Part shown: one piece after another, positions 1 to 45,180 of the stretch | Position numbering within the stretch: the first letter of the stretch is position 1 | Layout: every line of letters begins with the position of its first letter | IMG/VR virus record: IMGVR_UViG_3300045988_132224 | Span: 1 to 45,180 of that record | Length of the DNA stretch: 45,180 nucleotides | DNA from: a virus | Direction: 5' to 3' (one strand) | Notes under the pieces: model-generated | The model's input: only the letters and a program-made list of their open reading frames with translations | Told to the model about the DNA's origin: nothing | Databases searched by the model: none | Made by a program: the position numbers and the translations under genes

Positions 1-119
1 ATTTTTTTTTAGTAGCGGATAACCAGTTGCTGTCCCGGCTTCAATGTCGGATCCGGACCCAAATCATTATTGATTTGGATTTCATAAATCACTTCGCGGA
101 TGTCTTGCCCGCTCCGATC
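1..119. repeat. Terminal direct repeat; bases 1-119 are identical to 45062-45180 (genome unit 45061 bp)
   Basis: Read directly: both copies run a-t(9)-agtagcggataaccagttgctgtcccggcttcaatgtcgg...cgctccgatc. Indicates a circular or circularly assembled genome, or terminal redundancy. Confidence 0.95.
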
Positions 120-344
120 CGCAACGGGGCCGACAATCTGCCATAGAGTTTCTCCTTGGTCAACAACATGGATAATGGCCGTATCCGCGGCAATGGTCTC
201 TGCTTTGGCCCATGGCGTCGTGCTGCCAATGTACAGCCCGACCCCGAAGGCGGCCACGATGGCCATCGCACTCCGGATCATCCGGAAGCGCGGCTTACGC
301 TTTTGCCTGGTCAGTCCATGTTCGTAAATCTTCATGATCTTCAT
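9..344 (-). CDS. Small membrane-anchored LysM-domain protein, YneA-like (putative cell-division inhibitor)
   Basis: ORF track gives 9..371. The SD GAAAGGAG lies 7 nt before the internal ATG at 344. The protein has a basic N-terminus, one hydrophobic helix (AMAIVAAFGVGLYIG), then a LysM-type motif VDQGETLWQIV...LKPGQQLVI. Confidence 0.7.
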   Translation of the reverse strand: MKIMKIYEHGLTRQKRKPRFRMIRSAMAIVAAFGVGLYIGSTTPWAKAETIAADTAIIHVVDQGETLWQIVGPVADRSGQDIREVIYEIQINNDLGPDPTLKPGQQLVIRY

Positions 345-651
345 TCGACTTTCTCCTTTCTTCGTATTCAAATTGGCTCATATTCGCCGACAGCTGGCTG
401 ATGAAGGTCCAGCACCGCTCCAGCTCTTTCTGGGTACGTGCCAGCTCATCTTGGAGCCGCCGCCATTCAAAGGGGCTGTGCGTCCAATCAGATGAGTCTA
501 TGCCTTCGAGTTCAAGGATATTTTTCATGCTGTACTTGACCCCAGGGAGCTTGAGCCGCTTCAGCAAGCCGTCCTGCTCCATTTTGGTGACGGCGGTACG
601 GCAAAGCCCCCAGCGTTCCATCAATTCAGTGATCGAAATAACCGGCTTCAT
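295..651 (-). CDS. Helix-turn-helix DNA-binding protein (excisionase/MerR-like HTH)
   Basis: SD AAAGGAGGG precedes the ATG at 651. N-terminal motif ITELMERWGLCRTAVTKMEQDGLL. The C-terminal half is charged and coiled-coil-like. Confidence 0.6.
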   Translation of the reverse strand: MKPVISITELMERWGLCRTAVTKMEQDGLLKRLKLPGVKYSMKNILELEGIDSSDWTHSPFEWRRLQDELARTQKELERCWTFISQLSANMSQFEYEERRKSNEDHEDLRTWTDQAKA

Positions 652-697
652 AGGGAACCCTCCTTTCAATCACATCTACATTTTCTATTCCCCGTCA

Positions 698-706
698 TGC
701 TATAAT
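698..706 (+). promoter_or_regulatory. Extended -10 promoter element TGcTATAAT for the plus-strand moron
   Basis: tgctataat read at 698-706, about 25 nt upstream of the GGGAGG SD and the GTG at 731. Confidence 0.5.
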
Positions 707-730
707 GAATCCAGAAGGGAGGTGTTTTTA

Positions 731-1291
731 GTGGATTGGTATTACCTTTTAATAATTCCTGCTTACAAGCTTGTCGTAAATGCCGTTAACTGGTGTCGTC
801 TCAATCGCCTTGAAAATCAATATTATCTATGGTTAAAAGATTATACTGACTTTGCACATCTGGCTGAAAAACGACAGCTGTTAAAAAAATTAATGAAAAC
901 AGCCAACGTAGCAGATGCTTACGTTAATCGCACCCAACCAATGGGGTTTGGGATAATTGCCAGCGGAAAATGTAATGTTTTTGAACAGTTTCCTTCAAAT
1001 GAATCGGATATTGTAAAAATTACGCTGTACAAAATCTCCGAAGCTCGTGGCGTGTTTAAGGCAAACTTTTGGGAAACATTTAATCCACTTTATTGGATCC
1101 AATTCGTTCTCTTCCTTCCTAAAAAGATGTTGACCTATTTAGGGACTAGCCCTGATTTTGTTATCACCAAACTATGCCAGTTGATATGGTGGATCGCCGG
1201 GGCTAGCGTTTCGGCTTTAAAGATAATGTATCCTGACTTTTTCCCGACAGTTCTTCCACAGCTTTTACATTCCATTGCTCAACTATTTTAA
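731..1291 (+). CDS. Hypothetical membrane protein (AT-rich moron, antisense to the early operon)
   Basis: This is the distal part of ORF 401..1291. GGGAGG lies 8 nt before the GTG at 731. The upstream part of the ORF overlaps the minus-strand HTH gene and is discounted. Both ends are hydrophobic, and the region is visibly AT-richer than its flanks. Confidence 0.55.
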   Translation: MDWYYLLIIPAYKLVVNAVNWCRLNRLENQYYLWLKDYTDFAHLAEKRQLLKKLMKTANVADAYVNRTQPMGFGIIASGKCNVFEQFPSNESDIVKITLYKISEARGVFKANFWETFNPLYWIQFVLFLPKKMLTYLGTSPDFVITKLCQLIWWIAGASVSALKIMYPDFFPTVLPQLLHSIAQLF

Positions 1292-1454
1292 ATTTCTTTA
1301 ATGGAATTTTTCCTTCCCTTAACATGGCCATGGCCAGTTCTGCATCCTCACGGGATGTATAGGTTTCTTCTGTTCGAATAAAATACTGAATCCCTGCCGG
1401 TTCATTTGATACTCTCTTGTTTCTTAACCAGGAGAGTATTTTTTTCATGATCAT
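1203..1454 (-). CDS. Hypothetical protein downstream of antirepressor 1
   Basis: ORF track; SD GGAGG lies 8 nt before the ATG at 1454. Its 3' end overlaps the convergent moron by 89 nt. Confidence 0.5.
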   Translation of the reverse strand: MIMKKILSWLRNKRVSNEPAGIQYFIRTEETYTSREDAELAMAMLREGKIPLKKFKIVEQWNVKAVEELSGKSQDTLSLKPKR

Positions 1455-1469
1455 CCATGCCGCCTCCTT

Positions 1470-2285
1470 TTAGTGCCCCGCTTCCTGGTCTTCCCGTTCA
1501 ATCATGGGAAGAACTCCATGCTTCTTGAGGAGCTGATACAGGAAGAGGCGTCCTTTCTGTGTCCATTCGGTCTGCATCTTACAGTCCGGACGGCCGTCGC
1601 TGTGCTTGAAGTCGAAGGGCTTGCTGTGGGTATAGCCCCGCGCCTGGTATTTCGCGTACAGGAACCATTGTGACCCCATCCGGTAAATGACCCGGAGTTC
1701 ATGGAGCTTCTGGTTCATCGCCTTGGCGCTCATCCCGTAATCTTTCGCAATGGCCGTGGTCGGCACGGTCCCTTTGCTGGAAAGGATGCGGTCGGTATAA
1801 TCGGCTTTCGGCTTCAGTTCACCGATGAGCTGTTTGGCACTGGCCGCTTCCAGTTCGGCACTCTTCCGGGCTTCCCGTTCGAGTTTCAGCTCCGTGGCCA
1901 GCCGGATCAGCGTGTCCGGATTCAACAGCACTTCTTCCACCTTTTCCGGTGTCAGGTAAGCCCCATGCCGGCGGATGGCCGGAAGAACTTCGTCGGCCAG
2001 GACTGCCTGGAACTTCTGAGCTACTTCGTTACTGGCCTTGAATCCCAGCCGGTACACCATGTTTTCCGGCAGGAAATCATTTTCGCCCACTTGTGGTCGA
2101 AAGCCGAAAGACTGTAAATATTCATTGACCCTTGCCCATCTAACAGATTCATACTTAACGCCGTTTTTTGTTTCCACCTTGGTAAAACCAAATCCTCTTG
2201 CTACATCTCCGGCATTCAAATAGGCCGTCCCCGTTTTCGGGTCCAGGTATCCGCGGACGTTGTTGATATTCAAAACTTCGTTCAT
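1470..2285 (-). CDS. Phage antirepressor (ORF6N/Bro-N-like N-terminus, KilA-C-like C-terminus)
   Basis: N-terminus ...AYLNAGDVARGFGF...VRWARVNEYL... and C-terminus ...TTAIAKDYGMSAKAMNQKLHEL...GYTHSK are typical of the Ant/KilAC family. SD AAAGGAGGAG. Confidence 0.75.
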   Translation of the reverse strand: MNEVLNINNVRGYLDPKTGTAYLNAGDVARGFGFTKVETKNGVKYESVRWARVNEYLQSFGFRPQVGENDFLPENMVYRLGFKASNEVAQKFQAVLADEVLPAIRRHGAYLTPEKVEEVLLNPDTLIRLATELKLEREARKSAELEAASAKQLIGELKPKADYTDRILSSKGTVPTTAIAKDYGMSAKAMNQKLHELRVIYRMGSQWFLYAKYQARGYTHSKPFDFKHSDGRPDCKMQTEWTQKGRLFLYQLLKKHGVLPMIEREDQEAGH

Positions 2286-2339
2286 ACGTGTCTCCTCCTT
2301 TACTCCATAAATTGTTCATGTCGCAAGCATTTTCCTATT

Positions 2340-2348
2340 TGCTATAAT
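2340..2348 (+). promoter_or_regulatory. Extended -10 promoter element TGcTATAAT for the second plus-strand moron
   Basis: tgctataat read at 2340-2348. It overlaps the first ATG of ORF 2347, so the true start is further downstream. Confidence 0.5.
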
Positions 2349-2964
2349 GTTTATACATAATGAAAGGATGGTGCTTATTTTGATTATCGATTCTATGACT
2401 ATAGCTTGTTATGGTGCTCTTGTTTCTACCATAGTGGCGGTTATCCAACTGTACACTTTTTTCAAATCAAGAGGATTCTTGTCACTTGATTTAGATCCTA
2501 TGCATGGTTCTTATTACATAAACAGTGACAATTGCCTACAAATTAATTACCAAGGAAAATACTTTTTAATTCTTTCTGTGAAATTAAGTAATAAGTCTTC
2601 TGTTCCTACAACAATTGATGGAATATATCTTTTAAATTCTAATAACAAAAAATTTTATTCATTCAAGGAAATAAAATTAGATCTACCGTTTTATCATGGA
2701 CATACTGTGCCTTTTAATGACAAGTTATTAACTTTTCCCTTAAGGCTGAATCAATATGATTCCATAAAAGGCACTCTAGTTTTCCCGTTGGATAATATCT
2801 ATCAATTAAAAAATGTCAGTCTCAACCAAGAACAAGGCATTACGGTTTATATCGAATCACCTAGAGGTATTTATCCCCATGAAATAACCGTACTTCCTTA
2901 CGTAACTTACATGGAGCATCATCTAAAACGGAATCTCCTTCAGCAATCAAAGAAATTGAAGTAA
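2347..2964 (+). CDS. Hypothetical N-terminally membrane-anchored protein (AT-rich moron); true start probably 2368-2380
   Basis: ORF track. TM helix ACYGALVSTIVAVIQLYTFF is followed by a beta-rich domain. The SD-like GAAAGGATGGTG precedes the TTG at 2380. Confidence 0.6.
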   Translation: MFIHNERMVLILIIDSMTIACYGALVSTIVAVIQLYTFFKSRGFLSLDLDPMHGSYYINSDNCLQINYQGKYFLILSVKLSNKSSVPTTIDGIYLLNSNNKKFYSFKEIKLDLPFYHGHTVPFNDKLLTFPLRLNQYDSIKGTLVFPLDNIYQLKNVSLNQEQGITVYIESPRGIYPHEITVLPYVTYMEHHLKRNLLQQSKKLK

Positions 2965-3061
2965 TTCCATTCAGTTCATCGAGTTCACTCATGTCCATGT
3001 CCTTTACTAGTTGAATAATTTTTTCTCTTCTACATTGTCGGAATTTTTCTTTCTTATTCAT
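2861..3061 (-). CDS. Hypothetical protein downstream of antirepressor 2
   Basis: ORF track; SD GGAGG precedes the ATG at 3061. Its 3' end overlaps the convergent moron by 104 nt. Confidence 0.45.
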   Translation of the reverse strand: MNKKEKFRQCRREKIIQLVKDMDMSELDELNGITSISLIAEGDSVLDDAPCKLRKEVRLFHGDKYL

Positions 3062-3074
3062 GCTACGCGCCTCC

Positions 3075-3878
3075 TTAGTGTCCCGCTTCTTGGTCGTCTT
3101 TTAGTAGTTCAAGAATGTGATGATTCCAGAGAAGTTGATACCCGCTGTGCCCGTTGCCGCGGGTATACGGAACATGCTCGCAGTACGGCTTTCCAATCGC
3201 GGTAGGCACCCAGTCAGTACCCACTTTTTCTTGCAAGCCTTTGCTATTCAGCATGGCGTTGACCCGTTGCGGGCTGGGATTCCCTTTACTGTTCAAGATG
3301 CCCAGTTCTTTGGCAATCATCGTCGGCGTCAGTGTCGACGGGTTAGTTTCTGCCGGGATGAACCGTTTCAGCGGGGTCATATCGACGCCGTAAGCCTTCC
3401 CGACCATCTGCATGGCTGCGGTCATGGCCATTGGCTTCTTGACGCCGAAGGTATCGGCAATCATAGCTGCCGTGTCGGCCGTATCCTTTACCGCTGTCTT
3501 AATCATCCGTGTCCGGTAATGCGGGTTCGGGGTGATCTTGGGGACGGCATATTTGCCGGTTTTTCGTATCGTCGGCAAGACGTCCGACGTGACCCAACGT
3601 TTGAATTGTTTAGCTGTCGGAAGCTTACTGGAGAGAACTAAACTATATAAGCCTGATTCATTGATGAGTGTGGCCTTGCTTTTGTAGTTGGAACCACTCC
3701 CCTGAATCAGGGTACTGGTTTTATCTTCGGGATCTATGTGATTCGCTACAGCATTTTCCGGTTTTGCATAGCCTAGTGCCATTGCCACATCTTTAGCGAC
3801 AAACCATGGATCACCGTCTATCGTTACTGTTCTTACCTGTCCAAATTCTGGACTTTTAAAAATCTGTAATTCGTTCAT
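3075..3878 (-). CDS. Bro-N family antirepressor
   Basis: Classic Bro-N motif FGQVRTVTIDGDPWFVAKDVAMALGY...INESGLYSLVLSSKLPTAKQFKRWVTSDVLP. The C-terminal tail DDQEAGH is shared with antirepressor 1. Confidence 0.8.
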   Translation of the reverse strand: MNELQIFKSPEFGQVRTVTIDGDPWFVAKDVAMALGYAKPENAVANHIDPEDKTSTLIQGSGSNYKSKATLINESGLYSLVLSSKLPTAKQFKRWVTSDVLPTIRKTGKYAVPKITPNPHYRTRMIKTAVKDTADTAAMIADTFGVKKPMAMTAAMQMVGKAYGVDMTPLKRFIPAETNPSTLTPTMIAKELGILNSKGNPSPQRVNAMLNSKGLQEKVGTDWVPTAIGKPYCEHVPYTRGNGHSGYQLLWNHHILELLKDDQEAGH

Positions 3879-3912
3879 TTCTTTTCACTCCTTCGCTAAC
3901 GCGCCCACATCA

Positions 3913-4128
3913 TTAATTACTTGTATTTCCGTCATTTCGTTTCAAAAAATTAAGGTCAATTCCTAAAATATCGGCCAATCTCGATAATACTTTCAAGCTC
4001 GGAGTGTACCGGCCTCTTTCCACATCTGCATAATATGCACGCGAAACACCGACCATCCCAGATAATTCCAATTGAGTTAATCCAGCCTTTTCACGAGCGG
4101 ACTTGAGCACATCTCCAATTTTATTCAC
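3913..4128 (-). CDS. Cro-like XRE-family HTH regulator
   Basis: GLTQLELSGMVGVSRAYYADVERGRYTPS HTH_3 motif. GTG start with SD GGAGGTGG. Transcribed divergently from the repressor. Confidence 0.8.
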   Translation of the reverse strand: MNKIGDVLKSAREKAGLTQLELSGMVGVSRAYYADVERGRYTPSLKVLSRLADILGIDLNFLKRNDGNTSN

Positions 4129-4285
4129 TATACCACCTCCCTTCTTTAATTACTTGTATTTCCGTCTTGCAAAGTAAGTGTACAGTATTTCCGTCATTTT
4201 GTCAATAGTATTTCCGTCATATTTATATTATAATGGTCTCAAAAGACGGAAAAACCGCACAAGGCAAAAATAAGGAGGGATTCTT
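4129..4285. promoter_or_regulatory. Divergent immunity (cro/cI) control region with repeated operator-like motif GTATTTCCGTC
   Basis: Direct copies lie at 4156-4166, 4185-4195 and 4208-4218, with an inverted half-site GACGGAAA at 4244-4251. TATAAT lies at 4229-4234 (+). Confidence 0.6.
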
Positions 4286-4903
4286 ATGAAAAGCATAGGT
4301 GAACGAATTAAAGAAGCGAGAAAATCGGCTGGATTGACACAATTAGAACTGGCTAAAAAAACAGAGCTTTCCCGCTCTTATATTGGCGATATAGAAAAAG
4401 ATAGGTATAACCCCAGTGTATCTACCCTGCAATTAATAGCTACAGCAACAAATACGCCATTGGAAGATTTACTTCCATCAACTAAGACGGTTTCCCCCGC
4501 AGGCCGGGGCGTCCGCATCCCAGTTCTTGGCCGCGTCGTGGCGGGCATCCCTATCGAAGCCGTGGAGGAAATCCTGGACTACGAAGAAATCACCCCGGAG
4601 CTTGCCGCGACTGGCGAATTTTTTGCATTAAAAATCCGCGGTCACTCGATGGAGCCGCGGATGATGGAAGGCGACGTCGTTATTGTCCGCCGGCAGGATG
4701 ACGTAGAGTCAGGAGATATCGCCATCGTTTTGGTCAATGGCAACGAGGCCACCGTGAAACGCGTGAAAAAGCAGGAAGACGGCATCACCCTGATTGCAAC
4801 GAACACGTCTGTATACGAACCGCATTACTACTCCAACAAGGAAATTGAAGAACTCCCGGTCCGTATCCTCGGCAGAGTCGTTGAGCTTCGGGGGAAGATG
4901 TAA
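4286..4903 (+). CDS. CI/LexA-like repressor (XRE HTH plus S24 autopeptidase domain)
   Basis: HTH GLTQLELAKKTELSRSYIGDIEKDRYNPS. Putative cleavage site VVAG. Ser in GHSMEP and Lys in ATVKRV form the S24 dyad. Confidence 0.9.
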   Translation: MKSIGERIKEARKSAGLTQLELAKKTELSRSYIGDIEKDRYNPSVSTLQLIATATNTPLEDLLPSTKTVSPAGRGVRIPVLGRVVAGIPIEAVEEILDYEEITPELAATGEFFALKIRGHSMEPRMMEGDVVIVRRQDDVESGDIAIVLVNGNEATVKRVKKQEDGITLIATNTSVYEPHYYSNKEIEELPVRILGRVVELRGKM

Positions 4904-4925
4904 TATAGGAAAGGATAATTTTATC

Positions 4926-5399
4926 ATGATATTAACTCAACATGAAGCAGACACATTGCGAGAAATAGAAAAATGTTTAGCCAGTCCAACTAGTGTCCGA
5001 CTTCCTCAACGACGAGAAACTAAATTGTATCCACTATGGTATCAATATAATGGCCGGAACAAGGATGATATGACCCTTTCGGCCTTCCGGGGCAATAAAA
5101 ACCCCAAAAAAGTCTCTTTCCGCTTATTATATTCTCAATGTATAATATTGGTAAGGATCGATACCCAGGATCCTACGCCACACACAAATCCAGATGGAAC
5201 AAGAATAGCACCGTTGGAGCCGCATATTCACATTTATAAAGAAGGCTATGGCGATAAATTTGCTTACCCCTTGCCAGAAGAATTTAGTCATACTAATGAT
5301 ATTATTGATTTGTTTATGGATTTCTTAGCATACTCACATGTTATCAACAGGGACCAAGTGCATCTTGTAGAACCGGAGGTGCTTTTTGATGGATACTAA
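4926..5399 (+). CDS. Hypothetical protein with His-rich motif (HTNPDG...PHIHIY), co-transcribed with the repressor
   Basis: This is the distal part of ORF 4794..5399. SD GGAAAGGA precedes the ATG at 4926. It starts 22 nt after the repressor stop with no terminator between them. Confidence 0.65.
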   Translation: MILTQHEADTLREIEKCLASPTSVRLPQRRETKLYPLWYQYNGRNKDDMTLSAFRGNKNPKKVSFRLLYSQCIILVRIDTQDPTPHTNPDGTRIAPLEPHIHIYKEGYGDKFAYPLPEEFSHTNDIIDLFMDFLAYSHVINRDQVHLVEPEVLFDGY

Positions 5400-6165
5400 T
5401 TTCGATTGGATTGCTGAATATTACCAATGGATAAAAAAGAATTTATCTGCCAGACGGTTAAAAAATGGATGGACAGAAATCGGCACACCGTTTATGGACC
5501 GTCATAATGATGGGCTGGTAATCTACGCTAAGAGGGATGGGGACAGCATCACTTTATCTGATGATGGATATATTATTAACGACTTGATTGCTGACGGCGT
5601 TTCCTTACGCGGTTCTAAGCGAGCCGCTTTTTTAAACGGTCTCCTTTTTTCTTATGGCGTCGAAAACCAAGACAATGAAATGGTGATGCGTACTACCCCA
5701 AAAAACTATGCTGTAAGTATGCATATGTTTATTCAAGCTATGCTTGCCGTAAATGATATGTTTATGTTAAACAATGCTACAATAAAAACCATTTTCTTGG
5801 ATGATGTCGCTAATTATTTTGACCAACAAGGCCTTATCTATACTCCAAACTTTTTGGCTAAAGGCAGTACAGGCCTGGAATTTAATTTCAACTTCCAGAT
5901 TGCTGGACGAACGTCAGAAATACTTATCAATTCATTTAATTCTATCAACCGAGGGAATCTTGCGGCGTTCCTATTTGATTGGCAGGATATACGTGATGAA
6001 CGACAGAAAAGGTCCCGTAAGAAAGTGAAAGGCTTAGCAATCATTAACGACGAAAAGGAAGTTGACAGAAAATATTTGGATGCATTGATCGCTAAAGGTA
6101 CAGACTATATTCTTTTTTCCGAACGATTGAAGCCTGAAAATCTCCAAAAATTAACGGCGGCCTAA
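5389..6165 (+). CDS. Hypothetical protein; from memory resembles DUF1828 (N) plus DUF1829 (C) family proteins
   Basis: SD GGAGGTG lies 7 nt before the ATG at 5389. It overlaps the upstream stop by 11 nt, suggesting translational coupling. Motif GWTEIGTPFMDRHNDGLVIYAKRDGDSITLSDDGY. Confidence 0.6.
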   Translation: MDTNFDWIAEYYQWIKKNLSARRLKNGWTEIGTPFMDRHNDGLVIYAKRDGDSITLSDDGYIINDLIADGVSLRGSKRAAFLNGLLFSYGVENQDNEMVMRTTPKNYAVSMHMFIQAMLAVNDMFMLNNATIKTIFLDDVANYFDQQGLIYTPNFLAKGSTGLEFNFNFQIAGRTSEILINSFNSINRGNLAAFLFDWQDIRDERQKRSRKKVKGLAIINDEKEVDRKYLDALIAKGTDYILFSERLKPENLQKLTAA

Positions 6166-6218
6166 CTCAATGCAAAACGAACGAATTTCTCAAATTTTAA
6201 CCTGATTCTGCAAGAAGT

Positions 6219-6294
6219 CTCCCGCCTCTATAGGTGGGAGTACGTTCACTTGTTTCAGAAATAAAAAAAGATCCTGAACATATTATTCAGGATC
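6219..6294. terminator. Two hairpins ending the repressor-cargo operon
   Basis: ctcccgcc/ggtgggag stem at 6219-6240. Perfect 9-bp stem gatcctgaa/ttcaggatc at 6270-6294, flanked by an A-run upstream. Confidence 0.45.
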
Positions 6295-6508
6295 TCAAAA
6301 ATAATATTGCAAAAAAATAAGCCACCCCCAGGGGCAAAGGAATTCTAAGCGTAATCGCCTACTCCCATTCGGGAACCCAGCCTTATCCTTCACAAGTTGA
6401 CTTTATAGTCATTATATCAAAAAAACGGGAAAATGCAACTATTTATTTTATGACACCTGTTCTTGACCAAACAAGATAAAAATAGAAAAAGTACCGGCAC
6501 CGTGCTGC

Positions 6509-6739
6509 GACGTCGTCATCGTCAAAAAGCAGCCAACCGTAGACTCTGGTGACATTGCCATCGTCCTCGTCAACGGCAACGACGCCACGGTCAAAGAGAT
6601 AAAAGAAAGCCCGGCCGGCATCACTCTCATCGGCCATAACGTCGCCGTATATACGCCCCACTTCTACTCCAACCATGACATAGAGTCTCTTCCCATCCAG
6701 ATAATCGGCAAAGTGGTGGAGATGCGGCGGAAGTTTTAG
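6509..6739 (+). pseudogene. 5'-truncated remnant of a second S24-type repressor (C-terminal 76 codons only, no start codon)
   Basis: It translates to DVVIVKKQPTVDSGDIAIVLVNGNDATVKEIKESPAGITLIGHNVAVYTPHFYSNHDIESLPIQIIGKVVEMRRKF*. This is collinear with the CI C-terminus DVVIVRRQDDVESGDIAIVLVNGNEATVKRV...VVELRGKM*. An in-frame TGA lies at 6464, and there is no ATG/GTG/TTG after it. Confidence 0.8.
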
Positions 6740-6749
6740 AAAGGAAGTA

Positions 6750-7520
6750 ATGAAAGATATGAGCCATCCTTTACCTAAATCCCATATACTTGTAAAACGC
6801 TATAGAAAATTTGCAAATTTTCTCAAAATGACGAGTAACAAAAATTTCCAGCGATTTATGTTGTGGATTCAACACTATATACAGCTGAAGTTTAATGAAA
6901 AAGAATTCAAATCAACCTTTTTACCAAAATATGAAGAAGGACAAATTATTTTTGTTGATTTCGGCTGCGGTATATCTCATGAATTTAGCTATCCTCATTA
7001 TGCAGTTGTTTTAAACTTGCATGATCGCAAGAAAAGCAACTTGCTTACTGTAGTACCTATGACATCAAAAAAGCCCAAACACAAAATATTAAAGCCATGG
7101 GAACATGAATTACAGTGTACAGTTCCTGATTTATTAGCTATGAAAGCCATGTCTGAATTTGACTTACAAAAACCTGAGTACAAGGATTTGCGAAATGATG
7201 TTATCCAGTTATTTTTACAAAATACCACTAAAGAGGAATTTGACAAAAGGCATCATGAGCTTATCGAAAGAGGCGTACAGGCTATATACAATAACAACTA
7301 TGACATTATGAGTTTTAGAGAAAAAATGAAGCAAGGGAGTATCGTTGAAACAAATCAAATCCGCACAATCAGTAAGTCCAGGATAATATTCCCAACGAAA
7401 AAATTACATCCACTTTATGATATTAAAGTTGATAAGCAAGACTTGTCTATCATTAAGTGGAAAATAATGAAAAATATTGTCATAGATATTATTGACAAAC
7501 CTGATGAAGAGCGTATATAA
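6750..7520 (+). CDS. Oversized MazF/PemK-fold toxin-like protein (N-terminal extension and ~95-aa insertion)
   Basis: GQIIFVDFGCGISHEFSYPHYAVVLN...LLTVVPMTSKK and GSIVETNQIRTISKSRI match the two conserved MazF/PemK/EndoA blocks (compare [25 protein letters not shown] and DSVILLEQIRTIDKQRL). Confidence 0.65.
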   Translation: MKDMSHPLPKSHILVKRYRKFANFLKMTSNKNFQRFMLWIQHYIQLKFNEKEFKSTFLPKYEEGQIIFVDFGCGISHEFSYPHYAVVLNLHDRKKSNLLTVVPMTSKKPKHKILKPWEHELQCTVPDLLAMKAMSEFDLQKPEYKDLRNDVIQLFLQNTTKEEFDKRHHELIERGVQAIYNNNYDIMSFREKMKQGSIVETNQIRTISKSRIIFPTKKLHPLYDIKVDKQDLSIIKWKIMKNIVIDIIDKPDEERI

Positions 7521-7590
7521 TGGAACTACAAATTGGGCTGTGAATCCCAAAAAATATTTTCCATTATTGTCTCCATTCGGAGGCAAAAAG

Positions 7591-7619
7591 AAAGGCGCTC
7601 TATGCAGAGCGCCTTTTTT
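7591..7619 (+). terminator. Rho-independent terminator after the MazF-like gene
   Basis: aaaggcgctc-tatgca-gagcgccttt stem-loop followed by a T-run. Confidence 0.8.
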
Positions 7620-7644
7620 GATTGCGTATTTGTCTATAAAAAAA

Positions 7645-7706
7645 TCCCGGTACCGTGCTGGAACACGATACCGGGATATGCCGCAGGTGCTGGAACACCT
7701 ACGGCG
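7645..7706. other. Two tandem hairpins with identical CTGGAA loops
   Basis: tcccggtaccgtg-CTGGAA-cacgataccggga at 7645-7676 (13-bp stem, 1 mismatch). ccgcaggtg-CTGGAA-cacctacgg at 7681-7704. The first is followed by a T-run on the minus strand, so it can act as a minus-strand terminator. Confidence 0.55.
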
Positions 7707-7794
7707 CTGTAAATCTACACACACGACTACGGGGGCTGATTTACGCTATCAGTATATCACATCAGCCTCCCTTTACGCAAAGGAGGTTATTTTT

Positions 7795-8874
7795 ATGACC
7801 GATTTAACCTATCACTTCTCTTTCAGAGAAAAGGATCGCGGCTGGCAGGTCATCTTATCGTACAAAGACCAGGCGGGACGCTGGAAGCAGAAGTCACGCC
7901 AGGGTCTGGCCACCAAAAAGGCTGCCAAAGCCGCCGGCGAAAAGCTCCTGGTCGACGTACTCGATGCAATGAAGAGCCAGCCAATTGCGCCGGAGCTCGT
8001 CGACATCTCCCTGGCAGAATTTGCAGAATACGTTTTCCGCAGCCGCAACCTGACGTATAACTCCGTCCTGGCCTATCGCTACGCGCTGAAGAATTACGGC
8101 CCGAAGCTTCTGGCCATGCCGGTCCGTAAAATCACCTATCTAGACATCCAGCAGGCGATGAGCGCCTGGCAATGTGCTGATGCCAGCTACCAGCTCTATG
8201 TAACCTGCCTCAAGATGGTCCTGTCCTACGCTGTCGAGCCCTACCATCTCCGGCAGGATAACCCAGCCATCCACTTGAAGCCCAGGAAGCTGAACCGCCG
8301 GCACAAGATCCGGGCGCTGACGCAGACCGAATTTGACCAGCTTATGGGAAGCATGGAGACCCGTCCGATGAAATACTATGCCATGTGTGCCATTGCTGGA
8401 TATACCGGAATGCGAGTAGGCGAAATTATGGCCCTCACTTGGGATGACGTAGATCTAAAAGAGCGACAGATTAGTGTTACCAAGCAATACGGCCGTATTG
8501 CCCATAAGAAGCGCGGGATCATGAACATCAAAAACAAGGCCGCCGGGCATCGTGTCATCCCCATTCCCGTCAAACTGCAGCAAATCCTATTGGCCTATCG
8601 CCGTTCCGAGCCGCGGCAAATAAATGGGCAGCTATTCCCGCATAGCCAGTTCTATAAATCACTAGATGGATACATAAAGAAGATTGTCCCTGATGCATCT
8701 ATCCATAGTTTACGTCACACCTATGCAACGATGCTGCTGGCCAATGGCACCGACATCAAGACCGTGGCAGCGCTCCTCGGCGACACGGTTACCACGGTTT
8801 TAAATGTCTACGTGGATTATACAGACGACATGAGACGGAAAGCCGCGCAGTCAATTGAAAAAATTTTTGCGTAG
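7795..8874 (+). CDS. int: Tyrosine integrase (lysogeny integrase)
   Basis: SD AAAGGAGG precedes the ATG at 7795, and the upstream part of ORF 7492 is discounted. Motifs AGYTGMRVGEI, HSLRHTYATML and LNVYVDY match the R...HxxR...Y pattern. It sits next to the repressor module and putative attP. Confidence 0.9.
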   Translation: MTDLTYHFSFREKDRGWQVILSYKDQAGRWKQKSRQGLATKKAAKAAGEKLLVDVLDAMKSQPIAPELVDISLAEFAEYVFRSRNLTYNSVLAYRYALKNYGPKLLAMPVRKITYLDIQQAMSAWQCADASYQLYVTCLKMVLSYAVEPYHLRQDNPAIHLKPRKLNRRHKIRALTQTEFDQLMGSMETRPMKYYAMCAIAGYTGMRVGEIMALTWDDVDLKERQISVTKQYGRIAHKKRGIMNIKNKAAGHRVIPIPVKLQQILLAYRRSEPRQINGQLFPHSQFYKSLDGYIKKIVPDASIHSLRHTYATMLLANGTDIKTVAALLGDTVTTVLNVYVDYTDDMRRKAAQSIEKIFA

Positions 8875-9095
8875 AAATTTTTGACGAATTTTTGCCGTTT
8901 TAAGTAAGAATGGCTTAACCATGCGGCCTAATAGGCAAAATAGATTCAATACCACATTATACTGTGATTTGCGCCTGTTTTGCAACCATTTCACGTAAAT
9001 TTAGAAAAATAGCGAGTTTTGGTATTTCTAGTATAAAATGATTCATTTATTTTTACGTAGTTTTATTTCTTTTTTTTGACGAATTTTTGACGACA
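8860..9095. promoter_or_regulatory. Putative attP region with arm-type direct repeats
   Basis: TTTTTGACGAATTTTTG(C/A)CG occurs at 8878-8897 and 9073-9092. A shorter AATTTTTGCG copy lies at about 8863-8872. The intervening sequence is AT-rich, and the region is immediately 3' of int. Confidence 0.45.
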
Positions 9096-9112
9096 GGCTG
9101 ATGTGATACAGA

Positions 9113-9150
9113 AAAGTGGCGTCCACTCGCAATGGAATGGGCGCCATTTT
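9113..9150 (-). terminator. Terminator of the peptide/HTH unit
   Basis: On the minus strand: atggcgccc...gggcgccac-type stem followed by TTTTC. Confidence 0.5.
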
Positions 9151-9153
9151 TCT

Positions 9154-9357
9154 TTATTTCCCTGGCTCTGGCCCGTAAAGTCGCTCCATTCCTGCACGGG
9201 TTACAAGCCAAATCCGCCCGGCTTTTCTGGCCTCTGTAGGCAAAAATTTTGGCTTTGCTTTAGCATATCCGCTACAAGCCTGCTGTACTGTGATTGGGGC
9301 TTTCCCCCATTTTTCAGCAGCTTCTGCTGCGGTCATGACTTCTTCTAAACAATTCAT
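9154..9357 (-). CDS. Small HTH DNA-binding protein (Xis-like or autoregulator-like)
   Basis: The ATG at 9357 overlaps the TGA of the upstream peptide (TGATG). Motif TAAEAAEKWGKAPITVQQAC...GRIWLVTRAGMERL. Confidence 0.6.
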   Translation of the reverse strand: MNCLEEVMTAAEAAEKWGKAPITVQQACSGYAKAKPKFLPTEARKAGRIWLVTRAGMERLYGPEPGK

Positions 9358-9434
9358 CAAAACGCCCCCAGTGCTTTTAATAATGCAATGATTGAGATGA
9401 CTAACGCTACTAAACTAATATATATTGATTTCAT
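9357..9434 (-). CDS. 25-aa hydrophobic peptide MKSIYISLVALVISIIALLKALGAF
   Basis: Hand translation; below the ORF-track cut-off. Its stop is coupled to the HTH gene start. Confidence 0.45.
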   Translation of the reverse strand: MKSIYISLVALVISIIALLKALGAF

Positions 9435-9502
9435 TTTATCAGATGTGATATACTAACCCTAAGCAGGAAGCCCGCCCCTCTAGGAGGGGCAAGCTCTTTA
9501 GC

Positions 9503-9589
9503 TTAACGGGAAAAACCTTGTAGCAGCAATATGATTGCAGTCACTAGCTGAATTATTGCTGTTATAAGGTTTATTTTTTCGGGTTTCAC
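9503..9589 (-). CDS. 28-aa hydrophobic peptide MKPEKINLITAIIQLVTAIILLLQGFSR
   Basis: Hand translation. GTG start lies 8 nt after SD GGAGG. Followed by the GC hairpin gcccctc-tag-gaggggc (9474-9490). Confidence 0.45.
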   Translation of the reverse strand: MKPEKINLITAIIQLVTAIILLLQGFSR

Positions 9590-9616
9590 ATCTTTCACCT
9601 CCTTCTCTATGAGTAT

Positions 9617-9659
9617 ATTATACCTTAATTCCGGCTATTTGTCAATGTTTAAACATTGA
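9617..9659 (-). promoter_or_regulatory. Perfect consensus promoter TTGACA-17-TATAAT overlapped by an 18-bp perfect palindrome
   Basis: On the minus strand, TTGACA lies at 9645-9640 and TATAAT at 9622-9617, with a 17-nt spacer. The palindrome TCAATGTTTAAACATTGA lies at 9642-9659. Confidence 0.7.
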
Positions 9660-9678
9660 ATTGGTGGGGAAAATATAC

Positions 9679-9711
9679 CCGCAACCCTATTATTTACGTA
9701 GGATTGCGGGA
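9679..9711 (-). terminator. Terminator ending the late/lysis operon
   Basis: cccgcaa...ttgcggg stem, followed on the minus strand by TATATTTTCC. Confidence 0.6.
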
Positions 9712-9717
9712 TTTTTA

Positions 9718-10002
9718 TTAGTTATTTTCCGCTGTTGTACTCTTGCTCAGCACAAATTTAATGGCCCAAATCGTGCCATTAATCAAGAGCGGCAAAACAA
9801 ATTTATCACGGATAGCATTCCAGCCAGTTTCGGACGCGGCATGCGCCTGTACCTGTGTCACAAACTTATCCGCTACGGATTCAAGCGCGGTCATCCCTTC
9901 AGTGCTCAAGCTTTCAATGATCTGCTGTTTCGCAGATTCTACTACATCGCTTGCATCCAGTGCTGACAACACGCCGTCACGTACTTCTGTCCATTTACTC
10001 AT
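9718..10002 (-). CDS. Hypothetical protein distal to the endolysin (C-terminal hydrophobic segment)
   Basis: ORF track; starts 3 nt after the amidase stop. Contains FVLPLLINGTIWAIKFVL. Confidence 0.55.
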   Translation of the reverse strand: MSKWTEVRDGVLSALDASDVVESAKQQIIESLSTEGMTALESVADKFVTQVQAHAASETGWNAIRDKFVLPLLINGTIWAIKFVLSKSTTAENN

Positions 10003-10004
10003 AG

Positions 10005-10562
10005 CTAATTCCCTCCTAAAATTTTCTGTTCGTAATCGGTAATTCCGCGAGCTACAGCGCGGGCCAAATCATCTTGATTATTTGCCAAAATCGCTTCATC
10101 GCCGGGGTTAGAAATAAAGGCAAGCTCAACTAGTACCGCCGGCATATCTGTATTGGTCAAAACATATAACCCATTAACACCAGGGGTTGCAATTTTTACG
10201 CCTCGATCATTGGTATCAAGGGCATCGACCAGCTGGTTCTGGATGCAGTCTGCAAGCATACTGCCGCGATAGCTTCCGGCGCAGGCCCATGTTTCAGTGC
10301 CGTTGGCCTCTTCTGCGTCGGCAGCATTGCAGTGGATGGACACGAAGATGTCGGCATCGCTGGAATTGGCGGCTTCACAGATTTCTTCTAAGCTATCGGA
10401 CTGAAGCAACGCTGTTTCGACGCCGGCCGCATTCAGGTAACTTTCCGCAGATTGACCGACTGCCAAAGCGACATCGCACTCACGAAGACCAGTTGCATCG
10501 TTTACGGCGCCCGGATCCGGTTTTCCGCCAGGTGCATGGCCTGGATTCAAAAATACTTTCAT
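10005..10562 (-). CDS. N-acetylmuramoyl-L-alanine amidase endolysin (Amidase_3 type)
   Basis: MKVFLNPGHAPGG...IFVSIHCNA...VLVELAFISN motifs. The ATG at 10562 overlaps the holin stop (ATGA). The upstream part of ORF 10005..10712 is discounted. Confidence 0.85.
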   Translation of the reverse strand: MKVFLNPGHAPGGKPDPGAVNDATGLRECDVALAVGQSAESYLNAAGVETALLQSDSLEEICEAANSSDADIFVSIHCNAADAEEANGTETWACAGSYRGSMLADCIQNQLVDALDTNDRGVKIATPGVNGLYVLTNTDMPAVLVELAFISNPGDEAILANNQDDLARAVARGITDYEQKILGGN

Positions 10563-10747
10563 TTTTTCTCTTCTCCTTTCGTCTGGGTGGCGGACTTTAC
10601 GGTGCCGCCGATGTAACCGAGAAGCCCTGAAGCAATGGACATACCCAGCTCGTTCAAGGCATAAAAAATCGCCAGAATCAAGGCCGTTACCAGCCCGATA
10701 ATGACGAGACAATCTGCGATATTCACTTTTTCAAACATTTCTACCAC
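10559..10747 (-). CDS. Holin (two TM segments, charged C-terminus)
   Basis: 62 aa, with CLVIIGLVTALILAIFYAL and SIASGLLGYIGG segments and a KGEEKK tail. Lies immediately upstream of the amidase. Confidence 0.7.
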   Translation of the reverse strand: MVEMFEKVNIADCLVIIGLVTALILAIFYALNELGMSIASGLLGYIGGTVKSATQTKGEEKK

Positions 10748-10758
10748 CTACATACGCA

Positions 10759-10971
10759 CTACATACGCGACAATACGGATGTCAGCACAGACGAAAAAAT
10801 GCCCACAACTGTGACACTTGTCCCGAGTGTCCAGCAAATGTCATGTTTGAGATCATCGATTCGATGATGGGCCGATTTGCCGGCTTCGACGGCTTGGACG
10901 ACCTCACGATTGAGATTCGTCAGCTGCCGTTCTATCCTATCCAAGCGAGTCATTAATTCAGTATCATTCAT
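10759..10971 (-). CDS. XhlA-like lysis-associated membrane protein
   Basis: N-terminal coiled coil (LDRIERQLTNLNREV) plus a C-terminal TM, positioned before the holin as in PBSX xhlA-xhlB-xlyA. Confidence 0.6.
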   Translation of the reverse strand: MNDTELMTRLDRIERQLTNLNREVVQAVEAGKSAHHRIDDLKHDICWTLGTSVTVVGIFSSVLTSVLSRM

Positions 10972-11059
10972 ATAATCCTCCTTTATTCAAATAACATTCG
11001 TCTATAATAGGCGGAGGTCTTGCTGTCTTCGTCATGGCATATGGTATCCTTTCAGAGAG

Positions 11060-12094
11060 GTGATACTATTGAAACTACCAAATGGATTCGGCACGGTCTA
11101 CAAAATGCAAGGGAATCGTCGCCGTCCTTACGTGGCAAAGAAGACAATACAAGGGAAACAAAAGCCTATCGGCTATTTTGAAACATTCGAGGAGGCCATG
11201 GCCTGTCTCGTCGAGTATAATCGCGACCCTGCCTTGCTGAGTCCGAGCAAGACAACTTTTGCCGAGGTCTACGCGCTTTGGAAGGCCCAGCACTTCCCGC
11301 GCCTCCGAAGTGATTCTGCGCGCATCAGCTACAAAAATTCGTATCGTCATTGCTCCCGCCTCCATCAAATGATTTTCGTGGACATCCGGCTCGGCCACCT
11401 CGACCATGTCATTGACGATGTGCGTCATGCAGGCTGCGGATACCCAACGCAGAAGAAAGTCCGCTCTCTGCTCGAGCAGCTTTACAAGTACGCAATACGA
11501 TATGACCTGGTCGTCAAAGATTATGCCCGATATCTCGATATTGACCGACCTCGTAAACTGCACAAGAAAAAGCCGTTTACCGTCCGTCAGCGCAACCGCT
11601 TGTGGCGTGGCGTTGATGATGTGCCCGAAGCACGTCATGTCCTCATGCTCATATACTCGGGATGCCGTGTCGGTGAGTACCGTCATATCCGGAAGACTGA
11701 CGTCAAGCTGCGCCGTCGCGTCATCGTGATCCGGCACAGCAAGACCGATGCCGGTGCGGGCAGGCTTATCCCCATCCCTCGCAAGCTCATGCCATGGTAC
11801 GAGGAGGCTATGCAGACTCCCGGACTCTACATCTGCGGACGCGCAGATGGCAGCCGTCACAGCTACGACTCTTTCCGCCGCGCTATCTTTGACCCTGTCA
11901 TGCACCACTTCGGCATGTCGCATACGCCGCATGAGTGCCGCCACACGCTTGCCAGTATGCTTGACTCTGCCGATGTCAACCGCACCGTCATCAAGCTCAT
12001 CCTCGGACACAGCCTCGAAGGTGTGACCGAACGTGTCTACACGCATAAGAGCATCCGCGAATTGCTGAGAGCCATCGACAAGGTCTGTACTTGA
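11060..12094 (+). CDS. Second tyrosine recombinase (Arm-type N-terminal DNA-binding domain); candidate tail-fibre invertase
   Basis: LPNGFGTVYKMQGNRRRPYVAKK arm-binding-like N-terminus. Catalytic-pattern motifs SGCRVGEY, HECRHTLAS, LGHS and ERVYTH. The likely start is the TTG at 11069. Confidence 0.85.
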   Translation: MILLKLPNGFGTVYKMQGNRRRPYVAKKTIQGKQKPIGYFETFEEAMACLVEYNRDPALLSPSKTTFAEVYALWKAQHFPRLRSDSARISYKNSYRHCSRLHQMIFVDIRLGHLDHVIDDVRHAGCGYPTQKKVRSLLEQLYKYAIRYDLVVKDYARYLDIDRPRKLHKKKPFTVRQRNRLWRGVDDVPEARHVLMLIYSGCRVGEYRHIRKTDVKLRRRVIVIRHSKTDAGAGRLIPIPRKLMPWYEEAMQTPGLYICGRADGSRHSYDSFRRAIFDPVMHHFGMSHTPHECRHTLASMLDSADVNRTVIKLILGHSLEGVTERVYTHKSIRELLRAIDKVCT

Positions 12095-12190
12095 CGTATG
12101 CTTAACCGATATATGCACTCGCGTGATATTCCTTGCCATGACTGCGCCGTCCTGTGCTTAACCTGTCATTACGATTTCGCACGATTTACA

Positions 12191-12231
12191 AGAGCCGCTA
12201 ACCCCTTACGCCACAAGGGCTTGGCGGCTCT
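12191..12231. terminator. Long hairpin between the convergent recombinase and zinc-ribbon genes
   Basis: agagccgc...gcggctct outer stem with an inner ccctt/aaggg stem. Confidence 0.5.
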
Positions 12232-12266
12232 TTGCGTCAGATGCAACGCACGATTCCCGCACGATT

Positions 12267-12449
12267 TTATTTGTCAGTGTCCGACTGACCAGAATCCCCG
12301 TCAGCCGTTGCCTTGCCTTCCTCGGCAGCTTTTTCGGTGTCATGCGTCTGCGTCCGGATATAATCCGCACATTTTTCATTTCGGCACCAGCCTTCAGCAT
12401 CCAATTTATGCCCGCAGAATGGGCAACGTTTTGCTCTTGCCATAATCAT
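12267..12449 (-). CDS. Small zinc-ribbon protein
   Basis: CPFCGHKLDAEGWCRNEKC motif. ATGA overlap with the upstream gene. Confidence 0.55.
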   Translation of the reverse strand: MIMARAKRCPFCGHKLDAEGWCRNEKCADYIRTQTHDTEKAAEEGKATADGDSGQSDTDK

Positions 12450-12859
12450 TCAGCTCCTTTCAATGCAGCTTCATACTCGGCCTTAACTTCTGCATACTCT
12501 GATTTCAGCTCGGCAATCAAAGACTCATCGCCAGCCAGCGTAGCAGTCGCAAGTGCATCTTTGAGCTCACTAATCTGCGACTCATAATCCGCCGCAATCG
12601 ACGCCTGCTTCTGCTCCGTCGTCACAATAATTGCCGGTGCATCAGTCGGCTTGCCATCCGCGCCGCGAATATAGCCCGTACCATTAGCGCCCGTGCCGCG
12701 ATTACCAACATAGTACGCATAATCATCATCCGATGTTTCGATGTATCCGTCATCGAGATACTTCTGCTTTTCTTCTGCTGTCGAAAAATGAATGCCGTCT
12801 GCAACGGTCGCAATGCGATTACCGTCAAAATCAAATTTGCATAAATACATAAAAATCAT
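12446..12859 (-). CDS. Tail-fibre-associated hypothetical protein (XkdW-position gene); start possibly 12850
   Basis: ORF track. Lies between the tail fibre and lysis genes, as XkdW/XkdX do in PBSX-like elements. Confidence 0.55.
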   Translation of the reverse strand: MIFMYLCKFDFDGNRIATVADGIHFSTAEEKQKYLDDGYIETSDDDYAYYVGNRGTGANGTGYIRGADGKPTDAPAIIVTTEQKQASIAADYESQISELKDALATATLAGDESLIAELKSEYAEVKAEYEAALKGAE

Positions 12860-12877
12860 CCTTTCTTAATTTAATTT

Positions 12878-12889
12878 ACAGTGGGGAAG
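12878..12889 (+). repeat. Crossover site S1: ACAGTGGGGAAG
   Basis: Read directly; one of four copies of this motif. Confidence 0.8.
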
Positions 12890-13079
12890 TAACCGCTATG
12901 GATGGGTGGCTTTTCCGGTGGCTTTCGCTCAGTTTCGTAAGCTTGTGACCAACCACCAAGGCGTGTCGTGGATGCAGTCACAGGCCCGAGAATCGGTCAC
13001 GCTTGCTGGGTTTACGTTAGACGTAGGGGATAATAATAAACAAGACTGCGATGCCCAATGGATCGCCATTGGGCAATAG
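12879..13079 (+). other. Silent tail-fibre tip cassette A (66 codons, no start codon)
   Basis: QWGSNRYGWVAFPVAFAQFRKLVTNHQGVSWMQSQARESVTLAGFTLDVGDNNKQDCDAQWIAIGQ*. Its stop directly abuts S2. Confidence 0.7.
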
Positions 13080-13091
13080 ACAGTGGGGAAA
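13080..13091 (+). repeat. Crossover site S2: ACAGTGGGGAAA
   Basis: Read directly. Confidence 0.8.
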
Positions 13092-13323
13092 TGCTAGTAT
13101 CAATGACGGTAGGACATACGGCGATTTCTTACTACCGATTTCGGTATCTGATGTTCTGGCCGTATTTGCCCTCGATTATGATAACAGCTCAACAAATGGG
13201 ACAACGATTGGCGATTACTATACAGTGACTTATAAGCCATCATTTTCGAATGGCTCGAGATTACGATTTGTAACTAAAGGGGTATCGATAGGCGGATTTT
13301 GCGTTTTTGTTATTTGCAAATAG
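13081..13323 (+). other. Silent tail-fibre tip cassette B (80 codons)
   Basis: QWGNASINDGRTYGDFLLPISVSDVLAVFALDYDNSSTNGTTIGDYYTVTYKPSFSNGSRLRFVTKGVSIGGFCVFVICK*. This is the distal part of ORF 13051..13323. Confidence 0.7.
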
Positions 13324-13489
13324 CGATATAAAATATCACATACTCATTACTTGTACCTAACCATTTATTGGTTTTCAAAGAATAGGTCTCTGGTCGCGTG
13401 GATAAGCCTTCGTGCATCCCGACGATAGCTATTAAATTCGCTGCTATCGGCAGGATAAGATTTTTATTTTCAGTGCTTCTTCCCCACTG
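13310..13489 (-). other. Silent tail-fibre tip cassette C (59 codons)
   Basis: QWGRSTENKNLILPIAANLIAIVGMHEGLSTRPETYSLKTNKWLGTSNEYVIFYIAICK*. It starts at S3 directly after the expressed gene's stop. Confidence 0.7.
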
Positions 13490-13490
13490 T
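13479..13490 (-). repeat. Crossover site S3: ACAGTGGGGAAG (minus strand)
   Basis: cttccccactgt on the plus strand, immediately 3' of the tail-fibre stop codon. Confidence 0.8.
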
Positions 13491-14297
13491 TTACTTGGTG
13501 ATGGCTAAATAAAAGCACGTCCCAGACGAAATGCTAGCATCGTTGACAATTTGGATATACCCATCATTACTGCCAGTTGCTGATATAAAATGGTTCGAGT
13601 CCTTATTATCCCAGATTGATATGACATATCGTAATATACTAGCTGATACTGGTAGATTAATGTGATTCTGGCTATTGACCACTCCCCACTGTATAATTAG
13701 GCCGCCGCAATTCGGGCCAAAGCAAATGTAGCCATTTTGGTCCATTAGCCCAGTGATGCCCAGTCGATGATTTGTAAACTTTTTCCCGTCCCAGGTTACG
13801 TCTGCCCCCGTTGCAAGATTTGCAATCATCGTACCCAGTCTTGCAAGGGTTGCCGCCGGCGCTTCTTTCCAATCACTAGCCCCGGTAGCAGCCTTAATTC
13901 TGTTGGCCAGTTCAGACACTTGATTTCTAAGTGTATCAGTATCTGAGGTTGGAACTAGTGTATCTTTTATAGTTGACGTCATAGAACTGTGCGCATCGGT
14001 AGCTTCATTATGGGATTTTACTACTTCTTCGCCATTAGCCAAAATAGCTTTACCAAGGTTTGCCGTAATTGTTTGTACATCATTATCATTGCAGTCATAT
14101 CCTTTTCCCACGATGAAATCAGCGATGGCTTTACACATGGAGCTGACCTGGAAGTAAAGCTTATTATGCAACCGGGACAACGCAATCCCGGGGATAACGC
14201 CGCTTTGCCGCTGGGTAGCGTTTGCATACTCGCTGTCATTGAATGTATGTTCTTTCGTATGATCTTCGTTAAAAATCTTGAAATTGGTAGATGCCAT
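13491..14297 (-). CDS. Tail fibre protein (currently expressed tip variant D)
   Basis: ORF track. It is the last structural gene after baseplate J and the DUF2612-like gene. The C-terminal 66 aa begin QWG at S4. Confidence 0.75.
   Translation of the reverse strand: MASTNFKIFNEDHTKEHTFNDSEYANATQRQSGVIPGIALSRLHNKLYFQVSSMCKAIADFIVGKGYDCNDNDVQTITANLGKAILANGEEVVKSHNEATDAHSSMTSTIKDTLVPTSDTDTLRNQVSELANRIKAATGASDWKEAPAATLARLGTMIANLATGADVTWDGKKFTNHRLGITGLMDQNGYICFGPNCGGLIIQWGVVNSQNHINLPVSASILRYVISIWDNKDSNHFISATGSNDGYIQIVNDASISSGTCFYLAITK
13681..13692 (-). repeat. Crossover site S4: ACAGTGGGGAGT (minus strand), inside the tail-fibre gene
   Basis: actccccactgt on the plus strand. It encodes I-Q-W-G, 66 codons before the stop. 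Confidence 0.8.
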
Positions 14298-14312
14298 ATA
14301 TATTCCCTCCTA

Positions 14313-14963
14313 TTATCCCCATCGGCCCGAATCATATCCGGACAATCTGGACGTATCAGTATCATAAGCAAATGACATTTCGTCGCCTTGTTCAATCCAA
14401 TTCCCTTTATCGTATCCAGCAATGACGTCGTTTCCGGTGTCGTATCCGAAAACATGGTCATTTGCAAAGTATGCGTTTACGAGGACTGACTGCGGCTTGG
14501 GGATAATGTCTCCATTACGAATCATTAGTTGAGTAATTTTATCAAGCCCATTGGATATAATCACCACATCAATGGTCATATCTTGATTATCTTCAATTAA
14601 GATTGGAGTACCAAATAATACCTTCCATGTTGTTGCCAGATCTTGAATGCCGCCTTTCCACATATTTTTTGATATTTTAGCCATTAGTAATGAGCGGAAA
14701 TTCGCATTATCTAATATAGGATTTAAATTAAATTCAGGTTGATATCCTAACATTCGTGATGCACCGATAATCTCACCGAGCACATCTTCCTGCACACCAT
14801 CAGCATAATCCAGGTCAAAGTCATCATCGAGTTCAACTCCTAATGAAAAAATCTCGTTGCTATGTGAAAGGAGTGCTCGTACCATGCTCATGTATTTGGG
14901 TTTATCTCGATGTTCGCCGGTGATGAGCTTCAAGTAGTTATCGACAAATTCCATACCTATCAC
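14313..14963 (-). CDS. Baseplate/tail-fibre base protein (DUF2612-like by memory)
   Basis: ORF track; position after baseplate J. Overlapping ATGA-type junction. Confidence 0.55.
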   Translation of the reverse strand: MIGMEFVDNYLKLITGEHRDKPKYMSMVRALLSHSNEIFSLGVELDDDFDLDYADGVQEDVLGEIIGASRMLGYQPEFNLNPILDNANFRSLLMAKISKNMWKGGIQDLATTWKVLFGTPILIEDNQDMTIDVVIISNGLDKITQLMIRNGDIIPKPQSVLVNAYFANDHVFGYDTGNDVIAGYDKGNWIEQGDEMSFAYDTDTSRLSGYDSGRWG

Positions 14964-16129
14964 CCCGCCTCTGTTATTACAATACTGCCAATAGACGCGG
15001 CTTCATTATATGCAATCGCTACATCCATAACTCCGGGCGTTTCACCCTCTTTATTAATAGTGATGCCAGAAAGCGAAAAATTTGGCAATGTAGCATTAGT
15101 GACAGCTGCTGACACTGCAGTCAGGATGCCAGTAATCGTAACGTTATAACCAATATCCAAAGAATTGATATATTTATCAATGTTGCTCTTAAGTGTAGCC
15201 GCCACGGATGAAGTGTAACTCTTGCCAGGTTTAAGCTGGACATTTATATTAATGGGCACATACGTTGGGCGCGAAAATCGGACGATTGTTTGCAATCCAT
15301 CACTGTTGATGTAAGTCGTTGCGATTTCCCCGAAGGTCCCACCCCCAGGCCCTTTTCTTAAATATATTTGCTTAGCGATTTCGGCATCCGTGCCTCCCTC
15401 GACAATAGCGGCAATGGAATGCCCAGGGATACCGTTAGTATCTGTTTCATTCGTGTCGTTGTCATAAACTTTATACCGTGTCACACCGACGACGCTGGCA
15501 AGGCCGGCAATAGTACTATCCAGCATGTTCTGGCTCGGGATGGCCACACTCAGCATCTGCCGATAGCGCAGTTGTTCATCTGTTTCCACGGGGCGCCCAG
15601 GGATGGCCGCGTCGTTGTTTGTAACGGCTGTCCATCCCTTTTGCGGGTTGACGATTTTATTGATGGTCCCGGCGGCGGCTTCGATGGCACCCAATGGCAC
15701 ACAGGTAGCCGTTACTTGTATCGTGCTATCAGGAAGCACGATGTTTTCCGGCAATGTCCATTGATTACCGGATTCGTCTTCTACGACGCCTGCAGCAATG
15801 GATGTGCCAGCCGTCCCCGTCAAAGTGACTTCACAAGTGCTGTGGCTGGCTTCTTTTCGCCGGATCCCGTTCAATTTCACGAGGGAATCCAACCCCGTCC
15901 CGACTGCAGTCTTCGGGCTGTGGTTGTTGTATACAATCTGCAGGAGTTGCATCGTATCATACGTTTTTAGCGCGAATACCGATATCATCTGATAGTCCTG
16001 ACTGTCATTTTCCAGGTAGATGTCCTGCCCGTAAATGCTTTTAAATTGCTCGACCAAGTCGTCCCGAATATCGGCATATGTAGGGATATGCAGTCCGGCG
16101 TCGTCTATATAAGGTGCAGTATATGCCAT
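14960..16129 (-). CDS. Baseplate J-like protein
   Basis: Size, position, and the N-terminus MAYTAPYIDDAGLHIPTYADIRDDLVEQFKSIYGQDIYLENDSQDY are typical of the gpJ/gp47 family. Confidence 0.75.
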   Translation of the reverse strand: MAYTAPYIDDAGLHIPTYADIRDDLVEQFKSIYGQDIYLENDSQDYQMISVFALKTYDTMQLLQIVYNNHSPKTAVGTGLDSLVKLNGIRRKEASHSTCEVTLTGTAGTSIAAGVVEDESGNQWTLPENIVLPDSTIQVTATCVPLGAIEAAAGTINKIVNPQKGWTAVTNNDAAIPGRPVETDEQLRYRQMLSVAIPSQNMLDSTIAGLASVVGVTRYKVYDNDTNETDTNGIPGHSIAAIVEGGTDAEIAKQIYLRKGPGGGTFGEIATTYINSDGLQTIVRFSRPTYVPININVQLKPGKSYTSSVAATLKSNIDKYINSLDIGYNVTITGILTAVSAAVTNATLPNFSLSGITINKEGETPGVMDVAIAYNEAASIGSIVITEAG

Positions 16130-16483
16130 TTAGTTCATCACCTCGTTTACTTCTAGTGTTCCATACTCGGTATTCACGGCGGCATAAATGGATAAAGACC
16201 GGGTTTCATTATTCCAATCCGTATTCCAGGCGAGGATACCCGTAACATGGGGTGTTTGGGATATGCGGTCTTGGATTTCCCGCTCTGCCGCCGCTTTGTC
16301 GCGCTGGGCGATGATTTGTTGCCACAGCGGTAAGCCATCTTCTAGGTCTTCCCACCACTCATACTTAAGCAGTTTGAGCCGCGTGGAAATTGCCTGTGCG
16401 ACGGCCTCTGCTCCGGATAAGTAACAGGTCCCATTGGCCCCGAAGGTATAGTCACCATTCGCGTCTAATTTTCGGTATATCAT
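16130..16483 (-). CDS. Baseplate wedge protein (gpW/gp25-like)
   Basis: 117 aa, lying between the gpV-like and gpJ-like genes. Confidence 0.6.
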   Translation of the reverse strand: MIYRKLDANGDYTFGANGTCYLSGAEAVAQAISTRLKLLKYEWWEDLEDGLPLWQQIIAQRDKAAAEREIQDRISQTPHVTGILAWNTDWNNETRSLSIYAAVNTEYGTLEVNEVMN

Positions 16484-17079
16484 CCGTTAACGCCTCCTGT
16501 GCTGCTACCGCCTGATTCTACACCGCTATGGGTATGTCCCATAAAAGGCACGCCATCGATGGTGGTGCCACCACTCTGAATGTGGATGGCATCTCCAGCA
16601 ATTTCGATGTAGGCACTCCCGGAGGCATTGCGCAGCATGGCCGAGCCAGAGGAAAACCCTCCGACGACATTCGGCTGACTTCTAAAGCCGACGATGGCGA
16701 AGCCATCGGACAAATCATGTCGTCTGTGGTCCGCCTGATTCTGTACGCCGCCGTTCTGCCACCAGGCATCCATGCAAGAGTCCCCGAAAACGACCAGGCA
16801 TTCATCCCCCGGGGCCACGGGTAGGGTCAGGCAGTACCCGCCACCGGAATACACGAAGAAAGGGACGTCTGGCAGTGTAGGAATATCCACCCATTCCAAG
16901 TCCCCTTCGTGGTTCAGCTGTTCGCGGATGGCCAGCTGAACAGTGCAAGTTTGGCGGCCATAGTCCACGGATTGTATAATTCCCGGGGCCGCCACCCGTA
17001 AGTCAATACTAGCCGCATCGAGCGTGCGCCTGGCTATTTCTATTTCATCCATGGTCCGTTCGTTCGAATGGATCATCAC
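16480..17079 (-). CDS. Baseplate assembly protein V / central spike (Mu gp45-like)
   Basis: PGDECLVVFGDSCMDAWW...RRHDLSDGFAIVGFR and the Gly-rich C-terminus are typical. Confidence 0.7.
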   Translation of the reverse strand: MMIHSNERTMDEIEIARRTLDAASIDLRVAAPGIIQSVDYGRQTCTVQLAIREQLNHEGDLEWVDIPTLPDVPFFVYSGGGYCLTLPVAPGDECLVVFGDSCMDAWWQNGGVQNQADHRRHDLSDGFAIVGFRSQPNVVGGFSSGSAMLRNASGSAYIEIAGDAIHIQSGGTTIDGVPFMGHTHSGVESGGSSTGGVNG

Positions 17080-17091
17080 GATTCCCCCTTC

Positions 17092-18177
17092 CTATCGGAT
17101 GGACTGGCCTTTTGTCTTTGTCGCTGTCAACAGTCCCTGGCGGCCATTACGGCCAAGGCCGACGATATCCGTAGTCCACGTGTTCCCCCAGGTATCTCCC
17201 TGGTGTGCGACCGAGGCCACCTGGTATTCGCCATCTTTATCAAATTGATATTGCTGAGGCAGTTGGTTGTTTTTGCCACTCATGCTGGCGTCCAGTTTGA
17301 TGGCCTGACGCTGAATAATTTCATTGTCGATTTTTACGAGCACGCCGATTTTCAGGCGTGGATCTAACAGCGTTTTTATGTGGATACCGTTATCGCTATA
17401 TACAGGGGTCCCGACCAGTCCTGTAAGCGGCGTCAGTACCAGGCAGCGGTCGACCGGGATTTCGTCGTCTACTTTCTTTACGGTTAGTTTCCCGGCATCA
17501 TCTGTCCAGAAGTTGGCGCCATTCCCGACGCACAGGTCGCGCAGGTATTTTGTCGGCGTACCAAAAAGCACTTTCCCACGTGGGAGGGACCCGTTTTCAA
17601 GGTCCTTGCTGATTTCCCCTACGCCCACGGTCTTTTCCGATTCATTGGCGATGGTCCAGATTACATCGCGTGGGCTGCTGCCGGCGGCAACTGTGGACCG
17701 GATGTGATTGACGTCAAAGACGGAGCTGCTTCGTAAGGCGACGATTTCCAGCTTATAGTCAACGCCGTTCTCCCGGTTCCGGTACGCTTGAACGATATCC
17801 CCGGTAAAGATTTCGCCATATTGCCCTTCGGCATACCCACCTTCGATGCTGATTTGAAAACCTTCGGTCAAAATATCACCCTCGGTAACAGCATTGAGGT
17901 TGTATACAGCGAGCGTACATAGCGTGGTATGCGCCGACTCCAGCTTCTGTTCCGTCCTAAAAACGCAGCGGAAAGCAGACACATCGACAGCTGTGTCATG
18001 TTCGGTATCTCTGACCTTATTTCCTTTGTCGTCCTTTTTGTACGCCGGCTTGAAAATCGTTATTTTCCACTTCCGCCCATATAGGCGGCCGCGGCGGGTA
18101 TTGGCATCGGTCTTCGTCGTGGTGCTATCCCCCGTCGAAGAGGTTGTGGTCACTGTGACCTGTTGATTGTCAGCCAT
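17092..18177 (-). CDS. Baseplate hub protein (gpD / Mu gp44-like)
   Basis: The ATG at 18177 overlaps the upstream stop. The upstream part of ORF 17092..18306 is discounted. Confidence 0.55.
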   Translation of the reverse strand: MADNQQVTVTTTSSTGDSTTTKTDANTRRGRLYGRKWKITIFKPAYKKDDKGNKVRDTEHDTAVDVSAFRCVFRTEQKLESAHTTLCTLAVYNLNAVTEGDILTEGFQISIEGGYAEGQYGEIFTGDIVQAYRNRENGVDYKLEIVALRSSSVFDVNHIRSTVAAGSSPRDVIWTIANESEKTVGVGEISKDLENGSLPRGKVLFGTPTKYLRDLCVGNGANFWTDDAGKLTVKKVDDEIPVDRCLVLTPLTGLVGTPVYSDNGIHIKTLLDPRLKIGVLVKIDNEIIQRQAIKLDASMSGKNNQLPQQYQFDKDGEYQVASVAHQGDTWGNTWTTDIVGLGRNGRQGLLTATKTKGQSIR

Positions 18178-18496
18178 TTGTATCACTCCAAACCAGATAC
18201 CAGTCGGCTGTAAGCGTTTCTGCCGACGGCCATTGTTCTTTGACTTGCGTCCTGGGCAGCACATAAGCACTCCCAATTCCCATGTAGGCGAATTGCTCCA
18301 GGACATTCTGTGCGGGGACCAAAGGTAAGGCGCTGACTAGCATATTGCCGCCGTTGTCGCTGATGTCTATGAGCCAATATTTAGCCAGCTCGTTGTACGT
18401 AATGCGAAACAGTAACGTGATGTTGGCCCCGTCTACAGGGATTGTCGAGGAGAAGGAGTAGTTCGGCACAGCTACTAACGGAATTGCTGAATACAT
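18170..18496 (-). CDS. Tail/baseplate hypothetical protein
   Basis: ORF track; operon context. Confidence 0.55.
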   Translation of the reverse strand: MYSAIPLVAVPNYSFSSTIPVDGANITLLFRITYNELAKYWLIDISDNGGNMLVSALPLVPAQNVLEQFAYMGIGSAYVLPRTQVKEQWPSAETLTADWYLVWSDTNG

Positions 18497-18499
18497 AAA

Positions 18500-19294
18500 T
18501 TACACCACTCCTATCTTCTCGGCTCCGGCCTTGGCTGCCGTTTTATTCACGCCGTCACCGGTCTGTACCGGAGTCTGGCCACCGCTCGTCTGGGAATTGG
18601 TGGCCGCCGCCCGTGCACTCGTTTGGGTTTCCGCAGCTTCGGCATAAAAGATTTCTTGCATGCGGATAGTGCACCGGAAGGCATTTAGCGTCTTTACATC
18701 GTCCGGAGCGTTTATCTCCGTGATGATCATATTGTCGTACTGTTCGAGGCGGGTATCGACATGAATCGGTACGCGCGATATAAGCATGGCTTCCAGGGTC
18801 CGCCAAGTCATCGCCGCTCGTCCATCGCCTAAAATAGCTGGCGGCAGTTTGCAAAGGCTGGACAAGTTCTTATACATCATGACGGTCTGCGCCGCTTGGT
18901 AAATCGCATTTAGCAGCGGGTTCATCGACGTATAGGTATGCGTTTCGGCGTCGGACATCATCACGTCAATGGTCAGCTCTGCCGGCTCGATGATAGCGTG
19001 GTCGGTCATCTGGACTCCTGTTTGTACCGGGTACTGTGTCAGTTTGACCCGGCGCACGTGTTCGGTCTGCATGATACCGTCAAAGTAGACGCCGCCAATT
19101 GGCCATTTAGGCGTCCGGAACAGGAATTCCTGCAGGCCGCCCATACCCGTTGTGAAGTCCAGAATCTTATAATGGCCGGTCAGCTTGGCTATCTGCCGCC
19201 CGAATTCCGTGATTTCAAACGGCTCATCGCCGCGAATAATATCTCGAAAATACAAGGCTCCGTCAACCGAAAGCCCTTTCCCTACGACACCCAT
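18500..19294 (-). CDS. Tail protein following the tape measure (function not assignable)
   Basis: ORF track; operon context. Confidence 0.55.
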   Translation of the reverse strand: MGVVGKGLSVDGALYFRDIIRGDEPFEITEFGRQIAKLTGHYKILDFTTGMGGLQEFLFRTPKWPIGGVYFDGIMQTEHVRRVKLTQYPVQTGVQMTDHAIIEPAELTIDVMMSDAETHTYTSMNPLLNAIYQAAQTVMMYKNLSSLCKLPPAILGDGRAAMTWRTLEAMLISRVPIHVDTRLEQYDNMIITEINAPDDVKTLNAFRCTIRMQEIFYAEAAETQTSARAAATNSQTSGGQTPVQTGDGVNKTAAKAGAEKIGVV

Positions 19295-19307
19295 AATGTC
19301 TCGCCTC

Positions 19308-22133
19308 CTACACTAGATTTTGCCCGCCCGTCAATACGCGGTTCTTGTAGATGTACTGCCCGCGCCGTTGCAGGGCATCAATGGACTGGTCGGCCACGGC
19401 CCTCCCGATTTCTGCAGGGCTGGCGTTTGTCTGGGCTACATTGACGTCGCCGACGCTGACGTGATAGGTATTGTACGTATTATTCGTTGCCCCATAGTTA
19501 GTGATGCCTCCCTGGGAGCCCATCATACCATTCATCACCACTGGATCCACATTGCCCATCAGGTGGTTTGCGCCCATGGCCATTCTGCGAGAGTAATGGC
19601 GCAGATGCCGCAGAGAGTTTCCTGCGCCGACGAGAGAATTGTAGACTCTAAACGTCCCCTCTCCTTCAGGCTTAATTGTAATATCATAGTGGCCTTTGCT
19701 GATTTCATGTGACACATCTGCGTCAAACTGGCTGGCGACTTTATACAATATCTGTTCAGCTTGAGCGCTGATTTCATCGGAGATATCCACCTTATACCCA
19801 TTTCCATGAGAGTATGTCCCAGATGCGTGTCCGGGTTCTGACCCGCCGGTGATGGTAAAGGTGATGCCAGCCTCTCTCGCCGCCGCATTCAGCGCGTCCA
19901 GAAATGCGACCATATATTCCTGAAAATGGTTCGTATCGGTCCCGGAACTTCCACCGGAGTCGTCGTCCCAGTCGGTATCGCCATGAGCCGAGGACCATTT
20001 ACGCAGGTTGCTCTTCCCGAAGTCGCCGCTCCGTTCACCGGATTCACCGCCTGAGCTATCAGAATCACTCGACGGGATATGCTGCATGCCGCCCTTTATC
20101 CCGGCTACATAGTTTTCATAGCCATCTTCGAAGTATCCCTCTCGCTTTAATTTCGAGGCATAATCTTCAGGAGAGGTGGCGCCCGCGATGTATGGTCCCC
20201 AGATTCGGTTGAAGTAATTAGCGAATTCATCAATGGAGTTAAATGACATATATTCGCCATCTGTTCCCTTTAGTCCGGCCAGGTTGTTGTTCTCTTTCGT
20301 CAATCGGCTGGTGAATCCGCCCGTTTCGTGATACCACTGCCCATAGATAAGTTCCGGAGCAACGCCTCGTTCGGCTCCTATTTGCTGTGCTAAAGCCCAG
20401 GCCTGTTTTGCTACGGGCCCGCCTCCGCCGCTGGACGAATGCAGTGCTGCATAGGCCCCTTCGAAGTCACCTTTCAGCAGCGCCTTTATTGCACGACCGA
20501 CCCGGCCGAGCTTGTCGAGAACTTGGTCGATGACATAACCAAATACTTTCCCGAATTCTTTGACCGCGTGTCCGAGGTCCCGCCAGAAGTTTTTAAAGGT
20601 TTCGCTCCGAGTCATCATCTTGAGGAACTGGGCTGTTTTTTTTATGACCCATGCCACGGCGCGAATCATGGCCGTAATAATTTTTACAACAAAGCGTATC
20701 GCATCACGAAAAGCATATACTGGCTCTGTATCATCCATGTCATGGAAAAATTCGACCATGACGGTTTTTACCAGAGTTGCAATGGCGTCTATGAGCTCAA
20801 GCTGTGCATTAACCAGTTCAGCAATGGCATCGGCAAAATCGCGGACCGTTTCGGACTGTGCCGCTTCCTCAAGCCAGCCGGCCAGTACCTCTATGCAATA
20901 GGAAATCGCGTCCACCAATCCTAAAAAGATATGGTATAAGGTGTCCATGACTTCTGTGAATCGCTCCCCGCTTTCGTTGTGCGAAAACGCGTCTTCCAGT
21001 GCACGGATATTACCGACAAGGAGGTCAAAGATGCCATTAGCCAGGCTGTACAAAGCTCTGCCCAGACGTTCAAAGGTCTGGCAAAACTCTTCAAAGGCCA
21101 CAGAATTACGGACTTCGTCGGCGACACTAAGAATCCACATTCCCAGGTCCGCCATGGCATCTGCGCCTTTCTTGACATACTCGACAAACGTGTCAAGGAT
21201 TGGTTCGGCTGCATCAGCAAATTCGATGATTTTCTCTTTGGCCATCTCGATGAAATAATGCAACTTTTCCCAGTATTTCCCGAGAAGCGCGTCCTTCCCC
21301 TCGAAATAGCCGAAATAATCGTCGAGAAGTAAGAGCAGTGTGCTGACTACCGTAATCATGCGCCCCGTAGGGGACATTTTGATTAGCGCGAAAAATGCGG
21401 TCACGGCTGCCGTTGCGATTTTGATGCCCCGTGGGAACGCCATCCACATATCGTAAATGTTCGTGGTGAGTTCCTTGATGAAGGTCGCAAAATGAAGGCC
21501 AATATTGATAATATAAACCAGCGCTCTGGCGGCCTTTTCCGTCCAGACGCTCATGTTCCGGATGAACATATCGTTAAAGGACCGGAACTTGGCCTGTGCT
21601 TCAGACAGCGGCCGGTTCAGGTACTTCAGCAGATAATACCCCACCCAGGTCATGGCATAAGACACTTCCTGCTTCAGTCGAGTGAATTCAAACATGAGGT
21701 CGCGGAAACTGCGCATTGTCTGCGCAAAATCTCCGCCTACTTTCATGTTCTTACCGTCTGCAATCAGCTTCTGATACCGCTCCATGAGCTCCGGCGTAAT
21801 GGCAATGTCGTTGATGGATTCCCCAAGTGCGTCTGTGGCTTTCTTCATTTCCCAGGCTGCATCCTTGCTGACCATCATATTCCGGGCCAGCTTTTCCATG
21901 GCCAAGTCCTGGTCGGCTACGTTTTTCATCAGCCCTCCGACTGCCGTCGTGATACCTGCCAATGAGGCCGTTACTACACCGGCGGCCGCTGTAAATTCAC
22001 GCCGCCAGCCACTGGTCGCAGATTCGATAGTCCGGGTTGTTGTGTTTATGGTATTGTTGAGCTCATTGAACCCCGGCCGGTCGATTTTGACGCCCAGGCC
22101 GACGAGATATTCCTGAATAAGATTTCCTGCCAT
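19308..22133 (-). CDS. Tail tape measure protein with embedded peptidoglycan-hydrolase domain(s)
   Basis: Long helical protein. The ATG at 22133 is preceded by GGGGAGGAA and overlaps the chaperone-extension stop (TAATG). It contains the glucosaminidase-like block PELIYGQWYHETGGFTSRLTKENNNLAGLKG. Confidence 0.85.
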   Translation of the reverse strand: MAGNLIQEYLVGLGVKIDRPGFNELNNTINTTTRTIESATSGWRREFTAAAGVVTASLAGITTAVGGLMKNVADQDLAMEKLARNMMVSKDAAWEMKKATDALGESINDIAITPELMERYQKLIADGKNMKVGGDFAQTMRSFRDLMFEFTRLKQEVSYAMTWVGYYLLKYLNRPLSEAQAKFRSFNDMFIRNMSVWTEKAARALVYIINIGLHFATFIKELTTNIYDMWMAFPRGIKIATAAVTAFFALIKMSPTGRMITVVSTLLLLLDDYFGYFEGKDALLGKYWEKLHYFIEMAKEKIIEFADAAEPILDTFVEYVKKGADAMADLGMWILSVADEVRNSVAFEEFCQTFERLGRALYSLANGIFDLLVGNIRALEDAFSHNESGERFTEVMDTLYHIFLGLVDAISYCIEVLAGWLEEAAQSETVRDFADAIAELVNAQLELIDAIATLVKTVMVEFFHDMDDTEPVYAFRDAIRFVVKIITAMIRAVAWVIKKTAQFLKMMTRSETFKNFWRDLGHAVKEFGKVFGYVIDQVLDKLGRVGRAIKALLKGDFEGAYAALHSSSGGGGPVAKQAWALAQQIGAERGVAPELIYGQWYHETGGFTSRLTKENNNLAGLKGTDGEYMSFNSIDEFANYFNRIWGPYIAGATSPEDYASKLKREGYFEDGYENYVAGIKGGMQHIPSSDSDSSGGESGERSGDFGKSNLRKWSSAHGDTDWDDDSGGSSGTDTNHFQEYMVAFLDALNAAAREAGITFTITGGSEPGHASGTYSHGNGYKVDISDEISAQAEQILYKVASQFDADVSHEISKGHYDITIKPEGEGTFRVYNSLVGAGNSLRHLRHYSRRMAMGANHLMGNVDPVVMNGMMGSQGGITNYGATNNTYNTYHVSVGDVNVAQTNASPAEIGRAVADQSIDALQRRGQYIYKNRVLTGGQNLV

Positions 22134-22755
22134 TAGTGTTCCTCCCCGGCCTGCCGGCTCTGCCACTCATCAAAGCGTCTCTGGTTTTCCTGCTTGACGA
22201 GCATCATTTCGTGGGCGTCCAACAAATCGGTCAATGTGTACGTGCCATCCCACAACTCGTGCTGTTGCCACATACCGGCGATAACCGGCGCGTACACCCA
22301 CCCGTTTACATTTTGATATTCGCAAGGGACAAACCGCTGAGGCTCTTGCGCAATTCCGACAAGCCGTTTGCGGCGAAAAAATCGCCAATGTTAAAGATCA
22401 GTACGTTGACCGCCAGCAGCAATACAAGCGGGGTATTATCCTGCATGTCATTCAGCCCCCAGGTGCCATTCTCGTTGAATACCGGACGGTCGCCGGCCGG
22501 CAACGTTTCGTATACTACCGACAGGCAATCCTTCAGGAGCTTGGTAAATTCCTGTTTCGTCATGCTGGTGCGATTCTGAGGCAGTGTGTCCGACAAATTG
22601 CCCGCATTTTCGCCGGGAATCTGGTTTTCCATGCCACCTGGAAGGACCTTCTGCATGAGGGTGAAAAGGATGTAACTGCCTGTGAAGGCGTCAAACTTTT
22701 TAATTTTGAACTTGCGGTCGAAGAGCTCAACCGTCTTTTCTTTTGCTCTCTCCAT
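22133..22755 (-). CDS. Tail assembly chaperone, -1 frameshifted long (GT-like) product
   Basis: The -1 frame is open from just upstream of the slip site to the TAA at 22135-22133. It reads ...NVNGWVYAPVIAGMWQQHELWDGTYTLTDLLDAHEMMLVKQENQRRFDEWQSRQAGEEH*. Confidence 0.65.
22306..22755 (-). CDS. Tail assembly chaperone (short, G-like product)
   Basis: ORF track; lies between the tube and tape measure genes. Confidence 0.75.
   Translation of the reverse strand: MERAKEKTVELFDRKFKIKKFDAFTGSYILFTLMQKVLPGGMENQIPGENAGNLSDTLPQNRTSMTKQEFTKLLKDCLSVVYETLPAGDRPVFNENGTWGLNDMQDNTPLVLLLAVNVLIFNIGDFFAANGLSELRKSLSGLSLANIKM
22375..22381 (-). promoter_or_regulatory. Slippery heptamer T-TTT-TTC for -1 programmed frameshifting
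   Basis: gaaaaaa on the plus strand. In zero frame it reads GA(T TTT TTC), matching the X XXY YYZ pattern. Confidence 0.65.
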
Positions 22756-22767
22756 AATAACCTCCTA

Positions 22768-23205
22768 TCAGACCGGCAAACGCTGCAGGTCTGCAAATAA
22801 AATGCTCCAGGACACACGCTGCCCCTGTGCCTGGAAGGGTTCATCCGGTTCTTTGACGAAAGCTCCGCCAGTGCCATAGTAAGTTTTGTTCATCTTCGGG
22901 GCCGTGATGGTCATGCTCATCTGCGCCCATTCATCGGTGGGCGCGCCGACGAGATAGTTGAACAGGCCCTGCAGCCAGTTATGAAGGCCCGATGTCTGCT
23001 GAGCGTTAATCGTGATATTCCCATTATTCCCGGCCATCTTGGACACCATGATATGGCCATCAGCAGCCACATCGTGTGCCGTGCGATCCGTAACCTTGGA
23101 GATAGTCATATCGCCGATGCCTTCGCCTTCGAGTGAGTACGACCCATACGACGGGTGGGAAATCGTCGCGGTAATATCCGTGAAACTATAAGTAGAATGT
23201 GCCAT
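22768..23205 (-). CDS. Tail tube protein
   Basis: 145 aa, directly after the sheath gene. DUF3277-like by memory. Confidence 0.65.
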   Translation of the reverse strand: MAHSTYSFTDITATISHPSYGSYSLEGEGIGDMTISKVTDRTAHDVAADGHIMVSKMAGNNGNITINAQQTSGLHNWLQGLFNYLVGAPTDEWAQMSMTITAPKMNKTYYGTGGAFVKEPDEPFQAQGQRVSWSILFADLQRLPV

Positions 23206-23216
23206 TTGGTTCCCTC

Positions 23217-24362
23217 CTATCTATTAACGTCCACCTGGATAGTAACGTGGTGGATGGCACCGGCCAGCTTCAAGCTGACGTAAATCGGCGGGGCTTTACG
23301 AGCGTCCCGGTCGGCCTGGGACTGTTCGTCGATAGGCTCGGACTGAATCATATAGCCACTCGGCAGGGTAGCCCCATAAGCCAGATTTAAAATATCATTT
23401 GATTTCCATACCCCCATCGCAATAAACCCGATGCGGTTCATGTCCTCACATACAACCTTGATGGCGTCTTTAATCCGGGTCATCCCTGCTTCGGTCTGAG
23501 CAATCTTGTTGTTCTGGTACAGCAGATCCATGACGGCCAGCTGCATGTCGTTTTTGTACTTGTCCAGATAAATAACCTCATCAAACCATGTACCATCCGC
23601 CATCGTGCCTTCTTCGAACACGTTGTAATAGCTGCCGCGGTTGATGTAAACGTTGCCATAATTACCTTTGATGGCGTTAACCTTGGCCGACGAGAACAGC
23701 GCAGAGGAGTTTTCTGTTTCGACGCCGACTTCCGTCTTATATGCCAATGTGAAGGCGCTGTTAATGGTTCCGGTCATGGCGCCCATAGCCCAGCCAATGA
23801 TGGCACAAACGGCGTCGTCGTTCTTCGAGCTGTACTGGCCAAAGCTGTGCCGGTAGCTCAGGTCCTTGAGCTTCTTGAAAATGCCGCCATCTTCTGTGTC
23901 CATGACTTTGGTGTCGTTCGTCGTGTACGCAAATACAGTGTCCGGAGATACCGATTCGACGTACTGCGCACACTCAAGGATTTGGTCGTTGGAAATGGCC
24001 CCGCAATAAATGCCGATGTACCACTCGCCGTCGTCTTCGCGACAAGCCTGCAACGTAGCCAGTGGCGTTTCCAAAGTGCTGTCGGTTTTCATGGCCTTGC
24101 CAATAGCGACCTTCGGCGGTGTCTTCGCCTGCCCAAAAATAAGAGCTGCTGCTTTATACAGCCGGTCGCTTGTAGTAAAGCCATCTTGCAACATTTCGGT
24201 CGTGTTTTCATAGGTTTTGATTCTGGCCGACCCAAAATCGACATTGTCGCCAACATCACCCATAAGTAATGCCAGGTTAAAGGCTTTCCGGACCGCCGAC
24301 CGGGCCGACAGGTTGACCATAATGTTCGCAACCGGGTCCAGCGGCAGTGTGTAATTTGCCAT
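23217..24362 (-). CDS. Tail sheath protein
   Basis: 381 aa, preceding the tube and chaperone genes. DUF3383-like by memory. Confidence 0.65.
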   Translation of the reverse strand: MANYTLPLDPVANIMVNLSARSAVRKAFNLALLMGDVGDNVDFGSARIKTYENTTEMLQDGFTTSDRLYKAAALIFGQAKTPPKVAIGKAMKTDSTLETPLATLQACREDDGEWYIGIYCGAISNDQILECAQYVESVSPDTVFAYTTNDTKVMDTEDGGIFKKLKDLSYRHSFGQYSSKNDDAVCAIIGWAMGAMTGTINSAFTLAYKTEVGVETENSSALFSSAKVNAIKGNYGNVYINRGSYYNVFEEGTMADGTWFDEVIYLDKYKNDMQLAVMDLLYQNNKIAQTEAGMTRIKDAIKVVCEDMNRIGFIAMGVWKSNDILNLAYGATLPSGYMIQSEPIDEQSQADRDARKAPPIYVSLKLAGAIHHVTIQVDVNR

Positions 24363-24377
24363 GGAAATTCCTCCTTA

Positions 24378-24908
24378 TCAATTATGTACTGAAGTATTGA
24401 CAGTAAGCGATTCGATGCGTCCGACGTCTTCGTCTGGCGCTTCGTACCACTCGTTAAAGTGCAGCGCAACATCGTACCGGTTCCACCACCGCCCCGCATA
24501 TAATTCTGGGACATAGCGGCATACCGGCATATCAGGAACCAGGAAGACGCCGCCTTGACTGAGCGTTCGGCGGACTTTCTCCGTAAAGACACCGTCTTTG
24601 ATTTGATTGGCTATGTCACAGGATTCAGGGCCGTATATCGTGCAGAGCAGTTCCCATACTCTCGTTCGCCCCCGTTTCCTAATAACCGTATCGTTCCCCG
24701 GTACGTAGATACTGTCGTTCTGCTTGCCATATTCGTCGTCCATTTCGGACAGATTGAGGAAGACGATATTATCGTCGAATCCCCAGTCCGGGCCGCCTTT
24801 GGCAGGGTATTTCCACCGGATATAGCGGTCTGGTTCCCCTGATACTTCATTTCCCACCATCTCATTGATGGCGTCCCAGAACAAATTCGTAAGATCACTA
24901 TATTTCAC
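24378..24908 (-). CDS. Neck/tail-completion protein (hypothetical)
   Basis: ORF track; overlapping junctions within the operon. Confidence 0.5.
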   Translation of the reverse strand: MKYSDLTNLFWDAINEMVGNEVSGEPDRYIRWKYPAKGGPDWGFDDNIVFLNLSEMDDEYGKQNDSIYVPGNDTVIRKRGRTRVWELLCTIYGPESCDIANQIKDGVFTEKVRRTLSQGGVFLVPDMPVCRYVPELYAGRWWNRYDVALHFNEWYEAPDEDVGRIESLTVNTSVHN

Positions 24909-25261
24909 GGGCTATCACCTGCCAGCGTGCCAATAGCTTTGTAATAGCCATTGCTCTGATAGTCGAACACCTGCAGTAGCTTGTATTTTTGACCTCGGAA
25001 CACGCATATATCGGACATCGAGTCCGTATCCGTTATATGGAATGGTACATCTGCATAGAAAGTCTTCATGCCATTCTGGCGGTCACCTTCCGGCAGCATT
25101 TCAAGGTCCTTTGAAGAGGACGGGGCTACAATGCCTTCGACTTCAATCGTTTCCGTCACCTGGGCCTGCACTCCCTTATACCAGGTGCTGCCGGTGTTCC
25201 GGATGATCGTGAAGGCATCACAAAAGTCCGGGTCATGTATCAGTTCCCTTACGTTTATCAT
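24905..25261 (-). CDS. Head-tail joining protein (hypothetical)
   Basis: ORF track; operon context. Confidence 0.5.
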   Translation of the reverse strand: MINVRELIHDPDFCDAFTIIRNTGSTWYKGVQAQVTETIEVEGIVAPSSSKDLEMLPEGDRQNGMKTFYADVPFHITDTDSMSDICVFRGQKYKLLQVFDYQSNGYYKAIGTLAGDSP

Positions 25262-25842
25262 GTTTTATCCCTCACTACATACGTTATTGCCTTGCGCATT
25301 TCGCCGGTATCAATCAGCGGTTGCGAGGACCCCTTCTTCTTAATGGTGTATGGGGCATTGGGTGGCCATCCATTGGCCGGATTCTCGAACCAGCCGCGGG
25401 CGGCTGATACAGCCACCATGCCTGCTTTGTTTAGATTGGCCTCACATTGTGCTGGTTTCCCCTCTAAGGCACTTTTGCTGGCCGCGCCTATAAGTTTACC
25501 AATGGCGTCTTTCTGGCTCGCTATGGCCGGTTCTAAGACGGGCCTGGGCGGGACGTGATACATGGGGCTCCCGTGCGAATGGATGTACAGCTCGTGAGCC
25601 TTGCTGTATTTCATACCAGAATCAAGGCCGTCCTGCATTTCCTTGCGCATGGACGCGCTGCGGACGCCATGAGACTGGATATAGAGCAACTCGGCATTGT
25701 TGATTTCGCCACTGTGTTCACGCGTTGAATTTTCTGCCGGGATGCCGACAAGGACTTCTTTATTGGTCAGCGCTTTTAGCTGCTTCCGCAACTCCTGCAG
25801 GTGGTTGAGCTTCTGTAGCGACACTTTCATTACCATACGCAC
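25258..25842 (-). CDS. Head-tail connector/head-closure protein (hypothetical)
   Basis: ORF track; operon context. Confidence 0.5.
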   Translation of the reverse strand: MRMVMKVSLQKLNHLQELRKQLKALTNKEVLVGIPAENSTREHSGEINNAELLYIQSHGVRSASMRKEMQDGLDSGMKYSKAHELYIHSHGSPMYHVPPRPVLEPAIASQKDAIGKLIGAASKSALEGKPAQCEANLNKAGMVAVSAARGWFENPANGWPPNAPYTIKKKGSSQPLIDTGEMRKAITYVVRDKT

Positions 25843-26324
25843 ATCCCTCCGGCGGATACCAGTCGAGCAATCGTGATGAACTGCTGGCCAAATGCGGTGT
25901 ACTTATAAGTACCCCAGCCATCAAAATCGCCCGCCATCATGCTGAAGTCGTAAGAAACGGACAGATCACCGGCACTTTTAGACGTTTGTACGCCCTTGGC
26001 CAGGCCGGCATTGATAATTTTCGACGTCGCATCCCCGGGGTCCGCCGCTGATTGCATATAGAGCGTCAGCCAGTGTGCGATAAACAACCCCATAGCCATT
26101 TCCCAGTAATCCCGATAGCGGTGATAGGATAACGCGGCATGGGCCAGCTTTACCCATCCAGAAACAACAACAGCCGGGATTACTCGATTCCCGGCCGTGT
26201 CTGTTTTGTTGAATTGGGGATATGCGGCATAAAACGTGTCTTCCGTGTATTCGGGGTTATCCCCACAACGGATATTGGATGCCGCCGTGATGATTCCCAT
26301 GACATCAAGCGTTGAGTAAATCAT
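25830..26324 (-). CDS. Head-tail adaptor (DUF4054-like by memory)
   Basis: ORF track; position after the capsid gene. Confidence 0.5.
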   Translation of the reverse strand: MIYSTLDVMGIITAASNIRCGDNPEYTEDTFYAAYPQFNKTDTAGNRVIPAVVVSGWVKLAHAALSYHRYRDYWEMAMGLFIAHWLTLYMQSAADPGDATSKIINAGLAKGVQTSKSAGDLSVSYDFSMMAGDFDGWGTYKYTAFGQQFITIARLVSAGGMCVW

Positions 26325-26345
26325 CGTATCGCCCCCTCCCCTGGG

Positions 26346-26591
26346 TTATTTTTTCGCCGTCTCGGTATCTTTGCCTGTGTCTTTTCCCGTCGCTTTTTTG
26401 CCGTCGTCCGGGTCATCTGCTACGTCGATAGTGCCGTCAGCTTTGCCCCACGCATACATCGGGTCTTTGGCAACCCAGTCCGGCAGCGTTTCGAATTTAT
26501 ACGGCTCTACTGTCAAGAGCTTGTCTGATTCGCCAGTTGGCGAAGGGTTCCTGAAGGCAATCTTTTTCTTGGATATTAAACGAATACTCAT
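26346..26591 (-). CDS. Hypothetical virion-module protein
   Basis: ORF track. Confidence 0.5.
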   Translation of the reverse strand: MSIRLISKKKIAFRNPSPTGESDKLLTVEPYKFETLPDWVAKDPMYAWGKADGTIDVADDPDDGKKATGKDTGKDTETAKK

Positions 26592-26602
26592 GGGGTTCCC
26601 TC

Positions 26603-27616
26603 CTAAATGCCATCCCGATAGATAAACGGTTCATAGTAATGGATTTTGACCTGGCCTACGTTCGACATATACAAGGAATCGTAGGAAGCGCCGATAACAT
26701 TCGGCTGGGTCATGACACGAGACAACGGAACCGGAACGTCCATGCCGACGAAGCGTTTTTCATTGACATAGGCCACCATGCGGTTGGTGCTACCTGTACC
26801 GCGGCCCGTGCAAAACCGACATTCCGCGATGACTAAATCGATGCCTTTGGCCTTTGCGATATTGTTATCCATCAAGTACTTCAGCAAGGATACCGGAGCC
26901 GTGGCGCCATTAGCTGTAAACGGCGTGCGGTTCAGATATGCAAAGTTTTCCGGATCAATCAAGATGTGATTCGGAATAGCCGAGTTATCGTACTGCGCGG
27001 CGGCCCAGCCAGCTACAATAGCGTCATCGATGTCATTCAGGATTTCCTGAGGAGTCTTGTTTTTCCAGGTCGTTTTACCAGATGCGCCAGTGGCAACCGC
27101 AGCCGCGGTAACATGGGCATCATTCATCAGACCGGTCGTTCCATAGGATTTCTGGCCGAGATACGTATTGATGTCCATATATTTGTCATAATCGAGGCGG
27201 ATACCATCATCATAGATTTGTTCAATAGACCGGCCGGTTACGGCTCCGCGGAGCTGGTCCTGGATTTTGATGCTCATGGACACTTCATAAGGCATAACCT
27301 TATACAGGTCTTTGCTCATATCGGCCTGGATACGTCTGATAGCGTTCTGGACGCCGCCGATACCATCGCGTTCGCCTCCGGTTACGCTATAGTCTACGTT
27401 CATGGCCGAGGTGGCTTCTACCCAGCCGCCACCGCTCTCGATGGTGATGTCGCGAGGATAGGTGGTGTTAGTCAGCGGCTCGCGCAGAGACGGGTCGATT
27501 TTTTCAAGCTCACTTTCCAAGAACGCCAGCCCGCTGGCAATGGCCGATGCGTCCATGGTAATGCGGTCGGACGCCCCCATCTGCGGAGCTGTCGCTAATT
27601 TATACTGCTTTCTCAT
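26603..27616 (-). CDS. Major capsid protein (DUF2184 / HK97-fold family by memory)
   Basis: 337 aa, following the scaffold and decoration-like genes. Position and size are typical. Confidence 0.7.
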   Translation of the reverse strand: MRKQYKLATAPQMGASDRITMDASAIASGLAFLESELEKIDPSLREPLTNTTYPRDITIESGGGWVEATSAMNVDYSVTGGERDGIGGVQNAIRRIQADMSKDLYKVMPYEVSMSIKIQDQLRGAVTGRSIEQIYDDGIRLDYDKYMDINTYLGQKSYGTTGLMNDAHVTAAAVATGASGKTTWKNKTPQEILNDIDDAIVAGWAAAQYDNSAIPNHILIDPENFAYLNRTPFTANGATAPVSLLKYLMDNNIAKAKGIDLVIAECRFCTGRGTGSTNRMVAYVNEKRFVGMDVPVPLSRVMTQPNVIGASYDSLYMSNVGQVKIHYYEPFIYRDGI

Positions 27617-27637
27617 GCTAATTCTCCTCCTTCTCGA

Positions 27638-28156
27638 TTACACGCCCTGGCGGGTCAAGATAGTAAGTTCGGCCACGTTGCGGGCGTCTGCGTCAGACGA
27701 CCATTTTACCCCAGTCAGTTCGATGCAGTTACCGGCTTCATTATCGGCCCCGAGGTCTCCGATTGCGGCTCCTGCCGGGCTGGTTCCGGATACAACTTTC
27801 GTGCGGACGTATACCGTGCCATTTACCTTCGGCGTTCCCCATGCGCAGAGTGCCGATACCCCGCCGCGCTGGAGCATGTCACATGGCTCCGAAGCCCGAT
27901 ATACGCCCCAATCCTGGTAGGGCCAAATAACGGCACTCTTTACTTTACGCATAGCGATGCCGGCAAAGGATTCTGCTTTGTCCGTTGCCGTCCAAGCATG
28001 GACCGTACCGTCGTCCCCCATGGCAACAGGAGCGCCAAATTTGATGTCTGCCGAGTCAGCAGCCACTGCACGTGTCCGAGATACTTCGTCGCCGTGTCGG
28101 GACGCCTGGCCGGGATAGCCATAGTTCATATTGATTCCAATCGTTGTGCCTGGCAT
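27638..28156 (-). CDS. Capsid-associated (decoration/cement-like) protein
   Basis: ORF track; lies between the scaffold/protease and the major capsid gene. Confidence 0.5.
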   Translation of the reverse strand: MPGTTIGINMNYGYPGQASRHGDEVSRTRAVAADSADIKFGAPVAMGDDGTVHAWTATDKAESFAGIAMRKVKSAVIWPYQDWGVYRASEPCDMLQRGGVSALCAWGTPKVNGTVYVRTKVVSGTSPAGAAIGDLGADNEAGNCIELTGVKWSSDADARNVAELTILTRQGV

Positions 28157-28158
28157 AA

Positions 28159-29400
28159 TTAGTTACCTCCTTTGTAGTGCGGGTTACGTTTGCGGCAGTT
28201 TTCGCCAAAATCCCGCGGGTCGCCCTGTTTATTAAGGGCCGAATCGTTTACTTTGCGGCGGCGGTTCAACGCGCCATAGCCACCCGTGAGGGGCTGTGTA
28301 CCGCCTCTGCGCAGTGCTTTACGGACAGCCCTGCTCATGGCGTCAGATACGCGGCGGCGCTGCGGGTTCGGCATCGTCGCCACAATCGGTTTGATGGACC
28401 GAATAATGCTCAAAGCAATCGCTCTGTCCTGGGCCTCACGGTTCTGTGGCGTGTCCTTCCCTTCCTCTTCTGCCGGCGTATCTTCGTCGGTTTCGATGTC
28501 TTCCGGCGGAACCGTAACGGATTCTTCGCCGTCGTCTTCGGTCGCATCGTTTTTCTGCTCCGGATCTAATTCCTCTTCCAGGGAATCCATAGCTTCAGTA
28601 CCCTTATCATCTTTGTCTTCCAGGTCGTCTTCATCGTCCGTTGGCTGCTCGCCTTGCTGGGAAGCCAATGCGGCAACGCGTTCATTTAACGCGTCAATGG
28701 CATCCTTGAGGTTATTGTCCCCTTTCTCATCTTTTTCATCATCGCCGCAGTTTTCGACGTCATTTACGACCTGGGCCGCTTCGCGGACTTCATCCGGATC
28801 GGCATCTTTTACGAAGGCCGCAAACATACGATGCAATACACTTTTCTTTCTGCTCATTGATTTTCCTCCTTTAGGTTTTGAGTCTTTAATGGACACATCG
28901 TGCCCTGCGCGGCCATTGGTTACGATGGCCACGTGATTGCCAATGATGTCGGCCTGATGATATGTACCGTCGTCGTTGGCGATATATTTGCAATCATAGC
29001 CACATGATATTTCGCGCTTCCCGGCCTCGACCTTAGCCGCCAGCGCTGCATCATAAATGACTATATCGCAAACCAGTTTGTCATTGTCCTCTCCGTTGCC
29101 GCGGCGGACATTCTGCACCACGCCTTTCACATAGGTGCTGTAGTTCGACGAATCAATCCCGACAGGTGGATGGTCGTCGGTCAGTGGCTTACCTTCAAAT
29201 GAGGCAATAGCCGAAGGCTTGAATACTTCCTCCGGGGTTCGGAACACCGTGACAATCGGCAAATCCGAATCAATCCCCAGCTCTTTCGGCAAATATTCCT
29301 GTGCTCCCGTCCGACAGATAGGTACCGTGTGGCATACCAGATACCCCTCCGGCGTCTTTGTCATATGCGGTGAAAACCGGGAACCATAAAATGCTTTCAA
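28159..29400 (-). CDS. Prohead protease/scaffolding protein (DUF2213-like) with acidic C-terminal region
   Basis: TTG start after AGGAG. The N-terminal domain ...GKPLTDDHP...ISCGYDC...GNHVAIV is followed by a Asp/Glu-rich linker. Confidence 0.6.
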   Translation of the reverse strand: MKAFYGSRFSPHMTKTPEGYLVCHTVPICRTGAQEYLPKELGIDSDLPIVTVFRTPEEVFKPSAIASFEGKPLTDDHPPVGIDSSNYSTYVKGVVQNVRRGNGEDNDKLVCDIVIYDAALAAKVEAGKREISCGYDCKYIANDDGTYHQADIIGNHVAIVTNGRAGHDVSIKDSKPKGGKSMSRKKSVLHRMFAAFVKDADPDEVREAAQVVNDVENCGDDEKDEKGDNNLKDAIDALNERVAALASQQGEQPTDDEDDLEDKDDKGTEAMDSLEEELDPEQKNDATEDDGEESVTVPPEDIETDEDTPAEEEGKDTPQNREAQDRAIALSIIRSIKPIVATMPNPQRRRVSDAMSRAVRKALRRGGTQPLTGGYGALNRRRKVNDSALNKQGDPRDFGENCRKRNPHYKGGN

Positions 29401-29426
29401 ATGGCACCATCTCCTGAAAATGGGTA

Positions 29427-29454
29427 TAAAAAAACCACCTCATAATGAGATGGT
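29427..29454 (-). terminator. Strong rho-independent terminator inside the head operon
   Basis: The minus-strand RNA folds as ACCAUCUC-AUUAU-GAGGUGGU followed by U7. Confidence 0.7.
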
Positions 29455-29467
29455 AAAAAATATCAAA

Positions 29468-29788
29468 TTATAATCCTGGAACACTATCTTCGATTCCTTT
29501 AGCCATTCTCATGGCCCGTTGCATCAAGCTGTTTTCGTTTAAATACTCCAATCCTCGTAGTGTCAATCGCGGACGTCCCTTGCTGACCATGAAGTGGCCT
29601 GCGCTGTCAACATCTATGGCAATCCCTTCAATTAATCCAGCCATTAACAACATGCGTAAAATAGATAACAGCCGTTGCTCCGTAATATGCAAGGTTGTCG
29701 GCGAAAGGTAACGCTCATCAAACTCTTCACTATCCATGCTGGTTTCCAGTATTTTCAAAATACGATAAATAATGCGGATGTTGTCCAT
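29468..29788 (-). CDS. YjcQ-like winged-helix protein (by memory)
   Basis: 106 aa with IIYRILKILE...GLIEGI...LTLRGLEYL. AT-rich island. Confidence 0.5.
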   Translation of the reverse strand: MDNIRIIYRILKILETSMDSEEFDERYLSPTTLHITEQRLLSILRMLLMAGLIEGIAIDVDSAGHFMVSKGRPRLTLRGLEYLNENSLMQRAMRMAKGIEDSVPGL

Positions 29789-29814
29789 GATAGTACTTCT
29801 CCCTTATTACATGG

Positions 29815-30009
29815 TCAGTAAATAGGCTTGCCTTCTTTATATGCCTCACGGGCTTCGTTTAGTGACATCGAATTGGCTCCGCCGCGATAATCTGGGTTCT
29901 CACTTTGGATGGCGTCATTGCACCATCCGCATAAGTCGCAAAAATCCATATCATTCCAGTGTTCAAATGCATATTTGCCACACACAGGGCATTTAACCGG
30001 TTCCTCCAT
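29815..30009 (-). CDS. Cysteine-rich CPCC-type small protein
   Basis: CPVCGKYAFEHWNDMDFCDLCGWC motif. Confidence 0.6.
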   Translation of the reverse strand: MEEPVKCPVCGKYAFEHWNDMDFCDLCGWCNDAIQSENPDYRGGANSMSLNEAREAYKEGKPIY

Positions 30010-30514
30010 GATGAATATCTGCCTTTCTTTGCTTTATGTAGTATTTAATGCCTTCCATCGGTTTAAAAAGAGTGCGGATGCCTTTATTTAAGTCCGCTTT
30101 TACAAAATCATTCTCTTTGCAGTCATATCGGATAATCTGATTATTTTTGTCAATATGGCCAAGAATATCACCACCAACAGGCATTTCAGCTAGTTTCACA
30201 GCTCTTTCAACGTATTGTTCCATTGTTAAACCCGGATATTCTTCTTGGTGTGTCCGGCCGTTTTTCCAATGATTCATGAGTTTTTGTTTATTTATAAAAC
30301 CACAGATTTTTAACTTATTAGCTCCTGTTGGGCTCGCCCTTACATTACCATTCTTTTTCGTATTTGTCGAGGGCGGTCCGCTGCCTTTGCCAAATTTCCC
30401 GTCTGGCCCTCTGGGATGCTTAGATTCATCCCACTCTTTATCTAAGGTCAGCCGGGCAAGGTGCAGCTTCGTGGCCATCAGTTTCAGGAGTAGCCTATTC
30501 TGTATACTTTTCAT
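29993..30514 (-). CDS. MuF-associated effector-like protein (putative BECR/RelE-fold RNase toxin domain)
   Basis: Starts 2 nt after the MuF stop. Has the linker motif ESKHPRGPDGKFG, then HWKNGRTHQEEYPGLTMEQYVERA...IIRYDCKENDFVKADLNKGIRTLFKP. Confidence 0.5.
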   Translation of the reverse strand: MKSIQNRLLLKLMATKLHLARLTLDKEWDESKHPRGPDGKFGKGSGPPSTNTKKNGNVRASPTGANKLKICGFINKQKLMNHWKNGRTHQEEYPGLTMEQYVERAVKLAEMPVGGDILGHIDKNNQIIRYDCKENDFVKADLNKGIRTLFKPMEGIKYYIKQRKADIHHGGTG

Positions 30515-30516
30515 AA

Positions 30517-31380
30517 CTACTGAATCCTTTCAAAATTGCGGCGGCTGATAGTCCGGATAGATCCATGACGGTAAATGCGTGCTGGCCAATTCACTAAATC
30601 CAGGTCAATGATTGGTTCTGGGTAACACCTGCAGTTCGGGCAGCACCCAGCATGGTAATACCCGAGTGAGTTGCGATAGGGTTTGCCGTTTTTCCCGATA
30701 GTCGGGAACAAGTCTTCTGGCGCCGGCGGGTCATCCCAGTTTACGATGACGCCGCTCATCATGCGGTGGCTGGTGCGCGTGCGCCCATCACCACCCATAC
30801 CACCTACAGGCCGCCAAATATACCAATGTATGCCAAAGTTCTGACAGCGGGCCTGGGTCAACTCTGTCTGGGTCATGGACGTCTGCGTCCTGGCGATGAG
30901 CTCAGCCCTGGCTCTGGTATGGGAAGGGAACATTGTCCGGATTTCCTCCGCAATATCCGAAGCCCTGCGCCCCTTCATCGCTTCGCATGAAGTATAAGCG
31001 GCCACATCGCTGGCAATATCAGTGGGAAGTGTCCGGATGAGAGCCGCATTTTCTGCCACTAAATCGCGCAATTTGCGCCCTGTCGGTCCTTGTAGCTCTT
31101 TCCGTAACAAATTATATAGCTCGCGACTTCGGCCGTTTCTGGCGGCCGCCTGGCGCCATGTGCGCCCCTGATCATCAAATAGGCCCGTGACCATTTTTAG
31201 GGCTGCTGCTTGGCAGACGCGCTGGAAGGTCTTAGTTTCAGCGATTTGTAGGAGCGTATTGCTTATCGCATTTGGGTCTGATGTGCGCCCGACGCGTCGG
31301 ATCATTTGCCTGGCCAATTCCATCAAGCTACGGCGGAAGGCCAGTTCAATTCTGCGTTTCGGTTCCCACAGGTGCTGCAT
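30517..31380 (-). CDS. Head morphogenesis protein (SPP1 gp7 / Mu F family)
   Basis: DGRTRTSHRMMSGVIVNWDDPP and YHAGCCPNCRC motifs. Lies after the portal gene. Confidence 0.8.
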   Translation of the reverse strand: MQHLWEPKRRIELAFRRSLMELARQMIRRVGRTSDPNAISNTLLQIAETKTFQRVCQAAALKMVTGLFDDQGRTWRQAAARNGRSRELYNLLRKELQGPTGRKLRDLVAENAALIRTLPTDIASDVAAYTSCEAMKGRRASDIAEEIRTMFPSHTRARAELIARTQTSMTQTELTQARCQNFGIHWYIWRPVGGMGGDGRTRTSHRMMSGVIVNWDDPPAPEDLFPTIGKNGKPYRNSLGYYHAGCCPNCRCYPEPIIDLDLVNWPARIYRHGSIRTISRRNFERIQ

Positions 31381-31398
31381 ACGGCCACGCCCTTTCTA

Positions 31399-32877
31399 TC
31401 ATTTATCCGAAGGGGATACGTTGGGAGCATCATATTCAGATTCGCTGTTTTTCGGCTCGCTTTGCCCTTCTGCGCCGCCAAATAGTCCAGCCATACCATC
31501 CATGCCTTCGTTCGGGTTTTGAATCGTATCGTCGGCATTTTCGATATCTTCATCGGTGATGTTCGACCACATGCCTGTAATCTCGCTCTGTTGGCGTAAC
31601 TCTTTCAGCGCCGTGCGCTGGGATATCATGCCAGCCTGGAATGCTTTCGTTACAGAGTCGGTGTTCTTGCTGGCCAGGTCAGACATCTCATTTTCGTCCG
31701 GGCGGCGTACAGCGTTGAAGTCGTAATCGAAGTCGTCGGGAACGGCGCCAAGTGTCGATGTCATGATGATAGGCAACAGCTTATCTAAAACCGGACGAAG
31801 TTCGGATTCCTGCTTTTCTTCGATAGTATCGTAGTAGTTCTGCATGTCCGACTCGCCCGTGGCATTCATGCCACTCGGCGACCGCCCAAAAAGTTTTGTC
31901 ACCGGTGTTTCTGCGGCACCAGCCACGTCCATCATAAACCGGTCGTAGGCATCCGCGATGCCCCCGAAGGTGTACTGGTGCGTTTCATAGCTGTCATTTT
32001 CGCCGAGCACCTGAATGCTGTTATTATTCATCATGGCATTCATGCCCTGAATCGTGTTGTACAAGTCCTGCTGGGCTTTCTGGCTGCCTGTGGCCAGCAC
32101 CTGGCTCAGTCCTTCCACCTTCATGACGCGTAAGTTGGCCATGAAGGTTAGCATAGCGATATTCCATGATACATTGTCGCGTTTCTTGAGTTCGTCGAAA
32201 ATGTGCTCGATTTCTGACGCGCCCCAGTAGTTTTCGGCCAGCTGCTCGATGTAAGGGAGCGGCCGTCCGATGAACCGTAATATTCGGCTGTGATGGACGC
32301 GCACGCCCCGCTCAATGCTATCGCTGGTCAGGGTATAGGTGTCGGGAAGGCCGAACTCCGGGTCGTCGATGTCGTCCACTAGCTTATCGTCTGGGGATAT
32401 ACCACTCCACCGGTCCAGCACGAGCAGCCCTTTATAATCGCCCGGCATGATTTCGTCCAGGTTCAGCGGCTGGTCCAGCTCATTTTCCTGCCCTTTGAGC
32501 ATGATGAGCGCCCCGGCCCCACCATAGAGACGGCCGAGTTTCAACCCGTCTAGGATACGTGCCGTCGTCCGTGTCTTGCGGTCGGTCTGCATGACCTTCC
32601 GTATGGCGTCAGGAGCTAACTGTGACAGGATTTTATAGCCGTTCTTGCACATGTCTTCCGGAATCGTGTCGATGATGCGCCGCACAATCCAGTGGGACCG
32701 ATACAGGCTGTTTATGGTCTGCCAGTCCCAGGTGAACCGCGTCAACGGATATTGCGTGGATTCCAGCACATTGGGCATGAATACCCCACTCCGCGTCAGC
32801 GGATTCTGGAATGCATCATTTGTCTGCCGCCGTATGGGTTTCTTTCGTCTTTTCCTTGTCATTCTCTCAGCCTCCAT
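31399..32877 (-). CDS. Portal protein
   Basis: 492 aa, between the large terminase and MuF genes. DUF1073-type by memory. Confidence 0.8.
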   Translation of the reverse strand: MEAERMTRKRRKKPIRRQTNDAFQNPLTRSGVFMPNVLESTQYPLTRFTWDWQTINSLYRSHWIVRRIIDTIPEDMCKNGYKILSQLAPDAIRKVMQTDRKTRTTARILDGLKLGRLYGGAGALIMLKGQENELDQPLNLDEIMPGDYKGLLVLDRWSGISPDDKLVDDIDDPEFGLPDTYTLTSDSIERGVRVHHSRILRFIGRPLPYIEQLAENYWGASEIEHIFDELKKRDNVSWNIAMLTFMANLRVMKVEGLSQVLATGSQKAQQDLYNTIQGMNAMMNNNSIQVLGENDSYETHQYTFGGIADAYDRFMMDVAGAAETPVTKLFGRSPSGMNATGESDMQNYYDTIEEKQESELRPVLDKLLPIIMTSTLGAVPDDFDYDFNAVRRPDENEMSDLASKNTDSVTKAFQAGMISQRTALKELRQQSEITGMWSNITDEDIENADDTIQNPNEGMDGMAGLFGGAEGQSEPKNSESEYDAPNVSPSDK

Positions 32878-34106
32878 TTGGCCACCATCGTCTTGCAGTA
32901 GTACCGAAGAGCATCCATGCTATGGTCACTCACCTTCAGCGGTTGCTCTTTCCCATTGGCCGCTGCTTTTTCATCCCATACATAGGTCTGGAACTCGGCC
33001 CATGTGTTAGTGCACTTACGGTTCAGCCTCAGCCGCCCCCGGCTAATCAACATGGCGGTTACTCGGATTCCATCGTTGACGCTGTTGTCCGCATCTTTTA
33101 CACGGAACCCCTTGCCCTGGCACACCAGCTTGAACGAAGCCGCTGACGGGTCGATGATGATAAAGTCAGGGTATTCGTCCCCAATGAAATTGACCAGGTC
33201 GTCGGCATACTGGGCATCCGTCTTCTGGCGCTGCATCGCCCGGCTGTCCCAGTAATACTCCCCATCTACCCAGATGGTTTCGCCATCGTCCAGGATGTCC
33301 AGGAACACCATAGGGTTCTTCGTCCCGTAGTCCACGGCGATGTATCGGCGGCAGCGGGACCGCATGGTCTTATTCAAATCGTCGTCGTTGTAAAGCATCG
33401 CATCGGACACCATATCGTAAATCAGCCCTTCGGCCAGAACCCACATGCCAAGGATCATGCGCTTATACCACATACCGGAGTAGGACCTTCTGATATTGGC
33501 CTTATACTCTGCCGGCAGGTTCGGGTTGTCGTCCAGCATGAAATGAATGTCTTTGACAACCCCATCTTGCAGCATCGATTCATTGGTGATGTATTCCTTG
33601 TACAGGTAATGCATTGGCGAGTCGGGGTTCGTTGTCCCATACAGCTTGGCACCTTTTACGCTCAGGCGGTTCAACAACTGCTTGAAGAAATGTTCCGGCA
33701 TTAGCGTCAGCTCGTCGCAATAGGCTCCGGCCAGCGTCTTGCCACGAATGAACTTTTCTGACCCCTCATCCTTCGCGCCGACTATTTTGATGCGCCGCGA
33801 GCGAGTGTCTCCTTTGGATTCCCAGAAGACGTCCAGCTCTCCGGACTGGCGATTGTATTTGTAGTGGTTGTCCCCCAGGGTATCGAATAGATCATTCAAG
33901 ACGTTGTCATATACAGTATCTTTGGACACGCCAGTCATCAGCAACAGTCCCGGTGGCCCAGTCATGATGTAGTTGATCCACTTCGGTATCATGCTAACGG
34001 TTTTCCCCGACCGGACGGAGCCTTCAAGAATAGTGATGAATGCATCGTCTGAAGGTGGCGTGCAGATGAACTCCAGGGCTTTACGTCCCCACTTTTGAAA
34101 TTCCAT
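32859..34106 (-). CDS. terL: Terminase large subunit (PBSX/XtmB-like)
   Basis: Walker A ILEGSVRSGKT, plus acidic nuclease-domain motifs near the C-terminus (IIIDPSA, VSDHSMDALRY). Confidence 0.9.
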   Translation of the reverse strand: MEFQKWGRKALEFICTPPSDDAFITILEGSVRSGKTVSMIPKWINYIMTGPPGLLLMTGVSKDTVYDNVLNDLFDTLGDNHYKYNRQSGELDVFWESKGDTRSRRIKIVGAKDEGSEKFIRGKTLAGAYCDELTLMPEHFFKQLLNRLSVKGAKLYGTTNPDSPMHYLYKEYITNESMLQDGVVKDIHFMLDDNPNLPAEYKANIRRSYSGMWYKRMILGMWVLAEGLIYDMVSDAMLYNDDDLNKTMRSRCRRYIAVDYGTKNPMVFLDILDDGETIWVDGEYYWDSRAMQRQKTDAQYADDLVNFIGDEYPDFIIIDPSAASFKLVCQGKGFRVKDADNSVNDGIRVTAMLISRGRLRLNRKCTNTWAEFQTYVWDEKAAANGKEQPLKVSDHSMDALRYYCKTMVAKWRLRE

Positions 34107-34588
34107 TATGTACCGTCACCTCCGTCTATACGCTCATATTCTTTAGATGCCGTCTGTATGGATTCAATCAATTGTTCCATGGCTGACTGATTTTCATGCA
34201 CGCCAGCAATGGTCCCCGATTGAGCTGCTTTTTCCTTGAGCTTTATTTCACGCGCTTTCATTCGCACATCGGCGGATTCGCCGAGTGTATCTAATAGAAG
34301 GCGCATCATCTGACTATTCCCCTTGCAGGCCGTTCGAATCAATGAGCCGAGGACGGCATCGCTCACCAACAGACTATCGTCCGTGATTTGTGCAGCCTTC
34401 ATGATTCCCGCTTTGAGGTCTTTAGGTAAATCGCTTAGGGGTAGAGAAATGGCCTCTTTCAGCATTAGCCGGAGAGCTTTCTTGCGCCGGCGCGCCTTTC
34501 CACTATTGAGCCCTCCTTTTCGGCCGTTTTCTCTAGCTTCGTTCTTGCTTCGTCGATTCGCCGGAACTAAATTTTCTTCGTTGGCCAT
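34106..34588 (-). CDS. terS: Terminase small subunit
   Basis: Basic N-terminus NGRKGGLNSGKARRRKK. Immediately upstream of terL, with an ATGA-type overlap. Confidence 0.7.
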   Translation of the reverse strand: MANEENLVPANRRSKNEARENGRKGGLNSGKARRRKKALRLMLKEAISLPLSDLPKDLKAGIMKAAQITDDSLLVSDAVLGSLIRTACKGNSQMMRLLLDTLGESADVRMKAREIKLKEKAAQSGTIAGVHENQSAMEQLIESIQTASKEYERIDGGDGT

Positions 34589-34691
34589 GTCACATACTCA
34601 CCACCATCCCTTTTGTGATATAAAAAAGGGACCCGCTGCCATGTCCCGTCCATCTCAGACACGTGCAACTAAGTCCCTATTCGTATGTATT

Positions 34692-34780
34692 TGGCGGAAA
34701 GTGTGGGATTCGAACCCACGGTGCGTTGCCGCATCACTAGTTTTCAAGACTAGCTCCTTAAACCACTCGGACACCTTTCC
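34692..34780 (-). tRNA. tRNA-Ser (anticodon UGA), CCA encoded
   Basis: Hand-folded: acceptor GGAAAGG/ACTTTCC, anticodon arm CTAGT-CTTGAAA-ACTAG, long variable arm, T-arm GTGGG-TTCGAAT-CCCAC. Confidence 0.85.
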
Positions 34781-34785
34781 ATGGC

Positions 34786-34861
34786 TGGCAGGAACGGAAG
34801 GACTCGAACCTTCAACAAATGGTTTTGGAGACCACTACTCTACCAGTTGAGCTACGTCCCT
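34786..34861 (-). tRNA. tRNA-Trp (anticodon CCA), CCA encoded
   Basis: Hand-folded: anticodon arm GTGGT-CTCCAAA-ACCAT, T-arm GAAGG-TTCGAGT-CCTTC. Confidence 0.85.
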
Positions 34862-34882
34862 ATGATATGCCCCAAAAGGGGA

Positions 34883-34956
34883 GGGCGGAGGCTGGACTCG
34901 AACCAGCGACAATGGGGCTTGCAAACCCTTGGCTCTACCAACTGAGCTACTCCGCC
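34883..34956 (-). tRNA. tRNA-like gene with irregular anticodon arm (UGC or GCA anticodon possible), no encoded CCA
   Basis: The acceptor (GGCGGAG/CTCCGCC), D-arm and T-arm (GCTGG-TTCGAGT-CCAGC) are perfect. The segment CAAGGGTTTGCAAGCCCCATTGTC is 1 nt too long and does not form a 5-bp stem with a 7-nt loop. Confidence 0.6.
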
Positions 34957-35190
34957 GTGCGGCGGCACAATGATTTATCATAGCGCCGCAGTCTAAAACA
35001 AGGAGGTGCATATCATGTGGTGACAGTGTGTGGGATGCGCAAGGGCAGCTGATGTACTGGTGCGTGACACGAGCCCCTCGCGTCATCCCCAACTCTCACG
35101 CTATTATCGTACCACGTCCGGCCAACTTTTTCCGTATTCAAATATTTTATTTTCTGCGCGTTTCTGTCGAAAAACGACACGAAAAAAAAG

Positions 35191-35721
35191 TTATCCACAA
35201 TTTTCATTATCCTTGTTACTGTCGATGAATACCAAGTGCGTCTGCATGGGAATGGATTCCTCGCCGAACATAGCTCCAGTCAGTCTCCGTAAGGCCTTGC
35301 GTGCCTCGTTCCGGCAGTATGTCACACTGGCACCCGCGAAGCTGGCTGTAGCCTCCCAGGACCAACCTTCAATGTATCGGGCATTAATGATGCGATAATC
35401 CACGGGGTTCGTCGCCTTCATCGCGTCCAAAGACCTTTCGAGTTTGCGTACCTTTGGCAGCATTTCCAGCAGATCATGATAGCTGTCTTCGAGCCGTTTT
35501 TCCAGGTCTTCCCGCCGAAAATATGCTCTCTCCTGCGGAGTATCTCCACTCCCACCTCCGCCTCCGGCAGTAGACATATCGGAGACTTTTGGAGCGGCTG
35601 AGAGTTTCAACATCTCTTTGTAGTCCTCGATTTCTGCTTCGATATTGGCCACGTATTGTTTAAATTCAGTGTATCGAGTCAAATATTCTTTTACCAGCAC
35701 AGTATAGTCGTTATGATACAT
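35191..35721 (-). CDS. Late-gene transcriptional activator (ArpU/RinA-like, sigma region-4-like HTH)
   Basis: Position upstream of terS. C-terminal motif YRIINARYIEGWSWEATASFAGASVTYCRNEARKALRRL. Confidence 0.65.
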   Translation of the reverse strand: MYHNDYTVLVKEYLTRYTEFKQYVANIEAEIEDYKEMLKLSAAPKVSDMSTAGGGGGSGDTPQERAYFRREDLEKRLEDSYHDLLEMLPKVRKLERSLDAMKATNPVDYRIINARYIEGWSWEATASFAGASVTYCRNEARKALRRLTGAMFGEESIPMQTHLVFIDSNKDNENCG

Positions 35722-35812
35722 AGCGCCCTCCTTTATAACGTGAGCAGCAGACAGGCCTTATCGGCCTGTCCGCTTTATAGGTTATCTATTCAAGTTTACG
35801 TCATTAGTGCTC

Positions 35813-36232
35813 TCACTTCCTCGCCCGTTTGGCCTTACGCCGGAGCTTCTGCAGCTCATCGTAATCGATCCAGCCGGTATCGCTGTACTTGTAGGACATG
35901 GCCACCCATCGAAGTTCCAGGTCTGGGTACTTATATGCGAATAGTTTTCGCTTGAGCTGGGCGTCTTCCATGCCATACCCCTTTACATCGATGACGATTT
36001 TATGCCCGTCGTCCAGGATTACGAGGAAGTCGGCAATGTAGTACATCGGCCGGTATTTCTTGCCGTATCGCTCGCAGGCCGGCTGTAGTTCATATTTTGG
36101 ATGGCACTCGATGTGGCAGATTTTTCCGTCCTCCTTCAGCCGTTTCAACCTGCAGTAATATTTCGCCTCCGTTCGACTATCGAAAGAGATGCCATCCACG
36201 ATGACTTTCTTGCTGTTTATCTTACTCGCCAT
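35813..36232 (-). CDS. DUF1064-like protein (putative nuclease/resolvase fold)
   Basis: The ATG at 36232 overlaps the upstream stop (TAATG). Motif IVDGISFDSRTEAKYY...YIADFLV...VIDVKG. Confidence 0.6.
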   Translation of the reverse strand: MASKINSKKVIVDGISFDSRTEAKYYCRLKRLKEDGKICHIECHPKYELQPACERYGKKYRPMYYIADFLVILDDGHKIVIDVKGYGMEDAQLKRKLFAYKYPDLELRWVAMSYKYSDTGWIDYDELQKLRRKAKRARK

Positions 36233-36465
36233 TAGCGCCCTCCCTTGTAGCGGTAGCCCTTCCTGGCCATTCGCTTGGCGTGTCGCACCCGGCTTTTTAC
36301 GGCGTGAGTCCGACAAAAACGCTGCCAGCCCCTTACGCCATAGTAGCGTTTCGCGCCACCTGGAATAATGCCCCATATGCTTTTACATATCGAGTTGAGT
36401 CGTTTAATGAGCGCTGCTGGTTCGACGCGCTCCCCATTCACTTTTACTTCAATCTTCATATCCAT
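36232..36465 (-). CDS. Hypothetical basic protein
   Basis: Distal part of ORF 36232..36525, starting at MDMKIEV after GAAAGG. Confidence 0.45.
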   Translation of the reverse strand: MDMKIEVKVNGERVEPAALIKRLNSICKSIWGIIPGGAKRYYGVRGWQRFCRTHAVKSRVRHAKRMARKGYRYKGGR

Positions 36466-36658
36466 GACCTGCCTTTCGTTTGAATCGCAATACCGGCGGA
36501 CAATGTTTGCCCCAATGATGCCCATTCAAATCCCGCTGGCCTTGTTTCGAGCTCCAGGGGAAATGCCGTTTCCGACGTTGTTCTTGATAATACTGTCTTT
36601 CTTCTTCGGTCATCTGCCGGCAATGTACCGGACCAGGTGTGTACCAATTATCTTCCAT
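36449..36658 (-). CDS. Hypothetical protein
   Basis: SD AGGAGAG lies 7 nt before the ATG at 36658. Confidence 0.45.
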   Translation of the reverse strand: MEDNWYTPGPVHCRQMTEEERQYYQEQRRKRHFPWSSKQGQRDLNGHHWGKHCPPVLRFKRKAGHGYED

Positions 36659-36673
36659 TATAAATCTCTCCTA

Positions 36674-36778
36674 TCATAAGCAATAAATGAGAGCAACTGC
36701 GAAGGCAATCCAGAACACTACGCAGTATCCCGCAATCAGCTTCCACATAATAACCTTCGTCCGATTGATTTCAATCAT
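36674..36778 (-). CDS. 34-aa single-TM peptide MIEINRTKVIMWKLIAGYCVVFWIAFAVALIYCL
   Basis: Hand translation. ATGA overlap with the stop of the upstream gene. Confidence 0.4.
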   Translation of the reverse strand: MIEINRTKVIMWKLIAGYCVVFWIAFAVALIYCL

Positions 36779-37296
36779 CCTCTCCCTCCTAACTTCCCCT
36801 GCTGCAATTCACGCTGTGGGACGACATGACCTTTCTGATCTTCTTCCCGCAGCCGTTTCAGCAGAGGCAATAATAAATTCACATAATCGTTCAGCGGTTC
36901 CTTCGTTTCGTTGTACTGGTCGATGTCTTTCCATCCATGGCCACCGATGATAGGCCGTATGACATAGCCATAGTTGTCATCCTTAACCAGCTCACAGCCA
37001 TTGGCACGAAGTGCACAAAGGATGGTTGCAAAATCACTGTCCAAAACAGCCGCCTGTAAAAGCAGCCAGGCCCATTGCCACCGGTCCGACGGATGGTATT
37101 TCTCGAAGTCGTCGGGATATTCCTCGACGGGCCAGTTTTCCGGCTTCCTGGCATTTTCCACATGCTGCACGATGTTTTCCACCAGGCCTTTGATGTCTGG
37201 ATCACGTTGCAGGAGCTGGGCATGAGGCGTTTCCATGGCTTCCAATACTTCACGGAACGCGGACCGGGCCCGGACAATCATTTCATTCCTTCCCAT
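36775..37296 (-). CDS. Hypothetical protein
   Basis: ORF track. Confidence 0.55.
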   Translation of the reverse strand: MGRNEMIVRARSAFREVLEAMETPHAQLLQRDPDIKGLVENIVQHVENARKPENWPVEEYPDDFEKYHPSDRWQWAWLLLQAAVLDSDFATILCALRANGCELVKDDNYGYVIRPIIGGHGWKDIDQYNETKEPLNDYVNLLLPLLKRLREEDQKGHVVPQRELQQGKLGGRG

Positions 37297-37305
37297 AGGC
37301 GCCTC

Positions 37306-37734
37306 CTAATCGTCGTCCAGCGGTTCAATCTGGACGTAGATGCCGGATAGAGATTGAGGAACATAGAACTTTTGGATACATTCCGACGCGACTTGAGCAT
37401 CATCCCGCCAGAAGCCCAGTGACGTCAGGACGTCCTTGAGCATCTTGACCAGGTTATCCGTATCGGGCTTGGTTGCCTTCCACGTTCCTTCCGGGTGCAG
37501 CTTCGTTGGCGGGTACATCCATTTCGTCGTCAATGCCACGGGCCCCATGATCGGCTGGGCTGGGCGGAACTTCGTAAAACTGGCCATGAACAGGGCCCGC
37601 GTTTCTTTGACGGCCGGCGGCTCATACGTATGTGGCTTGCCATCACGCCCGACGACGAGCTTTTTCATCTGATGCGTCGCCGACGGAATCCGCTGCATGG
37701 GTACGAAGAAATGAATCATGTTTTTATCTGTCAT
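37306..37734 (-). CDS. rusA: RusA-family Holliday junction resolvase
   Basis: KPDTDNLVKMLKDVLTSLGFWRDDAQV matches the RusA signature. Confidence 0.8.
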   Translation of the reverse strand: MTDKNMIHFFVPMQRIPSATHQMKKLVVGRDGKPHTYEPPAVKETRALFMASFTKFRPAQPIMGPVALTTKWMYPPTKLHPEGTWKATKPDTDNLVKMLKDVLTSLGFWRDDAQVASECIQKFYVPQSLSGIYVQIEPLDDD

Positions 37735-38011
37735 TATTCCCTACTCCTTTCCTTGTCTTCCAGTTTTTGAGCGTGGCGGCGTCTCCGCTGTCTACGCCCA
37801 ACAAATTGCACAAATAATTTGACGATGTGCCGCCATCATATCCCGTGTTGAATAAAATTAAGGAAGACACAACTTGTGAAAATGTTGTATGCCGTAAGCT
37901 ATGGAAGTTCAGGAAGTTTTCCATAATCCGCTCGGCCTTTTTGACATCGAAGCCATACGGCAAAATACGACGGCCAGCCGAATCTAAATATTCAATTTCT
38001 TGATTCATCAT
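37724..38011 (-). CDS. Hypothetical protein
   Basis: SD AAAGGAG precedes the ATG at 38011. The upstream part of ORF 37724..38059 is discounted. Confidence 0.5.
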   Translation of the reverse strand: MMNQEIEYLDSAGRRILPYGFDVKKAERIMENFLNFHSLRHTTFSQVVSSLILFNTGYDGGTSSNYLCNLLGVDSGDAATLKNWKTRKGVGNNDR

Positions 38012-38046
38012 TTTTTTTACTCCTTTCGTCGCCGCATGGTCCTGGT

Positions 38047-38275
38047 TCAGGGACCACAAATAGGAATAGGGACAAGGGGCACTTTCAGCCCCCTTGTTCC
38101 CCTATTTGTTGTCCCAAGGACCCACACGGATTTATGCATAAGGACAGGGACATTTATATATATATACGGATGTCTGTCCCTTTTGTCCCTATATTTATAC
38201 AGACACCTGTACCAATGTCCGCATAAATACACAATCACATACACCATGGACAATTGGGACAACTGTACAGATGTC
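38047..38275. repeat. Iteron-rich, AT-tract-containing putative replication origin
   Basis: At least 7 copies of GGGAC(A)/(T)GTCCC, a roughly 55-bp imperfect palindrome at 38056-38110, and an (AT)n tract at 38155-38166. Directly upstream of the primase-helicase gene. Confidence 0.5.
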
Positions 38276-40285
38276 TCAATCTTTTTTCACGACTTCACTA
38301 TTATTGACTTCCAGTTCAGGAAGTTCAGTAATATATCGACGAACCGTTTTTTCAGCAATGCCCATATATTCCGCTAAATCGCTAATCGTAACTTTTCCAT
38401 TGATGAGACAGGCATTATAAGCACTCTCAAGTTGTGCCATTTTTGCTTCTTTTCGCTTTCGTTGCGTTTCCCGTCCCTTCTGTCGTGGGTCTTTGTCGCA
38501 GTCTGGCGTGAGCTTGTCCAGCTCGCCGCTATCGTCGACGCGATGGATGGGGTACTCGAACCATATGTTTAATGGCTTGAAGGGTTCGAACTCGCGGAGC
38601 GTGCCTTCGATGCGCCAGGCCGTGCCAGGCAGGCCGACCTGGTCCGACGTGTTCAGCTGGATCATGTCCAGCAGGGCGTCGGCATCGCGGGCGAAGACGC
38701 CGGACCCGCTGGCCCGGTCCATGGACCGTTTGCTACCCTGGGCGCCCTTGCTGTGATGGTGACAGTAGATGACGGCGCAGTTCAACTCGGTGCAGACCTT
38801 GTCGAACTGGTTGCAGAAGTGGGCCATCTGGTCGGCGCTGTTTTCGTCGCCTGTGATGATCTTATAAATCGGGTCGATGATGATGGCCGTGTAGTTCTTC
38901 TTGGCTGCCCGGCGGATGAGCTTCGGCGCCAGCTTGTCCATAGGGATGGATTTGCCGCGCAGTTCCCAAATGTCGATATTGGCAATGTTGTTGGCCGGCC
39001 ATCCCAAGGCGTCGTATACGTCTTTAAAGCGGTGCAGACAACTCGGCCGGTCCAGTTCCAGGTTGACGTACAGGACGCGCCCCTGGGAGCAGTACCAGTT
39101 GAGCCACTTCCGGCCCTCGGCGATGGCGATGGCCATCTCGATGAGGGCGAAGGACTTGCCGGCTTTCGAAGGTCCTGCCAGCATCATCTTGTGTCCTTTC
39201 CGCAGCACGCCCTCAATAAGTGAAGGCGATAGCGGCGGCAGGTCGTTCCATACATCTTTCAGGCTTTCCGGCTCTGGAAGGTCGTCGTTGACGGCCTCGA
39301 TCCACTCGCGCCATTCCTGGAAAGTTTCCTTTCCCAGGTTGGTATCGATGAGAAACTGTTTCTTACCATCCCGCAGGACGCCAGGCATCCGGGACAACCG
39401 GGACGGGTTTCGGTTCTGCGTATCGATGGCCAAGCCGTTTTTGCGGCAGATGGCATAAAGGTAGTCAACGCGCTTCCGATATTCTTCATAGTTGCCGGCA
39501 TCGATGTGGACGATGGCATGCACGCTTTTCCCGCCGCTATAGACCAGGCAGGCAACTGGCAGTTCCAGCTGCCGGATGATTTCGTTCTGCTTCTCCAGTT
39601 CCATCGAATCGGATTCTACCAGGGCATAGCGGAAGTCCGTCACGTTTTCGTTGCGGACGCCTTTGCCGTCCAGCGGGTTGAACCGGATCCACGCGCCAGC
39701 TTTGGGATTATAGTCGCCCAGAACAGCACCCAAGTCCCCGTCACAAACTGTCAGCTCTTCGATGAGTTCACCTGCGGTGCGCCCATAGTTCCCTTTATTC
39801 GGCAGGAACTTCCCGTCTTTCTCCCAGGAACTCGTTACATAGCCGACATAGTCGGTACTATCAAACAGCGTCGACAGGTACTTGATGAGGTCTTTGACAG
39901 GGTCCCAGTTATCGCCGGGAGCTTCCAGTTCCCGGCCTTCAACCCAGTTTTTGTCTACAATGACCTGGTCGTCCCGTTCGGGAATCATGTCATCCCAGTC
40001 ATAGGCAATGTCGGGGCCGACTGATGAGGTCCAGCCGCCCCGCTTCGCCATGTCGACAATCGTAGCGCCGGTGACTAAAGACGTAGCGTTATTGTCAAAA
40101 GTGTTCCACTTCCGAATACATTCGCCGGGATGATACCGGCCGGCATCGCGAAGGCTCCAGGTGTCCCAGTCGGCGACGCTGTAGCCTTCGAGTTTTAATG
40201 CCATGCCTACATTTACCCACTCCTGATACGTGCAGAACGACGGGTCAATATAGTCCAGGAGGGGTATAAGATTGATATTTTCCAA
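38276..40285 (-). CDS. Primase/polymerase-like N-terminus fused to RecA/DnaB-like (AAA_25) helicase domain, with C-terminal HTH
   Basis: VYSGGKSVHAIVHIDA primase-like block. Walker A LAGPSKAGKSF and Walker B AIIIDPI. TTG start after AGGAGGG. Confidence 0.75.
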   Translation of the reverse strand: MENINLIPLLDYIDPSFCTYQEWVNVGMALKLEGYSVADWDTWSLRDAGRYHPGECIRKWNTFDNNATSLVTGATIVDMAKRGGWTSSVGPDIAYDWDDMIPERDDQVIVDKNWVEGRELEAPGDNWDPVKDLIKYLSTLFDSTDYVGYVTSSWEKDGKFLPNKGNYGRTAGELIEELTVCDGDLGAVLGDYNPKAGAWIRFNPLDGKGVRNENVTDFRYALVESDSMELEKQNEIIRQLELPVACLVYSGGKSVHAIVHIDAGNYEEYRKRVDYLYAICRKNGLAIDTQNRNPSRLSRMPGVLRDGKKQFLIDTNLGKETFQEWREWIEAVNDDLPEPESLKDVWNDLPPLSPSLIEGVLRKGHKMMLAGPSKAGKSFALIEMAIAIAEGRKWLNWYCSQGRVLYVNLELDRPSCLHRFKDVYDALGWPANNIANIDIWELRGKSIPMDKLAPKLIRRAAKKNYTAIIIDPIYKIITGDENSADQMAHFCNQFDKVCTELNCAVIYCHHHSKGAQGSKRSMDRASGSGVFARDADALLDMIQLNTSDQVGLPGTAWRIEGTLREFEPFKPLNIWFEYPIHRVDDSGELDKLTPDCDKDPRQKGRETQRKRKEAKMAQLESAYNACLINGKVTISDLAEYMGIAEKTVRRYITELPELEVNNSEVVKKD

Positions 40286-40300
40286 TATGCCCGCCCTCCT

Positions 40301-41893
40301 TTATTCTGGCTGGTACGTCGCCGGGATGATACCGGCCGGCATCCGCCAGCCAGCAGCGGCAATACGGCCGATGAGCTTAGACGCCGCTGCAAAGGACCAG
40401 GTGCCGACATGCCGGAAGCCGCGGGCCTCCAACAGCCGGATTTGCCGAGCCGTCGCAAGTCCCAGCTCCTTGCGCTTGATGAGCCGGTCCAGTAACAGCT
40501 TGGCCTTGCCGGCGTTTTCGATTTCATCGGGGAAGATACCGAACTTTTCCAGGGCTTTGAGTTGCTTGTCCGACGCCGGCATCATTTCCCAGCCAAAAGA
40601 AGGCACGTAATCTGCCAGGTCTTGTGCCTGGATGGACATTTCAAACTGCAGGGGATCTACCAGTTTCCGCTTGCGCTTCTTCATGGCTGCCAGCTTTTCG
40701 GTCAGGGCGGCTTCGCGATCGGCGACGACGTCTTCTGCCGCTTCCTTTTCCAGGACTTCCAGGTCTGCCGGCTCGCCGGACTCGTTGAGCTTTTCCGTCA
40801 TCTTCTTGGCCACGTCTTCCGTTTCGGCGATGAGGCAGGCCGGGCGGCACAGCTCATGCTTTTCCGTGTTCCAGAGGAAGTCGAGGAGCAGCACTTCTTT
40901 CTTGCCTGGGAAGAGCCGCGTGCCGCGTCCGACCATCTGACTGTACAGGCTGCGGCTCTTCGTAGCCCGCAGGACGATGACGCAGTCTACAGATGGGCAG
41001 TCCCAGCCTTCCGTCAGCAGCATCGAATTACAGAGGACGTTGTATTTACCGGCATCGAAGTCGGCCAGGACCTGCGCCCGGTCTTCGCTGTTGCCATTGA
41101 CTTCGGCGGCCCGGAAGCCGGCTTCATTCAGGATGTCACAGAATTTCTGGCTTGTCGCAACGAGCGGCAGGAAGACGACGGTCTTGCGGTCCTTGCAGTA
41201 GGTCTGCATTTCCCTGGCAATCTGGCCAAGATATGGGTCCAGTGCCGTCCCCAATTCACCGGCTTTATAGTCGCCGGCCGAAAAACCGACGCCGGAAATA
41301 TCGATCTGTAACGGGATCGTCTGGGCCACGATACGGCAGAGGTAGCCTTCTTTGATGGCCTGGACTAAACTGTATTCGTAGGCCAGGCTATCGTAATAGC
41401 TTCCCAGATTGCGCATATCGGCCCTGTCCGGCGTGGCCGTGACGCCTAAGACCTTGGCATCGGCGAAGTACTGCAAGACGCGCTGGTAGCTGTCTGAGAC
41501 GCTGTGATGGGCTTCGTCAATGATGATCGTGTCGAAGTAGTCCGCCGCAAATTGATGCAGCCGCTTTTCCCGCGTCAGTGTCTGGACACTGCCGACGACG
41601 ATGCGCCGCCAGGACCCGATGCAGGTCTGTTCGGCTTTTTCTACGGCGCTTTTCAGCCCCGTGGCTTTCTCAATCTTATCGCTGGCCTGCTCCAGCAGTT
41701 CGCCGCGATGGGCCATGATAAGGACCCGTTCGCCGACCCGGACCCGGTCTTCAGCAATTTTGGCGAAAACAATGGTCTTGCCGGTCCCTGTGGGAAGGAC
41801 CAGGAGTGTTTTGGTATGGCCGCTGTCCCATTCATGCAGGACGGCCTGTTCGGCCTCCTGCTGATAGGGACGCAGCGTGACGTCGCTGCTCAT
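40301..41893 (-). CDS. Superfamily-2 DEAD/DEAH helicase
   Basis: LPTGTGKT (motif I), IIIDEAHH (motif II), GVTATP (motif III), QMVGRGTR (motif VI). Confidence 0.85.
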   Translation of the reverse strand: MSSDVTLRPYQQEAEQAVLHEWDSGHTKTLLVLPTGTGKTIVFAKIAEDRVRVGERVLIMAHRGELLEQASDKIEKATGLKSAVEKAEQTCIGSWRRIVVGSVQTLTREKRLHQFAADYFDTIIIDEAHHSVSDSYQRVLQYFADAKVLGVTATPDRADMRNLGSYYDSLAYEYSLVQAIKEGYLCRIVAQTIPLQIDISGVGFSAGDYKAGELGTALDPYLGQIAREMQTYCKDRKTVVFLPLVATSQKFCDILNEAGFRAAEVNGNSEDRAQVLADFDAGKYNVLCNSMLLTEGWDCPSVDCVIVLRATKSRSLYSQMVGRGTRLFPGKKEVLLLDFLWNTEKHELCRPACLIAETEDVAKKMTEKLNESGEPADLEVLEKEAAEDVVADREAALTEKLAAMKKRKRKLVDPLQFEMSIQAQDLADYVPSFGWEMMPASDKQLKALEKFGIFPDEIENAGKAKLLLDRLIKRKELGLATARQIRLLEARGFRHVGTWSFAAASKLIGRIAAAGWRMPAGIIPATYQPE

Positions 41894-42376
41894 TTAGAAC
41901 GCCCCCTGTGTGTAAGTGGGACGCTGTGCCGGCTGACTCTGCGGCTGTGAAGCCTTAGGAGCTGCCGTCTTGTCGTAGAAGCGTTTCACATCGTTGTAGT
42001 CTTTCCCGTTGTATTTGCGGACGCTGACTTGCATACGGCCTGTGGCTCCGATGAGCTGATTCCAGGCAATTCGGAAATGGCCATCGCCACGCTGCATCAT
42101 ACCGACAGCGCAGGCGAAGTTCGTCAGCTGCCATTCGCTTTTAGAGTGCAGGAAGAGATTCTGGCGGATGCGCCCTTTCGTACCGTCCGGCGTCTGCACT
42201 TCATAAGTCAGCTTGGCCATCGGGCAAGGCGGCATCTTGTCGCTGCCGTCGAAGTGGGCCCGTTCAAAATCAACGATCGTAAAATCATAGTCACCGGGAG
42301 GGACGATTTGAAACGAGTCCTCCACTTCGGTGAATTCATCATCCCAACTAAATGCGCGTTCTTCTGTCATTGTCAT
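41894..42376 (-). CDS. DUF669-like protein (putative ssDNA-binding accessory)
   Basis: FSWDDEF...PPGDYDFTIVDFE motif. Lies adjacent to the Sak4-like ATPase. Confidence 0.6.
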   Translation of the reverse strand: MTMTEERAFSWDDEFTEVEDSFQIVPPGDYDFTIVDFERAHFDGSDKMPPCPMAKLTYEVQTPDGTKGRIRQNLFLHSKSEWQLTNFACAVGMMQRGDGHFRIAWNQLIGATGRMQVSVRKYNGKDYNDVKRFYDKTAAPKASQPQSQPAQRPTYTQGAF

Positions 42377-42394
42377 TACCTCCTAATCAAAACA

Positions 42395-43453
42395 TTAAAA
42401 CGGAACTTTCTTTAACTGATTGATGACCTGCAGCATCTGCGGAAAAGCCGCTACCAGGCATCCCATGACGAAGTCTTCCGGATAATCTGCAATCGGCATG
42501 TCTGCCGGGAAATAACCTTTGTACGCTACGGCCTGTTGAATATCCTGGGCTGTAACGTTATTGGCGGCCATGAGGTCCGACAGGGCCTGGGGAATGTCTT
42601 CTTTGTTCGCCTGGACGTCGGATTGTTCGGCTTCTGCTCGAACAGGTGGCTGCGGCGATTCTTTTGGCGGATCCGGTGCATTGGGAGCTGGTTCCGGTTC
42701 AGCAGGCGTTGGCTGCGGGGGCACTTGGTTCATGACCGGGATGCAGTTGGCGATTTCCTGGTAATCAAAGGGCAGTTCTTCGGCCAGGCCGTGCCGGTTC
42801 TTGGCATCCCAGCACGGGTTGTGTGCAGTGTACATGACCCGCTTGCCGCCGCTGACTTTCTTCTTGTTGTCCTTCGTCGTGATGACGACTTCCTTGTAAT
42901 TCACGAAGAGAACCATGTCCGCCCATTCTTTGGCCAGGGCGGCGCACTGGTTGCCGGCCTTTTGCCCCAGTTTCAGCTCATACCGATCGTAGGCCCCCGT
43001 TTCTTCTGGAAGCTCGAACTTGCGGATGATACTGTGAGCCGTCAGGACGACATTCATGCCGGCGTCGATTAGATCCGACAGGCTTTCTAAGAGCCGACCG
43101 AATTCTTCCTTGACGTAGGTGTAGCCCTTGCCATACCCAAAATCTTCAATGCCTACCTTCCCATTTGACTGGCAGATAGCTTCTTCACAGAGCCGTTCAG
43201 CCCAGTCCGCCGTATCGATGACCAGGGTGTGGTAGCCCATCGTATCGCCTTTAAGGTCTTTAATGTACTGCCTGAGCATCTGCCAGGACGTCGGCCTGGG
43301 CAGGCGGTCTACTTCAAGGTGCGACGTGCTGCCTTCGGTGTCGATGAATAGGGGCTTGGGGAACTGCGCAGCAAACGTTGATTTGCCGATACCTTCCGGG
43401 CCGTAGATGACGACTTTCTGGGGCTTTATGATTTTCCCTGAGATGATCTTCAT
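42395..43453 (-). CDS. Sak4-like RecA-fold ATPase (AAA_24)
   Basis: Walker A IYGPEGIGKST and TLVIDTADW block. The C-terminal half is Pro/Glu-rich. Confidence 0.7.
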   Translation of the reverse strand: MKIISGKIIKPQKVVIYGPEGIGKSTFAAQFPKPLFIDTEGSTSHLEVDRLPRPTSWQMLRQYIKDLKGDTMGYHTLVIDTADWAERLCEEAICQSNGKVGIEDFGYGKGYTYVKEEFGRLLESLSDLIDAGMNVVLTAHSIIRKFELPEETGAYDRYELKLGQKAGNQCAALAKEWADMVLFVNYKEVVITTKDNKKKVSGGKRVMYTAHNPCWDAKNRHGLAEELPFDYQEIANCIPVMNQVPPQPTPAEPEPAPNAPDPPKESPQPPVRAEAEQSDVQANKEDIPQALSDLMAANNVTAQDIQQAVAYKGYFPADMPIADYPEDFVMGCLVAAFPQMLQVINQLKKVPF

Positions 43454-43466
43454 GATTTACTCCTTT

Positions 43467-44798
43467 CTAAAACGTGCCGGGTGTCCATTTCGGCATTTCT
43501 GCTTTCGGTGCCGACTGCGGGACTTCTTGCGGGCAATCTTCTTTGATGTATCCATCTTCGATGATGATACTGCAGGTGTCGTCGGTCCCGACGCGGGTAG
43601 CGATGACCTGCAATCCTTCCCCTTCCAGCCATTTGCCGAAGGCGGCCAGCGTTTCCGGGTCCATCTGCTCTAACTTATCCATGAGGACAAAACCGCAGTC
43701 CGGGTTGAGTTTGCGGACGATGGCCGTAGCCACCTGCAGTTGTTCTGCGCCGCTCATGCAGTCCCACTTCTGACCGTTATACGTCAGCTCTCCATCCTGA
43801 ACCGACAGCCCTGGCAGGGGCATGTCTGCCGAATCCAACAGTTTCATCCGCTGTTCTTTCACGGATTCAATCTGCTGAGTCAGGTCGCCATATTGGCCGG
43901 CCAGCTCATCGGCTTCGGCCTGGACCCGGTTCTTTTCGGCATTCGCCCGGACCTTGGTATTGATGGCGTCAATGTTGGCGATATCCTGTTCCAGTTCGGC
44001 CGTGCTTTCATCCTGCCAGTTCGCTGAAGCCGTTTCAGCGCTGTTGATGTCAGCCGTGACGGCGGTACGTTCATTGATAAGCGCTTTCTTCTTGGCTGCC
44101 AGTTCATCCATTTTTTCATCAATCTCATCCAGTTCAACATCAATGCAGGTCTGCTGATCTTTTAAACTTTCCAGCATATCCCGCTTGCGCTGGTTGTCGG
44201 CATTCTTGGCCAGGATGGCCTGCTGACGCTTGATGAGGTCAGACGCGCTGACCGGTTCTGCCGGCGCATCGGGATACCAGACCAGTTCTTCCGCGTGTTT
44301 CTTCTTGCGGTCGGCAATACGGCCGACTTCCAAGCGCTGGTTATACAGCGACTTTTCCTGACGGTCTAAAACGGCCAGCTGGTCGCCGACGCCGATGATC
44401 TGCAACAGTGTTTCTGCCTTTTCATCGTTCCGGGCTTCCATGAATTTCGGAAGGTTCAGGGCCAGCTTTTCAATGAAGCTGTCTAAGAGCTGCTGGCCGG
44501 CTTTCTGCCCCGACGGGTCGATGACATGAAGTGCAGATGATTTGCCTTTGCGTTCCACTACCAGGCCGTTACTGAGTTCGATGTGGATAGACGGCGGAGC
44601 CGCACTGCCGATGCGCTGTGATTCGGACGGCTTGAGCTTGTTGCCGCCCAGTGCCCAGGCGATGGCATCCAATACAGAAGTCTTGCCCTGGCCATTCCGG
44701 CCGCCGATGACGGTCAACCCGTTTTCTGTCGGCGTCAGCGTAACGGCTTTGACGCGCTTCACATTTTCAATTTCCAGTTGTCTGATTTTTACTGACAT
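43467..44798 (-). CDS. SMC/RecF/SbcC-like coiled-coil ATPase
   Basis: Walker A GGRNGQGKTS at the N-terminus, a long coiled coil, and a Walker B-like FVLMDKLE at the C-terminus. The ATG at 44798 follows AAAGGA. Confidence 0.7.
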   Translation of the reverse strand: MSVKIRQLEIENVKRVKAVTLTPTENGLTVIGGRNGQGKTSVLDAIAWALGGNKLKPSESQRIGSAAPPSIHIELSNGLVVERKGKSSALHVIDPSGQKAGQQLLDSFIEKLALNLPKFMEARNDEKAETLLQIIGVGDQLAVLDRQEKSLYNQRLEVGRIADRKKKHAEELVWYPDAPAEPVSASDLIKRQQAILAKNADNQRKRDMLESLKDQQTCIDVELDEIDEKMDELAAKKKALINERTAVTADINSAETASANWQDESTAELEQDIANIDAINTKVRANAEKNRVQAEADELAGQYGDLTQQIESVKEQRMKLLDSADMPLPGLSVQDGELTYNGQKWDCMSGAEQLQVATAIVRKLNPDCGFVLMDKLEQMDPETLAAFGKWLEGEGLQVIATRVGTDDTCSIIIEDGYIKEDCPQEVPQSAPKAEMPKWTPGTF

Positions 44799-44829
44799 AT
44801 ATCTCATCCTTTCTATGGTATAATCACAC

Positions 44830-44985
44830 TCATGCGGTAATTATCATCACATTCTCTCTGATTTCCTTAAGAGTATCAGGGTTTATTGTCGCTGCAGAAC
44901 TATGCATTGCATCCTGTATTAAAAATAATGTCAGTTCTTCAAATGCATGGATAATTTTTTCTTTATTCTGATTTTGCAGTTCCAT
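44830..44985 (-). CDS. 51-aa hypothetical protein (first gene of the replication operon)
   Basis: Hand translation MELQNQNKEKIIHAFEELTLFLIQDAMHSSAATINPDTLKEIRENVMIITA*. SD GGAGG precedes the ATG at 44985. Confidence 0.45.
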   Translation of the reverse strand: MELQNQNKEKIIHAFEELTLFLIQDAMHSSAATINPDTLKEIRENVMIITA

Positions 44986-44999
44986 AAGTTACCTCCATC

Positions 45000-45071
45000 T
45001 GGTATAATAAACTTGAGTATTTTGGTATGTGGCTGTTGTCGGCGGTTGCCGGCAGCAGCCAATTTTTTTTT
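45000..45071 (+). ncRNA. Candidate ~55-nt small RNA: extended -10 promoter followed by an intrinsic terminator
   Basis: TGgTATAAT at 45000-45008. A 13-bp stem ggctgttgtcggc / gccggcagcagcc (perfect with two G-U pairs on the plus-strand RNA) lies at 45031-45060, followed by aa-T9. Confidence 0.35.
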
Positions 45072-45180
45072 AGTAGCGGATAACCAGTTGCTGTCCCGGC
45101 TTCAATGTCGGATCCGGACCCAAATCATTATTGATTTGGATTTCATAAATCACTTCGCGGATGTCTTGCCCGCTCCGATC
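45062..45180. repeat. Second copy of the terminal 119-bp repeat
   Basis: Identical to bases 1-119. Confidence 0.95.

Follow-up and report, generated by a model that had tools for sequence, protein, structure and literature searches.

A candidate PDC-M24 defence gene pair behind the repressor of a Megasphaera temperate phage

Introduction

What function is carried by two small genes that directly follow the CI-like repressor of a temperate phage? The question arose from 45,180 nucleotides of DNA (IMG/VR record IMGVR_UViG_3300045988_132224; this whole stretch is referred to as the window), which represents the complete, circularly assembled ~45 kb genome of a Megasphaera temperate phage. A sequence-only reading had proposed the two genes, here named A and B, as a candidate prophage defence system co-transcribed with the repressor. 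The explanation preferred here, which is held with middling confidence, is that the pair is a horizontally mobile PDC-M24 cassette, predicted to be expressed in the lysogen as a nucleic-acid-targeting defence module.

Results

Genes A and B form the distal part of a putative lysogenic operon

The features of the lysogeny module are listed in Table 1. The ORF layout placed both genes where the sequence-only reading had located them, 22 nt beyond the repressor. The repressor itself matched Peptidase_S24 (1e-28) and HTH_3 (4e-17) in a Pfam profile search and the phrog_4 transcriptional repressor at 4.7e-41 in PHROGs. A megablast search of GenBank phages with the lysogeny module yielded no match.

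Table 1. Positions of features in and around the lysogeny module of the window
Feature	Position	Strand	Remarks
Cro-like HTH gene	3913..4128	-	divergent from the CI-like repressor
Operator-like repeats TTAATTACTTGTATTTCCGTC	3913-3933 and 4146-4166		
Operator-like repeat copies GTATTTCCGTC	4181-4218		
CI/LexA-like repressor, HTH_3 + Peptidase_S24	4286..4903	+	first gene of the lysogenic operon
Spacer between repressor stop and gene A	4904..4925	+	22 nt, with GGAAAGGA ribosome-binding site
Gene A, DUF6978 / PDC-M24A	4926..5399	+	157 aa, ATG start 4926
Gene B ribosome-binding site GGAGGTG	5375..5381	+	within the 3'-terminal part of gene A
Gene B, PDC-M24B, DUF1828+DUF1829	5389..6165	+	258 aa, ATG start 5389
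Two stable hairpins 3' of gene B	6217-6243 and 6269-6295		fold z-score -4.65
Remnant of a second S24 repressor gene, 3' part	6506..6739	+	5' part missing
Second cargo gene, PemK/MazF-like	6750..7520	+	256 aa, 32% GC
Tyrosine integrase, end of the lysogeny module	7795..8874	+	Phage_integrase 1e-19, Arm-DNA-bind_4

A terminator scan detected no terminator-like site between the repressor and gene A, as had been claimed, and a sequence scan of the repressor 3' end found no internal promoter for the gene pair. The 22-nt junction was identical in loci L021, L023, L024 and L025. The proposed co-transcription of the pair with the repressor fits the short gap and the missing terminator. The ATG of gene B lies 7 nt beyond its own GGAGGTG and the gene overlaps the final 11 nt of gene A, both as described beforehand. 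At 5609-5627, within gene B, a hairpin with a T6 run was considered as a terminator and dropped; it was not conserved in relatives and was therefore taken to have arisen by chance.

The pair was indeed AT-richer than the repressor: gene A had a GC content of 39.0% and gene B one of 38.5%, compared with 50% in the repressor and 49.8% across the window. The low GC content of the pair was counted toward a foreign origin. The hairpins reported downstream of the pair were also present, within a separate mosaic segment (6200-6507) that was missing from L021 and L022. A U-tract on the + strand was absent after every hairpin downstream of gene B, so that termination on this strand after gene B is only putative; in the terminator scan the hairpins at 6268-6296 and 6322-6337 scored as terminators of the minus strand. 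The relic of a second S24 repressor gene displayed 73% nucleotide identity to positions 4671-4759, in frame through its own stop, and marks a recombination scar bounding the cassette. The second cargo gene matched PemK_toxin (3.8e-09) and phrog_1412 (1e-38). No R-M system was encoded in the window.

The gene pair is a catalogued defence candidate

The sequence-only reading had not recognised the pair as a named defence system. This part has to be corrected, as the pair is already present in PADLOC as PDC-M24 (Payne et al. 2024) and is therefore not an unrecognised system. The gene A protein matched the PDC-M24A profile PDLC04538 at 6.1e-46 (residues 1-146, profile 1-141/146) and the gene B protein matched the PDC-M24B profile PDLC04539 at 3.9e-91 (residues 1-255, profile 1-253/255), and the cassette arrangement was that of PDC-M24, with the genes adjacent on one strand and overlapping by 11 nt. 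In Pfam the gene A protein matched DUF6978 (PF22398) over its full profile (1-133/133) with 99.7 bits against a cut-off of 29.6. The resemblance of the second protein to DUF1828 and DUF1829, as proposed by the sequence-only reading, was substantiated, with DUF1828 (PF08861; residues 33-121, 85.8 bits against a cut-off of 22, E 2.5e-24) N-terminal to DUF1829 (PF08862; residues 159-246, 70.2 bits against a cut-off of 22.2, E 2.1e-19) and both above the gathering threshold. Profile searches, which had been suggested as a check, assigned no housekeeping phage function to either protein and returned the defence-candidate family instead.

PDC-M24 is one of 145 candidates recovered from within loci of BREX, DISARM and type I R-M systems, and is defined as a two-family cassette, FAM_00129>>FAM_00065 (Payne et al. 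2024 and supplement, bioRxiv 10.1101/2024.01.29.577857). Payne, Hughes, Fineran & Jackson present all 145 PDCs as predicted candidates only (bioRxiv 10.1101/2024.01.29.577857). A literature search beyond this defining preprint located no paper on PDC-M24, and mentions of DUF6978 and DUF1828 were incidental. As a defence candidate the pair is thus not new. The window pair shares with PDC-M24 both full-length component matches, gene order and strand, without any family-level difference; the window copy is phage-borne in a slot between repressor and integrase and is not R-M-embedded. PDC-M24 is widespread, and the window, a complete phage genome, supplies a natural expression context for it, directly downstream of a CI repressor.

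Protein B has a predicted nuclease-like fold with apparently non-canonical residues

The structural model of protein B (pLDDT 88.7) was divided into DUF1828 (about residues 1-128) and DUF1829 (about residues 129-258). The order of elements in the C-terminal part was helix 129-146, strands 152-158, 164-172 and 176-183, helix 188-209 and strand 212-219, which represents the alpha-beta-beta-beta-alpha-beta core of the PD-(D/E)xK superfamily. Nearly all of the top 50 Foldseek matches in the PDB were PD-(D/E)xK nucleases, as was every match at E <= 0.01 (best E 1e-3, probability up to 1.0), and they included Can2/Card1, VC1899, R2 endonuclease, Bax1, R.BspD6I and AF1548. An FHA reading of the N-terminus (E 0.0034) was dropped, as the model contains four or five strands plus helices and no FHA sandwich.

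The canonical nuclease motif appeared not to be conserved as a whole, so that DUF1829 might be a nuclease-like fold without catalytic activity. E177 was 94% conserved and had no Lys at +2; position 181, where the catalytic Lys is expected, was K in 95/181 sequences (52%) and position 168 was D in 142/181 (78%), both being N in the window protein. Other polar residues, D139, D200, R205, N184, N220 and D221, were invariant and could constitute a non-canonical site.

Protein B shares a two-domain layout, non-catalytic at the N-terminus and with a restriction-endonuclease fold at the C-terminus, with Can2/Card1 (CARF-nuclease) and with enzymes of the Mrr/MspJI type, the resemblance to Can2/Card1 being at the level of fold and dominated by the nuclease domain. 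Unlike these enzymes, protein B has no detected CARF, SRA or winged-helix domain, no cyclase accompanies it and its family appears to depart from the canonical D...(D/E)xK residues; the enzymes, in turn, have no counterpart of the obligate small partner protein. A precedent for DUF1829 is DS-6/HipAD, a validated two-gene defence system in which the second protein carries this domain, one of five DUFs newly implicated there, and is predicted to contact its partner and DNA (DefensePredictor, PMC13092281). The DUF1829 domain alone is common to DS-6/HipAD and the window pair. In DS-6 it is joined to DUF3037 in a protein whose partner is a HipA-family kinase that must be active, whereas in the window it is fused to DUF1828 and partnered by DUF6978, with no kinase and no DUF3037.

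Protein A carries an invariant histidine cluster

The motif reported for gene A was found exactly as DPTPHTNPDGTRIAPLEPHIHIYKEGYG within the 157 aa. Across 172 sequences of the family K16, R77, H86, N88, P89, H100 and H102 were invariant and D79 and E106 were near-invariant, so that the protein holds an invariant H-x-N-P...H-x-H cluster, which may be a metal or catalytic site, judging from residue identity. The model was that of a small, beta-rich protein (pLDDT 91, pTM 0.86), and its fold found no match in the PDB or BFVD (best E 0.07-0.09, TM <= 0.37). Cupin-like (H-x-H-x3-E) and HNH (H...N...H) readings were both dropped; structures of either kind are abundant and were not matched, and the secondary structure was unsuited. 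Sequence searches of the PDB, run with individual sequences as well as profiles of A and B, returned no credible match.

Both proteins were hydrophilic (GRAVY -0.55 for A and -0.34 for B) and were modelled as globular and soluble, with neither the membrane anchor nor the lipoprotein signal of Sie/Ltp-type superinfection exclusion. Both were mildly acidic. The gene B family had a median pI of 5.45, which would be unusual for a non-specific DNA binder, and the A/B charge complementarity of nuclease/inhibitor pairs was not seen.

Genes A and B occur together in diverse genomes

DUF6978 was represented by 1439 clusters at 50% identity among 1.84 billion representatives, and gene B had at least 630 relatives; both genes are therefore real rather than chance ORFs. 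Hosts of DUF6978 included Firmicutes, Negativicutes, Bacteroidota, Planctomycetota, Proteobacteria and others, as well as phages of Staphylococcus, Streptococcus and lactobacilli. Ten longer DUF6978 proteins were uninformative as to domain fusions: one joined A to B, two were probably artefacts of gene calling, and the extra N-terminal sequence of others contained no domain.

Co-occurrence had been set beforehand as a check on the pair, and pairing proved near-obligate. In a survey seeded with B (80 species genomes, 79 evaluable) gene A lay directly upstream on the same strand in 76/79 loci, and in one seeded with A (111 loci, 106 evaluable) gene B adjoined A in 104/106, of which 100 were tandem and four convergent. 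Junctions of -11, -4, 0 and +3 nt were observed in distant relatives. Three genomes (L029, L032 and L068) contained an intact gene B without gene A, from which it follows that A is not strictly needed to tolerate B.

These data bear on a different explanation, in which the pair would act as a selfish addiction module resembling a toxin-antitoxin system, with one protein toxic and the other neutralising, so that loss of the cassette would kill the cell and prophages and R-M islands would be stabilised without any anti-phage action. Its compact organisation, with ORFs that overlap or abut, and its patchy, horizontally spread distribution over many phyla are in keeping with such a module, as are the TA-like genes that adjoin it (MazF-like in the window, MNT/HepT in L007) and the interpretation of DS-6/HipAD, the sole validated DUF1829 system, as TA-like. 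However, neither A nor B matched a TA family in Pfam, NCBIfam or PADLOC (E <= 0.1), the DNA-binding antitoxin domain that type II systems typically possess is missing from both, protein A bears an invariant enzyme-like His cluster and not the signature of a labile antitoxin, and B persists without A in the three genomes above. An addiction module appears unlikely on this evidence, and defence and TA functions are not mutually exclusive.

The genomic neighbourhood included restriction genes. Type I MTases (12) and type I specificity subunits (8) were the commonest of 135 immediate neighbours, an independent recovery of the R-M-embedded contexts of PDC-M24; the pair also adjoined McrBC-like genes in L011-14, a DNA methylase plus HATPase in L005 and MNT/HepT in L007. 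Carriers included temperate phages and satellites, and in Bacteroidota and other genomes the majority of copies were chromosomal with no phage genes nearby. The frequent location within or beside type I R-M operons, together with carriage by temperate phages and satellites, could indicate a counter-defence or R-M accessory role, in which the pair evades or modulates host restriction or services type I R-M loci. This is very improbable: the window pair is on the lysogenic side beside the repressor, where phages do not place early anti-restriction genes, most copies in Bacteroidota and other genomes lack nearby phage genes, and the window has no R-M system. The anticodon nuclease PrrC, which is found within type I R-M operons, typically lies nested between type I hsd genes, as do many PDC-M24 copies. 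It is a single ABC-ATPase/anticodon-nuclease protein without sequence or fold relationship to the pair, and the window copy, unlike PrrC, has no R-M partner.

Proposed action of the cassette

If the pair is a defence module, its genes would form the distal portion of the repressor mRNA in the lysogen, as the 22-nt gap, the lack of a terminator and the conserved junction suggest. Proteins A and B would be produced in fixed proportion through translational coupling and would work together as a complex, to which the near-obligate adjacency and the mostly overlapping or abutting junctions point. DUF1828 at the N-terminus of B would presumably be the sensor or binding domain and DUF1829, with its predicted PD-(D/E)xK fold, would bind or cut nucleic acid, while the H86-x-N88-P89...H100-x-H102 cluster of A, with D79 and E106, would activate or gate B. 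On infection of the lysogen by a heterologous phage the module would attack nucleic acid and block the infection, either by direct action on phage DNA or by abortive infection, and the prophage would benefit from the protection of its host.

A bolder proposal is that DUF6978 is a new fold with a metal-dependent site (H86, N88, H100, H102, D79 and E106) that forms a new two-component immunity with B. In one possible form of it protein A would make, destroy or sense a small molecule or phage product, and DUF1828 might read this signal and switch a non-canonical nuclease-fold effector; such a mechanism would lie outside TA, R-M, CBASS and every other characterised scheme. Searches of Pfam and PADLOC gave no match to CBASS or type III CRISPR effector logic (a cyclase with a CARF/SAVED effector). 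The proposal is considered distinctly unlikely.

Should the PDC-M24 defence reading be true, a role would be assigned to three domains of unknown function, the defence repertoire would gain one new fold, and prophage-encoded defence would be documented in Megasphaera, an abundant gut and rumen genus. Should the pair fail as defence, the PADLOC candidate PDC-M24 can be downgraded.

Related Megasphaera phages swap the cargo between repressor and integrase

Related Megasphaera phages differed in what they carried between repressor and integrase, a slot that is a swap hotspot and was occupied by the window pair, by a convergent allele with 31-38% identity or by the pair plus PD-Lambda-1. The identical pair was present behind three different repressor modules and ahead of two different integrases. 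L022 carried PD-Lambda-1 (5e-157) in this slot, while L214, L215, L217 and L229 carried the allele of the pair at 38% / 31% identity; the flanks of L214 were 87% identical to those of the window despite this divergence. The orientation of the convergent allele means that its B cannot be co-transcribed with the repressor. The isolated phages phiSP119-3, Lj965, TMW 1.1365 P3 and Javan249 also have the pair between repressor and integrase.

A location between these two genes might suggest that the pair serves the ordinary phage life cycle as part of the lysogeny module, for instance by controlling excision, by anti-repression or by conferring immunity. Against this, a Megasphaera chromosome without phage genes has the pair at 77% nucleotide identity, with homology limited to the two ORFs, most family members lie in non-phage chromosomal contexts, the related phages exchange the slot content and keep the flanks, and both families are of unknown function in PHROGs. 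The non-phage contexts effectively refute a life-cycle function, which is scarcely credible.

The position of the pair in the phage and the contents of the sibling slots combine to give strong circumstantial evidence for defence. The candidate-defence proposal of the sequence-only reading gained support from the near-obligate co-occurrence, from the match to a defence-candidate family and from type I R-M, McrBC-like and PD-Lambda-1 neighbours. Sibling phages whose slot is filled by a diverged allele of the pair or by a validated defence gene constitute a ready-made comparative panel.

Rousset and co-workers reportedly described the P2/P4 hotspots in 2022, which are examples of defence hotspots in temperate phages and satellites. 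The Megasphaera slot resembles hotspots of the P2/P4 type in that conserved flanks, here repressor and integrase, surround interchangeable cargo, and its cargo includes the validated defence gene PD-Lambda-1. The P2/P4 hotspots belong to another phage lineage and host than Megasphaera (Negativicutes) and, unlike them, the Megasphaera slot appears to be exchanged by recombination at the S24 repressor gene, within its conserved 3' end.

Organization of the cI-A-B region

The sequence-only reading had regarded gene A and gene B, which follow the S24 repressor gene (cI) of this temperate phage, as candidate prophage defence cargo. The layout that it described was present throughout: the two ORFs, the motif DPTPHTNPDGTRIAPLEPHIHIYKEGYG in the gene A product, the 11 nt overlap of the genes and a GGAGGTG SD sequence, located 7 nt before the gene B ATG. 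The repressor stop codon and the start of gene A are separated by 22 nt; a terminator scan of this interval found no terminator-like site, as had been claimed, and the pair is predicted to be co-transcribed with the repressor. The pair is also AT-richer than the repressor (39% against 50% GC, with 49.8% for the window). Two strong hairpins were found after the pair, as expected, at 6217-6243 and 6269-6295 (fold z-score −4.65), though no plus strand U-tract lies downstream of them, and the terminator scan scored hairpins at 6268-6296 and 6322-6337 as minus-strand terminators.

A terminator-like hairpin followed by T6 at 5609-5627, within the coding region of gene B, is probably due to chance because it is not conserved in relatives. 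Operator-like repeats (TTAATTACTTGTATTTCCGTC with core GTATTTCCGTC) occur within the cro-cI intergenic region and close to it (3905-3933, 4138-4166 and 4181-4218), one copy lying at the 3′ end of cro.

Positions of the principal features of the lysogeny module
Feature	Position	Strand	Comment
Cro-like gene	3913-4128	−	Divergent from repressor
Repressor (cI), 205 aa	4286-4903		Divergent from Cro-like gene; HTH_3 and Peptidase_S24 domains
Gene A, 157 aa	4926-5399		Start ATG 4926
Gene B, 258 aa	5389-6165		Start ATG 5389
Second S24 repressor 3′-end relic, 234 nt	6506-6739		Downstream of pair; in frame; 73% identical to 4671-4759
Integrase	7795-8874

The pair belongs to a catalogued candidate family

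Profile searches confirmed the DUF1828/DUF1829 identity that had been proposed for gene B, the product of which carries both domains and matches phrog_5059, and assigned the gene A product to Pfam DUF6978 (2.1e-28) and phrog_21094; neither product matched any NCBIfam model. The view that the pair is not a catalogued system did not hold, as both proteins gave full-length matches in PADLOC-DB, to PDC-M24A (gene A, 6.1e-46) and PDC-M24B (gene B, 3.9e-91). PDC-M24 is a two-family cassette in the supplement of Payne et al. (2024, bioRxiv 10.1101/2024.01.29.577857), who drew up 145 'phage defence candidates' (PDC) from genes located within BREX, DISARM and type I restriction-modification (R-M) loci and explicitly termed them untested. 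A literature search found no paper testing PDC-M24. The only experimental link is through DUF1829, one of five DUFs newly tied to defence, via DS-6/HipAD; in that system DUF1829 is fused to DUF3037 and partnered by a HipA kinase. The pair adds a phage-borne member to a candidate family that is catalogued but uncharacterised.

Co-occurrence of gene A and gene B

In each of six divergent homologues of gene A (identity down to about 35%) the next gene downstream is a DUF1828/DUF1829 gene, with junctions of −11, −4, 0 or +3 nt. When loci were seeded with gene B, taking one genome per species (80 loci, 79 evaluable and one at a contig edge), gene A was found directly upstream on the same strand in 76 of the 79, comprising 67 full matches and 9 partial or frameshifted ones. 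The taxa were mostly Bacteroidota, and also included Negativicutes, Heliobacteria, Planctomycetota, Chlorobiota, Cloacimonadota and Proteobacteria. Seeding with gene A in metagenome and viral contigs (111 loci) identified an adjacent gene B in 104/106 evaluable loci, 100 in tandem and 4 convergent; the two exceptions were truncated gene A fragments. The pair, the recurrence of which elsewhere had been left to be checked, is therefore near-obligate whichever of the two genes is taken as the seed.

Gene B is intact without gene A in three B-seeded loci (L029, L032 and L068). In L029, from Megasphaera sp. MJR8396C, homology to the window begins at 5331 and gene A is deleted but for its last 69 nt, and in L068 a PIN-like ORF stands upstream of gene B in place of gene A.

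Genomic contexts and mobility of the pair

The 135 genes that directly border the pair in the 80 species genomes were most often type I methyltransferases (12/135) and type I specificity subunits (8/135), with ResIII and HsdR likewise represented; at single loci the pair adjoins McrBC-like genes, a DNA methylase and HATPase, or an MNT/HepT pair. These type I R-M neighbours independently reproduce the 'embedding' signal that defined PDC-M24. Among such neighbours the pair could instead serve in counter-defence or as an R-M accessory, a reading considered quite improbable. Megasphaera chromosomes without phage genes carry a copy of the pair (77% nucleotide identity) in which homology is confined to 4920-6166, so that the two ORFs, and no more, make up the minimal mobile unit. 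The non-phage contexts effectively exclude a function of the pair in the phage life cycle.

An identical pair is present in many Megasphaera prophages, with three different repressor modules (S24 CI; HTH, ImmA-like M78 peptidase and a 213-aa ORF; S24 CI and another gene), two different integrases and two chromosomal sites. The pair lies between repressor and integrase in the isolated phages phiSP119-3 (Staphylococcus) and Lj965 (Lactobacillus), and occupies the same slot in TMW 1.1365 P3 (Latilactobacillus) and Javan249 (Streptococcus), where gene A is unannotated. At locus L022, a sibling prophage, the S24 repressor is separated from the pair by a homologue of PD-Lambda-1, a validated defence gene (5740-7386; 5e-157; SNIPE/T5orf172 domains). 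At four further loci (L214, 5797-7031; L215; L217; L229) the slot is filled by a divergent allele, the proteins of which (A′ and B′) are 38% and 31% identical to those of the window and both match PDC-M24; the cro-cI and integrase flanks of L214 are 87% identical to the window's. The gene for B′ converges with that for A′ from the other strand and therefore cannot be co-transcribed with the repressor. In these comparisons the repressor-integrase slot behaves as a cargo hotspot.

Both genes of the divergent pair are frameshifted in L229, and another locus, L024, has an Abi_alpha/PDC-S47 gene in its early region. In Javan249 (L017, 2974-3447) the unannotated 157-aa ORF that precedes the DUF1828/1829 gene encodes a divergent PDC-M24A (3e-11). 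Its H-x-H residues are substituted, which is seen in no other of the 172 sequences.

Sibling phages become homologous to the window either at ∼4502-4508, where the HTH and S24 domains of cI meet, or from 4789 onwards, 115 nt inside the cI 3′ end. This 115 nt S24 3′-end relic (4789-4903) is found upstream of the pair even where the sibling repressor is of the HTH/ImmA type and not S24 (siblings compared: L020, L022, L026 and L027). From these start points and the second relic that follows the pair, S24 repressor genes appear to provide, in their conserved 3′ part, a recombination site which shuffles immunity specificity and cargo, and 4502-4508 seems to be a second breakpoint.

Predicted structures and conserved residues

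The high-confidence model of the gene A product (pLDDT 91, pTM 0.86) is mostly beta with N- and C-terminal helices and had no significant match in PDB or BFVD. Across 172 distinct sequences H86 and N88 are invariant (172/172), whereas R77, H100, H102 and A113 each occur in 171/172, P89 in 170/172 and K16 in 169/172; D79 is 96% conserved, and 93% of sequences have an acidic residue at the position of E106. Such conservation is suggestive of a metal-binding or catalytic site and not of a passive antitoxin, which argues against the pair being a selfish TA-like addiction module, an explanation regarded as rather unlikely.

The gene B product was modelled as two domains (pLDDT 88.7). The C-terminal DUF1829 domain has a predicted alpha-beta-beta-beta-alpha-beta topology, and its fold matches were essentially all PD-(D/E)xK nucleases (R2 endonuclease, Can2/Card1/Cdn1, VC1899, Bax1, R.BspD6I, AF1548, NucS and others), so it may have nuclease activity. 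The canonical PD-(D/E)xK catalytic signature is not conserved: E177 is 94% conserved, yet there is no Lys two residues further, and only 52% of sequences have Lys at position 181 and 78% have Asp at position 168, both positions being Asn in the window protein. Further near-invariant polar residues (D139, N184, D200, R205, N220 and D221) could form a non-canonical site. Invariant residues of the N-terminal DUF1828 domain are P34, N40, D41, Y46, D58 and G60. Both products are soluble and mildly acidic, and a membrane superinfection-exclusion mechanism was therefore excluded.

The earlier interpretation of a candidate prophage defence pair is supported by the family, the pairing and the R-M and hotspot contexts. 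The reading favoured here, given roughly an even chance of being correct, is that of a phage-borne PDC-M24 cassette which would be expressed with the repressor in the lysogen, and the two proteins of which, possibly in a complex, would act jointly on nucleic acid to block infection by heterologous phage. The pair would not surprise a specialist; the locus nevertheless offers an unusually well-described context in which to test an uncharacterised candidate, one protein of which has an unrepresented fold.

The phage genome

The window has an exact 119 nt terminal direct repeat (1-119 = 45062-45180), the signature of circular assembly. Its minus strand carries the genes for replication, terminase, portal, tail and lysis, and the window thus represents the whole genome, about 45 kb (∼45.06 kb), of a temperate phage. 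Replication genes at the right end run on into the left-end early genes. The lysogeny module, matched by none of the isolated phages in GenBank, is ordered cro (minus strand)/cI, A, B, second-cI relic, MazF/PemK-like gene, integrase, attP region and lysis genes. The host is Megasphaera, and the gene B product shows 100% identity to a protein whose name derives from Megasphaera elsdenii CAG:570 and which is found on at least 152 contigs.

The MazF/PemK-like cargo gene (6750-7520; 256 aa, 32% GC) encodes an N-terminal PemK/MazF-like segment (3.8e-09) and its product strongly matches phrog_1412, with no evident adjacent antitoxin gene and no PADLOC match. A very AT-rich ORF of 205 aa (2347-2964, plus strand, about 29% GC) with a hydrophobic N-terminus lies between two antirepressor-like genes on the strand opposite to the surrounding early genes; it had no Pfam or PADLOC match and resembles a further moron. 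A second tyrosine recombinase gene (11060-12094, plus strand), possibly for an invertase that switches tail fibres, is located between the lysis cassette and the tail genes; an antisense ORF of 354 aa (11075-12139, minus strand) overlaps it completely.

Follow-up and report, generated by a model that had tools for sequence, protein, structure and literature searches.

The window, by which we mean the whole 45,180-nt stretch of viral DNA that was analyzed (positions 1 to 45,180 of IMG/VR record IMGVR_UViG_3300045988_132224), carries on its plus strand a string of genes headed by an intact CI/LexA-type repressor gene (4286..4903; Pfam HTH_3 and Peptidase_S24) and ending in an ATG-initiated open reading frame (6750..7520) for a 256-aa, long-form protein of the MazF/PemK family, here called MazF-long. 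Between the two, Pfam searches identified cargo genes with DUF6978 (4926-5399) and with DUF1828 plus DUF1829 (5386-6165), both on the plus strand, which PADLOC recognized as the two halves of the candidate defense pair PDC-M24A/B (E values of 6e-46 and 4e-91). The string also includes a start-less, C-terminal Peptidase_S24 remnant on the same strand (6482..6740; Pfam profile positions 53-116, E value of 6e-10), which stops 10 nt ahead of the MazF-long start codon. This remnant is the footprint of a cassette exchange and stems from an older repressor gene. Locus L004, a 98%-identical relative, has PD-Lambda-1 in place of PDC-M24A/B and retains just the final ~85 nt of the remnant, behind another cargo gene, and the remnant at L040 is similar. 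The layout from repressor to MazF-long is repeated in contigs that encode the exact same protein, and the repressor-side operon ends with MazF-long.

Downstream on the plus strand lies a gene for a tyrosine integrase of 359 aa (7795..8874; Pfam Phage_integrase and Arm-DNA-bind_4). The prophage end is located beyond this gene, because in integrated copies a host DHquinase_I gene begins about 220 nt past the integrase stop codon; an attP site in the spacer between MazF-long and int was ruled out by the same host junction. Among other loci, the gene immediately upstream of MazF-long varied (S24 remnant, ImmA/M78, full repressor, HIRAN, tRNA, or none) and the downstream recombinases were mutually unrelated, comprising two tyrosine types and, in loci without the toxin gene, a serine type. 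In Veillonella genomes and in defense islands, the gene and the RNA unit described below occurred with neither integrase nor repressor, and the Veillonella neighbors included AbiLi/AbiLii, PD-T4-7-like genes and a type II restriction-modification system. PADLOC matched MazF-long itself to no defense protein model. No small open reading frame that could encode a protein antitoxin was shared among the flanks of the 11 compared loci, and the stand-alone loci had none.

Fold, domains and family of MazF-long

MazF-long passed the membership threshold of Pfam family PF02452, PemK_toxin (37.2 bits versus a cut-off of 23.1, E value of 3.8e-9), in two stretches with an insertion between them, and the same family was found in 100 out of 100 close homologs. 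Its residues 15-244 aligned to positions 12-235 of the 237 in the PHROG 1412 profile (E value of 9.9e-39). Sequence searches of the PDB, whether started from the protein or from the family profile, missed all MazF chains, since the profile is interrupted by the insertion; a fold search was therefore needed. For the AlphaFold2 model (pLDDT of 81.4, pTM of 0.71), all of the 50 best Foldseek matches listed from the PDB were MazF structures (TM-scores normalized to the target of 0.66-0.80, probability of 1.0), and as modeled, the product has the SH3-like beta-barrel of the MazF/Kid/CcdB fold. The elements follow one another as a helical hairpin (residues 10-52), strands (65-120), four helices (125-192), strands (197-214) and a helix (229-248). 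Within the open reading frame we thus distinguish an N-terminal helical hairpin (aa 1-58) that is strongly basic (segment charge of +7.4), the first half of the barrel (aa 59-123, with E78, H83, P103, T105 and S106), a four-helix insertion (aa 124-193) that is mildly acidic (mean net charge of -1.9) and among the less conserved segments, the second half of the barrel (aa 194-228, with K209 and R211), and a C-terminal helix (aa 229-248).

The residues E20, R25 and T48 of Bacillus subtilis MazF (BsMazF) map to E78, H83 and T105 of MazF-long, in an hhalign comparison to canonical MazF/Kid sequences that had a probability of just 14% and agrees with a by-eye alignment to EcMazF. E78, the equivalent of EcMazF E24, is invariant across the family; T105, the equivalent of EcMazF T52, is always Thr or Ser; and the position of the catalytic Arg (EcMazF R29) is occupied by His in every member, including clades at 17-30% identity. 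The constellation as a whole (E, H, P-x-[T/S]-S and K-x-R-I) is invariant among 31 sequences at 17-30% identity, and the conservation of the E/H/(T,S) site suggests a catalytic center that has been maintained.

A search of 50%-identity representatives placed at least 661 clusters in the MazF-long superfamily, almost all of them 230-320 aa in length with full-length matches, and the N-terminal hairpin and four-helix insertion are the norm across the whole superfamily (PHROG 1412). Members were found in prophages of Staphylococcus, Streptococcus and Veillonella and in defense islands, and at least 385 IMG/VR contigs carry one. Full-length homologs in PHROG 1412 include ORF017 of Staphylococcus phage 77, gp02 of phage P954 and Streptococcus Javan433_0068; such phage proteins are labeled variously as "antitoxin mazE-like", "PemK/MazF family toxin" or "hypothetical", the first of which conflicts with the modeled fold. 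Full-text literature searches turned up neither a functional description of the long form nor any mention of an RNA partner.

A preliminary description of this DNA had presented the gene as an orphan, oversized MazF/PemK-fold protein of AT-rich composition, preceded by a repressor remnant, accompanied by no antitoxin gene, and possibly expressed in lysogens for defense or exclusion. Most of this is borne out: the 256-aa reading frame contains both of the MazF/PemK blocks that had been quoted, the model and its Foldseek matches agree on MazF, the GC content is 31-35% in the gene versus 47-56% in its flanks, the start-less remnant is where it had been seen, and the variable upstream neighbors include no conserved small antitoxin gene. 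The proposed role in a lysogen fits the last place in the repressor-side operon and the defense contexts (PDC-M24A/B, PD-Lambda-1, AbiLi/AbiLii in Veillonella). An N-terminal extension and a helical insertion both appear in the model, the latter spanning about 70 aa instead of the ~95 aa first estimated. The terms "orphan" and "oversized" do not describe an oddity, as the long form is an established family, and the idea that the insertion is a built-in antitoxin drew no positive evidence from its charge and low conservation.

The promoter, predicted RNA and terminator that follow the gene

The last codons of MazF-long contain a sigma-70/sigma-A promoter on the plus strand (7492..7521) that matches the consensus at 12 of 12 positions (TTGACA-18 nt-TATAAT), with the -35 element inside the codons for Ile-Asp-Lys and the stop codon TAA (7518-7520) inside the -10 element. 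The match stays perfect in loci L004-L017 even though the stop codon shifts relative to the promoter, and the compared loci hold just 14 perfect promoters in 179 kb on the two strands. Moreover, the Asp codon within the -35 element is GAC in 7 out of 7 lineages versus 23% GAC elsewhere in these genes, a bias that indicates selection on the DNA. Judged from the sequence comparisons, this conservation, the codon bias and the control sets given below exclude a chance match.

This promoter would drive a predicted small RNA of about 93 nt (7528..7620, plus strand) with three hairpins: H1 (7533-7550), which has a TTGGG/CCCAA stem and an 8-nt loop and is invariant across relatives; H2 (7567-7586), which varies in sequence with its pairing kept; and an intrinsic terminator stem including its T-run (7588-7619), at which the RNA is predicted to end. 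The predicted fold has a minimum free energy of -37 kcal/mol (z-score of -5.9) and is shared by nine distinct variants with compensatory changes in H2 and in the terminator, those in H2 having been assessed by a stem-anchored comparison since the MAFFT alignment was unusable. Searches for the motif found it again in 20 viral contigs and 35 metagenome contigs. The preliminary description had placed a terminator downstream of the gene, and a hairpin with a T-run is present; it belongs, however, to a separate small transcription unit that begins at the promoter in the last codons. The predicted structured RNA, which had been missed, is a better candidate partner for the protein than the insertion. 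For the window RNA, Rfam returned no family at an E value of 1 or less (weak matches to DUF2693, ceN115 and sraL were far under threshold), and ARAGORN found no tRNA or tmRNA in the spacer between MazF-long and int. A peptide encoded by the RNA was rejected, as the 59-aa TTG-initiated frame (7533-7712) has no ribosome-binding site, crosses terminators and is broken by loop and stem lengths in relatives; the notion that H1 mimics a tRNA anticodon arm was dropped because its loop is either 7 or 8 nt long.

Outside this unit, a neighboring terminator-like hairpin with a T-run was detected by scanning on the minus strand (7644..7677), where a short transcript of that strand, antisense to the integrase leader, likely ends. 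Loci of the L007 type have a structurally equivalent hairpin, and Javan178 has the Rfam family Spy779816 (RF02589) at the equivalent place. Differential RNA sequencing in Streptococcus pyogenes has revealed antisense small RNAs of 81-91 nt upstream of prophage int genes. Known prophage antisense RNAs (RF02589 Spy779816; SP119_SR034/071/086/106) lie in this spacer too, past the last lysogeny gene and ahead of int, and they explain the minus-strand hairpin of the window; they are an element separate from the toxin-linked RNA, on the opposite strand, and they have no sequence match in the window.

Across the family, all 20 distinct relatives compared, which range from 27% to 100% identity, have a promoter and a terminator downstream that would give RNAs of 70-134 nt. 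A wider scan identified the unit in 41 out of 41 instances, where the promoter matched at 10 or more of 12 positions in 27 and at just 8-9 positions in 14 distant ones. In all, an equivalent unit lies downstream of each of the 61 distinct family members that could be evaluated; these instances are not phylogenetically independent. As a control, the unit was present at 12 out of 198 open reading frames, all 12 of which were MazF-long; in a second control set it accompanied 13 of 17 MazF-long genes versus 4 of 79 others (Fisher p of 1e-9). The RNAs of the family are all structured and of the same architecture, each protein clade having an RNA sequence of its own, a covariation that is confounded by physical linkage. 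The homologs in phage 77, P954 and Javan433, just 27-31% identical to the window protein, also lie between repressor and integrase with the same promoter, RNA and terminator layout downstream, and their RNAs are unrelated in sequence. Tandem repeats of 27-32 nt in two copies occur in 7 of 22 clades; no repeat reached significance in the window RNA (11/20, p of 0.75).

The association between gene and RNA is one-way: the RNA was often seen without the gene, and the gene was never seen without an RNA unit. In about one-third of the metagenome occurrences, an H1-type RNA with an intact promoter and the invariant hairpin was present where the toxin gene was absent or reduced to a few codons. Such a pattern is the one expected of an antitoxin and its toxin; nevertheless, these toxin-less occurrences would be no less well explained if the RNA had an independent function, or were the conserved flank of a hotspot for cargo exchange, than if it were an orphan antitoxin. 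In L023 and L033, the replacing cassette arrived with its own RNA, and two full promoter-RNA-terminator units stand in series; the stand-alone loci have no same-strand gene downstream, the next gene at L041 being on the opposite strand.

Candidate explanations

The explanation that we favor, with confidence close to even but short of it, is a toxin and RNA-antitoxin module resembling type III systems with an inverted gene order and acting in abortive infection or addiction. Long-form MazF would be an endoribonuclease that is toxic to the cell or arrests its growth and that is produced in modest amounts, its gene being the final one in the lysogenic operon on the repressor side. The RNA would be far more abundant, owing to a strong promoter of its own, and would also form the 3′ end of every toxin mRNA. 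By binding the protein, the RNA would keep the toxin inactive, as ToxI does with ToxN in type III systems. If phage-induced shut-off of transcription or loss of the element caused the RNA supply to collapse, the labile RNA would decay and the freed toxin would halt the cell, which could result in abortive infection, addiction to the element, or both. The comparisons show the fold, the family, the absence of a protein antitoxin, the conserved unit of promoter, RNA and terminator, and its one-way association with the gene; we infer four further components of this scheme, namely expression of the RNA, toxicity of the protein, ribonuclease activity with His in the place of Arg, and binding between RNA and protein. 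Type III toxins, which have the MazF/Kid fold themselves, offer a precedent. Against the scheme speak the invariant His at the catalytic Arg position, in view of the inactive PemK-Sa6 described below, the lack of a significant repeat in the window RNA, a gene order and promoter logic opposite to those of type III systems, the H1-type RNAs at toxin-less sites, and the weaker promoters of the 14 distant instances.

Possible, though doubtful, is that MazF-long works as a single-protein abortive-infection or exclusion toxin, the MazF core being masked by its own hairpin and/or insertion until a phage cue releases it, and that the RNA is an independent prophage small RNA sharing the site. Conservation of both extra segments throughout the superfamily would suit such a protein, as would its defense-island and lysogeny-module contexts, and the many toxin-less contexts in which the H1-type RNA keeps its promoter intact mean that this RNA need not rely on the protein. 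Left unexplained are the clade-specific RNA units at the same spot, down to 27% identity, and the cassettes that arrive with their own RNA; in addition, the insertion carries little charge and is poorly conserved, in which it differs from the acidic tails of MazE, and the charge of the basic hairpin suits nucleic-acid binding better than masking of an active site. We regard it as unlikely that the fold was instead recruited, as a non-toxin, for sequence-specific RNA binding or processing in the lysogeny circuit, with targets such as the small RNA, the antisense RNA upstream of int, or the integrase leader. The change from catalytic Arg to His speaks for this, given that PemK-Sa6, a PemK in which the positions of the catalytic Arg and Thr hold non-canonical residues, is inactive and non-toxic (PMC11915791), as does the usual site directly before int and beside an antisense small RNA proposed to silence it; and host MazF is reported to modulate the lysis-lysogeny decision of arbitrium phages. 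Yet chromosomal islands of Veillonella that lack both integrase and repressor retain the gene and its RNA, flanked by AbiL, PD-T4-7-like and restriction-modification genes, the downstream recombinases are unrelated to each other, and the conserved site has a catalytic appearance.

It is quite improbable that the unit is the integrase promoter with leader or attenuator hairpins, or a plain operon terminator with a fortuitous promoter match: int is the next same-strand gene in most prophage contexts, and the antisense small RNAs reported upstream of int imply sense transcription there, but an identical unit layout precedes unrelated recombinases, stands in series in L023 and L033, and occurs at stand-alone loci and L041 with no same-strand gene to serve. 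The strong terminator directly after the RNA and the attachment site beyond int also oppose a leader, and the conservation, controls and codon bias contradict a fortuitous promoter. Disfavored, and scarcely credible in our judgment, is an overlooked protein antitoxin in a canonical type II MazEF-like pair, or an RNA that pairs with the toxin mRNA in a type I-like manner. PF02452 is typically a type II family; even so, the flanks share no small open reading frame, and reading frames through the RNA are interrupted because loops measure 7 nt in some relatives and 8 nt in others and stems differ in length. As for pairing, the RNA is co-directional with the gene and does not overlap it, and in 8 out of 10 loci its pairing with the translation-initiation region was no better than that of shuffled RNA.

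Beyond this locus, our broader and more tentative proposal is that long-form PemK/MazF with its 3′ small RNA constitutes a widespread, undescribed class of protein toxin with RNA antitoxin, combining a type II toxin family, a reversed type III order and a promoter in the last codons of the toxin, and serving as an abortive-infection or addiction module in lysogeny modules and defense islands of Firmicutes and Negativicutes. Should the RNA prove to be the antidote, RNA and not a MazE-type protein would control an entire branch of the best-known toxin family, MazF/PemK, linking types II and III, and hundreds of "orphan PemK-like" or mislabeled "MazE-like" genes in prophages of Staphylococcus, Streptococcus and gut bacteria would be explained. 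This would be a compact two-part defense or addiction module invisible to current tools, as the PADLOC result illustrates, and one that is testable in tractable hosts, for example with the S. aureus phages 77 and P954. Whatever the role of the RNA, a consensus promoter conserved within the last codons of a protein gene, and a slot for exchange of defense cargo flanked by a repressor-gene remnant and the RNA, are useful markers for annotating the lysogeny modules of prophages.

Comparison with known systems

With type II toxins of the MazF/PemK/Kid group (B. subtilis MazF/YdcE, 1NE8 and 4MDX; S. aureus MazF, 4MZP), MazF-long has in common the Pfam family, the SH3-like barrel, the Glu and Thr/Ser residues and the C-terminal QIRTISKxRI block. 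It differs in being more than twice their size, with the basic N-terminal hairpin and the ~70-aa insertion as additions, in having an invariant His for the catalytic Arg, and in being followed by a promoter-driven predicted small RNA without any MazE/PemI-type antitoxin gene.

A group of RNAs with a comparable link to proteins comprises DUF3800-I to -XI, drum and skipping-rope (Weinberg et al. 2017, PMC5737381), many unrelated structures of which each is tied to one protein family. In locus L052, a skipping-rope RNA lies directly after the toxin RNA. Like the RNA units of MazF-long, the RNAs of this group have a terminator at their end and are not 5′ UTRs, while the protein family and the RNAs themselves are different.

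The likeness to type III systems (ToxIN, AbiQ/antiQ, CptIN, TenpIN) consists of a MazF/Kid-like toxin adjoining a non-coding RNA bounded by a Rho-independent terminator, an RNA sequence that tracks the toxin clade, an expected excess of RNA over toxin, and a defense or mobile-element context; the 27-32-nt repeats in about one-third of MazF-long clades are also near type III repeat lengths. However, MazF-long belongs to the PemK family, the only one that Pfam returned for it, and not to ToxN/AbiQ, CptN or TenpN, and the window RNA consists of two dissimilar hairpins instead of clear repeats. In type III loci, the RNA is upstream, one promoter is shared, and the terminator lies between the RNA and the toxin gene. 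The MazF-long locus has its predicted RNA downstream, with its own 12/12 promoter and a terminator after the RNA, which is the reverse of every known type III system.

Long-form MazF protein and its phage setting

The window is a complete temperate phage genome of ~45.1 kb; 45,116-bp contigs have an identical gene order, and in integrated copies the host DHquinase_I gene begins ~220 nt past the integrase stop codon. On the plus strand of the lysogeny side, Pfam matches mark an HTH and Peptidase_S24 repressor (4286-4903), a DUF6978 / DUF1828-DUF1829 pair (4926-6165), a start-less C-terminal S24 remnant (6482-6740), the 256-aa ORF of the long-form MazF/PemK protein, MazF-long (6750-7520; PemK_toxin), and a tyrosine integrase (7795-8874). 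The GC content of the MazF-long gene is 31-35%, versus 47-56% in its flanks. Elsewhere in the genome, a minus-strand cluster at 34692-34956 encodes three tRNAs (Ser-TGA, Trp-CCA and Cys-GCA), and a second Phage_integrase-family gene at ~11198-12094 (+), 298 aa in the called genes of relatives L124 and L125, lies on the strand opposite to the lysis and tail genes around it and could be an invertase-type recombinase.

The PemK_toxin match scores 37.2 bits against a curated cut-off of 23.1 and falls in two separate stretches; both MazF/PemK sequence blocks pointed out in the preliminary description were recovered in the ORF. An AlphaFold2 model built with 24 homologues (pLDDT 81.4, pTM 0.71) opens with two helices (residues 10-52) and closes with a C-terminal helix (229-248); between them come four strands (65-120), a run of four helices (125-192) and three further strands (197-214). 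MazF toxins accounted for all top 50 Foldseek matches in the PDB (TM 0.66-0.80, normalised to the target), upholding the fold that structure prediction and Foldseek had been proposed to check. Model and matches together place an insertion of about 70 aa between the two halves of the MazF barrel, where it was originally noted, though at a length of ~95 aa. The N-terminal hairpin is strongly basic (mean charge +7.4); the four-helix insertion, which is slightly acidic (-1.9), shows lower conservation.

Among 31 aligned members sharing only 17-30% identity, the invariant columns are a Gly, E78, H83, P103, S106, K209 and I212. In an alignment to B. subtilis and E. coli MazF, E78 pairs with E20/E24, and H83 and T105 fall at the catalytic R25/R29 and T48/T52, respectively. 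In the Staphylococcus, Streptococcus and metagenomic clades alike, the H83 position is occupied by His and the T105 position by Ser or Thr; judged from the alignment, this E/H/(Ser/Thr) constellation has the look of a preserved catalytic centre in which His replaces Arg. A caveat for this site comes from a staphylococcal PemK with non-canonical Arg and Thr positions, which was inactive until both were restored (PMC11915791).

The gene is not the orphan it had been called. An exhaustive search of 50%-identity representatives gave 661 clusters at E ≤ 1e-3, of which 199 reach E ≤ 1e-10; almost all of the 661 measure 230-320 aa and align along their whole length, and every one of 100 close clusters was 245-256 aa. 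A match to PHROG 1412 (E 1e-38), a family whose 'antitoxin mazE-like' label is misleading, spans the whole protein, and the protein's BFVD structural neighbours are exclusively 'PemK-like protein' entries; the protein family is already catalogued under these names. Relatives occur in 385 IMG/VR contigs and in a Veillonella clade at 54% identity. Phages of Staphylococcus and Streptococcus add 104 records with relatives at 27-31% identity, phage 77 ORF017 and P954 gp02 among them; three of these records were inspected, and in each the gene sits on one strand with the repressor and the integrase, between the two. Searches of full-text literature yielded neither work on the function of the long form nor any reference to an RNA partner, an absence that is not proof, as most subscription-journal papers fell outside their scope.

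Promoter and predicted small RNA at the 3′ end of the gene

A perfect promoter, TTGACA-18-TATAAT (7492-7521, +), straddles the end of MazF-long, with the -35 element within Ile-Asp-Lys codons and the stop codon within the -10 element. From about 7528 on the same strand, a predicted 93-nt small RNA folds in silico into three hairpins (MFE -37 kcal/mol, z -5.9), namely H1 (7533-7550), H2 (7567-7586) and a terminator (7588-7619). The preliminary description had seen this terminator and missed the predicted small RNA gene, with its own promoter, that it closes. The promoter scores 12/12 in all 14 related IMG/VR loci, while the stop codon ranges in position from the spacer to inside the -10. Within a variable, low-confidence C-terminal tail, 'ID' is near-invariant because the -35 element overlaps those codons, and the Asp codon concerned is GAC in 7/7 lineages; outside this site, GAC makes up only 23% of the Asp codons of these genes. 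H1 is invariant, including its loop, while the proteins diverge to ~52%; H2 shifts in sequence with its pairing kept (G:C to A:U; U:A, C:G or U:G), the terminator stem shows three compensatory pairs, and nine distinct RNA variants give one common fold shape. No Rfam family fits the window RNA.

A promoter across or just past the stop codon followed by a terminator was found in all 20 distinct relatives (27-100% identity, including phages P954, Javan178 and Javan433), with RNA lengths of 70-134 nt. In a wider viral sample, each of the 41 distinct genes that could be evaluated had a terminator at a distance of 53-134 nt from the predicted start, and 27 of these had a promoter of at least 10/12. 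As a control, 198 ORFs (≥120 aa, 179 kb) were scanned; the configuration appeared 12 times, each time at MazF-long, and a second control gave 13/17 versus 4/79 (Fisher p 1e-9). Between clades the RNA sequences are unrelated but the architecture is common (z -1.9 to -7.6): a small GC hairpin close to the start (~5 nt away), followed by one or two more hairpins and the terminator. Two tandem repeats of 27-32 nt are present in 7 of 22 clades and absent from the window RNA. At one distant family member, a skipping-rope RNA (Rfam RF02924, 49.5 bits), itself an orphan structured RNA, directly follows the toxin-linked RNA (L052 3429-3499, +).

Flanking slots of the gene

The upstream neighbour of MazF-long varies widely: the S24 remnant in the window, L004 and L040; an ImmA/IrrE-type M78 peptidase, itself after an HTH repressor, in L005-L017; a full HTH-S24 repressor abutting the MazF-long start codon in Javan433; unrelated genes in P954; a tRNA in L041; and nothing on the same strand in L042 and L043. 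All-against-all comparison of 11 loci found no common small ORF within 350 nt of the gene. The earlier observation that no antitoxin is visible therefore stands, and a canonical upstream antitoxin is not a constant companion of the gene.

Between repressor and S24 remnant, the window carries the DUF pair, which PADLOC identifies as the candidate defence pair PDC-M24A/B (E 6e-46 and 4e-91); in the relative L004, 98% identical, the slot is taken up by a PD-Lambda-1 homologue of 548 aa (3215-4861; E 1e-156; DUF4041 + T5orf172). This slot looks like a defence-cargo exchange hotspot within the repressor operon. The S24 remnant is the C-terminus of a second repressor; it is shorter in L004 (~4900-4990), where homology to the window begins ~85 nt ahead of the ATG, and a Veillonella genome has a similar one (L040 5503-5868). 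Ancestrally, MazF-long probably came straight after a repressor, the arrangement seen in Javan433, and given that order, cargo swaps would probably break inside the repressor 3′ end. Several minus-strand terminator-like hairpins (at 6268-6296 and 6322-6361) lie in the non-coding stretch past PDC-M24B with no minus-strand gene entering, and probably arrived with the cargo cassette. By eye, toxin-antitoxin and defence-like genes also gather at the equivalent slot in relatives, with HicB-like and YgiT-type zinc-ribbon genes ahead of MazF-long (L039 297-1148) and zinc-ribbon, Abi-like and Fic-like genes after the RNA (L030 2110-4879).

On the integrase side, a second terminator hairpin (7644-7677, -) is a separate element of known type. 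In four S. pyogenes prophages, dRNA-seq identified antisense sRNAs of 81-91 nt that lie upstream of int and are proposed to silence it (PMC6431027); the window hairpin resembles this family in position, and the equivalent place in Javan178 carries Rfam Spy779816 on the minus strand (L002 4386-4472). Besides this hairpin (7677-7644), the stretch 7644-7790 (-), just ahead of the int RBS, contains an inverted repeat at about 7725-7760; no promoter scoring 9/12 or better turned up on this strand. A ~35-nt island (~7700-7735), inside the putative minus-strand transcript, differs wholly from L004 between nearly identical flanks.

Association and possible action of the RNA

The RNA unit belongs with MazF-long and not with the integrase. 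Two alternatives were considered, an integrase leader and an attP in the spacer. In Veillonella genomes, gene and RNA stand alone: in L041 they adjoin a tRNA and the following gene runs the other way, in L042 and L043 they are flanked by AbiLi/AbiLii and PD-T4-7-like genes near gap-pgk-tpi, and in L040 they neighbour a type II R-M system and an S24 remnant. Recombinases downstream of the unit are of mutually unrelated kinds, and in L021/L033 and L023/L038 a distant-clade gene has replaced the window-type gene and brought its own promoter, RNA and terminator along, leaving the old gene's last codons and old RNA behind. Both possibilities are rejected on these grounds; for attP, the host DHquinase_I junction in integrated copies also lies past int.

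RNA of the window kind (H1-type) with a good promoter is also present where MazF-long is missing: behind a lipoprotein gene (L030), behind only a 3′ stub (L036, L136, L142, L158), after unrelated genes and before a large serine recombinase (L132, L159), at edges of integrated islands (L135, L145, L148), and with other cargo in the Veillonella gap-pgk island (L151, L157, L160), where the promoter spacer is still readable as the final six codons of MazF-long. Among ~30 evaluable metagenome matches, 13 adjoin a full gene, 7 a stub or replaced cassette, and ~10 no gene, two of the last resembling chance matches. Set against the RNA beside every gene, these occurrences give a one-way dependence, in which MazF-long implies the RNA and the RNA does not imply MazF-long. 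This is a classic toxin/antitoxin signature, but it fits just as well if the RNA acts independently of the gene or forms the conserved right-hand border of a cargo-exchange slot. The RNA keeps its promoter and invariant hairpin in many gene-less places (all loci just listed except L142 and L158), such as island edges and positions in front of the large serine recombinase, and may there have its own role or mark the slot border.

We hold the RNA-antitoxin reading tentatively, with slightly less than even confidence. Pairing of the RNA with the toxin translation-initiation region was no better than for shuffled RNA in 8 of 10 loci, so a type I-like mode is unlikely. For an RNA antitoxin, the model with the best support is that the RNA would bind and neutralise the protein much as in type III systems: the consensus promoter would supply RNA in excess, every toxin mRNA would also bear one copy at its 3′ end, and the basic N-terminal hairpin could plausibly bind the RNA. 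From context we infer a defence or addiction role, since the slot holds PDC-M24A/B or PD-Lambda-1 and the gene also occurs in defence islands. Type III toxins have the MazF/Kid fold, with antitoxic RNAs of 34-36-nt repeats (PMC5086642), and MazF-long shares that fold, while its unit departs from the type III definition in gene order, promoter sharing and toxin family. Because of these three formal differences, MazF-long and its RNA may be said to work like a type III system and not to be a member of one.

What the first reader, a model, noticed from the sequence alone, without database searches (positions are those of the whole stretch)
9154..9659. Autonomous unit next to attP: consensus promoter with palindromic operator, two tiny hydrophobic peptides and a coupled HTH protein
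The late/lysis operon ends at a terminator (9679-9711). After it lies a perfect TTGACA-17-TATAAT promoter on the minus strand (9645-9617), the best promoter I can see in the window. Its -35 element is overlapped by the 18-bp perfect palindrome TCAATGTTTAAACATTGA (9642-9659). The promoter drives a 28-aa peptide (MKPEKINLITAIIQLVTAIILLLQGFSR, good SD), then a GC hairpin. Next comes a 25-aa peptide (MKSIYISLVALVISIIALLKALGAF) whose TGA overlaps the ATG of a 67-aa HTH protein, and then a terminator. In the integrated state this unit would sit at the prophage end, the classic moron position. The peptides resemble small membrane toxins (type I toxin or holin-like size and composition). The HTH protein plus palindrome looks like an autoregulator. 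This could be an undescribed toxin/regulator, exclusion or lysis-timing module. The HTH could alternatively be the excisionase.
Basis: partly seen in the sequence, partly recalled or inferred. Interest (0 to 1): 0.72.

Follow-up and report, generated by a model that had tools for sequence, protein, structure and literature searches.

The report
Phage toxin-antisense cassette with autoregulator
The unit is a real, self-contained gene cassette found in many phages of Megasphaera/Veillonella-type gut bacteria: two tiny membrane peptides, a conserved opposing promoter that should make an antisense RNA against the first peptide, and a small DNA-binding protein that appears to control the cassette's promoter, so it looks like a new kind of type I toxin-antitoxin module.

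Summary
I collected 130 loci that encode relatives of the 67-aa protein (Pfam HTH_59). They give 82 distinct upstream regions. About 45 carry the same cassette:
- a terminator, then a consensus TTGACA-17-TATAAT promoter holding a dyad;
- a strong SD and peptide A, then a GC hairpin;
- peptide B abutting or overlapping the HTH_59 gene, then a terminator.

Both peptides are under purifying selection (pN/pS about 0.33).

Just 3' of the hairpin, on the opposite strand, lies a conserved extended -10 promoter (TRTGnTATAAT). In the window it is at + strand 9443-9454, with a predicted start at 9461. It should produce an antisense RNA across the hairpin and peptide A, which is the layout of a type I toxin-antitoxin.

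Promoter-dyad similarity tracks HTH similarity (Mantel rho 0.29, p<=0.0005) but not the adjacent peptide A. This supports autoregulation. Peptides A and B co-vary with each other and are swapped as a pair.

The cassette sits next to attP in some phages and between an ArpU-like gene and HNH-terminase in others, so it is a mobile moron. An excisionase role is not favoured. Toxicity, the antisense transcript and DNA binding are all untested.

The parts
9678..9710 (.). Terminator of the lysis operon. It reads as a terminator in both directions: an A-run on one side and a T-run on the other. It is the predicted 3' end of the antisense RNA.
   Evidence: Inverted repeat I12; sequence; fold of 9461-9722 on the + strand ends in this hairpin followed by AUUUUUAUU.
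9642..9659 (.). 18-bp perfect palindrome TCAATGTTTAAACATTGA overlapping the -35 element. It is the candidate operator for the HTH_59 protein.
   Evidence: Unique in the window. Conserved in L050, L051 and L001, which carry the same HTH subtype. In most other loci the dyad lies in the promoter spacer instead.
9617..9645 (-). Promoter P_A: TTGACA (9645-9640), 17-nt spacer, TATAAT (9622-9617). Predicted transcription start near 9610.
   Evidence: 12 of 12 match. The best match scored 10-12 of 12 at least 250 nt upstream of HTH_59 in 48 of 82 distinct loci, 11-12 of 12 in most of them.
9503..9589 (-). Peptide A: 28 aa, MKPEKINLITAIIQLVTAIILLLQGFSR. GTG start; SD GGAGG at 9602-9598. Proposed membrane toxin.
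   Evidence: Homologous or analogous peptides at the same position in 39 or more loci. pN/pS 0.34. ORF RNA more structured than codon shuffles (window z = -3.4; mean -2.65 over 39 loci). No Pfam or NCBIfam family.
9460..9505 (-). GC-rich stem-loop (core 9468-9496) starting at the peptide A stop codon. Proposed leaky terminator of the peptide A mRNA; its complement forms the 5' stem-loop of the antisense RNA.
   Evidence: z = -5.3 in the window. All 34 loci tested have z < -3.3 (mean -4.95) although the sequences differ. Fold.
9425..9461 (+). Convergent antisense promoter P_as: -35 TTGATT (9425-9430), TGTG-A-TATACT (9443-9454), predicted start at A 9461. It points through the hairpin into peptide A.
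   Evidence: One search lists it with TG. Over 39 loci, 21 match TGnTATAAT at 8 of 8 and 13 at 7 of 8, 30-74 nt (mostly 36-59) after the peptide A stop; the sense strand gives 0 at 8 of 8 and shuffles average 5.5. Position matrix over 38 loci: T37 G36 n T38 A36 T34 A32 A32 T38, TT at the -35 position, A at +7.
9461..9722 (+). Predicted non-coding antisense RNA, about 260 nt if it runs to the upstream terminator. It would be complementary to the hairpin, all of peptide A, its SD and P_A. The 3' end is inferred.
   Evidence: No ORF of 20 aa or more on the + strand between 9461 and 9650. Fold z = -6.35. No Rfam family.
9357..9434 (-). Peptide B: 25 aa, MKSIYISLVALVISIIALLKALGAF. No SD. Its stop overlaps the HTH start codon.
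   Evidence: A membrane ORF abutting or overlapping the HTH start was detected in 37 of 39 loci; one of these, the doubtful locus L039, is not hydrophobic. pN/pS 0.33. Co-varies with peptide A (Mantel rho 0.43, p<=0.0005).
9154..9357 (-). 67-aa HTH_59 protein with a MerR/excisionase-like winged helix. Proposed autorepressor of P_A.
   Evidence: PF20038, E 2.8e-28. AF2 model pLDDT 84.9. Best folds: CadR/NmlR DNA-binding domains, BldC, TraN, RacA, RdfS, with TM 0.5-0.62 and non-significant E-values. Spacer similarity tracks HTH similarity, rho 0.29, p<=0.0005.
9112..9146 (-). Terminator closing the cassette.
   Evidence: Clear A-run/hairpin/T-run terminators at the same place in L050 and L051.
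8875..9111 (.). Probable attP region between the cassette and the convergent integrase (7795-8874, + strand). This is context, not part of the cassette.
   Evidence: Direct arm-type repeat TTTTTGACGAATTTTTG at 8878-8897 and 9073-9092 (D1). Integrase with an Arm-DNA-bind_4 domain. Relatives are found both integrated and in the excised gene order.

Best explanation
The unit is one copy of a mobile phage cassette (a moron) that works like a type I toxin-antitoxin wired to a protein autoregulator.

- A consensus sigma-A-type promoter (P_A) carries a dyad operator and transcribes peptide A. Peptide A is a 28-aa membrane peptide with a strong SD and is the proposed toxin.
- Its mRNA ends in a conserved GC hairpin.
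- Immediately beyond that hairpin, a conserved TRTGnTATAAT promoter on the other strand (P_as) fires back through the hairpin and across peptide A. The resulting cis-antisense RNA should pair with the peptide A mRNA and block its translation or trigger its cleavage. Convergent transcription may add interference.
- Transcripts that read through the hairpin encode peptide B and the HTH_59 protein. Peptide B is a second membrane peptide that co-evolves with peptide A, so it is a partner or immunity peptide, or a second toxin. It abuts or overlaps the HTH_59 gene.
- The HTH_59 protein binds the dyad at P_A and closes a negative feedback loop.

What is shown: the anatomy, its conservation, coding selection on both peptides, conservation of the antisense promoter, operator-HTH co-variation, and mobility of the cassette.

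What is inferred: the antisense transcript and its 3' end, toxicity of peptide A, the role of peptide B, DNA binding by HTH_59, and the biological pay-off (prophage maintenance, exclusion or abortive infection).
For: 1. **Conserved architecture.** It is found in about 45 of 82 distinct HTH_59 loci from Negativicutes genomes and viral contigs.
2. **Antisense promoter.** 21 of 39 loci are perfect and 13 of 39 have one mismatch to TGnTATAAT on the antisense strand, at a near-fixed distance after the hairpin. The sense strand gives 0 of 39 perfect matches; the best match in shuffles averages 5.5 of 8. A TT lies at the -35 position with a 17-nt spacer, and a conserved A lies at +7.
3. **Hairpin.** Present in 34 of 34 loci with mean z = -4.95 despite sequence divergence. 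The peptide A ORF RNA is extra-structured, mean z = -2.65.
4. **Coding selection.** pN/pS 0.34 for peptide A and 0.33 for peptide B.
5. **Co-variation.** Mantel tests: promoter spacer vs HTH rho 0.29, p<=0.0005; spacer vs peptide A rho -0.01, p 0.6; peptide A vs peptide B rho 0.43, p<=0.0005.
6. **Mosaicism.**
   - Against L050/L051, the window is 81-100% identical over the lysis-operon end, terminator, palindrome and promoter, and mostly 86-100% identical in the HTH gene.
   - The peptide A-hairpin-peptide B segment is only 31-66% identical.
   - L084 shares its operator and HTH subtype with L116/L117/L120, yet has different peptides.
7. **Autonomy and mobility.** Terminators on both sides. 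Position after the lysis genes next to attP in some phages, and between DUF1492 and HNH-TerS-TerL in about 45 viral contigs.
8. **Fold.** The HTH_59 model resembles MerR-type DNA-binding domains, which bind dyads in promoter spacers.
9. **Precedent.** Prophage-borne type I systems with two small toxin ORFs on one mRNA and an antisense RNA between them (yonT-yoyJ/SR6, PMC5848175). C. difficile prophage toxins with a hydrophobic N-terminus and a lysine-rich tail resemble the peptide A variants of L007, L010, L011 and L096 (PMC7699646).
Against: - There is no transcript, translation or toxicity data.
- The peptides match no known toxin family and the antisense region matches no Rfam family.
- The antisense RNA has no terminator of its own close to the hairpin, so its length is a guess.
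- The -10 motif is AT-rich and near-palindromic. On the sense strand it also gives a weaker TATTAT or CATTAT that could be a promoter for peptide B and HTH, possibly leaderless in some loci. It also serves as the U-rich tail of the hairpin.
- Known type I systems do not include a protein regulator or a coupled second gene pair.
- Consensus promoters with a dyad in the spacer occur widely in viral contigs with other cargos. The dyad therefore does not by itself point to HTH_59.
- In the window the dyad sits over the -35 element, not in the spacer.
Confidence: 0.5

Rival explanations
1. The HTH_59 protein is the phage's excisionase (recombination directionality factor), possibly doubling as a transcription regulator like P2 Cox or 186 Apl. 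The peptides would be unrelated cargo.
For: - PHROG 2655, annotated 'excisionase', matches at E 7.8e-15.
- The fold is of the MerR/Xis/BldC/TraN/RdfS type.
- In the window and several relatives the gene is the last one before attP and converges on int.
- No other Xis-like gene was seen in the lysogeny operon.
- A 9-mer, TATCACATC, occurs upstream of pepB-HTH, at the attP edge and upstream of int. That is 3 copies where 0.4 are expected.
- A Geobacillus phage homologue is annotated as excisionase.
Against: - The 'excisionase' labels are annotations, not experiments.
- In about 45 viral contigs the same cassette lies between an ArpU-like gene and HNH-terminase, not at attP.
- The window, L050 and L051 have 91-96% identical HTH proteins, but the sequence beyond the terminator differs, including the arm-type repeats.
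- The palindrome has no copy in attP.
- The 9-mer is largely explained as the TRTG-extended -10 of two antisense promoters.
- A constitutive consensus promoter in front of an excisionase would destabilise the prophage.
Confidence: 0.15
2. The peptides are non-toxic membrane effectors expressed from the prophage, for example superinfection exclusion at the DNA-entry step or modulation of lysis timing. HTH_59 sets their level. The opposing promoter only tunes or insulates transcription and is not an antitoxin.
For: - The cassette is in a moron position, has its own strong promoter, and encodes two small co-evolving single-pass or double-pass membrane peptides.
- In the window it lies next to the lysis genes.
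- The peptides match no known toxin family.
Against: - A precisely placed, highly conserved antisense promoter and extra RNA structure over peptide A are the hallmarks of products that must be kept off. They are unusual for exclusion proteins.
- The cassette occurs away from lysis genes, and the window already has holin-like genes at 10559-10971.
Confidence: 0.22
3. Peptide A is a leader peptide. Its translation controls formation of the hairpin terminator and thereby the expression of peptide B and HTH_59 (attenuation).
For: The hairpin core begins only about 8-11 nt after the stop codon in most loci. A terminating ribosome would therefore mask its 5' arm. Peptide B and HTH have no obvious promoter of their own.
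Against: - Peptide A is under protein-level purifying selection, forms distinct families that co-vary with peptide B, and always contains a membrane helix. Leader peptides are not constrained in this way.
- No alternative anti-terminator structure was found.
- This model does not explain the antisense promoter.
Confidence: 0.06

Closest known systems
yonT-yoyJ/SR6 type I toxin-antitoxin of Bacillus subtilis prophage SPbeta (PMC5848175); also bsrG/SR4 and txpA/RatA (the last two from my own knowledge)
   Same: It is prophage-borne. Two small toxin-type ORFs lie on one polycistronic mRNA, and an antisense RNA gene lies between them, convergent with the first ORF and overlapping its 3' end or terminator region.
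   Different: - There is no sequence similarity.
- Here the antisense promoter lies upstream of the second ORF's start codon, so the RNA should not cover that ORF.
- The antisense RNA may run across the whole first ORF and its promoter.
- A DNA-binding protein overlaps or abuts the second ORF, and the promoter carries a dyad operator.
- The hosts are diderm Negativicutes.
Clostridioides difficile prophage type I toxin-antitoxins, CD0977.1/RCd11 and others (PMC7699646)
   Same: These are small phage-encoded toxins with a hydrophobic N-terminus and a lysine- or arginine-rich tail. Peptide A variants of related loci (L007, L010, L011, L096) have the same form. They have a cis-antisense antitoxin and a proposed role in prophage maintenance.
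   Different: - The window's peptide A has no basic tail.
- No homology was detected.
- The C. difficile loci have no partner peptide and no HTH gene.
Pfam PF20038 (HTH_59), within the MerR/excisionase-like winged-helix superfamily
   Same: The 67-aa protein is a full-length member (E 2.8e-28, above the gathering score). Its model has the beta-helix-helix-wing-helix topology of Xis, BldC, TraN and MerR N-terminal domains.
   Different: - The family has no tested function.
- MerR regulators have a dimerisation helix and effector domain and act on 19-20-bp spacers. Here the protein is 67 aa and the spacer is 17 bp.
- Xis proteins usually bind direct repeats in attP, whereas here the candidate site is a palindrome at a promoter.
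Dual-function excisionase/repressors: P2 Cox, 186 Apl, P4 Vis (from my own knowledge)
   Same: They are small winged-helix proteins that could both regulate a promoter and act at attP. In the window the gene lies beside attP.
   Different: Linkage to attP/int is not conserved, the palindrome is absent from attP, and the same protein is paired with different att arms.

Membership tests
Type I toxin-antitoxin system | Small (under about 60 aa) hydrophobic or membrane peptide as toxin | tested here: met
   Peptide A is 28 aa with one hydrophobic helix. It is under purifying selection. Toxicity itself was not tested.
Type I toxin-antitoxin system | Antisense RNA gene overlapping or complementary to the toxin mRNA | tested here: inconclusive
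   A conserved convergent TRTGnTATAAT promoter with a conserved +7 A points into peptide A. The predicted RNA is structured and non-coding. No transcript evidence is available with these tools.
Type I toxin-antitoxin system | Toxin overexpression arrests growth or kills, and the RNA neutralises it | not testable with these tools
   This needs expression experiments.
Known type I toxin and antitoxin families (Fst/Ldr, TxpA/BsrG, Hok, Ibs, TisB, Hol-Tox; Rfam antitoxin RNAs) | Significant match to the family profile | tested here: not met
   None of 61 peptide A or B sequences gave a consistent Pfam or NCBIfam hit; there were only scattered single-member weak hits (window peptides). Rfam gave nothing near gathering scores.
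Pfam HTH_59 (PF20038) | Score above the curated gathering threshold over the full domain | tested here: met
   98.1 bits against a cut-off of 27, covering residues 1-64 of 67. All 117 homologues carry PF20038.
Excisionase / recombination directionality factor | Xis-type winged-helix fold | tested here: inconclusive
   The topology fits. Foldseek hits include RdfS, BldC, TraN and MerR domains with TM 0.5-0.62, but all have E > 0.3.
Excisionase / recombination directionality factor | Conserved association with a cognate integrase and attP, and co-variation with them | tested here: not met
   The association holds in the window. However, the cassette is mid-genome between DUF1492 and HNH-terminase in about 45 contigs. 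HTH proteins that are 91-96% identical flank different att arms.
Excisionase / recombination directionality factor | Binding sites in an attP arm | tested here: inconclusive
   The palindrome has no copy in 8875-9150. A 9-mer shared with two promoter regions lies at the attP edge, 9100-9108. Binding itself was not testable.
Holin / antiholin | Part of the lysis cassette and co-transcribed with the endolysin | tested here: not met
   A terminator and its own promoter separate it from the endolysin/orf94 operon. The cassette occurs away from lysis genes in other phages. There are no holin family hits for the window peptides.
MerR-family regulator | N-terminal winged helix plus a long dimerisation helix and effector domain; operator dyad in a 19-20-bp spacer | tested here: not met
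   The dyad does lie in the spacer in most loci. However, the spacer is 17 bp and the protein is only 67 aa with no coiled coil.
Peptide-signalling pairs (arbitrium AimR/AimP, Rgg/SHP) | Receptor with a peptide-binding (TPR-like) domain next to a short pro-peptide gene | tested here: not met
   The only protein is a 67-aa single-domain HTH.

The most novel reading that the evidence does not exclude
This is an undescribed class of phage cassette, widespread in Negativicutes phages. In it, a type I toxin/antisense-RNA pair is physically and regulatorily fused to a second, co-evolving membrane peptide and to a MerR/Xis-like autorepressor.

The cassette is built from two exchangeable sub-modules: operator plus HTH, and peptide A plus hairpin plus antisense promoter plus peptide B. 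It would serve as a prophage-addiction, abortive-infection or exclusion device.
Probability: 0.35. Interest if true: 0.75.

Novelty: new variant of a known kind. Interest (0 to 1): 0.66.

Why it matters
- **A blind spot in annotation.** The peptides are 25-50 aa, unannotated and absent from family libraries, yet they are conserved and under selection in many gut and rumen phage genomes. Nothing comparable turned up for Negativicutes (Megasphaera, Veillonella, Dialister, Acidaminococcus) in the family libraries or the paper searches run here.
- **A possible function for HTH_59.** The family has no tested function and is sometimes labelled excisionase by similarity alone. This work suggests it is a cassette-specific autoregulator.
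- **A new wiring for type I systems.** If confirmed, type I systems would include ones with a protein feedback loop and a partner peptide. The modular design, with operator-HTH and peptide pairs reassorting, would be a tractable case of moron evolution.
- **Practical use.** The elements could serve as counter-selection markers or tightly controlled promoters for genetically difficult Negativicutes.

Tried and rejected
- **blastn of 8875-9720 against isolated phages:** no match.
- **Rfam at gathering and permissive thresholds:** nothing relevant.
- **PADLOC:** nothing except a weak mad1 hit at E 0.04.
- **PDB sequence search:** only E about 0.1-0.7 to 434 Cro/repressor. This was not followed, because the model has a winged-helix rather than an XRE topology.
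- **My first automatic hairpin and terminator finders were too strict** and missed obvious structures. I replaced the first with folding of the stop-to-motif segment. I read the upstream terminators by eye, so the statement that many of them are bidirectional is only semi-quantitative.
- **Is the promoter type TTGACAATAC-N12-GTATAAT exclusive to HTH_59 cassettes?** It is not. Only 6 of 122 sampled viral hits carry HTH_59. The dyad design is general, so I relied on co-variation instead.
- **Readings considered and rejected:** SHP/Rgg-like or arbitrium-like signalling (no receptor domain), spanin or lipoprotein (no Cys, too short), and a protein encoded on the antisense strand (no ORF).
Full report
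**Observation**

- The lysis operon comprises an Amidase_3 endolysin at 10005-10550 and a 94-aa ORF at 9718-10002. It ends in a hairpin with arms 9678-9689 and 9699-9710.
- Next comes a 12-of-12 TTGACA-17-TATAAT promoter at 9645..9617. The perfect 18-bp palindrome at 9642-9659 overlaps its -35 element and is unique in the window.
- An SD (GGAGG, 9602-9598) precedes a 28-aa hydrophobic ORF at 9589-9503, here called peptide A.
- A GC stem-loop follows (core 9468-9496).
- A 25-aa hydrophobic ORF at 9434-9357 (peptide B) has a TGA that shares one base with the ATG of a 67-aa ORF at 9357-9154. A terminator follows at 9146-9112.
- The 67-aa protein is a full-length Pfam HTH_59 domain (PF20038, E 2.8e-28).

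One correction: a second perfect promoter, with an 18-nt spacer, exists at 7492-7521 on the + strand.

**Genomic setting**

The window has the gene order of an excised or circular temperate phage.
- On the + strand: a cI-like repressor (HTH_3 + Peptidase_S24, 4286-4903), DUF6978, DUF1828/1829, a PemK-like protein and a tyrosine integrase (7795-8874).
- On the - strand: Bro/ANT antirepressors and, from about 10 kb onwards, the lysis and structural genes.
- The 280 bp between int and the cassette carry a direct arm-type repeat at 8878-8897 and 9073-9092. This fits attP, although I did not map the core.

The nearest relatives of the HTH protein are from Megasphaera, Acidaminococcus, Veillonella, Dialister and Selenomonas.

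**The unit is a conserved cassette**

I fetched 49 genome loci and 80 viral-contig loci that encode HTH_59 relatives. They give 82 distinct upstream regions.
- In 48 of them the best TTGACA-16/18-TATAAT match scores 10-12 of 12 (11-12 in most). It lies at least 250 nt, and up to about 435 nt, upstream of the HTH gene.
- After the promoter comes a strong SD (usually GGAGGTG) and a 25-53-aa ORF with a membrane helix. A second 24-55-aa membrane ORF follows, ending within a few bases of, or overlapping, the HTH start.
- Three main peptide classes recur:
  - class I, as in the window, with two peptides of about 25-31 aa;
  - class II, with a 30-aa peptide A and a 43-48-aa two-helix peptide B;
  - class III, with a peptide A that has a very basic K/R tail and a 45-52-aa peptide B.
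- Both ORFs evolve under purifying selection. Uncorrected pN/pS is 0.34 for A over 9 pairs and 0.33 for B over 8 pairs.
- None of 61 peptides gives a consistent match to any Pfam or NCBIfam family.

In every locus examined, a very stable hairpin follows the peptide A stop codon. All 34 loci have z < -3.3, with a mean of -4.95, although the sequences are unrelated.

Directly after the hairpin the sense strand reads yATTATATCAyA. On the opposite strand this is TRTGnTATAAT, the extended -10 typical of Firmicutes promoters (that it is typical is from my own knowledge).
- Over 39 distinct loci, 21 match TGnTATAAT at 8 of 8 positions and 13 at 7 of 8. The motif lies 30-74 nt (mostly 36-59) after the stop codon.
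- The sense strand never reaches 8 of 8. Shuffles average a best score of 5.5.
- The position matrix over 38 loci is T37 G36 n T38 A36 T34 A32 A32 T38. A TT lies where a -35 element with a 17-nt spacer would start, and an A lies 7 nt downstream in 28 of 38 loci.
- In the window this promoter is at + strand 9425-9454 (TTGATT-18-TATACT, preceded by TGTG; also listed). The predicted start is A 9461, at the foot of the hairpin.

The transcript would be antisense to the hairpin and to peptide A.
- It contains no ORF of 20 aa or more.
- If it continues, it meets the lysis-operon terminator, which also reads as a terminator on the + strand. That would give an RNA of about 260 nt with z = -6.35.
- Many relatives likewise have an A-run/hairpin/T-run terminator just upstream of the promoter. 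I judged this partly by eye.
- The peptide A ORFs are themselves more structured than codon-shuffled controls (mean z = -2.65; 26 of 39 below -2). This fits selection on an RNA, in either sense.
- The peptide A SD is unpaired in the predicted mRNA.

**The HTH protein and the dyad**

The AlphaFold model (pLDDT 84.9) has a strand, two helices, a beta-hairpin wing and a final helix. Foldseek's best matches are the DNA-binding domains of MerR-family proteins bound to promoter DNA (CadR, NmlR), plus BldC, TraN, RacA and the RdfS excisionase. TM-scores are 0.5-0.62, but all E-values exceed 0.3. The fold class is therefore plausible, not proven.

In most loci the promoter spacer holds an inverted repeat of the form ATAC-N-centre-N'-GTAT that runs into the -10 element.
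- Examples are ATACACGTTTAAACGTGTAT, ATACCGTATATACGGTAT and ATACCAATAATTATTGGTAT.
- In the window, L050, L051 and L001, a palindrome over the -35 element takes its place.

A Mantel test on 35 loci gave the following:

| Comparison | rho | p |
|---|---|---|
| Promoter spacer vs HTH (300-400 nt away) | 0.29 | <=0.0005 |
| Promoter spacer vs peptide A (adjacent) | -0.01 | 0.6 |
| Promoter spacer vs peptide B | 0.06 | 0.12 |
| Peptide A vs peptide B | 0.43 | <=0.0005 |

Concrete cases agree with this.
- **Window vs L050/L051.**
  - They are 81-100% identical over the lysis-operon end, terminator, palindrome and promoter.
  - They are mostly 86-100% identical in the HTH gene.
  - They are only 31-66% identical across peptide A, the hairpin and peptide B.
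- **L084 vs L116/L117/L120.** These share an operator and an HTH subtype but carry different peptide classes.

The cassette thus consists of two co-evolving pairs that reassort: operator with HTH, and peptide A with peptide B. This is the best available evidence that HTH_59 acts at its own promoter.

One caveat applies. Consensus promoters with a dyad in the spacer are common in viral contigs with other cargos (6 of 122 sampled hits carry HTH_59; 46 of 122 have 8 or more of 10 dyad pairs, against about 4% expected by chance). The design is therefore general, and the assignment of HTH_59 to the dyad rests on co-variation alone.

**Mobility**

In one set of phages the cassette follows the lysis genes.
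- It is the last phage feature before host DNA in integrated copies: L131 and L132 and L051.
- It faces a convergent integrase in contigs with the excised gene order: the window and L134.

In about 45 viral contigs it lies between a DUF1492 (ArpU-like) gene and HNH-TerS-TerL. Two or more peptide classes occupy that same slot. Both places are boundaries between transcription units. This is moron behaviour.

**Mechanism proposed**

1. P_A drives peptide A, and the hairpin stops most transcripts.
2. P_as makes a cis-antisense RNA that pairs with the peptide A mRNA. Convergent transcription may add interference.
3. Read-through yields peptide B and HTH_59.
4. HTH_59 represses P_A through the dyad.

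This is how a type I toxin-antitoxin works, with a protein feedback loop added.
- The closest described layout is yonT-yoyJ/SR6 of prophage SPbeta. It has two small toxins on one mRNA and an antisense RNA gene between them (PMC5848175).
- The basic-tailed peptide A variants resemble the C. difficile prophage toxins, which help to keep the prophage (PMC7699646).

Everything from the existence of the antisense RNA onward is inference.

**Rivals**

- **Excisionase.** This is supported by a PHROG label, the fold class, and the position in the window. It is weakened by three findings: the mid-genome position in many phages, near-identical HTH proteins next to different att arms, and the absence of the palindrome from attP.
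- **Non-toxic exclusion or lysis-timing peptides.** This cannot be excluded, but it does not explain the antisense promoter or the RNA structure.
- **Leader-peptide attenuation.** This does not fit protein-level selection or the co-variation of the two peptides.

**Verdict**

The cassette is best filed as a new variant of the type I toxin-antitoxin kind, carrying an HTH_59 autoregulator. Membership in any known toxin or antitoxin family was tested and not met. Confidence is high (about 0.85) for the anatomy and its conservation, and moderate (about 0.5) for the toxin-antisense mechanism.

Noticed in passing
window 7492-7795: A second perfect promoter (TTGACA-18-TATAAT, + strand, 7492-7521) lies at the end of the PemK-like gene. 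Hairpins follow at 7533-7550, 7591-7616 (reads as a terminator both ways) and 7644-7677 (a terminator on the - strand), then the integrase ATG at 7795. On the - strand at 7763-7751 is GATGTGATATACT, the same 13-mer as the cassette's antisense promoter. This suggests an antisense small RNA of about 100 nt (about 7744 to 7637) opposite the integrase leader.
   Followed up: partly
window 7755-7763 (+), 9100-9108 (-), 9442-9450 (-): The 9-mer TATCACATC occurs three times where 0.4 are expected; 0 of 100 shuffles reach 3. The copies upstream of int and just after the HTH terminator share 15 of 17 bases (GTATATCACATCAGCCT vs CTGTATCACATCAGCCT). Two copies are explained as extended -10 promoters. The copy at the attP edge has a poor -10 and is unexplained. 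L051 keeps CATACCACATCAGC at the same place.
   Followed up: partly
window 11060-12094 (+) and 12352-14343: A second tyrosine recombinase sits in opposite orientation between the lysis and tail-fibre/baseplate genes. The same synteny is seen in many related phages. A 16-nt inverted repeat (12352-12367 and 14328-14343, 88% complementary) brackets about 2 kb of tail-fibre-like ORFs. This could be an invertible host-range segment.
   Followed up: partly
window 6750-7520 (+): A 256-aa protein with a PemK/MazF-like domain (Pfam E 3.8e-9; PHROG 1412) lies immediately upstream of the integrase. The same pairing of a PemK-like gene with int is seen in L134.
   Followed up: no
loci L141-L260 (IMG/VR): Consensus promoters of the form TTGACAATAC-N12-GTATAAT with a strong dyad in the spacer are common in viral contigs with unrelated cargos. 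For example, ATACGCTAATATTAGCGTAT recurs in 10 of the sampled loci. Some are followed by other small winged-helix proteins (L145, L228) or an XRE protein (L197). This looks like a general design for a repressible strong promoter in phages.
   Followed up: partly
L004 (Megasphaera massiliensis NP3), about 5780-6144: This is a decayed copy of the window-type cassette. Peptide A lacks its promoter and start codon, peptide B is intact, and the HTH gene has an internal TGA. Its peptide segment is the closest relative of the window's (mostly 56-86% identity in 30-nt windows).
   Followed up: partly
window 34692-34956 (-): Three phage-borne tRNA genes (Ser-TGA, Trp-CCA, Cys-GCA) lie upstream of the packaging genes.
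   Followed up: no
window 8956-8985 (-): A 10-of-12 promoter-like site (TTGCAA-18-TATAAT) lies inside the presumed attP region. It points into the 3' end of the integrase gene in antisense.
   Followed up: no

Follow-up and report, generated by a model that had tools for sequence, protein, structure and literature searches.

A tyrosine recombinase gene as the probable invertase gene of a four-cassette tail-fibre shufflon in a Selenomonas-type prophage

The stretch of viral DNA described here, referred to throughout as the window, is 45,180 nucleotides in length. It carries a second, complete tyrosine recombinase gene near four short repeated sites. On the basis of comparative sequence evidence, the product of this gene is very probably (with a probability of roughly 0.85) the site-specific invertase that serves a tail-fibre shufflon of four cassettes in a Selenomonas-type prophage. 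A dedicated invertase had been proposed in an earlier, sequence-only reading of the same DNA, and comparison with other phages supports that proposal: the enzyme and the site occur together, the site co-varies with the enzyme, and both recombination end-points and assembly breaks fall at the sites. Fibre shufflons served by tyrosine recombinases are a known kind of system, described from other phages. The enzyme family is a new variant, and no description of it was found in the literature searched.

Crossover sites, cassettes, and the tail-fibre gene

Exactly four copies of the 10-mer ACAGTGGGGA are present in the 45 kb. They all lie within 12878-13692, two on each strand, and the members of each same-strand pair are spaced 202 bp apart. 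The array is composed of the following features.

12878-12887, plus strand: crossover site S1, ACAGTGGGGA (exact match; homology with loci L024 and L026 stops here)
12888-13079, plus strand: cassette C, a silent alternative tip, QWGSNRYG...AIGQ* (open frame; the stop codon abuts S2)
13080-13089, plus strand: crossover site S2 (exact match)
13090-13323, plus strand: cassette D, QWGNASIN...VICK* (open frame)
13310-13480, minus strand: cassette B, QWGRSTEN...AICK* (converges on D with a 14-nt overlap)
13481-13490, minus strand: crossover site S3, directly after the fibre stop codon (exact match)
13491-13682, minus strand: cassette A, the fibre C-terminus currently expressed, QWGVVNSQ...AITK* (ORF)
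13683-13692, minus strand: crossover site S4, within the fibre gene (from here on L026 is again homologous)
13693-14297, minus strand: constant N-terminal part of the tail-fibre gene (ORF)

The tail-fibre gene extends from 13491 to 14297 on the minus strand, with S4 contained within it and S3 following its stop codon. At every copy of the site the reading frame is xxA CAG TGG GGA (QWG), and each site opens an ORF of 59-80 codons that extends to the next site or to the convergence of B and D. The four tips are 21-34% identical to one another and have in common the QWG start, a proline, a glycine, and I(A/C)xK-like ends. Four sites and four cassettes constitute the anatomy of a shufflon, and the fibre has four alternative C-termini. 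As in arrays of the Rci/R64 type, many asymmetric sites are distributed in both orientations between alternative C-terminal segments. When 69 distinct sites were combined in a sequence logo, drawn from the window and 20 other loci (21 sources), no dyad symmetry was visible. Apart from T(-3) and A(+10), the flanks are almost without information. Upstream of the fibre gene lies a DUF2612 baseplate gene (14313-14963), and a published survey reported that this family is statistically enriched beside the targets of programmed inversion (PMC9881135).

The recombinase gene

The features of the gene and its upstream region are listed below.

11042-11062, plus strand: promoter-like and ribosome-binding region of the recombinase gene (motif shared in the clade)
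11042-11050, plus strand: TGGTATCCT, extended -10-like element (clade alignment)
11055-11062, plus strand: GAGAGGTG, ribosome-binding part (clade alignment)
11069-12094, plus strand: tyrosine recombinase, putative shufflon invertase (profile matches, alignment, AlphaFold2 model, and tree)

The longest ORF, 11060-12094 on the plus strand, begins with GTG 11060 and encodes 344 amino acid residues. It contains all of the motifs initially ascribed to it, namely LPNGFGTVYK, RRRPY, SGCRVGEY, HECRHT, LGHS, and RVYTH. In an alignment of homologues the N-termini all read MKLPNGFG, and therefore TTG 11069 is probably the true start, which would give a protein of 341 residues. This codon is preceded by GAGAGG, and GAGAGGTG ends six bases before it. 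In most of the clade members aligned, the pattern T(G/A)nTATCCT ... GAGG is found ∼20 nt ahead of the start codon. The pattern, represented in the window by TGGTATCCT and the GAGG that follows, may function as promoter and ribosome-binding signals.

The gene is positioned between the lysis and fibre genes and is antisense to the late operon. Every other plus-strand ORF of at least 110 residues between ∼10 and 45 kb overlaps a longer minus-strand ORF, and the recombinase gene is, at this threshold, the sole plus-strand gene in the minus-strand block, as had been stated earlier. The distance of 784 bp from its end to S1 was likewise reproduced. Note that two genes and these 784 bp separate the recombinase gene from S1 in the window, which counts against the invertase reading.

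The recombinase protein

Residues are numbered from GTG 11060. The tyrosine-recombinase pattern recognized earlier agrees with profile matches to PF00589 (Phage_integrase, Pfam; residues 192-331, E=1.4e-14, 54.7 bits versus a cut-off of 27.1) and to PHROG 1 (integrase; E=2.8e-41). It agrees as well with the catalytic residues, in that R203, K228, H291, R294, H317, and Y327 are invariant in about 25-26 homologues of 46-89% identity. By sequence the R-K-H-R-H-Y catalytic set is intact, and the protein belongs to the tyrosine recombinase superfamily. No invertase-family model of NCBIfam matched it at an E-value of 0.01 or better.

Likewise invariant in the 25-homologue alignment is an N-terminal block formed by L6, P7, N8, G9, G11, R20, R21, P23, and K27. 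The AlphaFold2 model of the recombinase, with a mean pLDDT of 86.8, contains β-strands at residues 12-15, 24-30, and 33-40 followed by an α-helix at 43-55, and the pLDDT for this block is 80-86. The best structural matches to the model, as judged by Foldseek, are Tn1549 Int and full-length lambda Int. E-values range from 1e-10 to 1e-8 for the hits on Tn1549 Int, lambda Int, and Xer, and the alignment to full-length lambda Int (1z1b) covers 363 columns. The model supports the presence of a lambda-Int-like N-terminal arm-type domain, predicted for residues 12-55. None of the Pfam arm models matched the recombinase at an E-value of 0.01 or better, and the arm-type N-terminus claimed at the outset therefore rests on the predicted fold.

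Simple invertases do not usually have an arm-binding domain. Its presence counts against the invertase reading, as the enzyme could carry out some further or different reaction.

Elements between the recombinase gene and the array

The region between the recombinase stop codon and S1 contains the following features.

12101-12109 and 12157-12166, plus strand: direct repeats CTTAACCGA and CTTAACCTGT, candidate arm-type sites (clade conservation)
12190-12232, unstranded: strong hairpin, likely bidirectional terminator (folding energy and z-scores)
12267-12859, minus strand: two small genes, one for a zinc-ribbon-like protein of 60 residues and one for a protein of 137 residues (conserved with the module)

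The hairpin had been described as a terminator belonging to the recombinase gene. A strong hairpin is indeed present, with energies of -31.3 kcal/mol (plus strand) and -33.3 kcal/mol (minus strand) and z-scores of -5.9 and -4.1, respectively. Its T run is short, it lies between the convergent recombinase and 60-residue genes, and it is absent from the list produced by a terminator scan. It is therefore best called a bidirectional hairpin. Equivalents of the two small genes, encoding 54-69 and 135 residues, hold the same place in loci L001-L008.

Within the clade of at least 76% identity, CTTAAC(C/G)TGT repeats are located at ∼0, +11, and +64 to +71 nt from the recombinase stop codon. In four of four loci with 53%-identical recombinases, an identical TTCTTAACGTGTTCTTT is observed on the far side of the cassette array, and in one locus, L040, TTCTTAACGTGTTCTTT lies just upstream of the start of the fibre gene. 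Similar tandem repeats (GTTAGTTACCTGTTAGTTA...) are found downstream of one 40%-identical integrase. The CTTAAC(C/G)TGT repeats are candidate arm-type sites, which would be distinct from the core sites. Repeats of CGCACGATT around the hairpin were also considered as arm sites. They are conserved only in the closest relatives and are therefore not proposed as such.

Homologous modules in other phages

A protein search with an E-value threshold below 1e-10 yielded 824 clusters at 90% identity. Nearly all of the homologues examined that are 46-94% identical and have enough downstream DNA adjoin an array of fibre C-terminal cassettes, and the arrays use the same site or a co-varying one of the form xxxxxGGGGAA. 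It had been suggested that homologues in other genomes might also be found beside fibre genes with inverted repeats, and that a consistent association with att or dif-like sites instead would speak against an invertase. The comparison came out in favor of the fibre arrays, with three exceptions. Locus L027 has an intact recombinase and one site, L035 has a truncated recombinase and no sites, and L024 has an intact recombinase and five sites, all on one strand, the fibre-internal copy having decayed to ACAGTGGATA. Most loci with at least 79% identity, taken from genome and viral collections, have 2-9 sites on both strands, and where the recombinase is intact the exact sites start 660-990 bp past its stop codon. 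By chance, ∼0.01 occurrences of a given 10-mer are expected per 6 kb.

The arrangement is well illustrated by L003-L006, in which the protein is 79% identical and the tails are of the lambda GpJ type. The gene order is lysis (minus), recombinase (plus), genes for proteins of 69 and 135 residues (minus), a gene-poor stretch, and fibre (minus). The stretch ahead of the fibre gene has few or fragmentary called genes. The 10-mer is found there in 4-9 perfect copies, and these are often paired back to back (TTCCCCACTGTACAGTGGGGAA). Overall, the module spans at least four phage backbones with differing integrases, including siphoviruses with GpJ tails, phages with P2-like baseplates, the E217-like myovirus of the window, and giant-protein phages. 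The hosts named for close members are Selenomonas bovis and Anaerovibrio, and those named for more distant members are Phascolarctobacterium and Acidaminococcus. The pairing of enzyme and site is as follows.

Window clade, at least 76% identity: site ACAGTGGGGAA; array 660-990 bp past the stop codon
L040 and L033, 53% identity: site CTGTCGGGGAA; array from the recombinase stop codon
L104, 53% identity: site CCGTTGGGGAA; array from the recombinase stop codon
L032, 53% identity: site ACTGTCGATGA
L108 (Phascolarctobacterium, P2-like baseplate), 46% identity: site GCAGTGGGGAA, four copies, two on each strand; Gp53-like_C cassettes on both strands

As can be seen, the enzymes and sites form a series of pairs (ACAGT-, GCAGT-, CTGTC-, and CCGTT-GGGGAA) in which the 5-nt half of the site drifts among lineages and is uniform inside any one phage. 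Among the 53%-identical loci, the recombinase stop codon and the first site overlap. The fibre family of the cassettes is also a different one there, Gp10_C (...TVGEL..H.H...AYLW.RTA*), and translation passes through the site in another frame, and thus GGGGAA is conserved at the DNA level, independent of coding.

A tRNA scan of 23 loci, by which integrase contexts might be distinguished from invertase contexts, detected no tRNA in any of them. A DNA search of the GenBank phage collection with 10900-14400 gave no near-identity match, and the best protein matches in that collection are 40% identical or less.

Traces of recombination at the sites

Loci L004 and L006 have flanks that are 99.9% identical. 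Between them a 900-bp block of two cassettes is inverted and one cassette has been lost, with the end-points of both the inversion and the deletion all at sites. Deletion products of direct repeats thus exist, and the system is therefore not strictly inversion-only. Compared with L024 or L026 (85-90%), the window is homologous up to S1 and again from S4 onward, and the cassettes in between are unrelated. A search of viral contigs for the window cassettes found one contig, L113, which is from a different and otherwise unrelated phage. It contains copies of cassettes C and D that are 96% and 93% identical, respectively, and C is flipped relative to D as compared with the window. No second arrangement of the window's cassettes within the same phage turned up in the collections searched, viral contigs included, which counts against the invertase reading.

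Four contigs (L001, 55 kb in length, L002, L009, and L106) end exactly at a site, and one of these, L009, is a 2.6-kb contig of the isolate Selenomonas bovis DSM 23594. Of two further contigs, L110 terminates at a site-like sequence, and L113 stops ∼2 nt before reaching a site. The scaffold of the isolate Anaerovibrio sp. RM50 displays contig ends with a 95-nt duplication. One cassette is joined both to the constant part of the fibre and to the S1-side flank, and that flank is also joined to two different cassettes. As read from the assembly, the duplicated ends are the signature of isoforms co-existing in one culture. Breaks at the sites are thus seen both in several metagenome contigs and in the draft assemblies of two isolates. 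The shufflon accounts for the breakage of these prophage assemblies at a single place.

Other recombinases in the window and alternative roles

The first integrase of the window (7795-8874) matches Arm-DNA-bind_4 and PF00589 in Pfam and lies near a CI/LexA-like repressor at 4286-4903, in keeping with its original description as the canonical integrase. The two window recombinases are 25% identical, in the catalytic domain only. No serine recombinase (PF00239) or further site-specific recombinase was detected when the recombinase and 37 other window ORFs were scanned against Pfam. RusA (37306-37734), considered as a competing recombinase, is a Holliday-junction resolvase rather than a site-specific recombinase.

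Given that the inversions are real, they could conceivably be performed in trans by the integrase at 7795-8874 or by a host enzyme, the gene at 11069-12094 then being a passenger with some other role. Global trans-acting invertases exist, for example Mpi of Bacteroides fragilis, which is so cited in a passage of PMC6109161, and the recombinase gene does not abut the array in the window. This explanation is nevertheless very unlikely. The site and the recombinase travel together through backbones with different integrases (L003 has a separate tyrosine integrase of 388 residues and L111 a separate serine integrase of 515 residues). The co-occurrence of the module with unrelated tyrosine or large serine integrases makes a trans-acting integrase unlikely. 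Furthermore, the sequence of the site co-varies with the recombinase clade, and the first site overlaps the stop codon in the 53%-identity clade.

That the gene encodes a second enzyme of the integrase/excisionase type, whether left over from another mobile element or serving the phage as an alternative means of integration, appears most improbable, even though the clade nests in a genuine integrase family with the same N-terminal arm motif, and PHROG 1 and the names in the source databases say "integrase." The gene lies in the late region rather than in a lysogeny module with attP/attB. Homologues of 46-94% identity keep this place, with lysis genes on one side and fibre genes on the other, no att-like context is seen there, and the window and its relatives have a separate integrase at the usual place. 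The gene is also intact and strongly conserved rather than decaying.

Weak matches to XerA, XerC, and XerD models and structures suggest a Xer-like enzyme that would resolve multimers of a phage genome maintained like a plasmid or undergoing replication. This role can be set aside as exceedingly improbable, given scores of 36-47 bits against curated cut-offs of 220-335 and, in place of a single dif-like palindromic site, multiple asymmetric sites in a coding cassette array. Xer proteins are not known to have an arm domain.

Relationship to known recombinases and shufflons

In a neighbor-joining tree, calculated without bootstrap support, the shufflon-linked proteins (about 45-94% identity) form one clade. 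This clade is nested within a family of integrases with the motif MKLPNGYGSV..RRxPY, and Rin and the first integrase of the window (Int1) fall as outgroups. On this phylogeny the clade derives from ordinary phage integrases, and the homologues of 40% identity or less are classed as ordinary integrases. In a relative from Butyrivibrio phage Arawn (33-40% identity) the gene is located where the lysis module meets the lysogeny module, and in one from Eubacterium sp. OM08-24 its neighbors are an HTH repressor on one side and a host-like surface protein on the other. Cassettes are absent downstream in two 40%-identical contigs, and a k-mer search found no shufflon-like repeats beside the homologues of 33-40% identity, which help define where the invertase clade ends. 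The arm-type integrases (lambda Int, Tn916/Tn1549 Int, and the Arawn gene) are the closest proteins by both sequence and fold, with the same three-domain architecture and N-terminal motif. Whereas they are situated at a lysogeny junction and integrate or excise, the recombinase described here is in the late region beside cassettes, with another integrase present.

The earlier reading had drawn its analogy with Rci and the shufflon. The functional likeness holds, but it is a likeness of function only, and a closer precedent is Rin. The Rin shufflon was described in Bifidobacterium prophages such as Bb423phi1 (Mavrich et al. 2018, PMC6109161) and has also been reported in Eggerthella lenta prophages (PMC8778435). 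In both systems a tyrosine recombinase lies beside a receptor-binding-protein gene that has a constant N-terminal part and several silent C-terminal cassettes, and an asymmetric site of ∼11 bp precedes every cassette, with one site inside the gene and one after its stop codon. The rix site of Rin, TTCCCTAACCC, is 11 bp in length, and its other strand reads GGGTTAGGGAA, sharing the terminal GGGAA. A comparison of 60 rix-bearing loci with the window recombinase by tblastn revealed Rin proteins of 296 residues that are ∼23% identical over residues 73-335, with E-values near 1e-8. Int1 of the window scores better against these loci than does the recombinase, which is no closer to Rin than to Int1. 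By sequence comparison, then, the recombinase is not an orthologue of Rin. Rin is described as XerD-like without an arm domain (PMC6109161), whereas a conserved arm-type N-terminal domain is predicted here. The hosts are Actinobacteria there and Negativicutes here, the fibre families differ, and the window subclade has two genes between enzyme and array. The enzyme would thus work in the manner of Rin and Rci, but with ∼23% identity to Rin, which falls in the outgroup, it is therefore regarded as an independent recruit with an arm domain.

The Rci/R64 sfx shufflon of IncI plasmids is likened to the present system by function and description, not by sequence. Gyohda et al. (2002, 2006) are said to have found that the R64 sfx sites are asymmetric, with one arm and the core conserved. 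Both systems perform multiple inversion with a tyrosine recombinase at asymmetric sites in which only one arm and the core are conserved, and both swap the C-terminus of a surface adhesin. Rci acts on pilV of a conjugative pilus. In the present system a phage tail fibre is the target, the site has a different sequence and a shorter conserved part, the enzyme has a predicted N-terminal arm-type domain, and deletion products of direct sites are observed. A passage of PMC11850598 cites the Gyohda papers of 2002 and 2006 on the sfx sites.

Gin (Mu), Cin (P1), and Min (p15B) also provide temperate phages with alternative fibre C-termini through DNA inversion, and Min, as here, has multiple sites and cassettes. 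These are serine recombinases, whereas the enzyme here is a tyrosine recombinase, and no serine recombinase was detected among the window ORFs scanned. Gin, Cin, and Min require an enhancer and Fis.

Proposed mechanism

The enzyme would bind the asymmetric site (T)nnACAGTGGGGAA. By analogy with the R64 sfx sites, the conserved GGGGAA half is likely the protein-binding arm, and the drifting 5-nt half is likely the region of strand exchange. The partners in recombination would be sites in inverted orientation, with S1 or S2 pairing with S3 or S4. Since the frame xxA CAG TGG GGA is common to all sites, each inversion involving S4 would fuse the constant part in frame to another tip. Such inversions would provide the constant part with tip A, C, or D, and tip B would be reached through two successive inversions.

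With a promoter-like element of its own and an orientation antisense to the late operon, the gene is probably expressed at a low level in lysogens. In that case the phages released from a population of lysogens would differ in receptor specificity. Late transcription may suppress the antisense recombinase gene, and inversion would then occur mainly in lysogens. In phage Mu, inversion by gin takes place mainly in lysogens.

A more elaborate scheme, in which the invertase is of the lambda-Int type, is possible and is put forward tentatively. An integrase lineage would have turned to inversion while keeping its arm domain, and the CTTAAC(C/G)TGT repeats would serve as arm sites. The choice of site pairs, and a preference for inversion over deletion, would then come from an intasome-like complex and not from the asymmetry of the sites alone. 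The same short site is shared by diverse phages, and under this scheme the same enzyme would therefore also trade fibre-tip cassettes between co-resident phages.

Biological implications

If the recombinase is the shufflon invertase, many "integrase" annotations in metagenomes would become tail-fibre invertases, for the shufflon-linked fraction of the 824 clusters. The family would represent a second, independent recruitment of a tyrosine recombinase to the shuffling of phage fibres, beside Rin. The natural series of enzymes and sites could be used to study the change from integrase to invertase, and the enzyme/site pairs could supply orthogonal tools for multiplex inversion, like those now built from Rci. 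The module would mark widespread host-range switching in the phages of Negativicutes (Selenomonas, Anaerovibrio, Phascolarctobacterium, and Acidaminococcus) in the gut and rumen.

Organization of the cassette array

The convergent cassettes B (-) and D (+), two alternative C-termini of the tail fibre, overlap in the window by 14 nucleotides (13310-13323) on the near-palindrome TTATTTGCAAATAG and share the ending ...ICK*. In two other contigs carrying recombinase homologues, L003 and L004, pairs of crossover sites, ACAGTGGGGA, lie back to back, an arrangement that is absent from the window. The cassettes flanking these double sites point outward on either side. The pairs, each a perfect palindrome, TCCCCACTGTACAGTGGGGA, and the direct repeats located on both sides of the hairpin that follows the recombinase gene (window 12190-12232) are as follows:

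L003 12156-12175, 12580-12599 and 13262-13281: back-to-back site pairs
L004 7436-7455 and 7897-7916: back-to-back site pairs
Window 12178-12187, 12248-12257 and 12258-12267: CGCACGATT(T/C) direct repeats

The conservation of the CGCACGATT(T/C) repeats is limited to the closest relatives (L012 and L023-L026). In L115, tandem repeats, GTTAGTTACCTGTTAGTTATTTGTTAGTTACC (~7480-7520), are positioned downstream of an ordinary integrase that is 40% identical to the window recombinase. They look like arm sites and are similar to CTTAACCTGT, the repeat found in the invertase clade, namely the shufflon-linked homologues.

Apparent cassette exchange and site decay

Cassettes D and C of the window (12890-13335) are also found, at 93% and 96% identity, respectively, in L113 (7392-7898), a phage contig otherwise unrelated to the window in which C is inverted relative to D. 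Different phages seem to swap fibre-tip cassettes at a common site. In a scaffold from Anaerovibrio sp. RM50 (L010), an N-gap and exact duplications of 95 nucleotides that end at sites are observed (3566-3660, 7665-7842 and 8159-8253), and the same cassette occurs behind each of two distinct left flanks. This indicates mixed isoforms within the isolate culture, and the scaffold order at these positions is probably artificial.

The recombinase of L024 is 94% identical to the window protein, and perfect sites are retained at its five silent cassettes (7818-8746, +). The site within its fibre gene has degenerated to ACAGTGGATA (~9181-9190, -), and the fibre appears to be locked. L035, in which the recombinase is cut down to residues 1-172 (1645-2160) with no ACAGTGGGGA sites within 6 kb downstream, may represent a decayed module.

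Other genes

The left part of the window (within 1470-7520) encodes the following:

Two Bro-N/ANT antirepressor-like genes
CI-like repressor with HTH_3 and Peptidase_S24 domains
DUF6978 and DUF1828/DUF1829
256-residue protein with a PemK/MazF-like toxin domain, directly upstream of the canonical integrase

Some module-carrying phages encode giant single proteins of 4,000-4,950 residues (L001 1-2375; L104-L107 1-1018) containing lytic transglycosylase or glucosaminidase and ResIII helicase domains, with MuF_C domains in those of L104-L107.

In Butyrivibrio phage Arawn (L043), a recombinase homologue, 35% identical, occupies the integrase position. The gene at 10905-12050, which adjoins the tail genes, carries the annotation of putative reverse transcriptase. 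It could belong to a diversity-generating retroelement which, if so, would provide another path to fibre diversification.

Follow-up and report, generated by a model that had tools for sequence, protein, structure and literature searches.

The array described here belongs to a temperate phage with a contractile tail, whose host is a gut bacterium of the Negativicutes (Selenomonadaceae-like). It lies within a stretch of 45,180 nucleotides of viral DNA, the whole of which is referred to below as the window (Table 1). At its centre is a tail-fibre gene, situated directly downstream of DUF2612 and Baseplate_J genes, in which a constant part ending in CGGLII is followed by an exchangeable tip. The constant part yielded no match with Pfam and NCBIfam; it recurs at 90-97% identity in more than 45 database proteins, where unrelated tips follow the IIQW sequence. 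Behind the tip present in the expressed position of this assembly, tip D, three further cassettes are lined up in the order const D> C> <B <A. Each of them is open from a QWG motif to its stop, and a stop codon lies within a few codons upstream in each case, so that cassettes A, B and C are without a start of their own, as the first-pass annotation of this DNA had described them. A search of the region 12400-14400 against 50,697 phage records returned no match.

Table 1. The fibre-tip array and its surroundings (positions refer to the window).
Feature	Position	Strand	Remarks
Candidate shufflon invertase	11060..12094	+	344 aa; tyrosine recombinase; Pfam Phage_integrase (PF00589), 1.4e-14
60-aa ORF	12267..12449	-	conserved module; CxxC...C motif
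137-aa ORF	12446..12859	-	conserved module, downstream of array; no confident family match (Pfam, NCBIfam)
S1	12878..12889	+	outermost site, 19 bp from next gene start; ACAGTGGGGAA exact at 12878-12888; L039 inversion breakpoint
Cassette A	12879..13079	+	silent, opposite to fibre gene; 66 codons + stop (TAG, 13077-13079, abutting S2)
S2	13080..13091	+	opens cassette B, touches cassette A stop; ACAGTGGGGAA exact at 13080-13090; partner of S4 in L038 arrangement
Cassette B	13081..13323	+	silent, opposite to fibre gene; 80 codons + stop
Cassette C	13310..13489	-	silent, oriented as fibre gene; 59 codons + stop
S3	13479..13490	-	directly 3' of fibre stop (aag TAA ACAGTGGGGAAG); ACAGTGGGGAA exact at 13480-13490; L039 inversion breakpoint
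Fibre ORF	13491-14297	-	268 aa; QWG = residues 203-205; 66 codons from Q203 to stop
Tip D	13491..13691	-	expressed cassette in this assembly; 66 codons + stop
S4	13682..13692	-	in-gene site, exact ACAGTGGGGAG; codons I202-Q-W-G; const-B junction in L038/P0006
Fibre constant part	13692..14297	-	codons 1-202, within the fibre ORF

The cassettes are delimited by a short repeat, ACAGTGGGGA(A/G), which occurs in the window in four exact copies, starting at 12878 and 13080 on the plus strand and at 13490 and 13692 on the minus strand, each of them opening an in-frame QWG cassette. The four sites, their coordinates and their reading frames thus hold as first proposed, and so do the finer points of their placement: S4 precedes the fibre stop by 66 codons, S3 directly follows this stop, and the stop of cassette A abuts S2. 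S3 and S4 share the same orientation. A single further match in the 45 kb, at position 25705, carries one mismatch; shuffled sequence contained on average 1.07 matches at up to one mismatch, with five matches reached in 1 of 100 shuffles. A direct repeat in the same region, D2 (13088-13107 and 13528-13547), was dropped as a chance occurrence explained by the palindrome AATGCTAGCATT.

Conservation of the site was assessed in a set of 116 distinct site contexts, comprising 112 tips. The resulting logo displays one asymmetric block, extending from -6 to +9, and no dyad symmetry. The sites had initially been described as conserved on one side only, which is not simply the case: the conserved site measures about 16 bp, A.TA.ACAGTGGGGAA, with variable sequence on both sides. 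Within this block, positions -1 and +8 are occupied by A in all 116 contexts, and position -4 by T in 107. Because QWG forms part of the Gp53-like_C domain motif, one could suppose that the repeats are due to chance or reflect nothing but a protein motif shared by paralogous domains, and that they do not function as DNA sites. However, the nucleotides are invariant even where the genetic code permits change, the glycine being always encoded by GGA and the glutamine by CAG, never by CAA. Moreover, the A at +8 is retained in tips that read QWV or QWI, and conservation reaches past the upstream end of the cassette ORF, to positions that are non-coding or belong to stop codons. That synonymous positions are frozen throughout the set indicates that the constraint acts on the DNA. 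Together with natural inversions whose breakpoints fall inside the repeat (see below), these observations refute the protein-level explanation, to which we attach practically no weight.

All four tips fall into a single domain family. When searched together with the constant LIIQWG strand against the Pfam family Gp53-like_C (PF21882), cassette A scored 34.1 bits at a cut-off of 24.9, cassette B reached 24.8 bits, and tips C and D matched in part only. An independent HMM, built from 154 unrelated tips, recognized all four with 16-19 bits, compared to shuffle maxima of 7-11.5 (tip D, 17.7 versus 11.5; cassette C, 16.1 versus 7.2), substantiating the earlier proposal that the silent segments are related to fibre termini. 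In an AF2 model, fibre residues 165-268 are beta-rich (pLDDT 64-92), and the top Foldseek match of the tip D model is the tail fibre of R2 pyocin (6ct8), which the tip is thus predicted to resemble.

Inversion isomers of the array are found in closely related genomes. An integrated prophage from another sequencing run (L039/L041), 99.9-100% identical to the window, carries the segment 12878-13490 in inverted orientation; the two alignments share the 12-bp S1/S3 repeat, which places the breakpoints inside the repeat, and the arrangement is the product of S1 x S3 recombination. In a second phage (L038/P0006), 98-99.8% identical, the constant part is fused to cassette B, and the order const-S-B> <C in L038 corresponds to the product of S4 x S2 recombination. 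At 100% identity, cassette B recurs as an expressed tip in P0006, on the same constant part, and in P0050, on a different one, while L045 expresses A', a close variant of cassette A, on a fibre of 338 aa, followed by B> <C. Cassette C is inverted in L039, L038 and L045; no fibre expressing it was seen. Among the relatives sampled (103 proteins), 12 of 67 distinct silent cassettes were also seen as expressed tips. The isomers L039 and L038, with their breakpoints in the sites, and the expression of silent cassettes as tips elsewhere bear out the multi-inversion array suggested at the outset, in which the constant 202 codons can be fused to any of four tips.

Assembled sequences also tend to break at the sites. 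Two contigs (L085, L086) end exactly at a site, others stop no farther than about 55 bp from one (for example L023, L028, L030, L036, L049, L067, L070, L072 and L074), and a chimeric contig (L073) contains the constant-part junction on both strands. This recurrence of breaks across many independent assemblies bears on the possibility that the cassettes are static remnants of horizontal exchange, rearranged by rare historical events through illegitimate or short-homology recombination, with no programmed switching. Such a view could draw on the fact that the arrangement of the window is repeated in five public contigs, and that none of the predicted const-A, const-B and const-C proteins has an exact counterpart in a collection of 15 billion proteins, where only the D form is on record. 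Yet the silent cassettes are all intact, in frame and packed stop-to-site, their sites are frozen at synonymous positions, and the inversion in L039 has its breakpoints exactly in the 12-bp repeat of an otherwise near-identical genome. We therefore regard static remnants as very improbable.

Two recombinases are encoded in the window, both of the tyrosine type, in agreement with what had been noted for the one closest to the array. The other (7492-8874) possesses an arm domain, adjoins attP and is separated from the prophage-host junction by 71 bp, which identifies it as the integrase of the phage. The 344-aa enzyme next to the array contains the full catalytic R-K-H-R-H-Y set (R203, K228, H291, R294, H317 and Y327), which is invariant in its family. 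Its exact sequence had no match in the look-up, as gene callers use a later start, resulting in 298 aa, or an antisense ORF. In the AF2 model (pLDDT 87), the closest structures are Tn1549 Int and full-length lambda Int, with the Foldseek alignment to the latter covering about 357 columns, and residues 12-55 are predicted to form an N-terminal domain of three strands plus a helix (beta-beta-beta-alpha; pLDDT about 82-86). Pfam detected no arm domain in the N-terminus, and when eight loci were compared for conserved arm-type repeats, the core site alone emerged.

From its association with the arrays, we infer that this 344-aa recombinase is the candidate catalyst of the inversions. Its family lies beside an array wherever a relative has enough flanking sequence, except in L005, which combines a recombinase of 88% identity (a tblastn match) with a single in-gene site, without silent cassettes. 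At larger distances, the core sequence varies with the recombinase clade. The core of a clade with 55% identical recombinases is CTGTCGGGGAA; relatives of 53-55% and 49% identity adjoin arrays in which a related core, CTGTCG(G/A)(G/T)GA, goes with tips of the Gp10_C type, and in Phascolarctobacterium a relative of 46% identity is accompanied by 2+2 GCAGTGGGGA sites and Gp53-like_C ORFs. No clear arrays are seen with the relatives of 33-38% identity (L016, L017, L019, L020 and L054-L063), and we accordingly claim the link to shufflons only down to about 46% identity. Some of these distant relatives have upstream tandem repeats that resemble the arm or att sites of integrases. In a tblastn search of 72,556 plasmids (E ≤ 1e-3), matches were obtained in 65 records, with none annotated as rci among the 25 matches listed and no IncI-type hosts among the leading organisms.

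A genuine shufflon could also be operated by another enzyme, such as a host recombinase or the arm-type integrase of the phage acting in trans; the 344-aa protein would then be a relic or serve as a second integrase. There is precedent for invertases that act in trans, such as Mpi of B. fragilis (cited in PMC6109161). The closest plasmid relatives of the 344-aa protein are annotated as integrases, as are the nearest ones in cultured phages (31-35% identity) where they are not simply labelled hypothetical proteins. The modelled resemblance to lambda Int and Tn1549 Int includes the N-terminal three-strand-plus-helix domain, and L005 provides an instance of the recombinase without an array. On the other hand, the recombinase gene moves with the array even where the baseplate and fibre constant modules differ, and the exact 137-aa protein encoded between the recombinase gene and the array likewise adjoins shufflons behind two different baseplate and fibre modules. 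Relatives of 46-55% identity again directly adjoin arrays, with the core changing along with the recombinase clade, and the true integrase is located at attP. Since the hosts of recombinase-flanked arrays span Selenomonadales and Acidaminococcales, a single shared host enzyme is unlikely. For these reasons, we consider a different catalyst improbable.

In our assessment, the locus is with high probability an active multiple-inversion system, a shufflon of the Rin type, that swaps four fibre tips, and it is widespread in phages of Negativicutes. The late operon would express one fibre, consisting of the 202-codon constant part and whichever cassette lies downstream of S4, with every cassette starting at the same asymmetric site of about 16 bp (I/x-Q-W-G) and its stop abutting the next site. 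The 344-aa recombinase would bring two inverted sites together, with strand exchange taking place within ACAGTGGGGA and the intervening DNA being turned around, so that S4 x S2 would yield tip B and S4 x S1 tip A. S3 x S1 or S3 x S2 would reorder the silent cassettes, whereupon a second inversion could bring in tip C; the two-step route previously put forward for this tip thus holds as a mechanistic reading. The analysis revealed no mechanism by which inversion would be preferred to deletion at the directly repeated sites S4 and S3. As the site sits inside the first beta-strand of the Gp53-like_C receptor-binding domain, each flip would exchange the distal domain nearly in full, and presumably alters the specificity for host or receptor. 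We further infer that the tips differ in their receptors and that switching within a population is frequent.

More tentatively, and as a reading we hold to be quite possible, the recombinases may constitute a large clade, so far not described, of lambda-Int-like tyrosine invertases with three domains that serve solely the tail-fibre shufflons of phages of Negativicutes (Selenomonadales and Acidaminococcales), with a communal pool of tips. At E ≤ 1e-10, 824 protein clusters are counted, and the clade may comprise at least two site classes, ACAGTGGGGA with Gp53-like_C and CTGTCGnnGA with Gp10_C tips. The in-frame site may serve as a universal splice junction, across which more than 100 tip cassettes may be exchanged among phages with unrelated baseplate modules.

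For phages of the Negativicutes, outer-membrane-bearing gut bacteria that are abundant and poorly studied, the array provides a host-range switch that is tractable and defined at the sequence level. Together, the 16-bp site and the recombinase family yield a simple search rule for such switches, by which assemblies broken at the sites can be repaired and annotations corrected that miss the recombinase or name it an integrase. With its very large repertoire of tips on an almost invariant shaft, the system moreover represents a natural library for receptor-binding studies and engineering. Lastly, a possible arm-type domain on the invertase bears on a question raised by the Rin system, namely how inversion is favoured over deletion.

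The serine-invertase fibre switches, such as Mu Gin, P1 Cin, e14 Pin and p15B Min, rely on a serine recombinase that acts at dyad-symmetric sites together with an enhancer, while the shufflon of R64/IncI plasmids employs the Rci recombinase and sfx sites to exchange the tips of PilV. With the serine switches, our array shares the generation of alternative tail-fibre C-termini by inversion (multiple in Min and in the FR-phi gin shufflon), but no serine recombinase (Resolvase, PF00239) was present in 30 ORFs scanned across the genome, and the site lacks dyad symmetry. With R64, it shares multiple inversion by a tyrosine recombinase, asymmetric sites, and a constant N-terminal part with alternative C-terminal adhesin tips. 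The first-pass annotation had likened the array to Rci and sfx, a comparison that remains valid as a functional analogy, though not beyond it, given that our recombinase has no detectable similarity to Rci (25 of the 65 plasmid matches listed). The sites are unrelated as well, and R64 modifies the PilV of a plasmid pilus, whereas here a phage fibre is encoded behind Baseplate_J and DUF2612 genes. The FR-phi gin shufflon of Enterobacter is likewise a serine-invertase fibre switch with multiple inversions (PMC13418256).

The use of a tyrosine recombinase on a phage receptor-binding tip had been thought unusual, but the same logic applies in the Rin shufflon of Bifidobacterium prophages (Mavrich et al. 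2018, PMC6109161), also found in Eggerthella prophages (PMC8778435), and in the tail-fibre shufflon of BV01-like Phocaeicola/Bacteroides phages (2026 preprint, PMC13596623). The BV01-like system similarly consists of a recombinase-flanked window of about 1.7 kb over the distal end of a tail-fibre gene, with directional 10-bp motifs between non-homologous cassettes. It differs in its motif (TGGGAGAACT), host phylum and number of cassettes, and all its configurations were seen in reads, whereas ours are known from assembled sequences. The Rin shufflon has in common with the present array a constant N-terminal part of the receptor-binding protein with promoter-less C-terminal cassettes, a short asymmetric repeat (11 bp in Rin) before each cassette, one site within the gene and another immediately behind its stop codon, a flanking tyrosine recombinase separate from the phage integrase, and isomers between related prophages with breakpoints in the repeats. 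Unlike Rin, our array uses the site ACAGTGGGGAA instead of rix (TTCCCTAACCC) and tips of the Gp53-like_C rather than the TP901-1 RBP-like kind, and it resides in a contractile-tailed phage of Negativicutes with a Baseplate_J/DUF2612 module, not in a siphovirus of Actinobacteria. The Rin recombinase is described as armless and XerD-like with two domains, whereas ours is modelled with an extra N-terminal domain. The array is thus of a kind already known from phages of Bifidobacterium and Bacteroides, of which it represents a new, large member in contractile-tailed phages of Negativicutes.

Three of the four repeated sites (S1-S4) are exact copies of one sequence, and the only further match in the 45-kb window, with one mismatch, lies at 25705. 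When we translated from the CAG of each site, four open segments emerged, each with QWG at its start: the expressed tip D and the silent cassettes A, B and C. Upstream of every silent segment there is a stop codon within a few codons; tip D ends in a stop immediately next to S3, and cassette A in one next to S2. In the direction of the fibre gene, with its 202-codon constant part (const), the order is const-S4> D> S3> C> <B <S2 <A <S1. Site search and translation thus bore out the sites, open segments and orientations proposed for this region in the first-pass annotation.

Features of the fibre array and neighbouring genes in the window
Feature	Position	Strand or orientation	Length	Remarks
S1	12878	+		ACAGTGGGGAA, exact
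S2	13080	+		ACAGTGGGGAA, exact
S3	13490	-		ACAGTGGGGAA, exact
S4	13692	-		ACAGTGGGGAG
Fibre ORF	13491-14297	-	268 aa	
Tip D			66 codons	expressed tip
Cassette C		as fibre gene	59 codons	
Cassette B		opposite to fibre gene	80 codons	
Cassette A		opposite to fibre gene	66 codons	
DUF2612 and Baseplate_J genes				upstream of fibre gene
137-aa and 60-aa ORFs				downstream of fibre gene
Tyrosine recombinase	11060-12094	+ (opposite strand)	344 aa	then XhlA-like and Amidase_3 lysis genes
Second tyrosine recombinase	7492-8874			Arm-DNA-bind_4 domain

That the array is a real shufflon is well supported. L039/L041, related loci from another sequencing run, are 99.9-100% identical to the window, yet carry the segment 12878-13490 inverted; the overlap between the alignments on either side is precisely the 12-bp S1/S3 repeat, and the resulting order is const D> A> B> <C. 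Another relative, L038 (98-99.8% identical), reads const-S-B> <C <S, and its fibre (P0006) ends in a tip that matches cassette B at 100% identity, the join lying at QWG. This arrangement is the predicted S4xS2 product, and because its left flank derives from S4 and its right flank from S2, the crossover must lie within ACAGTGGGGA. In L045, where both the 338-aa fibre constant part and the baseplate module differ from those of the window, A' is expressed, followed by B> <C. Of 67 distinct silent cassettes in the sampled relatives, 12 also occur as expressed tips among 103 proteins; tip C was not seen expressed on any fibre.

Many related contigs terminate at a site or at most about 55 bp from one. 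The metagenome contig L073 has the constant-end junction twice, once per strand (23-45(+) and 683-705(-)), at a distance of 660 bp and with a different tip joined to each copy; it has the appearance of a chimera assembled from two isomers in one sample, as expected if the assembler had joined them. Two other metagenome loci, L075 and L082, have the same constant end and share the cassettes k21, k22 and k23 in differing order and orientation, a difference that would reflect further shuffling among relatives. Comparison of L043-L045 with window 9700-12860 shows a switch module of a 134-aa ORF (its protein identical), a 58-aa ORF, the recombinase and the lysis genes. This module, like cassettes A, B and C, is found behind two baseplate and fibre constant modules, DUF2612/Baseplate_J and Phage_Mu_Gp48/Baseplate_J_M/C, which indicates that the whole switch is exchanged in mosaic fashion. 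In the related locus L005 (7560-7900), the recombinase is kept (88% identical, tblastn) together with the in-gene site only; the next gene follows directly after the tip stop and silent cassettes are absent, which could represent either the collapse of an array or the ancestral condition.

We seeded a comparison on CAGTGG only, covering 116 distinct site contexts with 112 distinct tips: the A at -1 and that at +8 were each present in all 116, and T at -4 in 107. The Gly codon is always GGA, and A at +8 is retained in QWV and QWI tips as well, indicating that the constraint acts on DNA rather than on protein. The conserved block, -6 to +9 (A.TA.ACAGTGGGGAA), lacks dyad symmetry.

With the constant LIIQWG strand attached, tip A passes Pfam Gp53-like_C (34.1 bits), B lies at the threshold, and C and D give partial matches only. 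We built an HMM, QWG removed, from 154 tips unrelated to A-D; against it all four reach 16-19 bits, the maxima of shuffled controls being 7-11.5 bits. For the D fibre, the AF2 model is confident at residues 165-268 only, where it is beta-rich; a strand (201-208) crosses the junction between constant part and tip, and the R2 pyocin tail fibre is the model's best match in the PDB (E=8e-4). A constant part 90-97% identical is combined with unrelated tips in more than 45 database proteins, and one metagenome scan yielded about 45 additional cassette types.

From its association with arrays, we infer that the 344-aa recombinase is the candidate catalyst of inversion. Its catalytic set is complete (R203, K228, H291, R294, H317, Y327) and invariant across 35 aligned homologues. 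In IMG/VR relatives (79-94% identity), arrays of 2-5 such sites are found 0.7-1.9 kb from the recombinase. Beside recombinases 49-55% identical (L009-L012, L018, L084-L086) there is a putative second shufflon class, whose cassettes start with VGEL/VDEL, end with HNN..AAYxWxRTA and match Pfam Gp10_C. Here the 53-55% relatives (L009-L011, L018; 98-99% identical mutually) lie 4 bp from arrays; the core of the class (~7000-8330 in L009-L012 and L018, contig ends in L084-L086) is CTGTCG(G/A)(G/T)GA, with GGGA and ATGA variants both served by recombinases 98-99% identical. The 49% relative (Acidaminococcus) is found on contigs ending exactly at CCTGTCGAGGA, and L085 and L086 terminate exactly at a second-class site. 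In Phascolarctobacterium, a 46% relative adjoins 2+2 GCAGTGGGGA sites accompanied by Gp53-like_C ORFs.

Modelled with AF2 (pLDDT 87), the recombinase most resembles Tn1549 Int and full-length lambda Int and shows an N-terminal domain of three strands and a helix at residues 12-55. Pfam gave no arm domain in this N-terminus, a search for arm-type repeats found none, and similarity to Rci was not detectable. An antisense 354-aa ORF (window 11075-12139(-)) spans the entire gene; gene callers picked it over the recombinase in the public contigs L037, L039/L041, L045 and L047 and elsewhere called a truncated 298-aa recombinase, so that annotation often hides the candidate invertase. The recombinase clusters P0125, P0126, P0156, P0186 and P0244 have hundreds of members, their longest contigs reaching only ~1-4 kb, which would fit assemblies routinely breaking at the adjacent shufflon.

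The phage is complete and temperate. An exact 119-bp terminal direct repeat (bases 1-119 = 45062-45180) marks the window as a circularly assembled complete genome of ~45,061 bp, whose fibre protein is present in NCBI (DAL67260.1, 'MAG TPA Caudoviricetes sp.'). In L039, an integrated copy, the phage-host junction (attP side) falls at window ~8945, 71 bp past the stop of the second tyrosine recombinase, which identifies the latter as the integrase; host glnS, maf and radC adjoin the prophage in L039 and L049 (junction region window ~8875-8945, L039 13298-13388). Just upstream of the integrase ORF, and overlapping its long reading, an ORF at 6750-7520(+) encodes a PemK/MazF-like toxin domain and also gives a mazE-like PHROG match. 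A scan of 30 ORFs found no serine recombinase. Close relatives of the 344-aa recombinase come from Selenomonas bovis (93%) and Anaerovibrio (80-81%), remoter ones from Phascolarctobacterium and Acidaminococcus, which makes the host a Negativicutes bacterium.

The literature searched holds no description of this site, of the recombinase clade, or of Negativicutes phages in this respect. While the combination had at first appeared to be of an unusual type, the system is not categorically new, being preceded by the Rin and BV01-like shufflons (PMC6109161, PMC13596623). Rin, from Bifidobacterium prophages, was presented as the first tyrosine invertase encoded by a phage and follows the same logic, down to a site within the gene and another immediately behind its stop (PMC6109161); it is known from Eggerthella prophages too (PMC8778435). 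The BV01-like Bacteroides phage shufflon uses 10-bp motifs and has read-level proof (PMC13596623). Milman et al. (2023) reported an enrichment of DUF2612 neighbours beside predicted inversion targets (PMC9881135), and the fibre gene in the window likewise has such a neighbour. The window's shufflon is a new member of this known kind, and apparently a very large one.
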